Assembly: GCA_964552055.1 (NCBI GenBank)
Contig: CAZKFL010000004.1
Coordinates: 28,892 to 91,219 of the forward strand
Source: an uncultured bacterium
Lineage (GTDB): Bacteria > Chlamydiota > Chlamydiia > Chlamydiales > 2-12-FULL-49-11
DNA length: 62,328 nt
Direction of reading: 5' to 3'
Shown here: positions 1 through 62,328 of the stretch, piece after piece
Layout: each line of letters starts with the position of its first letter
How positions within the stretch are numbered: position 1 is the first letter of the stretch
The notes under the pieces: generated by a model
The model's input: only the letters and a program-made list of their open reading frames with translations
Told to the model about the DNA's origin: nothing
The model's database searches: none
Program-made: the position numbers and the translations under genes

Positions 1-180
1 GGGAATTTAGCTTCTTTCTTGTACTTTTTGCAAGAAAAACACCCTAAATCGTTCAAAAAAATAGAAATGACTGTCCGTTCTGTCGCGCCTTTCTTTGAAA
101 AATTTGATCCCCATCATCCAAAACTTGCAAAGTTTCTAGCTGATGGAATGAAGATTTTCGCAGAGAAAAATCTTAAATAA
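1..180 (+). pseudogene. 3' fragment of a probable AAA-family (COG4637-like) ATPase, apparently truncated; runs off the window start
   Basis: Frame 1 is open from base 1 to TAA at 178-180: GNLASFLYFLQEKHPKSFKKIEMTVRSVAPFFEKF. This resembles the segment I recall preceding the LSDGT signature of this family, but the ORF stops before any such signature. Confidence 0.45.
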
Positions 181-234
181 TTTTTATGTTGGGTCAGAGT
201 GAAAACATTTTGGCCCTATTTGCTGTTATGCTGC

Positions 235-1371
235 TCAATGTCGGATAAAATGAGTTATTACAAAGTTTTGCAGTTTATGTGTCTCTTGTAAATCTCCTGT
301 ATAGGGAATATCGGGGTGGTAAGGAACGTTGTGTCCACGAGGTCGATTTCTATACACTTTGATGGGGTAGCCTAAAAATCCTTTGTTGCTAGGAAGAGCG
401 ACTCGTCTTAATTCCATATATACGCTATCTGCATTTGTCGTTTCGCCTAAAAAGCTTATATTTGCATTCAATGCTTTAAGAGAGTCAATGAAGTCTAGAC
501 AGGCGCTTCCACACTTTCTGTCGATGATTACAATTAAGGGGCCATTAAATAATTTTGGAGCGCTTGAAGCGCTTTGTGGGGGTGGGGAGCCTGTATCGCT
601 GTAAAAACTTTCTCCCTTTGAATAGGCTGTAAGCATTCCCTCATAAGTAATTTCCATTTGTTTAATCATAGGATGCGTCTCACCAAATTCACCTTTCAAT
701 TGCTCAACAAGACCTTTTGCATGCTCTATATTTTCAGGGCTTGCTCGCCACTCCGTATAGACAGCTTGATTTGCTTTAAATAACGCCTCATTAACGTGCT
801 CTACACCAAAAAGCGACTTTAAAAGCTCATCGCCCCATGTAGAGTCGCCACCACCATTTCCTCGTATGTCGATTACAACCTTTTGGCTCCTAAGAGATGG
901 TAAGGCCGTTATCAACTCATTAAGCTTGGCAATCTCTTCTTGCTTGGGTTCAAATGTGTGTAAATGGATCCAAGCGGTCCCATTTATTAATTTCTCAATA
1001 CCAAATCGTGGCATGATTCGCACTGTTGCGGGCGAATTTTGATTCGTTGATTTATAAAAAACACCGAGGTGGGAGTCATGAAAACTTTCACCAAATTCTT
1101 CAATAATTTTAGCTTTTTCTTCATCGGTTCCAGCATTAGAAAGCTTTTCCAGTGCGCTCGCAAAATTTTTTTCCAATTGCTGGGAAAAATCAGGGTCCAA
1201 TTGATTATGCATGCCTGGATGGTTCTCTATGAGTGTCTTTCGAACAAATAGGAGATCTTTAGTAAATGACTCTTCACGATTTATAATAATAAAATTTTTA
1301 CTAATACTATTCGAAGGTTTCTGAAAAGTACGCACTTCTTCATATAGGGCAGGTTGGTAATTATCTATCAT
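235..1371 (-). CDS. S41 family peptidase (tail-specific/CtpA-like)
   Basis: IDIRGNGGG motif and catalytic-serine region CGSAC; 378 aa. Confidence 0.85.
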   Translation of the reverse strand: MIDNYQPALYEEVRTFQKPSNSISKNFIIINREESFTKDLLFVRKTLIENHPGMHNQLDPDFSQQLEKNFASALEKLSNAGTDEEKAKIIEEFGESFHDSHLGVFYKSTNQNSPATVRIMPRFGIEKLINGTAWIHLHTFEPKQEEIAKLNELITALPSLRSQKVVIDIRGNGGGDSTWGDELLKSLFGVEHVNEALFKANQAVYTEWRASPENIEHAKGLVEQLKGEFGETHPMIKQMEITYEGMLTAYSKGESFYSDTGSPPPQSASSAPKLFNGPLIVIIDRKCGSACLDFIDSLKALNANISFLGETTNADSVYMELRRVALPSNKGFLGYPIKVYRNRPRGHNVPYHPDIPYTGDLQETHKLQNFVITHFIRH

Positions 1372-1471
1372 ATAAAATATTTTACTATGTATTGAAACTA
1401 TAATTATTTTAACACATAATTACATTTTAAACTAGTCCGCTGACAGATATTTTGGCTCTTTCTATCTGCGC

Positions 1472-1529
1472 CTGGCCAAGAGAGATGTTCTGACAGTCGC
1501 TGCAGGCGGCGGGTCATCCTTTCGTTTAT
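1472..1529. repeat. 58-bp direct repeat, copy A (copy B at 3202-3259)
   Basis: ctggccaagagagatgttctgacagtcgctgcaggcggcgggtcatcctttcgtttat vs 3202-3259; offset 1730; 5 mismatches. Confidence 0.95.
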
Positions 1530-1536
1530 GAGGATA

Positions 1537-2499
1537 TTATAGGCGGGACTTTGGTTTTGGTTGTAGTGTCGGATGAGCATGTACACCGTAAGCTTCGGGA
1601 GTCTCATGTAGCTGTCCTTCCGCATTAATGCCTGTTTTAATAATAAATGGGGAGGTTATTGCGGCTGTAAAGGTTTTGTATGATTCAACATATATGCGTT
1701 TTCCTGTGACTGGGCAGCTGCTATCATTGGGATCGTTATAGTAGATATTTTCGCAATCGCCTAGTTTTTCGGCTCCGATTAGTATGATCACATGTCTTTC
1801 GTTATATTCATCGCATTTGGACCATTCAGGAAAATAGTAAATTGCCCGTGCAGCAATTTTGCGAGTAGAGCAACTTGCACTTGATGAGTAGGATGAGATT
1901 CCTAAATTGCCAGCTACGGCCATAGGTCCATAATTTTTTAAAATTTGAATAAGGTTCTTAATTGGTTGATCAGGAGTCCATTTTGATGGTTGTAATTGGT
2001 ATTTCATCATCATTGTATGGATCACAAAATTCTGAAGAAGGAATCTTTTAACTTTTAGGGGTAGGTCATCCCAAAGTTTTAGCTCAAATTTTATCAGCAT
2101 TGTTTGTGTCATTTGAGAAAGGCTATTCCAATCTTTAGCACGACCGCTTGCGCTAATAAACATATCAATCGGATTAATACCAAATGCAGTTAAGAGGGCT
2201 CTATCACAATGGCTTATATCAGCTAAAAACTCATCTGGAATCTTGTTAGAATAGGGATGACGTACAGCGCAAGCGGTTACTTGTTTACGCCATAAAGAAA
2301 TTGCTTTTTCAATGGTTCTAGATTCGCTATCAGAAGCGCCATGAAAAGGGCCAATACGTACTCTTAATGGCAAAAAACCATAATAGGAACATGTAGGACC
2401 TTTTTGTCTGGATTGAGTGACACGAAAACGGTCGTCCTCTACCCCATATCCTTTAAAAGATTCTCGTCGGTCAGGTTTGCCCGGCGGTAATTCCCACAA
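1537..2499 (-). CDS. Papain-like (C39-like) cysteine protease, candidate effector
   Basis: QKGPTC37SYY ... RH236VIILIG ... IYYND256P gives the Q/C-H-D order of papain-fold proteases. The TTG start is uncertain. Confidence 0.6.
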   Translation of the reverse strand: MWELPPGKPDRRESFKGYGVEDDRFRVTQSRQKGPTCSYYGFLPLRVRIGPFHGASDSESRTIEKAISLWRKQVTACAVRHPYSNKIPDEFLADISHCDRALLTAFGINPIDMFISASGRAKDWNSLSQMTQTMLIKFELKLWDDLPLKVKRFLLQNFVIHTMMMKYQLQPSKWTPDQPIKNLIQILKNYGPMAVAGNLGISSYSSSASCSTRKIAARAIYYFPEWSKCDEYNERHVIILIGAEKLGDCENIYYNDPNDSSCPVTGKRIYVESYKTFTAAITSPFIIKTGINAEGQLHETPEAYGVHAHPTLQPKPKSRL

Positions 2500-2742
2500 G
2501 ATTGCATCGGATGTATTGGTAAGCCTTTCGATGATTGCTACCTTTTAAGTAAATTAAAGTTACGTAAGATAGTATTATATTGTGTTTTTTATAAAACGCA
2601 AACGGTAAATAAGATATGGGATTTATTTGAAATAATTAAGAATTTCTCTATCTATTCTCCACTAGGAAGAGATTAGCATTTTTCCAAATCCTTGCGGATT
2701 TTTTGGTTTTTGAGAGATTTATAATTTATGCTAGTCTATTAA

Positions 2743-3165
2743 TTAATGACCGCGATGCTTTTCTTTCTTTTTGTCTTGCTTCAAGGCGAATTGCTCGTCT
2801 TTACGAGCTTGTTTTTCATCGCTGCTAACACTTTTGCGTTCTTTCTTTTTTTTCTCAATCTCTTCTCTCATATAGTCTTGCGCAAAGGTCGAAGGCTGTG
2901 CTGTTTCCCTCATCTTTTCCATTTCTCGGCGAACCTCTCTTTGTACTCTTTTTCGATTCATGCGTTGAATTTGAATAGTGATTTCTTTAGTCTCTCCAAA
3001 TTTTAATTCATGCCAATGGTTAAGAATAAACTCATGAACTTCCGGATCTGCAGGTTCCCCACCAAAAATATGCCTTGCAACAGCATAACCTTCCTTATCT
3101 GTTCTCTCAAAAATTCCGATCCAAAATCGCCTTTCAAAAAAAATTGTTGCCTTGACTGTGACCAT
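2743..3165 (-). CDS. YjdF/DUF2992 family protein
   Basis: TIFFE..FWIGIFER, FGGEPAD.EV, and a Lys/Glu-rich C-terminus ending KKKEKHRGH. Confidence 0.8.
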   Translation of the reverse strand: MVTVKATIFFERRFWIGIFERTDKEGYAVARHIFGGEPADPEVHEFILNHWHELKFGETKEITIQIQRMNRKRVQREVRREMEKMRETAQPSTFAQDYMREEIEKKKKERKSVSSDEKQARKDEQFALKQDKKKEKHRGH

Positions 3166-3179
3166 ATAACCTTAAAACA

Positions 3180-3572
3180 TTAACGAGAAAACCATGACCG
3201 TCTGGCTAAGAGAGGCGTTCTGACAGTCGCTGTAGGCGGCGGGTCATCCTTCCGTTTATACTGCATGTAATGCGTATATATTGGGAGCATTCTTTGATTA
3301 ACCACAACTGTTAAAGCTTCATCTCTAGGATAATAGGTGCCTGATAGATTATGTATTTCAGAAATCTTTGCTTTATCAAGCTTTTCTGAAAACTCTAGAT
3401 ATATTTCACTTACCTTAGATTCCAATGCAGTATCTTGGAGCAAATTAGTCAAAAGAAACTTGATGCTTATGTCCCAAGGAAATTGTAGAGAACGTCCAAT
3501 AGAAATTTCAGGAGGTTTATAAAGGCGACCTTCTAACGTTACCGCCCCAACTGGATCAAATGACATAGACAT
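3180..3572 (-). CDS. Hypothetical protein, 130 aa
   Basis: ATG-started ORF filling the intergenic space; no recognised motif. Confidence 0.55.
   Translation of the reverse strand: MSMSFDPVGAVTLEGRLYKPPEISIGRSLQFPWDISIKFLLTNLLQDTALESKVSEIYLEFSEKLDKAKISEIHNLSGTYYPRDEALTVVVNQRMLPIYTHYMQYKRKDDPPPTATVRTPLLARRSWFSR
3202..3259. repeat. 58-bp direct repeat, copy B (encodes the C-terminal KRKDDPPP tail of the 130-aa ORF)
   Basis: Matches 1472-1529 with 5 mismatches. Confidence 0.95.
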
Positions 3573-3772
3573 ACCTTAGACTATACAAAATAGACCTAAA
3601 AAGAGCAAGATTCATTCCTTCATTCCTTAAGTAAAATAAAATCTAAGAGTTGCGCTCAATATGTATGGTAATTATTTGAGAAAAAAAATAGTGCGTAAAG
3701 TCAATTGAACTGCTATTATTACAGTCGATAATATTATTAACTTTAATAGACAATAAAATTGAAGGGATATTT

Positions 3773-4534
3773 ATGACTTCACTACCATCTCCAATAGAGC
3801 ACCTACCTAATCTTCTTAGAAATTCGATTTTTGGATTTTTACCCCCAGAAGATATTGTTCGAAGTAGGCGCGTTTGTAAAAAATTCGAAGCGACATCACT
3901 TGATCTTCGAGTATGGAGTGTCAAGGGTTTCAGTGCAGTGCCCAAAATTCGTGTTATAGATTCAAGTGCATGGCTCCCTTTTGGATTTGAAATAGAAGAT
4001 ACCTCTCCTCTGGATTGCGCTAGCTTATTTAGTATGGCTCGTTCTTGGGCTTTAGTAAAGGATGTTGGATTTACAGTAATGAAAATTCCAAAAGGTCTTA
4101 CCATAAATTTCTTAAAAGAGGCCCTAGGTCCGGATAGCTTTACTGACCCGAGAGTTGTGGCAGTTCTTGAGACGGAAGCAGTTTCAGAAACTTATCAAAT
4201 GGTTATTACAAATGCGAACCTTATAAATAGCACGCGCAAAACAATGAAGGATCTTCGAACCGCAGTTAACGCAAGAGGGAGCGAAATACCTAGTGCTATC
4301 GAGCTGCTGTCATTGATGCTTTTGACAAAAAGTGTGTTTGGAAAACATCCATATTCTCGAGATGATTATCCAAAATATTCTTGTGAACATTACACACGGT
4401 GCCGGGACGCTGTACCTTGGGAAGGTTATTCAATCTATCTTTCTGGTTATAGTTCAATAACAGGGACTCTTGCTGAGCGTATTAGAGACTGCGAAGGATA
4501 TACCATTGGAATTGGCGCTGTGCGCCGTCTTTAA
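3773..4534 (+). CDS. F-box domain protein (chlamydial effector family)
   Basis: N-terminal IEHLPNLLRNSIFGFLPPEDIVRSRRVCKKF fits the F-box consensus. The C-terminal domain is similar to that of the ORF at 41733. Confidence 0.75.
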   Translation: MTSLPSPIEHLPNLLRNSIFGFLPPEDIVRSRRVCKKFEATSLDLRVWSVKGFSAVPKIRVIDSSAWLPFGFEIEDTSPLDCASLFSMARSWALVKDVGFTVMKIPKGLTINFLKEALGPDSFTDPRVVAVLETEAVSETYQMVITNANLINSTRKTMKDLRTAVNARGSEIPSAIELLSLMLLTKSVFGKHPYSRDDYPKYSCEHYTRCRDAVPWEGYSIYLSGYSSITGTLAERIRDCEGYTIGIGAVRRL

Positions 4535-4602
4535 TACGATCGTTCTCAGTAGGTAGATAAGAGAGTATTCATTATAAGCCCTGCGGCGTTTTTAGTAAAT
4601 TC

Positions 4603-4632
4603 TTGACTAACTAGTCTTCTAAAAGATAAAAT
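4603..4632 (+). promoter_or_regulatory. Putative sigma66/sigma70-type promoter for the DUF1016-mur operon
   Basis: TTGACT-N18-TAAAAT, 28 bp upstream of the ATG at 4660. Confidence 0.4.
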
Positions 4633-4659
4633 TTAATCTATTTAATTTTTTGAGAACAT

Positions 4660-5730
4660 ATGTTTGATCTAGAAAATAAAAAATCAGATGTTGATGGAAA
4701 GGATCACGATTTTCTTCCTAATAAAGAATATGTTACTTTGGTTGCTGATCTTAAAAAGAGGGTTCAAGAATCTCAGGTAAAAGCATTTGTGTCTGTCAAT
4801 AAGGAGCTTATTAAGCTTTATTGGGAAATTGGTAAAGCCATTATTGAAAAGCAAAAAGAGTCTAGTTGGGGCTCTAAATTTGTAGATAGACTTGCTAAAG
4901 ATTTAAGATCGATGTTTCCTGAAATGCAAGGGTTTTCTCTAAGAAATGTACGGTATATGGTTAAGTTTGCGAGAGAATATCCAGAATTTTCAATTGTGCA
5001 GCAGGTTGCTGCACAATTGCCATGGGGACATAACATGCTTATCTTAGATAAATTGGGCGAGATTGAGGCGCGAGTTTGGTATGGTGAAAAAACATTAGAA
5101 AATGGATGGAGTCGTAGTGTGCTTTCCCATTGGATTGATAGTAATTTATACGAGCGGCAAGGGAAAGGGATTTCAAATTTTAAAGATACTCTTATTGCGC
5201 CTCAATCTGATTTGGCTAGGGAGATGCTAAAGGATCCATTTTGCTTTGATTTTGTTGCTCTCAGGAAGGACTTTGATGAAAGGGAGTTGGAAAATGGGCT
5301 TCTAGATCATATTCAGAAATTTTTATTGGAACTAGGTGCAGGATTTGCCTTTGTTGGCAGGCAGGTTCATCTTGAAATTGGCGGGCAAGATTTTTATGTG
5401 GATTTGCTTTTTTATCATTTGAAGCTGAGGTGTTATATTGTAATAGAGTTGAAAGCGACAGAATTTAACCCAGAGTATTCAGGTAAGGTAAACTTCTATC
5501 TAACGGCTGTGGACAAATTACTTAAGGCGCCAGATGATAAGCCAACAATTGGGATGATTTTATGTAAGACAAAAAATAAAATTGTTGCGGAATATGCTCT
5601 TCAAGATATTCGAAAACCGATCGGCATTTCTGAATATGAAACAAAAATCATAGAGTCGCTTCCAGATAACTTAAAAAGTTCGTTACCAACTATTGAAGAA
5701 ATTGAAGAGGAACTCTGCCAGAGATTATGA
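4660..5730 (+). CDS. DUF1016/YhcG family PDDEXK nuclease-domain protein
   Basis: LYWEIG, GFS.RN..YM..FA, QLPWGHN, KDPF.FDF, LELGAGFAFVGRQ, DLLFYH..LRCYIVIELK. Confidence 0.92.
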   Translation: MFDLENKKSDVDGKDHDFLPNKEYVTLVADLKKRVQESQVKAFVSVNKELIKLYWEIGKAIIEKQKESSWGSKFVDRLAKDLRSMFPEMQGFSLRNVRYMVKFAREYPEFSIVQQVAAQLPWGHNMLILDKLGEIEARVWYGEKTLENGWSRSVLSHWIDSNLYERQGKGISNFKDTLIAPQSDLAREMLKDPFCFDFVALRKDFDERELENGLLDHIQKFLLELGAGFAFVGRQVHLEIGGQDFYVDLLFYHLKLRCYIVIELKATEFNPEYSGKVNFYLTAVDKLLKAPDDKPTIGMILCKTKNKIVAEYALQDIRKPIGISEYETKIIESLPDNLKSSLPTIEEIEEELCQRL

Positions 5731-6881
5731 AAAAAGCATTGGTAATTGGTTTGGGAGTGAGTGGCAGAGCTGTAGTGCAATACTTGTTGCAGCAAGGCTA
5801 TGAAGTGGTGGCTGTTGATAGGGCTGTGGCTGTGGATTTTACTTTGTGTCCTGTGTTTTTAGATGATCACGAATTTGCGGTTTTTGATTTCGATATTGTG
5901 GTGGTGTCTCCGGGAATACCGCTTACTCATAGATTGTATCAGAAGGCGATTGATTTAGGTGTTGAGGTGATTGGTGAGGCGGAGCTTGCGTTTAGGGAGC
6001 TGAAGAATCGGGCAATTGGGGTGACGGGATCGAATGGAAAAAGTACGACGGTTATGGCGATTACTCATGTGTTAAATGAGAGTGGGAGGAGGGCGAGAGC
6101 TCTTGGAAATATTGGGGTGCCGTTAATTTCTGTGGTGGGTGATTTGGAGGAGGATGAAATTGTTGTTGCGGAACTGAGCTCTTTTCAGCTTGAGACTTGC
6201 AGGGCGAAGGTATTTGATGTGGCGATGATTTTGAATATAACGCCGAATCATTTGGATCGGCATGGGAGTATGGAGAATTACATTCTTGCAAAGAGGAGGA
6301 TTTTTGATTGTGTTAAGAAGGGTGGTGTTTATGCGGAAGATCTCGAAGGTGGTGATTATGTATGGTTTGCGGTGAACTATTTTGGTGTGACTAGGGAAGA
6401 ATATCTCAATGCGATGAAGAGTTTTAAGAGGCTTGCGCATAGGATGGAATTTGTAGGAGAGATTCGGGGAGTGAAGTGCTATAACGATAGTAAGGCAACA
6501 ACGATGGACGCTGTTGCATATGGTGTCAAGGCGATTGGGAAGGATATTATTTTGATTGCAGGCGGCCGGCATAAGGGGGGAAGTTTTTCAATTTGGAATG
6601 AGTGTTTTCCGGGAATAGTGAAGGCGATTTTTTTGATGGGAGAGGCCAGGCATTTGATTGCAAGTGAACTTCGAATGGATATTCCGATTGAGCTTGTCGA
6701 AACTTTAGAGGAGGCAATTGAAAAAGGGTTGCAAGTAGCAAGGTTTGGTGATAATCTGGTTTTATCCCCTGGATGTAGTAGTTATGACATGTTTCGTAAC
6801 TTTGAAGAGCGTGGGGAGGCGTATAAAAAAGGGTTAGAAGGTGAATCGAAGAGATACGATCCTAATTTCAGTTCTAGTTAA
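5727..6881 (+). CDS. murD: UDP-N-acetylmuramoyl-L-alanine--D-glutamate ligase (short, 384 aa)
   Basis: GLGVSG, VVSPGIP, GVTGSNGKSTT, ELSSFQLE, NITPNHLDRH, NDSKAT, LSPGCSSYDMF.NFEERG. Confidence 0.95.
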   Translation: MKKALVIGLGVSGRAVVQYLLQQGYEVVAVDRAVAVDFTLCPVFLDDHEFAVFDFDIVVVSPGIPLTHRLYQKAIDLGVEVIGEAELAFRELKNRAIGVTGSNGKSTTVMAITHVLNESGRRARALGNIGVPLISVVGDLEEDEIVVAELSSFQLETCRAKVFDVAMILNITPNHLDRHGSMENYILAKRRIFDCVKKGGVYAEDLEGGDYVWFAVNYFGVTREEYLNAMKSFKRLAHRMEFVGEIRGVKCYNDSKATTMDAVAYGVKAIGKDIILIAGGRHKGGSFSIWNECFPGIVKAIFLMGEARHLIASELRMDIPIELVETLEEAIEKGLQVARFGDNLVLSPGCSSYDMFRNFEERGEAYKKGLEGESKRYDPNFSSS

Positions 6882-7482
6882 TATGGCGCTTTTGATAGCG
6901 TTATTTGTCTTTGCAATTAAGCCAGCAACACCGATTGAGATTGCCAAGGTGAGTTTACAGGGAGAGAAGAAAACTCTAAAAAATAGTCCTCCTGAAGAAA
7001 AAGTTTCCCTTGATCAAGTTGATAATCTTTTAAGTAAATTTGTTGCTCAAGAGGTTAAAGCAGAGGTTGAACAAATTGTTGCCGAGATTATTGAAAAACC
7101 GGTTCCTATAATAGATTCAAGTCGTAAGGAAATTATTGTTAAACAAGGTGATAGCCTAGACAAGATTGCAAAAACTCACCATACAACTGTTTCTGAAATT
7201 ATGAAAATTAATCGGTTGCTTGATAGCAGGCTAAATATTGGTCAAATTTTATATGTACCGATTGTTTCAGAATTTACGAGTGAATCTAAACCTTTACCAC
7301 CAAGCATCCCAAGCGCAAGCAATAAAGCTGAAGCCAAATATTATATTGTCAAACATGGCGATAATCCGTGGACAATTGCGATTAAAAACGGAATAAAAGT
7401 CGAAGAACTTCTTAAGTTAAACAATCTTGATGAAAGTAAAGCTAAGAAGCTCAAACCCGGCGATAAGCTTCGGATATACTGA
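6841..7482 (+). CDS. nlpD: Membrane-anchored protein with two LysM domains (chlamydial NlpD)
   Basis: N-terminal TM helix; two LysM motifs (IVKQGDSLDKIA, YIVKHGDNPWTIA); lies between murD and ftsW. Confidence 0.85.
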   Translation: MNRRDTILISVLVNMALLIALFVFAIKPATPIEIAKVSLQGEKKTLKNSPPEEKVSLDQVDNLLSKFVAQEVKAEVEQIVAEIIEKPVPIIDSSRKEIIVKQGDSLDKIAKTHHTTVSEIMKINRLLDSRLNIGQILYVPIVSEFTSESKPLPPSIPSASNKAEAKYYIVKHGDNPWTIAIKNGIKVEELLKLNNLDESKAKKLKPGDKLRIY

Positions 7483-7545
7483 GAGTGATTCAAAAATGAG
7501 GATGCCGGCAATGAAAAAACCAATTTTTGAAACACGATCAGTATA
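7475..7545. mobile_element. 71-bp internally deleted MITE of the TATACTG...CAGTATA family; supplies the nlpD stop codon
   Basis: Ends tatactgagagtgattcaaaaa / ccaatttttgaaacacgatcagtata match the ends of the 219-bp elements at 34155 and 36054, in inverted orientation; TA at both ends. Confidence 0.85.
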
Positions 7546-7715
7546 TACTCATGACAGTTTAAAGACCCAGATTTTTCGCAGCAGAATCGTTTTAGTTCAA
7601 TTAGGCGAAGCCGTCCGCTGAAGAGGGCTCTGTTTAAAATCAGGCTTGATGAAGCGGAATTGAAATAAAAAGATTCCGCAATGAAAAAGAGGGTGTTTCA
7701 ACTGGAATGAGTATA
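7544..7715. mobile_element. 172-bp MITE of a TATACTC...GAGTATA family, sharing a TA with the 71-bp element
   Basis: TIR tatactcatgacagtttaaagaccc vs reverse complement tatactcattccagttgaaacaccc (21/25); internal gcggaat...attccgc hairpin. Confidence 0.8.
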
Positions 7716-7717
7716 TA

Positions 7718-8821
7718 ATGAAGTATAGATTCGGACTCTTTGTAACTATAGTCACAATTTTTTTGTTAGGTGTGATTATGGTGTTTAATACAACATCTGC
7801 CGAAGTTATTGATAGAGGTTCCGAACTCCAATCGTATCTTTCGATGGGGAAACAAATTGCATTTTCTTTATTTGGGGTATTTGTCGGATATCTCATTTAT
7901 CTATTTGGCTATGAAAAACTGATTGATAATGGATATCTTCTATTAGGATTGTCTTTTGTCTTATTAGGTCTTGTATTTGTTCCTAAGATCGGAATGCACA
8001 TTAATGGCGCATATCGCTGGATTAATGTTTTTGGAATATCCTTACAGCCATCTGAATTTGTGAAGATAGTCCTTCCTATATTTTATTTAAAGCTTTTAAG
8101 AACTTCAGGAGAAGTGCTTACATTTAGGAAATTTTTCTTTTGGCAGTTCATTTTATTAGCTCCTATCCTTTTGATTATGATTGAACCAGATAACGGAACA
8201 GCTGCGATATTGCTTGCAACTCTAGTGATATTATACTTTGTAACAGAAATTCGGTGGATGTACTGGGTATTACCAATTATTGTTGTTGCTCTTCTTGGCG
8301 TAACGCTTGGTCTTAGTATGAAGCATGTAAGAGATCGAATTCATATCTATCTACATCCGGAAGCCGATCTTTTAGGTAAAGGGCATCAACCCTACCAGGC
8401 AAAAATTGCAGCGGGATCGGGTGGATTAGTCGGAAAGGGACTCGGAGAGAGTTTGCAAAAATATAACTACCTTCCGGAGGCTAGAAGTGATTATATAGCA
8501 GCGATCTATGCAGAGGAGTTTGGCTTTATAGGTGTCTTCTCACTGATCATTTTATATATGGTAATTTCCGTATTCGGATTTAGCATAGCAGTTACAGCGA
8601 AAACTCAAGAAGGGTATTATCTTGCAACAGTGTTTACATTTATGGTCTCCCTGCAAGCCTTTTTAAATTTAGGTGTTGTCTCGGGACTTTTGCCAAGCAA
8701 AGGGACCAACCTACCCTTTTTTAGCCAAGGCGGATCATCGCTACTTGCTAATATTTTTATGATTGCCATTATTATGAGTGTTCAGCCAAAGGAGATCCAA
8801 TGCGAAAAAAGATTGTCATAG
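7718..8821 (+). CDS. ftsW: SEDS family peptidoglycan polymerase FtsW
   Basis: RWI..FGISLQPSEFVK, EPDNG, GKGLGES.QK..YLPEARSDYI, LLPSKG..LPFFSQGGSSL. Confidence 0.95.
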   Translation: MKYRFGLFVTIVTIFLLGVIMVFNTTSAEVIDRGSELQSYLSMGKQIAFSLFGVFVGYLIYLFGYEKLIDNGYLLLGLSFVLLGLVFVPKIGMHINGAYRWINVFGISLQPSEFVKIVLPIFYLKLLRTSGEVLTFRKFFFWQFILLAPILLIMIEPDNGTAAILLATLVILYFVTEIRWMYWVLPIIVVALLGVTLGLSMKHVRDRIHIYLHPEADLLGKGHQPYQAKIAAGSGGLVGKGLGESLQKYNYLPEARSDYIAAIYAEEFGFIGVFSLIILYMVISVFGFSIAVTAKTQEGYYLATVFTFMVSLQAFLNLGVVSGLLPSKGTNLPFFSQGGSSLLANIFMIAIIMSVQPKEIQCEKRLS

Positions 8822-27088: not shown

Positions 27089-27277
27089 CTATTGCTTGAT
27101 AGAAAAAATCATTTTTCCAATTTCACGAGTTCTTTCCGTTGCTCCCAGATGATTTTGGTTGTCTGCATCTGCTTTGAAAGAGTATTTTTCATCATACATG
27201 GGGGAAATATAATTTGTGATGGATGAATTAAACGGATTTTGGATAGCGCTATATGTTGAATCAAGACTGATTTTCAT
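27089..27277 (-). CDS. Small hypothetical protein, 62 aa
   Basis: ATG preceded by GAGG; fills the gap opposite bioY. Confidence 0.35.
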   Translation of the reverse strand: MKISLDSTYSAIQNPFNSSITNYISPMYDEKYSFKADADNQNHLGATERTREIGKMIFSIKQ

Positions 27278-27420
27278 TTTCTTACCTCTAAATTTTTGTT
27301 TATATTATGTAATCTTTAATGGATTTTGTTCTTCCCGTCAACAAGAAATGAATGCTTTGATTTTTTAGAGAAGACAGGATATAATTACTCCTTCATTAGA
27401 TTTTATTCTAAAGGTCTTGT

Positions 27421-30144
27421 ATGTTAAGAGATGCGACAATAATGGTTCTTAGGGGAATGATAAGATTTCTTTTAAGTTTAAGATATCGGATAAAAATTCG
27501 AGGTGCGGATGTATTAAAAAGCCCGCAATTACAAGATAAGGGAATTTTGATTTTACCAAATCATCCGGCGGAAATCGAACCGTTTATGTTAATGGTTTTG
27601 CTGGGGAATAAATTTGATTTAAGACCTCTTGTTATTAGTAATTTTTATAATTATCCGTTTGCATCATGGATCATGAAGCTGATTCGAGCAAGGCCTGTTT
27701 CTGAATTTGATAAAGCCGTGAGTAGTTATAAATTAAAGGCAGCGGAAAAGCTTTTTCATGATGTTACCAATGACTTAAAAAGCAATAAGGCTGTCCTTCT
27801 TTATCCGAGCTCTGCATTAAAGACTTCTGGAGAAGAAAAAATCGGCGGAAGATCTTTGGCACATGCAACGCTTCAGGACGCTCCTGATAGTGAAATTCTT
27901 CTTGTCAGAATAACAGGTCTCTGGGGATCAATGTTTTCAAAAGCATACACGGAAGAGACGCCTAATTTTTGGAAAATTATTGGTAAGGGCGCTCTGCTTT
28001 TGTTAAAAAATTTGATCTTTTTTGCGCCAAGAAGGGAAGTTATTATTGAATACGCTCTTCCCCCAAAAGATTTTCCTAAGTTTGGTTCTAGAGCCGAATT
28101 TAATAAAGCCTTAGAAACATTTTATAATCAGTACCCAACAAAAACTGAGGAGAGACTAGCGAAAGAGCCTTTATCTAAAGTGCCCCTGTATTTTTGGTCG
28201 ACTAGATTCTATGAGGTGCCTAAAGCTTTGCCAAAACCGAATGTATATCACGAAATTTCAGTTCCTCTGCATATCCGTCAAGATATTATGTATCAACTTT
28301 CGGAAATGAGTGAGAAGTCTGTAAAAGAAATTCATGATCATAGTAATCTGATTTATGATTTGGGGCTAGACTCGCTGAATGTTGCCTCATTATATACGTA
28401 TTTAGATAGTCATTACGAATTAGAAAAAAGTTTGGAGCCAGGTGATCTTATGGTAGTTCAAGACCTTTTTGCGGCAGCTATGCGATTAAAGAAAGGTGGA
28501 AAAGATGAGTCGATTAAACTAGATGATTCTTCATGGCCTAAATATGGAAGAAGACCAGATCCTGTACATGCTAAGGGCGAGAGTATTGTAGAAGCTTTTT
28601 TCAATAAGGCGGATGAGTTAAAGAGTGCGCCTGCAATTGCAGATGCCGTTTCTGGCGTGATGGATTACCAGACAATGAAAAGAGCAATTGTCATTTTAGC
28701 TAAAGAGATTCAAAAGTTAGAAGGCAACTATATTGGTATTATGCTGCCAGCTTCGAATGGTGTTTTTCTAGTTATTTTAGCAACTATGCTTGCTGGCAAA
28801 GTTCCTGTGCCTCTCAACTGGACTGTTGGATCATTTTTCTTAAACCATGCAATTGATTTAATGGATATTAAGAATGTTATCACTTCAGAAAAATTCATGA
28901 AGAGACTTGATAATGTTGATATTGGAAAGGCATTAGATCTTCTTGTAACACTTGAAGATATACGAAAAGGACTTTCAATTAAAGATAAGCTTAGTGGTGC
29001 CTTTCTTGCAAAGCGTAGTGGAAAAACGATATTAAGCAAATTTCCTGGTGGGAAGATTAAAGGGGATGACATTGCAGTGGTTCTCTTTACTAGTGGGACA
29101 ACTGCTTTGCCAAAAGCAGTTCCGTTAAGTCACAAAAATATTATTATCGATCAGAGAGATACGCTTGAGGCAATAGATCTTCATGAAAGTGATGTAATTA
29201 TGATGCCTTTGCCGCCATTCCATATTTTTGGTTTAAACATAGGATTTCTTGGATTGCTTTTAGGGCTTCGAACGGTTTATTCTCCTGATCCATTGGATGG
29301 TTCTCATATTGCAAAAGAGATTTTGAAATGGAGAGCAAGCGTTGTTATTATGGCGCCTACATTTTTCTCACATCTATTTAGATCAGCTACTTTAAGTCAG
29401 TTGAAATCTGTTCGTTTATGTGCGTCTGGAGCTGAAAAGGCACCTCCTACATTGCTTGAATTTGTCCAAAAATTAGGAAGCGTGATGTGGCTTGAAGGTT
29501 ATGGATTAACAGAGACATCGCCTATGATTTCTGTAAACACGAGCAAGGAAAGACCAAGAGGAGTTGGAAAAATTATTCCTGCTGTTGATCTTGTCATTCG
29601 TGATCCAGAGACCGGAGTAAAATTAAATGTTCATCAAATTGGTGAAATTTGCGTTCGTGGAGATACCATATTTAATGGATACTACAAGCAAGATAATTCG
29701 GATTATTTTGTGGATATTGAAGGTAAGAGTTACTATAAAACAGGTGATCTAGGCTACTATGATGAGGATAGATACCTTTATCTAGAGGGTCGTCTCAAGC
29801 TTACATTTAAAAGAGGTGGCGAGATGATCAATTTAGTGGCAATTGAAAAGGTCTTGTTTGATAAAGCTAAGGAAAAAGGTTGGATCCCGCCTGATACGGG
29901 TAGATCTCCATTTGCCTGCGCCCCAAAAGAAGTGACGGGGGCAGCAACAAGAGCTGTTCTATTTAGTGAAATTAACATTGCTTTGGACCAAGTCAATAGC
30001 GCTCTTTTAGAAGCAGGTTTTTCGCGCCTTTATAAAATTAATGAAGTGATTCATATAGATGAATTGCCCCTACTAAAGACAGGTAAAGTTTGTTATAGAA
30101 AACTGTTTGATAAAATCAAAGAAAATGAAGTGGTAAAAGTCTGA
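27421..30144 (+). CDS. aas: Aas-like fusion: acyltransferase, carrier (ACP) domain and acyl-ACP synthetase
   Basis: NHPAEIEP acyltransferase motif; DLGLDSL phosphopantetheine motif; FTSGTT.LPK, EGYGLTE, YKTGDLG, LKTGKV adenylation motifs. Confidence 0.85.
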   Translation: MLRDATIMVLRGMIRFLLSLRYRIKIRGADVLKSPQLQDKGILILPNHPAEIEPFMLMVLLGNKFDLRPLVISNFYNYPFASWIMKLIRARPVSEFDKAVSSYKLKAAEKLFHDVTNDLKSNKAVLLYPSSALKTSGEEKIGGRSLAHATLQDAPDSEILLVRITGLWGSMFSKAYTEETPNFWKIIGKGALLLLKNLIFFAPRREVIIEYALPPKDFPKFGSRAEFNKALETFYNQYPTKTEERLAKEPLSKVPLYFWSTRFYEVPKALPKPNVYHEISVPLHIRQDIMYQLSEMSEKSVKEIHDHSNLIYDLGLDSLNVASLYTYLDSHYELEKSLEPGDLMVVQDLFAAAMRLKKGGKDESIKLDDSSWPKYGRRPDPVHAKGESIVEAFFNKADELKSAPAIADAVSGVMDYQTMKRAIVILAKEIQKLEGNYIGIMLPASNGVFLVILATMLAGKVPVPLNWTVGSFFLNHAIDLMDIKNVITSEKFMKRLDNVDIGKALDLLVTLEDIRKGLSIKDKLSGAFLAKRSGKTILSKFPGGKIKGDDIAVVLFTSGTTALPKAVPLSHKNIIIDQRDTLEAIDLHESDVIMMPLPPFHIFGLNIGFLGLLLGLRTVYSPDPLDGSHIAKEILKWRASVVIMAPTFFSHLFRSATLSQLKSVRLCASGAEKAPPTLLEFVQKLGSVMWLEGYGLTETSPMISVNTSKERPRGVGKIIPAVDLVIRDPETGVKLNVHQIGEICVRGDTIFNGYYKQDNSDYFVDIEGKSYYKTGDLGYYDEDRYLYLEGRLKLTFKRGGEMINLVAIEKVLFDKAKEKGWIPPDTGRSPFACAPKEVTGAATRAVLFSEINIALDQVNSALLEAGFSRLYKINEVIHIDELPLLKTGKVCYRKLFDKIKENEVVKV

Positions 30145-30145
30145 T

Positions 30146-31546
30146 ATGCTGAACGTATTTGATACCAAATCTAGAAAAATAGTCGAGTTAACACCTGCTG
30201 ATGGAAAGACCATTAAAATGTATACATGTGGTCCAACAATTTATAATTTCCCTCATATCGGAAATTTGCGCACCTATGTATTTGAGGACCTCTTAAGACG
30301 GACAATCAAGTATTTCGGAATGGGTGTAAAGCAAGTAATGAATCTAACAGACATCGATGATAAGACGATTCGAGGCGCTCTTGCAAAAAAAGTTTCTTTG
30401 TTAGAGTTTACAGATGTTTATAAACACGCATTTTTTCAAGATTTAGAGACCTTGCAAATTGAAAAGGCTGAGGTCTATCCGGCAGCAACAGATCATATTA
30501 AAGAGATGATCTCCATGATCGAGACCCTTATTGCTAAAGGAATTGCCTATAAAACAGAAGATGGAAATGTTTTTTATCGCATTGCGAAATTCCCCACATA
30601 CGGCGCACTGTCTCACCTCAATTTGAAAGATTTAAAAGAGGGCGCATCTAAAAGAGTTAGTAATGATGAATATGAAAAGGAAAGTGTCAGTGACTTTGCT
30701 TTATGGAAGGCCTACGAAAAAGAAAAAGATGGCGATATTTTTTGGGAATCACCTTTTGGAAAAGGGCGCCCCGGCTGGCACATCGAGTGCTCTGCAATGG
30801 CAATTGCCTATCTAGGTGAAACACTTGATCTTCATATGGGCGGCGTTGATAACATGTTTCCGCATCACGAAAACGAAATTGCCCAATCAGAAGGGTGCAC
30901 AGGAAAAACATTTTCAAGGTTTTGGATGCATTCCGAACACCTTCTTGTCGATGGCAAGAAAATGTCTAAAAGTTTAGGAAATTTTTATACCCTCCGCGAT
31001 CTTTTAGAGAAGGGATACAAAGGGCGCGAAGTCCGCTACCTTCTCCTATCAACACATTATAGAACGCAACTTAACTTCACCTTTGAAGGCCTTGAGGCTG
31101 CTCGTCAAAGCCTCAAACGCATTGATGACTTTGTATTCAGGCTGAAGCATATTCAAACGGAAAGCGATAATTCTATCACAGGATTTATAGAAGACTTCAA
31201 GAAACTTTTTAAAGAGAGCTTAGGCGATGATTTAAATATCTCTAATGCTTTAGCCGCCCTCTTTGATTTTATCCGCAAAATGAACACCTACATGGACAGC
31301 GAAAGCCTTGGAAAAACAGGCGCCGCCGAAATCCTCGCCCTTTTTACAGAGCTTGATACAATTCTATCCCTATTTAATCAAGATGATGAAAAGCCACCTT
31401 CCGAAATAGAGGAAAAAGCAAAACTCCGCCTCAAAGCGCGCCAGGATAAAGACTGGAAGTTAGCAGACGTTTTACGAAAAGAGATCGATGCAGCGGGCTA
31501 CATTGTGGAAGATTCACCTGCAGGTTACCTCCTAAAAAGAAAATAA
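30146..31546 (+). CDS. cysS: Cysteine--tRNA ligase
   Basis: YTCGPT.Y..PHIGN, GRPGWHIECSAM, PHHENE, KMSKS. Confidence 0.98.
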   Translation: MLNVFDTKSRKIVELTPADGKTIKMYTCGPTIYNFPHIGNLRTYVFEDLLRRTIKYFGMGVKQVMNLTDIDDKTIRGALAKKVSLLEFTDVYKHAFFQDLETLQIEKAEVYPAATDHIKEMISMIETLIAKGIAYKTEDGNVFYRIAKFPTYGALSHLNLKDLKEGASKRVSNDEYEKESVSDFALWKAYEKEKDGDIFWESPFGKGRPGWHIECSAMAIAYLGETLDLHMGGVDNMFPHHENEIAQSEGCTGKTFSRFWMHSEHLLVDGKKMSKSLGNFYTLRDLLEKGYKGREVRYLLLSTHYRTQLNFTFEGLEAARQSLKRIDDFVFRLKHIQTESDNSITGFIEDFKKLFKESLGDDLNISNALAALFDFIRKMNTYMDSESLGKTGAAEILALFTELDTILSLFNQDDEKPPSEIEEKAKLRLKARQDKDWKLADVLRKEIDAAGYIVEDSPAGYLLKRK

Positions 31547-31593
31547 ATTCACTAAAGAGCATATTTAAAGGAATGTAACTTCATTGTAATCAG

Positions 31594-32418
31594 ATGCTTG
31601 AGGTGGTGTTGGGTATGTCAAATTCAGAAGGTCGAGTGATTCAAGTTGTTCCTTATGATCCTAATTGGCCAAAAATGTTCGAGGTTGAGGCAGAGCTTAT
31701 TCGAGAGCGAATGGGGGAAAACTGCATATCCATTCATCATATAGGTTCTACATCGGTTGCTGATTTACCAGCTAAACCTGTTATTGATATGCTCGTGGTT
31801 GTAAAGGATATTCGAAAAGTTGATCAAGCAAATCAGCTCATGGAAGAGATCGGATATGAAGCTAAAGGTGAGAATGGAATGGCCTTTCGAAGGTTTTTTC
31901 AAAAGGGGAATCCCGTTCGAACTCACCATATTCATGCCTATGAAGAGGGCGATCCTGAAATAGATCGGTATCTAAAATTTCGCAACTGGCTCCGCATGCA
32001 TAAAGAGGATGCAGAAAAATATGCATCATTAAAGAAGGAATTAGCGGCAAGATTTCCAAGTGACATTCTTAAGTATGTTTCCGGTAAAAGCGCCTTTGTA
32101 GAAGGTATTGATGAAAAGGACGGTTTTGATGGCTGGCGTATTGTCCAAGCGCTTACAGAGCAAGAGTTTGCTGCAGTACGATCTCTTTCGGGTAATCAAA
32201 TGCCCCTCATAGGAATAAACCACATTCATTTTGTTTTTTACAAAGTAGCCAAAATTATTGGCTATGCGCATCTGAAGCTCTGCGAAAATCACGAGGCAGT
32301 TATAGAAATGCTTAAAATTGATCATCGCTACTTTAGCCAAGCGATTGAAAGTCAATTTTATAAACAGTGTGAGCGCTGGCTAACTCATCAAGGTTATACA
32401 AACAAGACCAGGGAATAA
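31594..32418 (+). CDS. GrpB/UPF0157 family nucleotidyltransferase-like protein with a C-terminal extension
   Basis: YDPNWP..F..E, HIGSTSV..L.AKPVID, RTHHIH, FRNWLR, Y..LKKELA, Y..GKSAFV. Confidence 0.88.
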   Translation: MLEVVLGMSNSEGRVIQVVPYDPNWPKMFEVEAELIRERMGENCISIHHIGSTSVADLPAKPVIDMLVVVKDIRKVDQANQLMEEIGYEAKGENGMAFRRFFQKGNPVRTHHIHAYEEGDPEIDRYLKFRNWLRMHKEDAEKYASLKKELAARFPSDILKYVSGKSAFVEGIDEKDGFDGWRIVQALTEQEFAAVRSLSGNQMPLIGINHIHFVFYKVAKIIGYAHLKLCENHEAVIEMLKIDHRYFSQAIESQFYKQCERWLTHQGYTNKTRE

Positions 32419-32445
32419 TGACTATTGCAGATTTTTCTACCATGA
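32258..32445. repeat. 188-bp direct repeat, copy A (3' end of the GrpB gene plus downstream DNA)
   Basis: Matches 33408-33595; offset 1150; 5 mismatches. Confidence 0.97.
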
Positions 32446-32545
32446 CAATGGGATTTCATCGATTTGTTTGTAACTCTACTTAGGGAAAAGGACTATATGA
32501 TTTAAAAGAATCAAAAAAGTAGAAGATCTAGAGCTTTAGGTTTTT

Positions 32546-32598
32546 TTTATCATCTTCTTTTTATTCTATGAGCGAACAGGATCCTAATATCGCTGCCC
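32546..32598. repeat. Single arm of the GCAGCGATATTAGGATCC palindromic element family
   Basis: tgagcgaacaggatcctaatatcgctgccc matches 62279-62308 at 28/30. Confidence 0.85.
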
Positions 32599-32784
32599 CT
32601 TTTTTTTATATCATTTATCTTAATGATGGGTTTTTCGCTCATCCAGTATGAGCTCTTCTATGACGCAAGCTCATTTCTAAAGATCCAGGACGAAATCTTT
32701 TACGAACCTTTATGATAACTCTTTTCTTATATAGTTCAATTGTATAAGATTGTTTTTCTTATAAATTTTAAGTAAGGGAAAAAA

Positions 32785-33225
32785 ATGTCGACAATCTCAA
32801 CGGTATCGATTGGAATTGAGTTTAAAGGAAGTTCTGAATGGTCGAAACGCGCAACCATTACGGCTATTAATCTTCGCGGTCTTGGTAGTAATATTTCCGC
32901 AGTATCTGCTCCCAGTGTGGAGTGCGTATTAAAAGAGGGTCCTTTACGCTGGGTTATTCCAGTTAAAGTTGTGCATCAGGCTCCTTTTCAAACAGAAAGG
33001 CGTCTTGATAAACTTAGTTTGAGTCCGGAAGATGCAAGAAAAATACAACTTACCGCTAGAATTTTTAAGGAAGACTTAGTTGGAGGCCGTCTTAGAATGT
33101 ATAGACAGTCTGACATTCCTATTGAAATTGCTGAGCGTTCAGGACTTGAAGCGGGAGAAAGTTATCTTATCCGAATACAAAATATTGGCGATCGTTGTTT
33201 AAAGGCATCATTTGTTAAGTTGTGA
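32785..33225 (+). CDS. Hypothetical protein, 146 aa, beta-rich
   Basis: ATG with upstream AAGGG; no recognised motif. Confidence 0.55.
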   Translation: MSTISTVSIGIEFKGSSEWSKRATITAINLRGLGSNISAVSAPSVECVLKEGPLRWVIPVKVVHQAPFQTERRLDKLSLSPEDARKIQLTARIFKEDLVGGRLRMYRQSDIPIEIAERSGLEAGESYLIRIQNIGDRCLKASFVKL

Positions 33226-33231
33226 GAGGAA

Positions 33232-33426
33232 ATGGCTGAAGAGATTGCTTCAAGTGGAGTATCATCTTGGACAGGTGGTGGGGAGGGACGAGCTCTAGAG
33301 ATGTCTCCCTTAGATTTTGAAAAAGTAAACGTTTTAATGAAGAAATATAAAACGCCCCAGATAGCCTCAGCGATAAGAGAGTATTGTGGCGTCTTAGTAA
33401 CACATCCTTGGCTATGCGCATCTTAA
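33232..33426 (+). CDS. Short ORF (64 aa), probably a truncated gene whose end comes from the duplicated segment
   Basis: GAGGA RBS before the ATG; stop lies inside repeat copy B. Confidence 0.4.
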   Translation: MAEEIASSGVSSWTGGGEGRALEMSPLDFEKVNVLMKKYKTPQIASAIREYCGVLVTHPWLCAS

Positions 33427-33595
33427 GCTCTGCGAGAATCATGAGGCAGTTATAGAAATGCTTAAAATTGATCAACGCTACTTTAGCCAAGCAATTGAAA
33501 GTCAATTTTATAAACAGTGTGAGCGCTGGCTAACTCATCAAGGTTATACAAACAAGACCAGGGAATAATGACTATTGCAGATTTTTCTACCATGA
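33408..33595. repeat. 188-bp direct repeat, copy B
   Basis: Matches 32258-32445. Confidence 0.97.
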
Positions 33596-33608
33596 GAACG
33601 CCGGGAGA

Positions 33609-34085
33609 TTAAAAAACCCAGCCATACTTTAGGGTGGGTAGCCAGAAAAATACAGGGTCTGATTCGCAACTAAAGAAAAGATCTTGTCCTTGATAGCCGA
33701 GTGCTAATGGGAATGCAATGGATGAACGGCCATCATTGTCTCCATAAATATGGCCAGCTCCTATACCAAATGTTATATTCCATCCACCATAATTGGGGTT
33801 ATTTGCTTGTTTGGGCCATGGAAATACGATCCCTGAAATAGTAATTTTTTCTACGCCTGCCATGCCCATCATTGAGGAAGCATTTGCGTCTAATTGAAGG
33901 CCTAAATATTTTCTTTGCATGCGTGCCGAGCAACCAACGCCAGGCATAACAAGTGTTAGTTGTAAGTAGGGAATAACTGTAAATTTCATTTCGGAGGATT
34001 TTTCTTTTAGGAGAGAGATGTTCTCACTTAATAGATTTGTGCTTCCTAGCAAAGAAACAATAAGTATGGCTAAAACGATTTTCAT
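33609..34085 (-). CDS. Small outer-membrane beta-barrel-like protein
   Basis: Signal-peptide-like N-terminus, alternating beta-strand pattern, C-terminal LKYGWVF. Confidence 0.6.
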   Translation of the reverse strand: MKIVLAILIVSLLGSTNLLSENISLLKEKSSEMKFTVIPYLQLTLVMPGVGCSARMQRKYLGLQLDANASSMMGMAGVEKITISGIVFPWPKQANNPNYGGWNITFGIGAGHIYGDNDGRSSIAFPLALGYQGQDLFFSCESDPVFFWLPTLKYGWVF

Positions 34086-34154
34086 GGGGGTATTTCTAGA
34101 TTCCTATTTAAAATTAATGGTAAGATTTTTGGCGGTGCAATAAAAGTTAGGCTA

Positions 34155-34373
34155 TATACTGCTCGTGTTTCAAAAATTGGTTTTTTCTTCGATATATATT
34201 CCCATCTTTAAATTTGGCTCGTGTCCCACTAAAAAGTGTTCACAGAACACTTTTTTTAACGCGGGCCCCTTCTAGTGCAAATAGCACTTTGCCTGAGACA
34301 CCAGCTTCGCTTAATTCAAATCTGGGGATTTCAGACCCCAAAAATTCCCAATTTTTGAATCGCTCTCAGTATA
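34155..34373. mobile_element. 219-bp MITE, TATACTG...CAGTATA family, copy 1
   Basis: 26-bp imperfect TIRs (tatactgctcgtgtttcaaaaattgg / ccaatttttgaatcgctctcagtata); same length as and colinear with 36054-36272; internal hairpins. Confidence 0.9.
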
Positions 34374-34439
34374 GAATTAAACAATCAATAATGCCCTATT
34401 TTTGAATCACGCGCTGCATATATAATTTTTAAGAGAAAA

Positions 34440-34609
34440 CCGGTTACGGTTACGCATGCGGATACGGTTACGACTCTCGAGACCGCATTCTACGATGCGG
34501 GAATCCAAAAGGACGGCTGCTCTCGCGCCGGCACCCAAACACGATTATTATTTGATCAACTGCGTGAAACAGCAGCCATTCCCGTAACCGCCTGCGTAAC
34601 CGTAACCGG
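34440..34609. repeat. 170-bp palindromic (REPIN-like) element with GTTACG-unit arms
   Basis: ccggttacggttacgcatgcggatacgg vs reverse complement of 34582-34609 (26/28); inner ggctgct/agcagcc pair. Confidence 0.9.
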
Positions 34610-34692
34610 ATTTAATTTTTAAATGTCTTAAACAGAAGCTTGTAGCCTAATTTTTATTGCACCGCCAGATTTTTTATGTAATTAGGGTATGT

Positions 34693-35193
34693 CTAATATT
34701 GGATGCTAGCAATTGTTCCTGAGATGGTCATGGTCGAAAGGAGAGCAATTGCGGGTTCATTCGTGTATAAATAGATCGCTATCCCGCCTAGGCAACCGGC
34801 AGCAATGGCTGCTTTGCTGCCGCCGAGAGCGTGTGTGGCTACCAAGCTTCCTGCAAATGCAGCTCCTGCGCCAATAAGACCGCCAAAAATTATGCCGTCA
34901 TACATGTCATTATATACATTTCTTCCAACAGCTACTCCTGCAAGCGTTCCAAAAGCCACAAGCGATTGTGCTCCAATTGCTCCAAGAGCGTGTGCAGAGG
35001 CGTTTAGAAATGGATTCCGATGCGAAATGGGGTCAATTTGATTTAAGTCTGAATAGATAGTTGTGGAGCTTCGTAAAAGAGAAGATGCTTGAGCATCAAT
35101 CTCCCTTACCTCAATTATATCTTCATTTTTAACATCACCAAATAGAGAAACAAAACCTAGTCCGAAAAATGCTAGTAATGGAAAAATTTTCAT
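34693..35193 (-). CDS. Gly/Ala-rich membrane or secreted protein (glycine-zipper-like)
   Basis: Signal-peptide-like N-terminus; GxxxG-rich hydrophobic helices. Confidence 0.6.
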   Translation of the reverse strand: MKIFPLLAFFGLGFVSLFGDVKNEDIIEVREIDAQASSLLRSSTTIYSDLNQIDPISHRNPFLNASAHALGAIGAQSLVAFGTLAGVAVGRNVYNDMYDGIIFGGLIGAGAAFAGSLVATHALGGSKAAIAAGCLGGIAIYLYTNEPAIALLSTMTISGTIASIQY

Positions 35194-35306
35194 ACGTACC
35201 TCGTTTTAAGCAAGTAATGATAGCAAGACTCTGAATATAGAGCAAGTGGTAACGCGCTTAGCTTTCTCAGTATCGCTTTTAACTACCTGGCTTTTATAAG
35301 CTTAAT

Positions 35307-35987
35307 TTAGTAGGTGAAGCCGAGGCCCATTCTGCTAGCGTTAAGAGCTAAGCTTTTTACTTTGCTGCTATAAGAGTGATTCTTGTACGTTCCAGAGTGC
35401 TGGTAGGAGAAGGTTGGCAGAGAAATGTTAGCTCCGATGTCTATGAAGCCATATTTAAATTTGAGTCCTGCTCTTCCTGATAATAGCCCGTAGAAATTAT
35501 TTTTCAATTTGCCGACTGTAGCTAGCGAATAGCTAACTCCTGTTCCTCCAAGAAGATAAAATTGCACATACTTTGTGTTAGTTGAAATACCTTTAGAAAT
35601 AATCAGGTTATTTAAGTAAATACTTCCGATTGTCTCTTCTTCATATACACCAGTAATATAATTTTGTACGTACTGAAATACTCTTTCCCTGTCTTGCACA
35701 ACTTCAAAGTCATAAAAGGAGTTCTTGGAGAGAATCCGATAGGAAACACCGATCCCTGGATAATAGTTAGGGATTCCAATCATGAAACGAGGTATGAACA
35801 CAAGGAGTTGGTTTTGGGTAGGCTCTATAGTAAGAGGAGAAAGTTCATTTAGAGGGAGATGCTTTTCTAGAATTTCGGTGTGGAGATTTGAGGGAGATGC
35901 AGCCTCATTTATGTTAACGGTCTCAAGATTTTCTGCGTTAATTGAATTGCTAAAAAGTAGAAGAGTGAGAAAAAAGTAAGCGCGCAT
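35307..35987 (-). CDS. Outer-membrane beta-barrel-like protein
   Basis: Signal peptide MRAYFFLTLLLFSNSINA; amphipathic strands; C-terminal MGLGFTY. Confidence 0.65.
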   Translation of the reverse strand: MRAYFFLTLLLFSNSINAENLETVNINEAASPSNLHTEILEKHLPLNELSPLTIEPTQNQLLVFIPRFMIGIPNYYPGIGVSYRILSKNSFYDFEVVQDRERVFQYVQNYITGVYEEETIGSIYLNNLIISKGISTNTKYVQFYLLGGTGVSYSLATVGKLKNNFYGLLSGRAGLKFKYGFIDIGANISLPTFSYQHSGTYKNHSYSSKVKSLALNASRMGLGFTY

Positions 35988-36016
35988 ACGGGGAACCTTT
36001 GGAAAATTTTGCGCTT

Positions 36017-36046
36017 ATTATGCTTTGTTAGAAGGGTTTTTGTCAA
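36017..36046 (-). promoter_or_regulatory. Sigma66/sigma70-type promoter of the 226-aa OMP gene
   Basis: TTGACA-N18-CATAAT on the minus strand, 30 bp upstream of the ATG. Confidence 0.55.
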
Positions 36047-36053
36047 ATGAATA

Positions 36054-36272
36054 TATACTGATCGTGTTTCAAAACTTGGTTTTTCCTTCGTTATAAATGC
36101 CCATATTTAAATTTACTTCGTGTCCCACTAAAAAGTGGCCATAGGACACTTTTTTTAACGCGGGCCCCTTCTAGTGTAAATAGCACTTAGCCTGAGGTAG
36201 CGGCTTCGCCTAATTCAAATCTGGGTATTTCAAACCCCGAAAATTCCCAATTTTTGAACCCCTCTCAGTATA
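36054..36272. mobile_element. 219-bp MITE, TATACTG...CAGTATA family, copy 2
   Basis: Colinear with 34155-34373, with scattered substitutions; TA-flanked. Confidence 0.9.
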
Positions 36273-36293
36273 ACCGTCGCATATAGCGACAAA

Positions 36294-37265
36294 TTAACTT
36301 CGGCCTGCTGCTCCGGCACCTGGTATCAAAGCTTCTGCAGATGCTGATTCTGAGGTGATGGTTGTTAATAGGTGCAGTTTTTCATATAGCCTACATTCTA
36401 GAAACATATTCCAAGCTGATTTTAATAATTGGGCTTTCTTTTTTGCACTTGGAGCTTTAGGATCAAAAGGAGAATGTATCTCTAAATAACTGTCCTTCCA
36501 AGCTGTTAATAGGTCGTCGTTAATGACTGATCGTGAGGCTGAGCTGACTTTCTCTTTAAGGTGTATTAAGAAATGGGCGGCACTAAAATAATTTGAAGAA
36601 GTTTCATCTCGTAATCCAGTAATAGCTAAAATACTCTTTTCATAGCGAAGGGCATTACAAATCTGAGAAAACGAGATAACGCCACCTTCTAATAAGATAA
36701 ATTTGTCTGTTATAGCATCAGAAGTTGGAATATCATCACCAAATTCAGTTTTTTTCCCAAAGGGTGCAAAAACACTAATGTAGCAAAGTAGTTGTGGATA
36801 GGCGCTAGGGCGCCTACTTATAATTCCTAGGCTTTGATCAACGATATTTCCAATTGCTTGGTTGAGTAAACCTTCCTCTCTTAGCACTGTAGTGACTAAA
36901 CCGTTTGTGTCGCGGAGGTCTCTGCTTGCTGTGTAGCCATAAAGAACCAAAGTACCAGTGCGAAATGCTGTTTCCAAATGCCTTATAGCTATAGTGCACC
37001 CATCTTTGCTAAAGGATTGGGAGTCGCCAACTATTTGAGTGATTTTTCTTGAAGGATCAAGTCTCATTTCTGAGAGGAGCGTCATTTTAAGAGTTGACAA
37101 TGCGCTAAAGCATTCTTCTTGCGTACGCACAGAGATTCCAAAATGGTGTGACCCTTCTATCTCGATATGGTGTACTAGCGTAGTCACTGATGTGGGTAAG
37201 GAATCTTTTCCTTGAAACATTAACTGTGCACGACTTAATGAATCTCCAACTGTAATACTACACAT
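36294..37265 (-). CDS. Hypothetical protein, 323 aa, possibly SLOG-like alpha/beta fold
   Basis: Long ORF; LEGGVISFSQICNAL...ILAITGLR loosely resembles the LOG/SLOG GG.GT..E segment. Confidence 0.5.
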   Translation of the reverse strand: MCSITVGDSLSRAQLMFQGKDSLPTSVTTLVHHIEIEGSHHFGISVRTQEECFSALSTLKMTLLSEMRLDPSRKITQIVGDSQSFSKDGCTIAIRHLETAFRTGTLVLYGYTASRDLRDTNGLVTTVLREEGLLNQAIGNIVDQSLGIISRRPSAYPQLLCYISVFAPFGKKTEFGDDIPTSDAITDKFILLEGGVISFSQICNALRYEKSILAITGLRDETSSNYFSAAHFLIHLKEKVSSASRSVINDDLLTAWKDSYLEIHSPFDPKAPSAKKKAQLLKSAWNMFLECRLYEKLHLLTTITSESASAEALIPGAGAAGRS

Positions 37266-37429
37266 ATAGGGCCTATTGAGAAATTAATGTATGTTTCGAC
37301 TTTATTGTATCTTTAAATTTTTATTCGAGCAACTGTTAAAATTCTGATTATAAGTATTTTTGGCAAGAGCCGATCCTTCGGGAATAGTATGCGGAAGTTA
37401 TGTCCGAATCATTTAGGCGTTCTGCCCTT

Positions 37430-37557
37430 CTCAAGACTTTCTGCGTTAATTGAATTGCTAAAAAATAGAAGAGTGAGAAGAAAATAAGCGCGCATACGGG
37501 GAACCTTTGGAAAATTTTGTACTTATTATGCTTTGTTAGAAGGGTTTTTGTAAATTG
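37430..37557 (-). pseudogene. Duplicated promoter and signal-peptide remnant of the 226-aa OMP gene
   Basis: Near-copy of 35923-36049; ATG at 37495 gives MRAYFLLTLLFFSNSINAESLEKGRTPK*. Confidence 0.85.
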
Positions 37558-37561
37558 CGGC

Positions 37562-38698
37562 TTATGGTGTGAATCCAGCTTGCAAATATCTAGTAAAATT
37601 TACTTTGAAGTTAGCCCTATTTGAAAAAATTTTGATGAAGGAACGATCACTGTCTTGAGGATCATTTCGAATTTCTAGTCTGCGATTACCGTTTTCCTCT
37701 ATGCATGCTGCAAATTTATATCTAAAGTCAGGAAGGAGTACCCCAGGATATTGAAACGCGTTCATCCAAAAAATAATTGCGGCATCTAGCGCGGTTGGAG
37801 GCTGATAGGTAATTTTTGTTCTTCTGTTTGAACGCAAAATGTACTCAGAGATGTGTGTTCCTTTAACCCATTTGCTAGGACATTTTTGCATAAGTACAAA
37901 ATGAGATGGGGGAGCCTTCCTTTCAAAGAAGTGGTCAAAGGAGCGAAAGTCTTCTGGCTTCCTGATATCATATGTTGTGCTATTATGTTTTTTGGGGGCA
38001 TTCACGATTTCAATCCATCTATTTAGGCTAAGTGGCAGTCCATCAATATGGCTTGGAATCAGCATTAATAGGTGGGTGTCTCTAGTTTTCTTGCCTTCTT
38101 GAAATGGGCAATTAGAATTTAGAAGTTTAAGTATAGGCCTTTTTAAGAGATAGGGCTCTTCTCCGATATCACCCACATGCTTAGTCCACTCTTTTTTTCC
38201 AAATACGTAGGGAGGGAGGGGGAGCGCTTGCCAGAGAGATTCGGTGCTGCTTAAGCTTCGGAATTTTTTGCTAACAGCTTCGCATCTGCCAAGATCCTTA
38301 ACATCTAAAAAACCCAAAACGTGTAAATTGAGATCATGATTACGTAAAAGGAGTTCATCAGAGTCTCTTGCAGTTACGCTCTTCATGGGGATTGCGAACT
38401 TGATACTTTGGTGATCTTTTCTAAATAAATTTCTTACTTGTTTGAAAAATAGGCCTAAAGCAAGAGTGCAAATAACTGCTAAAACGCCTAAAAGATCTCG
38501 TCTGTATCTTTCGCTGAGCGAATATTTTCTTTTCTGTTTTGAGATCACTTCATAGACCAAACCGGAATAGCTTTCAGATACGGATTTCCCCTTTTCATTA
38601 CAACGTAATCCAACGCATTTTGCTTCGGGGCAATCCTGCCACTCAGGATAGATCTTTGGCAGTTCGTATCTGCTCTCAATAATTTGAAAATTTGACAT
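37562..38698 (-). CDS. F-box domain protein (chlamydial effector family)
   Basis: HVLGFLDVKDLGRCEAVSKKFRSLSSTESLW F-box, followed by FGKKEW..HVGDIGEEP and THLLMLIP. Confidence 0.78.
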   Translation of the reverse strand: MSNFQIIESRYELPKIYPEWQDCPEAKCVGLRCNEKGKSVSESYSGLVYEVISKQKRKYSLSERYRRDLLGVLAVICTLALGLFFKQVRNLFRKDHQSIKFAIPMKSVTARDSDELLLRNHDLNLHVLGFLDVKDLGRCEAVSKKFRSLSSTESLWQALPLPPYVFGKKEWTKHVGDIGEEPYLLKRPILKLLNSNCPFQEGKKTRDTHLLMLIPSHIDGLPLSLNRWIEIVNAPKKHNSTTYDIRKPEDFRSFDHFFERKAPPSHFVLMQKCPSKWVKGTHISEYILRSNRRTKITYQPPTALDAAIIFWMNAFQYPGVLLPDFRYKFAACIEENGNRRLEIRNDPQDSDRSFIKIFSNRANFKVNFTRYLQAGFTP

Positions 38699-38701
38699 GG
38701 G

Positions 38702-39658
38702 TCACTCCATTGACGCGGTTATAGATTTTTTTGTGAGTGGCCCTTCAAATTCCATCTCATCTGCAGAGTGGAAGGACGCGCCAGCTATGCAAAGCTCTGG
38801 CACTTTGGATAGTTCAATAGGTGATACGATTTCTCCCGTCTTTAACATAGAGCTTGGATAGTATACTGTATGACTCAATAATTTTCCGCTTGGGTCATAT
38901 TGGTTATTAGTAAGTTCATCATAGGGAGCCTCAAATAAAGCAGATTCTCCGGGTTGTATTTCTCCTATTGGCTTATCACCCCTGGAGGTTATTTTCATCT
39001 GCATATCTGTTGTATTTGAGATCCTAAATGTGCCTGTGTAACTATTTATTCTGATAAAACTTGTGATAGTTATAAAGCTTTGAAGGGCCAATAAAGTAAA
39101 TAGAGCTTGTTCATGACCTTCAAATCTTCTGTCGCTGTACCAAAGGAAAAAAGACATCGTAATCGTGTTTACAAAACTCGCAATACCGAGCAGGGCATTA
39201 GAGCCTGTATGAAGCCCGAAAGTCATTAGTGCGCTCACAATGACACTCGAGATATGCCCTAAAAATTTTGGCAGCGTTATAGCTTCTTGGCTTGATTTTA
39301 GTAAATCAACTATTTGAAAGCCCTGAAATACCATATCAGTTAAGAGTGCAGGAATCAGCATTTGATAGGATGCAAGCGAAATTGCTGAAATAGAAAGGAT
39401 GATGCTGGCTATTTTTAAGCATTTGAGAGCGACGCCGAGCTTATTGTCGGTTTTATAGCCGCATATGAGAACATCACCTGCTAAAATTAATGAGCATCCC
39501 CTTGAGGCAAGCGACGACCCGAATCTTATATAGGGAATAGAGGAAAGGAGTGATGTTACAGTAATTGCAATCATACAATTTGTTTGAAAATCTTCATTTC
39601 GAATCCTTTCAAAATTCTGTGGAAATCCGGTAGCTACCTGTGCACCTTGCATATACAC
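38702..39658 (-). CDS. Polytopic membrane hypothetical protein
   Basis: Several hydrophobic stretches followed by a soluble C-terminal tail; 318 aa. Confidence 0.6.
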   Translation of the reverse strand: MYMQGAQVATGFPQNFERIRNEDFQTNCMIAITVTSLLSSIPYIRFGSSLASRGCSLILAGDVLICGYKTDNKLGVALKCLKIASIILSISAISLASYQMLIPALLTDMVFQGFQIVDLLKSSQEAITLPKFLGHISSVIVSALMTFGLHTGSNALLGIASFVNTITMSFFLWYSDRRFEGHEQALFTLLALQSFITITSFIRINSYTGTFRISNTTDMQMKITSRGDKPIGEIQPGESALFEAPYDELTNNQYDPSGKLLSHTVYYPSSMLKTGEIVSPIELSKVPELCIAGASFHSADEMEFEGPLTKKSITASME

Positions 39659-39796
39659 CTTATAATTAAAATTTTAACTAATCGGTATTTTTATTATAAC
39701 TCAAGCTAATCAGTATTTAATTATGAGTAATTATATCACATAGATGATTAAATTAATTGAGTTTTTTTATACTGTGGGTGCGGTTCAAAAAAAATC

Positions 39797-39935
39797 TAGC
39801 AAGGATGGAAGGATAGAATGATAAAAAAAACTAAAAAATGTTTAAAAAGGGATTGGCTTAACGTGAAGTTGTGTTGTAGGAATAAACTATTTGGATGCCC
39901 CAGTCTTTTATCCTTCCGTCATTCTATCCTTGCTA
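39797..39935. repeat. ~140-bp palindromic element with AAGGAT-unit arms
   Basis: tagcaaggatggaaggatagaatga ... tccttccgtcattctatccttgcta; the arms are complementary with permuted units. Confidence 0.8.
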
Positions 39936-40024
39936 AATTCTCTTTTTTTTTACATAACTTCGTACCACAATAGGACTGAATCTCTCTTGTTATAAATAAT
40001 GTAATTTAGGGGTGATATAAATTC

Positions 40025-41644
40025 TTGTTTGATGTAGAATCAAAGCTTATGACTGAACCAGAATATTTCTCTTTTGAAGAGTATCAAAATCGATTAGCCA
40101 AGTTAGGTGAGATTAAAGCATTAGGTGTTGATCCCTATCCGCATGTTTTTATGCCGACGCACGAAGTTGAAGCAGTTCTATCACTTTACAAAGATCAAGA
40201 GATTGGAAATTTTGAAGAGGCAGAGGCGAAGCAAACAGATTTTGTTACTTTAGGTGGCAGAATTGTTTTGCATAGGTCGATGGGAAAAAATATTTTTGCT
40301 CAGATTCAGGAAGGGACAGCTCGTATCCAGGTTTTGTTTAATCGTGACCATACACTTGTTCAAGGTCTTGAAGACGGGAAAGAGGTTACAGCGCATAAGT
40401 TTTTAGAAAAAAAATTGGATCTTGGTGATATTATCGGTGTTGAGGGTCACGTTTTTAGGACGCATAAAGGTGAGTTGACTGTTTATGCAACAGTTGTGAC
40501 GCTACTTTGCAAATCATTACTGTCTCTACCCGACAAGCACAGCGGATTTAAAGATAAAGAAGCTAGATATAGAAAGAGATGGGTGGATCTTATATCTCAT
40601 CCCGAAGTGATGGAGACGTTTCGTTTACGAAGCAAGATCCTTTCAAATATTCGTGCCTATTTTGCTAAATCAGATTTCATGGAAGTCGAAACTCCCATTT
40701 TAGAAAGAGTTTATGGTGGCGCGCAAGCAGAGCCTTTTACCACCCATCTAAATGCTCTTCATATGAATATGTATCTAAGGATTGCTCTTGAGATTTCTTT
40801 GAAGAAACTCATTGTTGGTGGTTTTTCTAGAGTGTTTGAGATTGGTAAGGTTTTTAGAAATGAAGGGATGGATGCGACTCACAATCCCGAATTTACATCG
40901 ATTGAATGTTACGCTACATACTGGGATTATCATGATGTAATGCGATTCACAGAAGGCCTTTACGAGTTTCTCGCAAAAGAAATACTCGGCACAACAAAAA
41001 TTGGTTTTAGAAGAGACAAAAGAGGGAATGAGCACGAAATTGATGTTGCTACTCCTTGGATCCGAATTTCCATGATCGATAGTATCAAGCAGTACGGTAA
41101 TATTGACGTGGATAACCTGTCTGATGAGGAAATAAAAGAGATTCTTCTAAAAACTGAAAGCTTTGATCCAAAAGAAGTTCATAAGATGCCTCGTGGCATT
41201 ATGATCGCAAAACTTTTTGAAGAATTTGTTGAGCACCACCTCATTCAACCCCACTTTATCATAGACCACCCGATTGAAACAACGCCCCTTTGCAAACTGC
41301 ATCGCGACCCGGAACTTGCTAAAAAAGGAATTGTCGAGCGTTTTGAAGGTTTTGTCCTTGGGACAGAGATTTGTAATGCTTACACAGAACTCAACGATCC
41401 CGTTCTTCAGAGAAAACTCCTCGAAGCCCAAGACCGTCTGCTTCAAGCAGGCGACGCAGAAGCTAACCCAATCGATGAAGAATTCATCGAAGCCATCTGT
41501 CAAGGGATGCCCCCTTGTGGTGGACTGGGAATCGGCATAGATCGCCTGATCATGCTCTTTTCCGGTGAAAGCTCTATCCGTGACGTCATCTACTTCCCCC
41601 TCATGCGCCCCGCCGCAATGGCTGCTGAAGTCGTAAGTCAGTAA
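40025..41644 (+). CDS. lysS: Lysine--tRNA ligase (class II)
   Basis: GGAQAEPF.TH.NAL, LRIALE..LKKL.VGGF.RVFEIGKVFRNEG...THNPEFT, GLGIGIDRL.ML. Confidence 0.98.
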   Translation: MFDVESKLMTEPEYFSFEEYQNRLAKLGEIKALGVDPYPHVFMPTHEVEAVLSLYKDQEIGNFEEAEAKQTDFVTLGGRIVLHRSMGKNIFAQIQEGTARIQVLFNRDHTLVQGLEDGKEVTAHKFLEKKLDLGDIIGVEGHVFRTHKGELTVYATVVTLLCKSLLSLPDKHSGFKDKEARYRKRWVDLISHPEVMETFRLRSKILSNIRAYFAKSDFMEVETPILERVYGGAQAEPFTTHLNALHMNMYLRIALEISLKKLIVGGFSRVFEIGKVFRNEGMDATHNPEFTSIECYATYWDYHDVMRFTEGLYEFLAKEILGTTKIGFRRDKRGNEHEIDVATPWIRISMIDSIKQYGNIDVDNLSDEEIKEILLKTESFDPKEVHKMPRGIMIAKLFEEFVEHHLIQPHFIIDHPIETTPLCKLHRDPELAKKGIVERFEGFVLGTEICNAYTELNDPVLQRKLLEAQDRLLQAGDAEANPIDEEFIEAICQGMPPCGGLGIGIDRLIMLFSGESSIRDVIYFPLMRPAAMAAEVVSQ

Positions 41645-41732
41645 TAACTAAAGCTTTACTATATAGTAAATAGAAATATTTCTATCACCCCTCGTTTGTA
41701 AATTTTTAGAGCTTGCGGATAAAACTCTCTGC

Positions 41733-42782
41733 TTGCTATTGTTATTACAAATTAACTCATTAAGGTTAAATAGAATGACATCTCTTGCGCTAAGTTCCCC
41801 TGGGTTATCTTTGGATACCTCACGATTTGCTAGGTTTCTTAGGACTTCTTCCGGTCCTTCGCGCCATATAGGAAGTTTTTTAGATGTAAGAGATGTAGCC
41901 TCATTACAGAGTTCTGGAAAGGAATGGAAGGTACTTGTGTTACCCGTATGGGATAGGGCGCATTTAAGTCATATATTTCATTATAGAACAGGCCATATTG
42001 CGAAGATGTTCAGATTTCTCCACATAGAGGGAGCAAGTACGATAAATTTAAAAATAATTGGACCAGCTGAATGGATCAGATGCTTTGATTTAGAAGCGTT
42101 AGATCTAAATTTAGAAGCTTCACCAATTTTGGATAAAAGAAGGCTAATTGAAAAAGTATCTCATTTAGCTTCCTCAACAAAAGTTGAAGATGAGAGAGGT
42201 TTTACTGCTCTATTAATCCCTAACAGACTAACTTTAAGTAAATTAGCTATTATTGCGGCGCCATTAATTATCGATATAGATGAAAAAATAAAATCAGAAA
42301 TTGAAGGGCGCACTGTTACGGAAAGTCATTGGGTTCTCCTATCAAATTCAATTCTTGAAGGTAGTCGATGGAACGATGTTAAAGGTCAAAAAGAGTTAGT
42401 CGCATCAAAGGGAGCCAAAGTTCCTTCTATTTTATCAATTGCAACACTTATCATTATGAGCAGTAAATTATTTACAAATGATCTTCCCTTTTCACCTAGG
42501 CCAAGAAAAGACGGCGTTATGGAAAATACATTTACCAGAAGTTTTGAAATGATTTTTCCCTACTCTGTTAGTGCGCGTAGATATAACGGGTATGATCCTC
42601 GCCCTGAGGGTGCTTTGCCTTATACTCGTCCAATAACAGTTGGCGCTACTCGCTTAGAAGCATTACAAATCATGCCTAATCGAATTTTAAAAGATGAGAT
42701 TCACTCACTAGAAGCTGGGCCTATTGTTTCTTATACCTTTCGTAGTAATGAGATCGGTGTTGGAGCTTGCTGGGAAGTCTAA
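41733..42782 (+). CDS. Degenerate F-box protein, paralog of 3773-4534
   Basis: HIGSFLDVRDVASL; shared blocks FTALLIP/FTVMKIP, VPS/IPS, FTRS/YTRC and terminal GVGACWEV/GIGAVRRL; the true start is probably the ATG at 41775. Confidence 0.6.
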   Translation: MLLLLQINSLRLNRMTSLALSSPGLSLDTSRFARFLRTSSGPSRHIGSFLDVRDVASLQSSGKEWKVLVLPVWDRAHLSHIFHYRTGHIAKMFRFLHIEGASTINLKIIGPAEWIRCFDLEALDLNLEASPILDKRRLIEKVSHLASSTKVEDERGFTALLIPNRLTLSKLAIIAAPLIIDIDEKIKSEIEGRTVTESHWVLLSNSILEGSRWNDVKGQKELVASKGAKVPSILSIATLIIMSSKLFTNDLPFSPRPRKDGVMENTFTRSFEMIFPYSVSARRYNGYDPRPEGALPYTRPITVGATRLEALQIMPNRILKDEIHSLEAGPIVSYTFRSNEIGVGACWEV

Positions 42783-42939
42783 TCTTTAATTAAGACTACC
42801 GTTCCAATCTCATCTTCATCTTTTTATAGTTCTTTAATTTTGATCTGAATATAAGTATATAAATCAATCTCTCTTTAGTTATTCATGCATTTTAAATAAA
42901 TGCTTTTAAATAAGTAATAATTATGTACTGTCAATACGT

Positions 42940-45900
42940 ATGGCAGACCCGATAATCCCTAGAATACCTCCTCCAGAGGTTCAGATTGATTTTAGTGTAG
43001 AGCGAGAGGATGCTTCATCAGCTGATGAAAGTTTAGCTCTTGCGGCTGCTGGGATCGTAAGTCATTTATCATCAGACGAAACCTTAGCTCATCGGTCAAT
43101 AACGAAACTAAGGGAGATCGATCTTAACGCACTCCCTCCTCCATTAGGTCGTGGATTTGGGTATAAGACGTCTAATTTGATAAACTTATCAGAAATTGCT
43201 AAAGAGAATGGCTGTGAAGTTCCTGCATTTATTCCCTTGAGTCATACGGAATGTCTTGAGCATATTCGAAAAACCTATCCCACAATATATGAAGACTATA
43301 GCGAATTTCTATCATTATTAGGGAATCCGCCGATCCTATCAGAGAGTTGTAAGGCTATTCTCTATAAAATAAGAGAGGGTATTTTTCATGCTTTTAATAA
43401 TGAGGGAAATCTTTTTAAGCTAGAAAAATGTAAATTAGAAACTCTTCATTCAGAATATATTGCTATTAGAAGTACAGGCAAAGAAGATTCAACTACAAAT
43501 TCCAATGCAGGGGGGAATTTTAGTAATCCTTTTGTTAGAAAAGATGAGAGAAGTATTTCGAGAAATATAGGAGAGGTAATTGCTTCCTATTTTAGCGAAC
43601 GCTCTATATCTCAAAGGATTGCATCGAAGGATGCTTCGCTTATAGAGGACCGTGAACCTTTTATGCCAGTGCTGATACAAACTGCAGTCTATGAACCAAT
43701 TGAAGGAGATACACCTCCTGAGTTACAGCCTAGGTCTGCAGTTCTATTTGTAGGAAAGGCTATGTCTGAACTGTCTATGGGACTTGGTCATAATAAGGGT
43801 GTCGTTGAGGCCTCTATAGCAGCTGATGCGATTATCATGCCAAGGTTTGGCAGAATTTCTTACAGTGTTGAAGTTAAAAAAAGTCGATTTAGAGCAATTG
43901 TTGATAAAGATGGTAGTATAGCTTGTGTTGAAGTCCCTTGTGATAAAAAGACTGCTGAAGCGCCTGCTTTATCAGATGGTATGCTTAGCCGATTACGGGG
44001 CATTGCAAATGCCATTTTCGATTATTATCAAATGGAAATGGATGTTGAACTTACAATTATTGGTGATGTGATCTACTTATTACAGGCAAGACCACTAATT
44101 ACACCAAAATCTGATCCCTCTTATTTAGAGTTAAATGATGATGTTATTGTTGGATCAGCATTAACTGTAGGAGGTTCCTCTGTTCAAGAGATATCATCAA
44201 AAGAAAATATTATTATATGTAATACGATTAATGAAGCTTATAGGGAGTATAAGAAAAGAGATGCTGAGGGGCAGAGTGAGTTAGTTAAAGGTATTATAAT
44301 TAGACGAGGAGCGCCAAGAACTTCTCATTATGCTGTATTTTTTCGTGGAAGAGGTCTTCCAATCATTATTGCTAATCAGAAAATTGAATTTGGATATCCC
44401 TATTTTATTGATCCGCAACAGGGGGTAATTGCGCAGGATGGCAGAAAAAAAGAGGGGTATATTTGTTACCCTATCCCATTGAAATATTCCATGCAGACAA
44501 ATGAGGTGATTAAAGCAAGTGCAGTCCAAGCTGTTAAAATATGTAAAGATGCTCCTAAAAAATCTTCCATTTTAAGTGTTCAAGATATTAGAGATCGACT
44601 GAATCTCATTAAATTTGGATCTCTAGAAGATGCAAATCGTGCATCATTTGATCTTATTCATTTTGTTTATTCCTTAAGTAAAAAAAGAGGGATCACACCT
44701 TTTAGTCGAACAGAGCTTGTAATGATTTTAGGGAATCTTATGTATATTGCAACTGATGACAGAATAGAACCGTTATACAAAGCAAGACTTATCGAAGCTT
44801 GTTTTTTTCAAACAGGAGAGGGGATTGTAGGTGGGTTTTCAGTTATAAGATCGCTTGGAGCTATTCGAGATCAAACTCTAGGTGCTTTGGGATTGGGATT
44901 TGATCCCAGCAAAGAGAAAGAGGCTCATTTAGAAGATATTTTATTTGTAAAAGTGGGAAGACAATTTTTACAAGAAGATCTTCAAATTCAATGGGCTTCT
45001 ATGCTTGATGCCTTAATAGAAGTTCCTTTTGAAGAGAAAGAAAAGGTGAAAGATTTATTATTGCAAATTGATGCGATCAACGGCTTAACCGAATTTGTTA
45101 ACGTAGTGCTTGTAAGGATCTTAAATGATAGCGGTAGCATTTCTGAAGTTGTTGCTAAACTAGTTACTTTAAAAAAGGATATGTTGCCTGTTTTAAATAA
45201 AGTTCGTGAAATTCAACAGTTTGTTGGAGAAATAAGAGGGAGTTTACAGGCATGGTCAACAAGTGAACATATCCGAAAAAGATTGCCATGGCTTCAACAA
45301 AGACTTTTAGATTTGGATTTAACTTTGGAAGAGGGATGTGTATATTCGATGATTCAGTCAGCAAGCCCTGAGGCAAAGCTTATTTATGTTCAGGCAATTA
45401 GAGAAGCTGTTGGAGCTTATGATGATTTAATTAAACAATGCACGGGGTCTGAAAATTATTTAAACTATATGGACCAGGCGACAGATTTCTTTGCTCTACT
45501 CCACCCCTATAGAAAATTGATGAAGGCACTTTCGGCAACTCCATATGATTCAAGAAGCTATTCATTAATTTTGCCTAGCGGTGAGTTGACAGAAGCAAAA
45601 GCAAAGGGCTTAATGGAAATTTCTCCTGGATTTGATGTAGCATTGTTGATTAATCCATGGAACAATACAGATGTTCAACCTGCAGAGACATTTGAAGAAA
45701 AATTTACTTTATTTCATCAGACTATGATGGAATCTTTAAGCAAATTAAGTTTGGAATCTGGACTTAGTGATGGGGTTTTGCCAAAACAATTTTTAGAGTT
45801 TATGTCAGGAATCAAAAATGGCTACTTTAATAAAAAGCAATTAATTGGGATTCATATTAATGGCTCTTATATAATTGCTGAATATAACATAAAATTATGC

Positions 45901-46521
45901 TTTCATGGATGTCGTCTTACATTAAATTATGATAGCAAGAAAGAAGTTATGGATATTACTATTTCCATGTATGGTCCAAGAGAAATAAGGGGTAAAATTG
46001 AAAGATGGAAATTAATTCATGAAACGTTTGAACCCGTTTTGAAATATTTAGATATCTCTGTAAGAGAATTGAGATACGGGGAACATGGTATTGATATTGC
46101 ATTTGCAATTCCATTAAATGGGGGTGAGGAAAGGAAGGTTAATGGTCAAAAATTAGTCGGTGAATATTTACGCGCAGGAGGAACGGGTGTATTTTCATTA
46201 TTAGAATTAATGCCTCCAGAATGTCAAACACTTGAATTAGTGAAAAAGGAAATGGATCGATTTCCGCTTCTTTGTCGATTTGTACGTCCTGATTTATTAA
46301 CAGATGAAGTGGCTGAAATGATATTGCAACAGGAGTCTGGCTTATCAATATATCTTCCTGTTCAATATCAAACACCTGAGCGAGTCATAATAGCCGTTAA
46401 GAGAAATGGCCTTTTCCTGCAGTTTGTGCATCCTTCTTGTAGAACACCTGAAGTAATTGATGCTGCGATAAAGCAAAATCCTAGTGCAGCAAAATTTTTA
46501 GTAGAAAATGAGTCCGATTAG
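42940..46521 (+). CDS. PEP-synthase/PPDK-type dikinase: ATP-grasp domain, phospho-His domain, unknown domain and DUF4116-like repeats
   Basis: GYKTSNL, VPAFI, IRST..EDS...SNAG, DVEL.I....YLLQARP, TSH463YAVFFRGRGLPII; C-terminal AVKRNGLFLQFV / AIKQNPSA repeats. Confidence 0.78.
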   Translation: MADPIIPRIPPPEVQIDFSVEREDASSADESLALAAAGIVSHLSSDETLAHRSITKLREIDLNALPPPLGRGFGYKTSNLINLSEIAKENGCEVPAFIPLSHTECLEHIRKTYPTIYEDYSEFLSLLGNPPILSESCKAILYKIREGIFHAFNNEGNLFKLEKCKLETLHSEYIAIRSTGKEDSTTNSNAGGNFSNPFVRKDERSISRNIGEVIASYFSERSISQRIASKDASLIEDREPFMPVLIQTAVYEPIEGDTPPELQPRSAVLFVGKAMSELSMGLGHNKGVVEASIAADAIIMPRFGRISYSVEVKKSRFRAIVDKDGSIACVEVPCDKKTAEAPALSDGMLSRLRGIANAIFDYYQMEMDVELTIIGDVIYLLQARPLITPKSDPSYLELNDDVIVGSALTVGGSSVQEISSKENIIICNTINEAYREYKKRDAEGQSELVKGIIIRRGAPRTSHYAVFFRGRGLPIIIANQKIEFGYPYFIDPQQGVIAQDGRKKEGYICYPIPLKYSMQTNEVIKASAVQAVKICKDAPKKSSILSVQDIRDRLNLIKFGSLEDANRASFDLIHFVYSLSKKRGITPFSRTELVMILGNLMYIATDDRIEPLYKARLIEACFFQTGEGIVGGFSVIRSLGAIRDQTLGALGLGFDPSKEKEAHLEDILFVKVGRQFLQEDLQIQWASMLDALIEVPFEEKEKVKDLLLQIDAINGLTEFVNVVLVRILNDSGSISEVVAKLVTLKKDMLPVLNKVREIQQFVGEIRGSLQAWSTSEHIRKRLPWLQQRLLDLDLTLEEGCVYSMIQSASPEAKLIYVQAIREAVGAYDDLIKQCTGSENYLNYMDQATDFFALLHPYRKLMKALSATPYDSRSYSLILPSGELTEAKAKGLMEISPGFDVALLINPWNNTDVQPAETFEEKFTLFHQTMMESLSKLSLESGLSDGVLPKQFLEFMSGIKNGYFNKKQLIGIHINGSYIIAEYNIKLCFHGCRLTLNYDSKKEVMDITISMYGPREIRGKIERWKLIHETFEPVLKYLDISVRELRYGEHGIDIAFAIPLNGGEERKVNGQKLVGEYLRAGGTGVFSLLELMPPECQTLELVKKEMDRFPLLCRFVRPDLLTDEVAEMILQQESGLSIYLPVQYQTPERVIIAVKRNGLFLQFVHPSCRTPEVIDAAIKQNPSAAKFLVENESD

Positions 46522-48746
46522 AAAGTGCTGGTTGGATCGACGTCTATTAGCAAGTGGATACTTTTAGGTTTTTTTAGTGTGAGTGATCTGAGTATCGGTG
46601 TGATCTTTAGTATGTTATTGCCCTTGATGAGGCATTGAAAGCGGTGTTTGTCTTTGATTTTTGCTTTGCCACAGGGAATGATTGTGTGTAGAGTGAAACC
46701 TTGTGGAAGCGCTTTTTTAAGGGCTTTATAGAAGTTTTCCGCATAGCTTAGGATGTGCAGAGGGTTGTTTCCGCTGAAGATGATTTTGACCAGTCTGGTG
46801 AAGGGGGGATAGTCAAATTCTTTTCGTTCAATAAGTTCTGCTTCTGCAAATGTTTTGTAATCATCACTGGCAGCGAGTTTAATGATGGGGTGGTCGAAGA
46901 GGAAGCTTTGGATAACGACCTCACCTGGCATGTGGCCACGGCCTGATCTGCCTGCGACTTGGGTGATGAGGCTAAAGACGTGCTCGTTTGCTCTGAAGTC
47001 GGGGATGTGGAGGCCGCTATCGGCACCTAAAACGCCGACGAGGGTGACTGAGGGGAAGTGGAGTCCTTTGGCAATCATTTGGGTGCCGATCAGGATGTCC
47101 GCTTTTCCAGTGCGAAATTCTCCAAAGATACGGTCGTGACTTCCTTTATGTTTTGTAGTATCTCTGTCCATTCGGAGAGTACGAATACCTGGAAAGATTG
47201 CATGAAGGGAGCGTTCGACTTGCTCGGTGCCTGGTCCTTGGTATTTCATGGTATCAGGTTTATGGCAGCTTGGGCAGATTTCGATGGGTGGTTTAAGGGT
47301 GAATCCGCAAATGTGACAGGATAGGATATTGAGTCCTCTATGGAAGGTGAGGCTCATATCACAGTGTTTGCAGGAGATCGCTTTCTGGCATTCCTTACAG
47401 ATTTGGCAGCTGTAGTAACCGCGCCGATTGAGAAATAGTATGGTTTGGGATCCAGCATCATAATTTTTCTTAATTTTATCAAGCAGAACATCTGATAGAA
47501 GGGCTCCGCCTTTTTTTTTGTCCATTTCGTCTCTCATGTTCACTATGTGAACAGTCGGCTTTTCTCCGCTCGGACGGGTATTTAGTTCGTGGAGAATGTA
47601 TTTTCCATTTTTAGCATTGACATAGGTTTCTAAAGAGGGGGTGGCGCTTCCTAAAATAACTGTTGCATTTGTGAGCTTTCCTCGGACAACAGCAACATCT
47701 CTTGCGTGGTAGCAGGGAGAATCTTCGTATTGCTTGTAGGAACTTTCGTGCTCCTCATCCACAATGATCAGTCCAAGATTTGGTAGGGGGCTAAAAACAG
47801 CTGATCTAGCTCCAATGACAATTTGAATTTCCCCTTTTCGTAAATGATGCCACGTGTCAAACCGCTCTCCATCGCTTAATCTGTAGTGAATCACTGCAAT
47901 TTGTCTTTGAAATCGGCTCTTTAGCCTTTCAATTGTTTGTCTTGTGAGAGCAATTTCAGGTACCAAAAGAATAACCTGCTTGCCAAGACTCAGCGTGTGA
48001 TCAATTGCTTGCATATAGACTTCAGTTTTTCCACTTCCTGTTATCCCGTGTAGAAGGTGGGTTTTAAAAATGTTGCTATCAATACTTTCGCGAATAGAAT
48101 TCAGCGCTACTGCTTGCTCTTCATTTAAAACTTTTGGTTTAGTGGGGATATATTCCTCGTCATGAAGAGGAGTTCTGTCTACAGTGAGAAGAGCTTTCTC
48201 CAAGATTCCCTTTTTGATGAGAGAGTCTATTGGTGATTGTGTGATACCATCTAGTTCGAGTAACTCAGAAAGAAATAATCCTTTTGGATTTCTTAAGATA
48301 ACATCGAGCACAGCTGCCTGTTTGGGAAACTTAATTCGGATTTGGTCTGTAAATTCAATCAACTTAGGTCCCGAAATTGCCTTTTGAATGACAATTTGCT
48401 GCTTTTCACTCATTTCTTTTCGGACAATTGATGGTAGAAGAGTAAGCAAAACTTTGCTCATCGGGGCTGCATAGTATCTGGAAATCCAGTCTGCAAGCTC
48501 AAGTAAGTCAGGTGTTAGTAAATTTTGATCATGAAGTATTTCAGAAATTTCCTTCACATTAGTAAATAGAGAGGTAGTCTCAATGGAAATAATTGTTCCC
48601 TTGCGCGGTTTTTCCCTCACAGGAACAACTACTCTGTGTCCAGCCTTTGCAGTTTTTTGCAAATGCAGAGGAATTGCGTAATCAAGTGGGCGATCAATTG
48701 CCTGATCAAGAACAACTTTTGCAAATAGTGTCATCTTTACAATCAT
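46518..48746 (-). CDS. priA: Primosomal protein N'
   Basis: LLHGITGSGKTEVY, GARSAVF.P, IIVDEEHE.SYKQ, FLNRRGY, CxxC zinc knuckles, QVAGRSGR. Confidence 0.97.
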   Translation of the reverse strand: MIVKMTLFAKVVLDQAIDRPLDYAIPLHLQKTAKAGHRVVVPVREKPRKGTIISIETTSLFTNVKEISEILHDQNLLTPDLLELADWISRYYAAPMSKVLLTLLPSIVRKEMSEKQQIVIQKAISGPKLIEFTDQIRIKFPKQAAVLDVILRNPKGLFLSELLELDGITQSPIDSLIKKGILEKALLTVDRTPLHDEEYIPTKPKVLNEEQAVALNSIRESIDSNIFKTHLLHGITGSGKTEVYMQAIDHTLSLGKQVILLVPEIALTRQTIERLKSRFQRQIAVIHYRLSDGERFDTWHHLRKGEIQIVIGARSAVFSPLPNLGLIIVDEEHESSYKQYEDSPCYHARDVAVVRGKLTNATVILGSATPSLETYVNAKNGKYILHELNTRPSGEKPTVHIVNMRDEMDKKKGGALLSDVLLDKIKKNYDAGSQTILFLNRRGYYSCQICKECQKAISCKHCDMSLTFHRGLNILSCHICGFTLKPPIEICPSCHKPDTMKYQGPGTEQVERSLHAIFPGIRTLRMDRDTTKHKGSHDRIFGEFRTGKADILIGTQMIAKGLHFPSVTLVGVLGADSGLHIPDFRANEHVFSLITQVAGRSGRGHMPGEVVIQSFLFDHPIIKLAASDDYKTFAEAELIERKEFDYPPFTRLVKIIFSGNNPLHILSYAENFYKALKKALPQGFTLHTIIPCGKAKIKDKHRFQCLIKGNNILKITPILRSLTLKKPKSIHLLIDVDPTSTF

Positions 48747-48821
48747 ACCATAAAAAATCGTATTTGCACTAATAGATTGAATAAATTAAGATGTCTTAAA
48801 GAAACTCTTAAGGAGAAATAA

Positions 48822-49673
48822 ATGTCAGTTGCAGCAACGATCATTGAAGGAATAGTTGAAGTGCCTAAAGGCGCTACAAGCTATTGTGATTTTTTTAAAG
48901 GAGACCTTTTTAATAGAGGAAGTCAAGTAGCTACTATTGCATTTGCGGTGGGCGCAATTGCTTATCTTATTTTTGGTTCCATTCAAGCAGATCCTAAAGT
49001 ATACGGTCTCTGCATTGTTATTGCTCTTATTTCTCTGCAGAATGCTTGGTCTTTGCAAAGAGTGATAGAGCTCGGTGGTTATGAACGGCAAAATGCGAGA
49101 TTAGAAAGACGTGTAGAAGCCCTCTCAGAAAAAGTTAATGAGTTTGCGATAGAAATTACACGAATGCATGGAGAGGTGACAAGATTTGAAGTTGAAAATG
49201 CTAGACTTGAGGAGACAAGAGCCGAATTAGCGGCTGATGTAGGAAGATTTACAACGGAAAACAGCGCGCTTCATCAAACAAGAAATGAATTAACAACTGA
49301 AGTGGATCGATTAAAAAGCGTGCAGGTAGCATTGCAAGGTGTTGTTACATCTCTTTCAGGAAGTGCTGATGCAACAGAGCTCTATATAAAAAAAGAGCAA
49401 GAGCTTCATGCAAGGCATCAAGAGCTATTAGCACGAGAGGAAGCGCTTCAAAAAGAGGAAGAAGAGTTACTAAAAAGACTTGCAAGAGATGTTGGACGGT
49501 TAGAGGATATTGTTAGGTCAAGAAATAATGTTTGTATTGCTCTTATTAGACGAGTCATCCCCTTGCACATAATTGCAAATAATTTAGCTGATAGAATGAG
49601 CTTCATTAGAGAAAAAAATCCGGAGCTTGTTGAAGAGGCAAGACTTGCAATTAGGGCTAGGAGACTTTCGTAA
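48822..49673 (+). CDS. IncA-like inclusion membrane protein candidate
   Basis: Bilobed hydrophobic segment (VATIAFAVGAIAYLIFG-QADPK-VYGLCIVIALISL) followed by ~190 aa of heptad-rich coiled coil. Confidence 0.65.
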   Translation: MSVAATIIEGIVEVPKGATSYCDFFKGDLFNRGSQVATIAFAVGAIAYLIFGSIQADPKVYGLCIVIALISLQNAWSLQRVIELGGYERQNARLERRVEALSEKVNEFAIEITRMHGEVTRFEVENARLEETRAELAADVGRFTTENSALHQTRNELTTEVDRLKSVQVALQGVVTSLSGSADATELYIKKEQELHARHQELLAREEALQKEEEELLKRLARDVGRLEDIVRSRNNVCIALIRRVIPLHIIANNLADRMSFIREKNPELVEEARLAIRARRLS

Positions 49674-50397
49674 AAAAGCGAGTGAGAGTATTCCAGATTT
49701 CTTTTTTATAAAGAGGGGAGTTTTGAATTTCGGAAAGAGCATAGAGGGGTAGTTTTTCTACTGATTTAAGAAGTCTTCCGGGATACTCTTTAGTGAGCAT
49801 ATGTAGATTTACAGAATGTTTTAACAAAGTAGAGGGAATGATGATCAGCTTAATCTGGGAATGGGCAAGCAGAGGTTTCCAAAGGTTTTTTTCTTCAAAT
49901 TCATGGATATTTACTACTGAAGATTTGCCAAAAGAAGTATTAATTGCTTTTGCAAGACTTGTTAAAAACTCTAAATGGTCTTGAATGGAATGATCGAAGA
50001 GAACCGGAATTTCTGGTAAATCGGATCTTTTATTGGATGCTAAGCGAATTTGCTTTGCTGCATCATCATTTAGCGGCGTCTCTATCAGCTTCATTTTAGG
50101 CGCAATCTTCGCATAAAGAGCGTTCATCTCTTTATCTACCACATGAGCTTCTACCTTAGGTTTTTCAGAAGTAAAAGAGAGCGCTTCAGAAGGCAGAGTT
50201 TCTTCCTCTACTATCTCTTCCTTTTTAATATCAGGCACTACTTTTTTAGGGGGAACGGGTATCTGCGGACGGAGAATAACCGTTTCCTTTTTCAGGGCAG
50301 GCTTTAGCGGCACAATAGAGTGCAGCATAAGAAAATCTTTCTTGTCGCCAAAGTTTTCTAAGAGGTAAGTTTTCAGATCCTGGATGAGCTCTTGCAT
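49657..50397 (-). CDS. Hypothetical protein, probably conserved in chlamydiae
   Basis: 246-aa ORF next to priA, matching a hypothetical gene position as I recall it in Chlamydia. Confidence 0.6.
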   Translation of the reverse strand: MQELIQDLKTYLLENFGDKKDFLMLHSIVPLKPALKKETVILRPQIPVPPKKVVPDIKKEEIVEEETLPSEALSFTSEKPKVEAHVVDKEMNALYAKIAPKMKLIETPLNDDAAKQIRLASNKRSDLPEIPVLFDHSIQDHLEFLTSLAKAINTSFGKSSVVNIHEFEEKNLWKPLLAHSQIKLIIIPSTLLKHSVNLHMLTKEYPGRLLKSVEKLPLYALSEIQNSPLYKKEIWNTLTRFFTKVS

Positions 50398-50469
50398 ATC
50401 ATCTCATCATACCACAGAAGTTTTAAACTACGCAAGATTCGGATACATTAAAGGTTTTAAGGTAGATTC

Positions 50470-51399
50470 TTAGAGGGAAAATAATGCTTTTGTGTAACTT
50501 ATGGGATCGAAAGGAGCGATGTCGTCAATTTGTTCGCCGAAGGTGAGGTATTTGATGGGGATTTTGAGTTCGCGGTAGATGGATAGGGCAATGCCTCCTT
50601 TTGAAGAGCTGTCGATCTTGGTGAGGATAAGGCCTGTAAGGGGAGCAAATTTGTGAAAGATGCGGGCTTGTTCGAGGGCTGTTTGGCCAAGGGTAGAGTC
50701 AATAATGAGGTAGGTTTCATGGGGGGCGGTTTCGTCAAATTTATGGGCGATTCTTGTCAGTTTTTCGAGCTCGTGCATGAGGTCTGTTTTTGATTCAAGA
50801 CGGCCTGCAGTATCACAAAGTATGGTTGTATAATCTTTAGCCCTTCCTTTCATAAGGGCATCATAGAGGACTCCGGAGGAATCTGCGCCTGTGTGAGTTT
50901 TAACAAGGTCGATGCCTGTTTTTGTGGCCCAAAGATCTAGTTGTTCGATGGCGGCTGCTCTAAAGGTATCTCCTGCAGCGATCAGAACTTTTTCCCCATC
51001 CTCTTTATAAAGGTTAGCAAGTTTCGCAAGAGTTGTAGTTTTGCCTGCTCCGTTTACGCCAACAATAAGAATGAGTTTTGAATAACCTATTGGTGGTGAG
51101 GAAGTTGATATTTTGCTAGGTTCTTCTAACAGCGCCGCAGAGGTTTTTTGCAGCTCAAGTAGATAGTCCGCAGGTTTTGCTTTGGGATTTTTTTTGTGGA
51201 ACTTTTGGATGACTTCAATGAATTCGGATACGATTATAGATCCAAGGCCTGCCTCATAAAGCACTTTTTCAAGGTTTTCTAGGGTTTCATCGTCAAGCGG
51301 CCTTCTAAAAATAGCTCCAAGCTCGGTTGTAAAGTAGCTGGCTGTTTTGGAGAGTGCTTTCTTAAGTTTATGAAAACCAGTCTTAAAGAGACTAAACAT
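50470..51399 (-). CDS. ftsY: Signal recognition particle receptor
   Basis: GVNGAGKTTT, GDTFRAAA, DTAGRL, TKID..SKGG. Confidence 0.97.
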   Translation of the reverse strand: MFSLFKTGFHKLKKALSKTASYFTTELGAIFRRPLDDETLENLEKVLYEAGLGSIIVSEFIEVIQKFHKKNPKAKPADYLLELQKTSAALLEEPSKISTSSPPIGYSKLILIVGVNGAGKTTTLAKLANLYKEDGEKVLIAAGDTFRAAAIEQLDLWATKTGIDLVKTHTGADSSGVLYDALMKGRAKDYTTILCDTAGRLESKTDLMHELEKLTRIAHKFDETAPHETYLIIDSTLGQTALEQARIFHKFAPLTGLILTKIDSSSKGGIALSIYRELKIPIKYLTFGEQIDDIAPFDPISYTKALFSL

Positions 51400-51455
51400 A
51401 AATTAGACCTTGAATTTTGCTAAAGTGTAACACATAACAATAATAGAGGGAAATT

Positions 51456-52622
51456 ATGAATATACATGAATATCAAGCAAAGCATATTTTAATGGGGTAT
51501 CAGATTCCCTGTCAAAGATTTAGGATTGTTTCAAGACCTGAGGATATAGAAGAAGCTATTGACGCTTTGGGCGTTACTGAAGCTGTTATTAAGGTTCAAG
51601 TTCATGCTGGCGGTAGGGGCAAGGCAGGTGGTGTTAAAATTGCGAAGTCTCGCCAAGAGATCATTCAAAAGACAAAAGAGCTTTTAGGTATGAAGATTGT
51701 GACCAAGCAAACTGGGCCTGAAGGAATTATTTGTCATGAAGTGATGATTTCGGAATTAGCTGATATTGCTAAGGAATATTATGTGGGTCTGCTTGTTGAC
51801 AGAGCAGAAGCAAAGCCACTGCTTATGGTCTCTCCGGATGGTGGGACTGAAATTGAAGAGATTGCTGAAAAATCGCCTGAAAGGATCTTAAAAGTTCATT
51901 TTGAGTTAGATGGTAATATTCATGAACTTAGCTTAGATACTGTCTGCCGCTTTATGGATTGGACAGGTGATTTGAAAGAAGAAGGAAAAATATTTTTAAG
52001 AAATCTCTGTAAAGCGTTTGTCGAAAAGGATGGGGACATACTGGAAGTCAACCCATTAATTGAGGACAAAGAGGGGCACTTGTGGGCGTTAGATGCTAAA
52101 TTTGCAATCGATGATAATGCGTTATTTAGACATCCTGAAATTAAGGCAATGTATGATCCAAGTCAGTCATCTCCTGAAGAAGCGGTTGCTCATGATATGG
52201 ATTTGGCCTACATAGCGCTTGATGGAAATATTGGGTGTATGGTTAATGGCGCAGGTCTTGCTATGGCTACAATGGACTTGATCAAGTACCATGGTGGAGC
52301 GCCTGCAAATTTTTTAGATGTAGGTGGTGGCGCTAATAAGGAAAAAGTATCAAAAAGCTTTGCGTTAATTCTAAGTGACTTAAATGTGAAGGCGATTCTG
52401 GTAAATATTTTTGGTGGGATCATGCGCTGCGATGTGATTGCAGAAGGAATTATTGATGCTGCTAAAGAGCTTCATATCAAGGTGCCTTTGATTGTTCGTT
52501 TAGAGGGTACGAATGTGGAGAAGGGAAAAGAGCTATTACGAAATTCGGGGCTAAAAATAATAGCCGCTGATGATTTAACCGATGCAGCCAAAAAGGTGGT
52601 CGAACATGCCCATTCTAATTGA
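51456..52622 (+). CDS. sucC: Succinyl-CoA synthetase beta subunit
   Basis: [47 protein letters not shown]. Confidence 0.98.
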
Positions 52623-53478
52623 TAAAAATACGAGACTCATTTGTCAGGGAATTACAGGGAGCGCCGGTAGCTTTCATACAGAGCAATGTTATGAGTATGG
52701 GACTTTAATAGTTGGTGGGGTGACACCTGGAAAAGGAGGAACTGAAACAGAGATTGGTATTCCGGTATTTAATTCTGTGAAAGATTGTGTCCTTGCTGTA
52801 AAGCCTGATGCCACAATGATTTTTGTTCCGCCGAAATTTGCAGCAAATGCCATAATTGAGGCTGAGGAAGCAGGGATCAAGTTAATTATTTGTATCACAG
52901 AAGGGATTCCTATTTTTGATATGCTTAAAGTTAAAAAAATTATGAGTAAAAGCAAATCCCGTCTGATAGGGCCTAACTGTCCAGGTATCATTACGCCAGG
53001 ACAATGCAAGATAGGAATTATGCCAGGCTACATACATCAGCCTGGAAAAGTTGGGATTGTATCAAGATCTGGCACGCTGACTTATGAAGCTGTATGGCAA
53101 ACCACAAAAAATGGTCTTGGCCAAACTACGTGTGTTGGTATTGGAGGCGATCCAACAAATGGGACCAATTTTATTGATGTTTTGCAAGAATTTGAAAATG
53201 ATCCTGAGACAAAAGGGATATTAATGATTGGTGAGATTGGTGGATCAGCTGAAGAGGAGGCAGCAGAATGGATAAAATCTCACTCTAGCAAACCTGTTGC
53301 AGCCTTTATTGCTGGGCAAACAGCACCATCTGGAAAAAGAATGGGACATGCAGGTGCAATTATTTCTGGTGGAAAAGGGGGCGCAAAGGATAAAATGGAT
53401 GCTTTACAAAAAGCAGGGGTGAATGTCGCACATTCTCCGGCTGATATGGGAAAAGCAATCTGGGAAGCATTAAAATGA
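52606..53478 (+). CDS. sucD: Succinyl-CoA synthetase alpha subunit
   Basis: [30 protein letters not shown] (phospho-His); ATG at 52606. Confidence 0.98.
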
Positions 53479-54086
53479 AAAAAATACCTTTAAAAATTTC
53501 ACCGTTTTTTTTTCTGACAGCAGGTGTAATTGGTTATTTAAATTCTTATTCAATCATTGGAACCGCAGTTTGGATCGGAATTATTTTTGTCTCCGTTCTT
53601 TTTCATGAACTTGGTCACGCAGTAGCGTCAAAAGTTTTTGGTCAAAATCCCCGAATTGAACTCATTGCATTCGGTGGTCTAACAATTCCAGAAGGAATTA
53701 AATTAAAACCGTGGAAAGAGTTCATCGTGATATTGATGGGCCCACTTTTCGGTTTCTTCCTCTTTGTAGGTGCAAGCATAATGCTTCAGTTTCCTTATGG
53801 AACTCCCTTTGTGCGCTCAGTGATTGAGAAATTCCGCTATATCAATTTGTTTTGGACGTTTGTGAATCTATTACCGATCCTTCCTCTTGACGGTGGACAA
53901 CTAGTTAGAGTTGTTTTAGATTGGATATTTGGACCTAAATCGATAAGATTTGCACTTTATGTATCATTCTTTTTTTCAGCAATTCTTTGTGTTGCCTCCT
54001 TTTTAATTGGGCTTTTTTTAATAGGTGCAATCTTTCTTATCTTTGCGGTGCAAAGCATTGAAGGCATCCGCCAGACCCGTACCTAA
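53475..54086 (+). CDS. Site-2 protease (M50 family)
   Basis: HELGH and [11 protein letters not shown] motifs within TM segments. Confidence 0.9.
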
Positions 54087-54094
54087 CTTCACAT

Positions 54095-54220
54095 AAAAAA
54101 GAATTCACCGCAGAGGCGCCGAGTACACAGAGGTCGCAGAGAGTAAAAAGACAAAAAAATAAGTAAAATTCTTTCTCTTTTTTATTTTGTTCTCTGCGTC
54201 TCTGCGGTGAATTCTTTTTT
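54095..54220. repeat. CACCGCAGAG-family palindromic element, copy 1
   Basis: Perfect 21-bp IR aaaaaagaattcaccgcagag / ctctgcggtgaattctttttt. Confidence 0.92.
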
Positions 54221-54310
54221 AATTTGTCTTTTAGCTGTCGTTAAATTTTTTTTGTGAGCGAGTTCTCGAGAGGAATTTGCTAAATTGTAAAAAAAAAGTG
54301 TGAAGACCCC

Positions 54311-54339
54311 TTGTCAGTATTGTGTACTTAGCATAAGCT
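54311..54339 (+). promoter_or_regulatory. Sigma66/sigma70-type promoter of hup
   Basis: TTGTCA-N17-TAAGCT, then a GGAGG RBS before GTG 54374. Confidence 0.55.
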
Positions 54340-54373
54340 GGTGATTAACTCTTAACCAATACGGAGGTATCTC

Positions 54374-54646
54374 GTGAATAAAAGTGATCTAATTAATGAT
54401 GTATCTGAAAAAACAGGCTTTACTAAAGCTGATACATTAAAATTTGTTAATGCTTACATTGAAGCAGTATCAAAGTCTCTCAAAAAAGGAAAAGACGTAC
54501 AATTAGTAGGTTTTGGTACTTTTAGAGTTGCTAAGAGAAAAGCAAGAACAGGAAGAAATCCACAGACTGGCAAAGTGTTAAAAATACCTGCCAAGAAAGT
54601 GCCTGCTTTCCGTCCTGGTAAAGCTTTACGTGAAGCTGTTAATTAA
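54374..54646 (+). CDS. hup: Histone-like DNA-binding protein HU
   Basis: MNKSDLI, VQLVGFGTF....RKARTGRNPQTG, PAFRPGK.L. Confidence 0.97.
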   Translation: MNKSDLINDVSEKTGFTKADTLKFVNAYIEAVSKSLKKGKDVQLVGFGTFRVAKRKARTGRNPQTGKVLKIPAKKVPAFRPGKALREAVN

Positions 54647-54676
54647 TTTTGCATTCACTAAGACGTTTGTCTTTAG

Positions 54677-54704
54677 GGCCGGTAGTAATGCCGGTCTTTT
54701 TTTT
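54677..54704 (+). terminator. Intrinsic terminator after hup
   Basis: ggccggta-gtaa-tgccggtc stem (with G-U pairs) followed by T8. Confidence 0.7.
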
Positions 54705-54774
54705 ATCTGGAACATGTGAAAAAAAAATGAAGTTGTGGTAGGATGAAATCTTACGTGAAAAGGAGATAATTTCT

Positions 54775-62328: not shown

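Follow-up and report, generated by a model that had tools for sequence, protein, structure and literature searches.

Why does a block of otherwise overlapping genes contain a single long gap, situated directly ahead of ftsW, and what has this gap meant for the gene that follows it? The question is posed by the draft genome of an environmental chlamydia (G000; 1.98 Mb in 77 contigs, 38% G+C, 97% complete), of which we analysed a stretch of 62,328 nucleotides, here called the window (G000:C4:28892-91219). According to the list of open reading frames (ORFs) and to Pfam, the block includes murD (5727-6881), a gene for a 213-aa LysM-domain protein in the position of chlamydial nlpD (6841-7482, + strand), an intact ftsW encoding 367 aa (7718-8821, + strand; Pfam FTSW_RODA_SPOVE, E = 5.6e-79), and murG (8800-9822). 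Because murD overlaps the nlpD-like gene and ftsW overlaps murG, the 235 nt between the nlpD-like gene and ftsW form the only spacer of the block. The upstream gene had been called nlpD in an initial annotation made from the sequence by itself; it does stand at the nlpD position, but Pfam recognizes two LysM stretches and no M23 peptidase domain in the product, which is a LysM-only protein, and we keep the name nlpD here for the position. The answer that we consider highly probable is that two derivatives of IS630-type elements, both of them MITEs, inserted successively into one TA dinucleotide at this junction and have stayed there as tolerated passengers.

Two elements in the nlpD-ftsW spacer

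The spacer is made up of two elements and of nothing else. The first, E1 (7475-7545, + strand), is a family-1 MITE of 71 bp including its flanking TAs, with 24-nt terminal repeats that are 88% complementary; the second, E2 (7544-7715, + strand), is a family-2 MITE of 172 bp counted in the same way, with 38-nt terminal repeats (79%) and a second, inner pair of arms (31 nt, 81% complementary). Direct reading of the sequence places one TA, common to both elements, at 7544-7545. Both families have the termini TATACT and the motif TT(C/G/T)AAA at positions 15-20, and the ORF list shows no ORF of note within the elements. On the left, nlpD ends with CGG ATA TAC TGA (7471-7482, again by direct reading), in which the last codon TAC and the stop TGA are the opening six bases of the E1 core; on the right, the TA duplication restored TAATG, so that the ATG of ftsW at 7718 has retained this context. 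Three TAs are thus found at the junction (7475-7476, 7544-7545 and 7714-7715), the last of which precedes TAATG. In these respects the initial annotation was accurate: its description of the spacer as a 71-bp and a 172-bp element with a common TA is exact in its coordinates and is matched by the terminal inverted repeats, and the present nlpD stop, which it had attributed to a MITE, does lie in E1.

The repeats recur across the genome, where about 43 complete TA-flanked elements of 71-219 bp were counted, in addition to solo ends, in agreement with the earlier expectation that a genome-wide count would find further copies. A search of the whole genome for TATAC...GTATA pairs separated by 40-400 bp and complementary at 17 or more of 24 end bases returned 37 pairs, against none in a mirror-repeat control, and 13-mer words from the ends are seen 11-12 times where 0.1 would be expected. 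TA is present on both sides of every complete element tabulated (39/39), with no longer duplication. E1-type ends give 95 end matches genome-wide and about 33 paired elements; family 1 has preferred sizes of 174 bp, 217-219 bp and about 70 bp, and its A and B ends consistently differ from each other. The 219-bp form alone has 48 matches in the genome, and two copies of it lie in the window, at 34155-34373 (+ strand; G000:C4:63046-63264) and 36054-36272 (+ strand; G000:C4:64945-65163).

E1 derives by internal deletion from the longer forms (174 bp and 217-219 bp) and belongs to a small class of copies of about 70 bp, with which it aligns. Over its inner 39 nt it shows 97% identity to a segment of a 216-bp copy from contig C29, and its ends match those of about 30 other elements, being identical to the ends of several. 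E2 has full-length copies at 93% identity (C46:1021-1192 and C18:10321-10492) and a sister subfamily of about nine copies at about 75% identity; the copy in the window, with 10/172 positions deviating from the family consensus, is the most diverged of its subfamily. With terminal inverted repeats, a TA duplication, small size and many copies, E1 and E2 are MITEs of the IS630/Tc1-mariner type. The repeat is also present in public MAG records of Chlamydiia, Parachlamydiales and Waddliaceae, and our literature searches found no published description of MITEs in Chlamydiae.

Several contigs of this 77-contig draft end in these very repeats, and one might ask whether repeat copies were collapsed or mis-joined at the junction. 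Such an assembly artefact is extremely improbable: the junction is located 36 kb into a contig of 91 kb, typical read pairs are longer than either element, and the 10 differences of E2 from its family consensus are private to it. An identical stretch of 4104 nt containing both elements (100% identity) is also found in a second public record, a 51.7-kb contig of GCA_013558375.1, though this may derive from the same reads. What distinguishes the junction from the other copies is its position relative to genes. Among the 43 elements examined, a long ORF runs into an element only once, at the E1/E2 junction; the nlpD-ftsW position is exceptional for the repeat family, not habitual.

The empty site and stacking on a shared TA

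The orthologous nlpD-ftsW junction was compared in 20 relatives, and in 20/20 of them the genes overlap or are separated by a very short spacer of at most about 15 nt, rather than by unrelated long spacers. The three congeners have ATGA or TAATG overlaps (AGA ATC CAA TGA AG in G001, CGT ATC CAA TGA AG in G002, and ATT AAC TAA TGA AG in G003), while in the more distant ones the genes overlap or are spaced within the limit just given. When both elements are deleted and one TA is kept, the junction of the present genome reads CGG ATA TAA TGA AG, which aligns without gaps and base for base to those of G001, G002 and G013; the proposal that the empty site can be reconstructed is thereby borne out, as the one-TA version has exactly the junction length of the closest relatives. 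Retention of no TA or of two TAs misfits the relatives' junction, and a model with a 4-bp TATA duplication fails, since only six nt lie between the two cores. Alignments of nlpD to its relatives end at residue 212 of 213 (at 208 in two distant relatives), and the final Y is therefore particular to this genome.

Both repeat families are found among the congeners. G001 has 36 matches to the E2 family, many of them at 90-94%, and family 1 has 15 matches in G001 and 30 in G002. The site is empty in G001, which carries both families, and in G002, which carries family 1; the insertions are therefore lineage-specific and the TA duplication is demonstrated, and we regard the identity of the elements and the ancestral overlap as equally firm. 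The contrast between the filled site and these empty ones also speaks, indirectly, for mobilization by a transposase. When metagenomes were searched with a degenerate 24-mer from the left flank, designed to pick up filled and empty alleles alike, 0 matches were obtained.

Based on these comparisons, the history that we propose begins with an ancestral junction of the form ...CGG ATA TAA TGA AG..., the stop of the nlpD-like gene overlapping the start of ftsW as TAATG. MITEs of two related families integrated consecutively at the TA of this junction, each insertion duplicating the TA and so producing the three TAs of today, which are copies of a single ancestral target, with the TA at 7544-7545 as the middle copy. 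The upstream protein gained one residue (Y) in the process, its gene now stopping inside E1.

That two elements should meet at one TA is not peculiar to this locus. Head-to-tail pairs with one common TA occur at no fewer than seven sites and in differing family combinations (at the junction in the window, and at C18:10318, C18:25931, C39:326, C45:454, C46:1018 and C68:1183). With 139,114 TA sites, about 90 element-flanking TAs and about 45 insertions, only about 0.03 such stacks would be expected, and the TA beside a resident end must therefore be a strongly preferred target. E2 copies are stacked in 3/3 cases in this genome, compared with 0/5 inspected in G001. The preference, itself open to testing as a trait of the transposase, suggests that resident ends tether this enzyme and that it steers new copies to the adjacent TA; if true, this would amount to a self-targeting rule so far undescribed for bacterial IS630 MITEs.

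The same data bear on whether E1 and E2 might have arrived in a single event, as a 241-bp composite mobilized via the left end of E1 and the right end of E2. A like arrangement does exist at C18:10255-10492, where an element of about 70 bp from family 1 precedes E2, with the orientations unchanged and a TA in common. The short elements of the two loci are only 79% identical, however, against 93% for their E2 copies, which argues for two independent stacks and not for one mobile composite; E2 alone, rather than the pair, is found at C46 and in 5/5 of the G001 loci examined, and at least five further sites have stacks of other family combinations. Both loci are therefore accounted for by repeated use of the TA beside a resident end, and we consider a single composite insertion very improbable. 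For the two successive insertions that we prefer, E2 was probably the earlier arrival, with E1 later entering the TA at the left end of E2, an order that is weakly suggested because E2 is so diverged a copy, whereas the ends of E1 are still identical to those of several others.

Link to IS630 transposases

The link of these elements to IS630 is firm, and it comes from insertion sequences (IS) in related genomes. One of these, L024, is an intact, TA-flanked element of 1121 bp in a related genus (G012:C98); its ends read TATACCTAAGGAATTTCAAAAGTT and TATACCCAAGGTGATTCAAAATTT, and its transposase of 352 aa has a DDE_3 domain (E = 2e-34) together with HTH_33/29/23 domains, an arrangement that, judged from the protein sequence, corresponds to the IS630 architecture. 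The ends of family 1 agree with those of L024 at 18/24 positions, and at 19/24 with those of L117 (in G196), an IS that is 76% identical to L024. For family 2 the closest ends are those of a second IS630 lineage, with a transposase that shares about 40% identity with that of the first: with the register shifted manually past the TA, 17/24 positions agree with L129 (in G071) and 15-16/24 with L131 and L132. This likeness of ends is moderate, and the link of the E2 family to IS630 appears weaker than that of family 1. By blastn there is no internal similarity between the MITEs and the IS beyond the ends. In many genomes of the order, related IS occur intact and in multiple copies, and IS630-type MITE families are now documented across environmental Chlamydiae along with their parent IS lineage.

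It had been proposed to search for an IS630-family transposase with matching terminal inverted repeats, and an intact IS of this kind does exist in related genomes, but the genome at hand contains decayed remnants only. Contig C27 carries a truncated IS copy with the end TATACTCTTCGTGAATCAAAATTT, which agrees with the B end of E1 at 19/24 positions and is followed by a transposase N-terminus of 71 aa (76% identity) and then by a stop; further decayed transposase fragments on C21 and C11 bring the total to three. This assembly yielded no intact transposase: the DDE_3 profile gave one 31-residue remnant, and self-BLAST of the assembly found no IS-sized repeat, although an unassembled multi-copy IS is possible in a 97%-complete draft. 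The mariner Transposase_1 profile had no match in the genome, and the controls were likewise without a match. Other candidates were rejected: intervals of 1.1-3.2 kb flanked by terminal inverted repeats, whether from this genome or from other chlamydial MAGs, enclose ordinary genes and not transposases, and L028, a DDE_3 remnant in G001, is decayed and without convincing end repeats. An autonomous partner from the same genome is thus absent from the assembly, and the elements are probably immobile now, because only decayed transposase fragments remain.

Expression of ftsW and comparison with known systems

What the insertions have meant for ftsW depends on how the gene is started. No sigma-70-like promoter or intrinsic terminator was found on the + strand between 6700 and 8000; TATAAT at 7714-7719 was considered as a promoter and rejected by manual reading, as it overlaps the start codon and lacks a suitably spaced -35 box. 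The initial annotation had raised the possibility that the elements supply the ribosome-binding site of ftsW. Pairing of the 22 nt before ftsW with the anti-Shine-Dalgarno sequence (anti-SD; the canonical sequence is assumed, the 16S gene being missing from the assembly) amounts to -3.3 kcal/mol now and to -3.3 kcal/mol in the reconstructed ancestor, compared with -1.9 to -4.1 kcal/mol in the congeners, -8.9 kcal/mol for murG and -8.6 kcal/mol for the next gene. Since this weak pairing is equal before and after the insertion, ftsW never had a Shine-Dalgarno sequence (SD) and E2 brought none, and the proposed ribosome-binding site finds no support.

Judged by this pairing, ftsW appears to be SD-less here and in the relatives, and so it presumably depended on termination-reinitiation coupling. 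The ancestral overlap most likely served such coupling, which the insert would have abolished or stretched over 235 nt; ftsW would now be initiated independently, at an AU-rich start that lies immediately 3' to the E2 hairpin. FtsW equals the proteins of the congeners in length and shares 77-82% identity with them, and its distance to the outgroup (0.58, compared with 0.60-0.61 for the congeners) indicates a rate that is not accelerated; expression of the gene evidently suffices.

Whether the elements have been recruited for this expression is a separate matter. The transcript of the E1/E2 stretch is predicted to form two long hairpins, with a folding energy of -90.2 kcal/mol for the spacer (z = -7 versus shuffles), and a predicted 6-bp helix pairs the 3' end of nlpD with the first codons of ftsW. 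The elements might therefore act at the RNA level, as a processing or stability site for RNase III/E or as a fold from stop to start, and set the nlpD:ftsW ratio. Such a role could draw on the very stable fold and the short helix joining the flanks, on an ftsW that is intact and conserved without an SD, on one A-T to G-C compensatory change in the E2 stem, and on the precedent for MITE-dependent mRNA processing (PMC2229807); the compensatory change and the helix would leave some room for it. Terminal inverted repeats will nevertheless fold into a hairpin automatically, whatever the element, and one compensatory pair is no more than anecdotal. The remaining 42 copies occupy ordinary spacers, with none similarly placed at a start codon, and no relative needs such a spacer; no SD was gained, and the spacer has no Rfam match at E <= 1. 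Exaptation of this kind is, in our judgment, very unlikely.

It is conceivable that the back-folded elements might bring the nlpD stop beside the SD-less start of ftsW at the foot of the two hairpins and so permit terminating ribosomes to re-initiate across the 235-nt insert. That the insert is other than inert, be it through coupling preserved by such a fold or through an end-tethered, self-targeting transposase, strikes us as distinctly improbable. E1 and E2 are best read as tolerated passengers and not as recruited regulatory parts, and we infer both the loss of coupling and the neutrality of the elements. The locus is then a natural experiment, in which an essential, SD-less ftsW would have lost its overlap coupling to two datable MITE insertions and is still intact; because the gene has stayed intact after that loss, the case can be used for asking how chlamydiae translate such genes. 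It is also a very clean example of a filled and an empty site in an essential operon, and one that leaves the known workings of MITEs unchanged.

Among known systems, RUP of Streptococcus pneumoniae resembles E1 and E2 in being small and non-coding, with terminal inverted repeats, TA ends and insertion at TA. Its ends resemble those of IS630-Spn1, the IS630 transposase is taken to be its mobilizer, and it tends to land beside other mobile elements (PMC2229807), a habit that parallels the stacking of E1 and E2. Unlike E1 and E2, RUP has a host of another phylum; it bears no apparent sequence relationship to them and measures 107 bp (compared with 71-219 bp here); also unlike RUP, the matching intact IS of the present elements is found only in related genomes, the host genome having fragments only. 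The Correia or NEMIS repeats of Neisseria appear unrelated in sequence but are alike in their TA duplication, TATA-type termini, long-hairpin transcripts and frequent co-transcription with neighbouring genes. For Correia, RNase III processing is documented and an IHF site described, while a transposase partner has not been established (PMC2229807). The ERIC/IRU repeats of enterobacteria are likewise TA-flanked, MITE-like and situated within operons. ERIC transcripts affect how stable the flanking segments of an mRNA are (De Gregorio 2005, as cited in PMC2229807), an effect that is orientation-dependent and experimentally shown; ERIC has no apparent sequence similarity to E1 or E2. RUP, Correia and ERIC had all been named in the initial annotation as repeats with an established link to IS630-type transposases, which is correct for RUP but too broad for the other two, because PMC2229807 links RUP alone. 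The IS630 elements of environmental Chlamydiae (L024, L117 and L129) have the same TA-flanked TATAC... termini; they are autonomous elements of 1.1 kb with a transposase of about 350 aa (DDE_3 and HTH), of which E1 and E2 share only the ends. E1 and E2 are, in kind, RUP-like MITEs derived from IS630, and their resemblance to RUP, Correia and ERIC is one of kind, with no kinship of sequence apparent.

Head-to-tail stacks on a common TA

In the genome that holds the window (G000), at least seven pairs of miniature elements are stacked head-to-tail on a single common TA, against about 0.03 such stacks expected from the 139,114 TA sites. These lie at C18:10318, C18:25931, C39:326, C45:454, C46:1018 and C68:1183, and at window positions 7544-7545, where the 71-bp family-1 element (E1, 7475-7545) meets the 172-bp family-2 element (E2, 7544-7715). 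Given this excess over expectation, the TA that adjoins the end of a resident MITE looks like a preferred insertion target. Stacking is also seen in a genome of a related genus, where a MITE directly abuts an intact IS630-type insertion sequence at its end (G012, locus L031, approximately 759-958). Family 1 is further represented in the window by two 219-bp copies, at 34155-34373 and 36054-36272, which are 88% identical to each other.

Possible recent spread of the E2 family, and transposase remnants

Comparison of E2 (7544-7715) with five loci of the congener G001 (L034, L035, L037, L039 and L041) revealed that E2-family copies in the two genomes are 90-94% identical, whereas their ftsW genes share only 73% of their DNA sequence; the two remaining congeners yielded no member of the family. 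These observations suggest that the E2-family MITE or its parent insertion sequence has recently spread horizontally or gone through a recent burst. The IS630-family transposase persists in G000 as three decayed fragments (C27:12019-12281, C21:33534-33716 and C11:42888-43306), the first of which retains its terminal repeat and is cut short by a premature stop codon some 71 residues in.

Inner stem and right arm of E2

Relative to the family consensus, the window copy of E2 has G in place of A in its left inner arm and, matching this, C in place of T in the right arm (7580-7587 paired with 7675-7682), so that an A-T pair has become G-C; this is a single compensatory pair, and an unmatched change adjoins it. 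The right arm also contains two mini-ORFs, both without a Shine-Dalgarno sequence: one of nine codons, from an ATG at 7681 to a TGA at 7708-7710, ending 7 nt before the ftsW ATG, and a second (ATG-AGT-ATA-TAA, 7707-7718) with a stop codon that shares its last base with the ftsW ATG, giving TAATG.

Assembly record and neighbouring genes

Over the 4.1 kb compared, a 51.7-kb contig from another assembly (JACCDG011032102.1, L115; NCBI GCA_013558375.1) matches the window at 100% identity; contig numbers in that assembly run past one million, and G000 may have been binned from it, in which case it would be the bulk or host assembly. Directly upstream of murD, and overlapping its start, is a gene for a YhcG/DUF1016 PDDEXK nuclease (4660-5730; Pfam E = 2.6e-67). 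Directly after murG, the window encodes a 705-aa protein (9957-12074) that looks like a candidate eukaryote-like effector; its C-terminal region matches the HECT ubiquitin-ligase domain (Pfam E = 5.7e-08).
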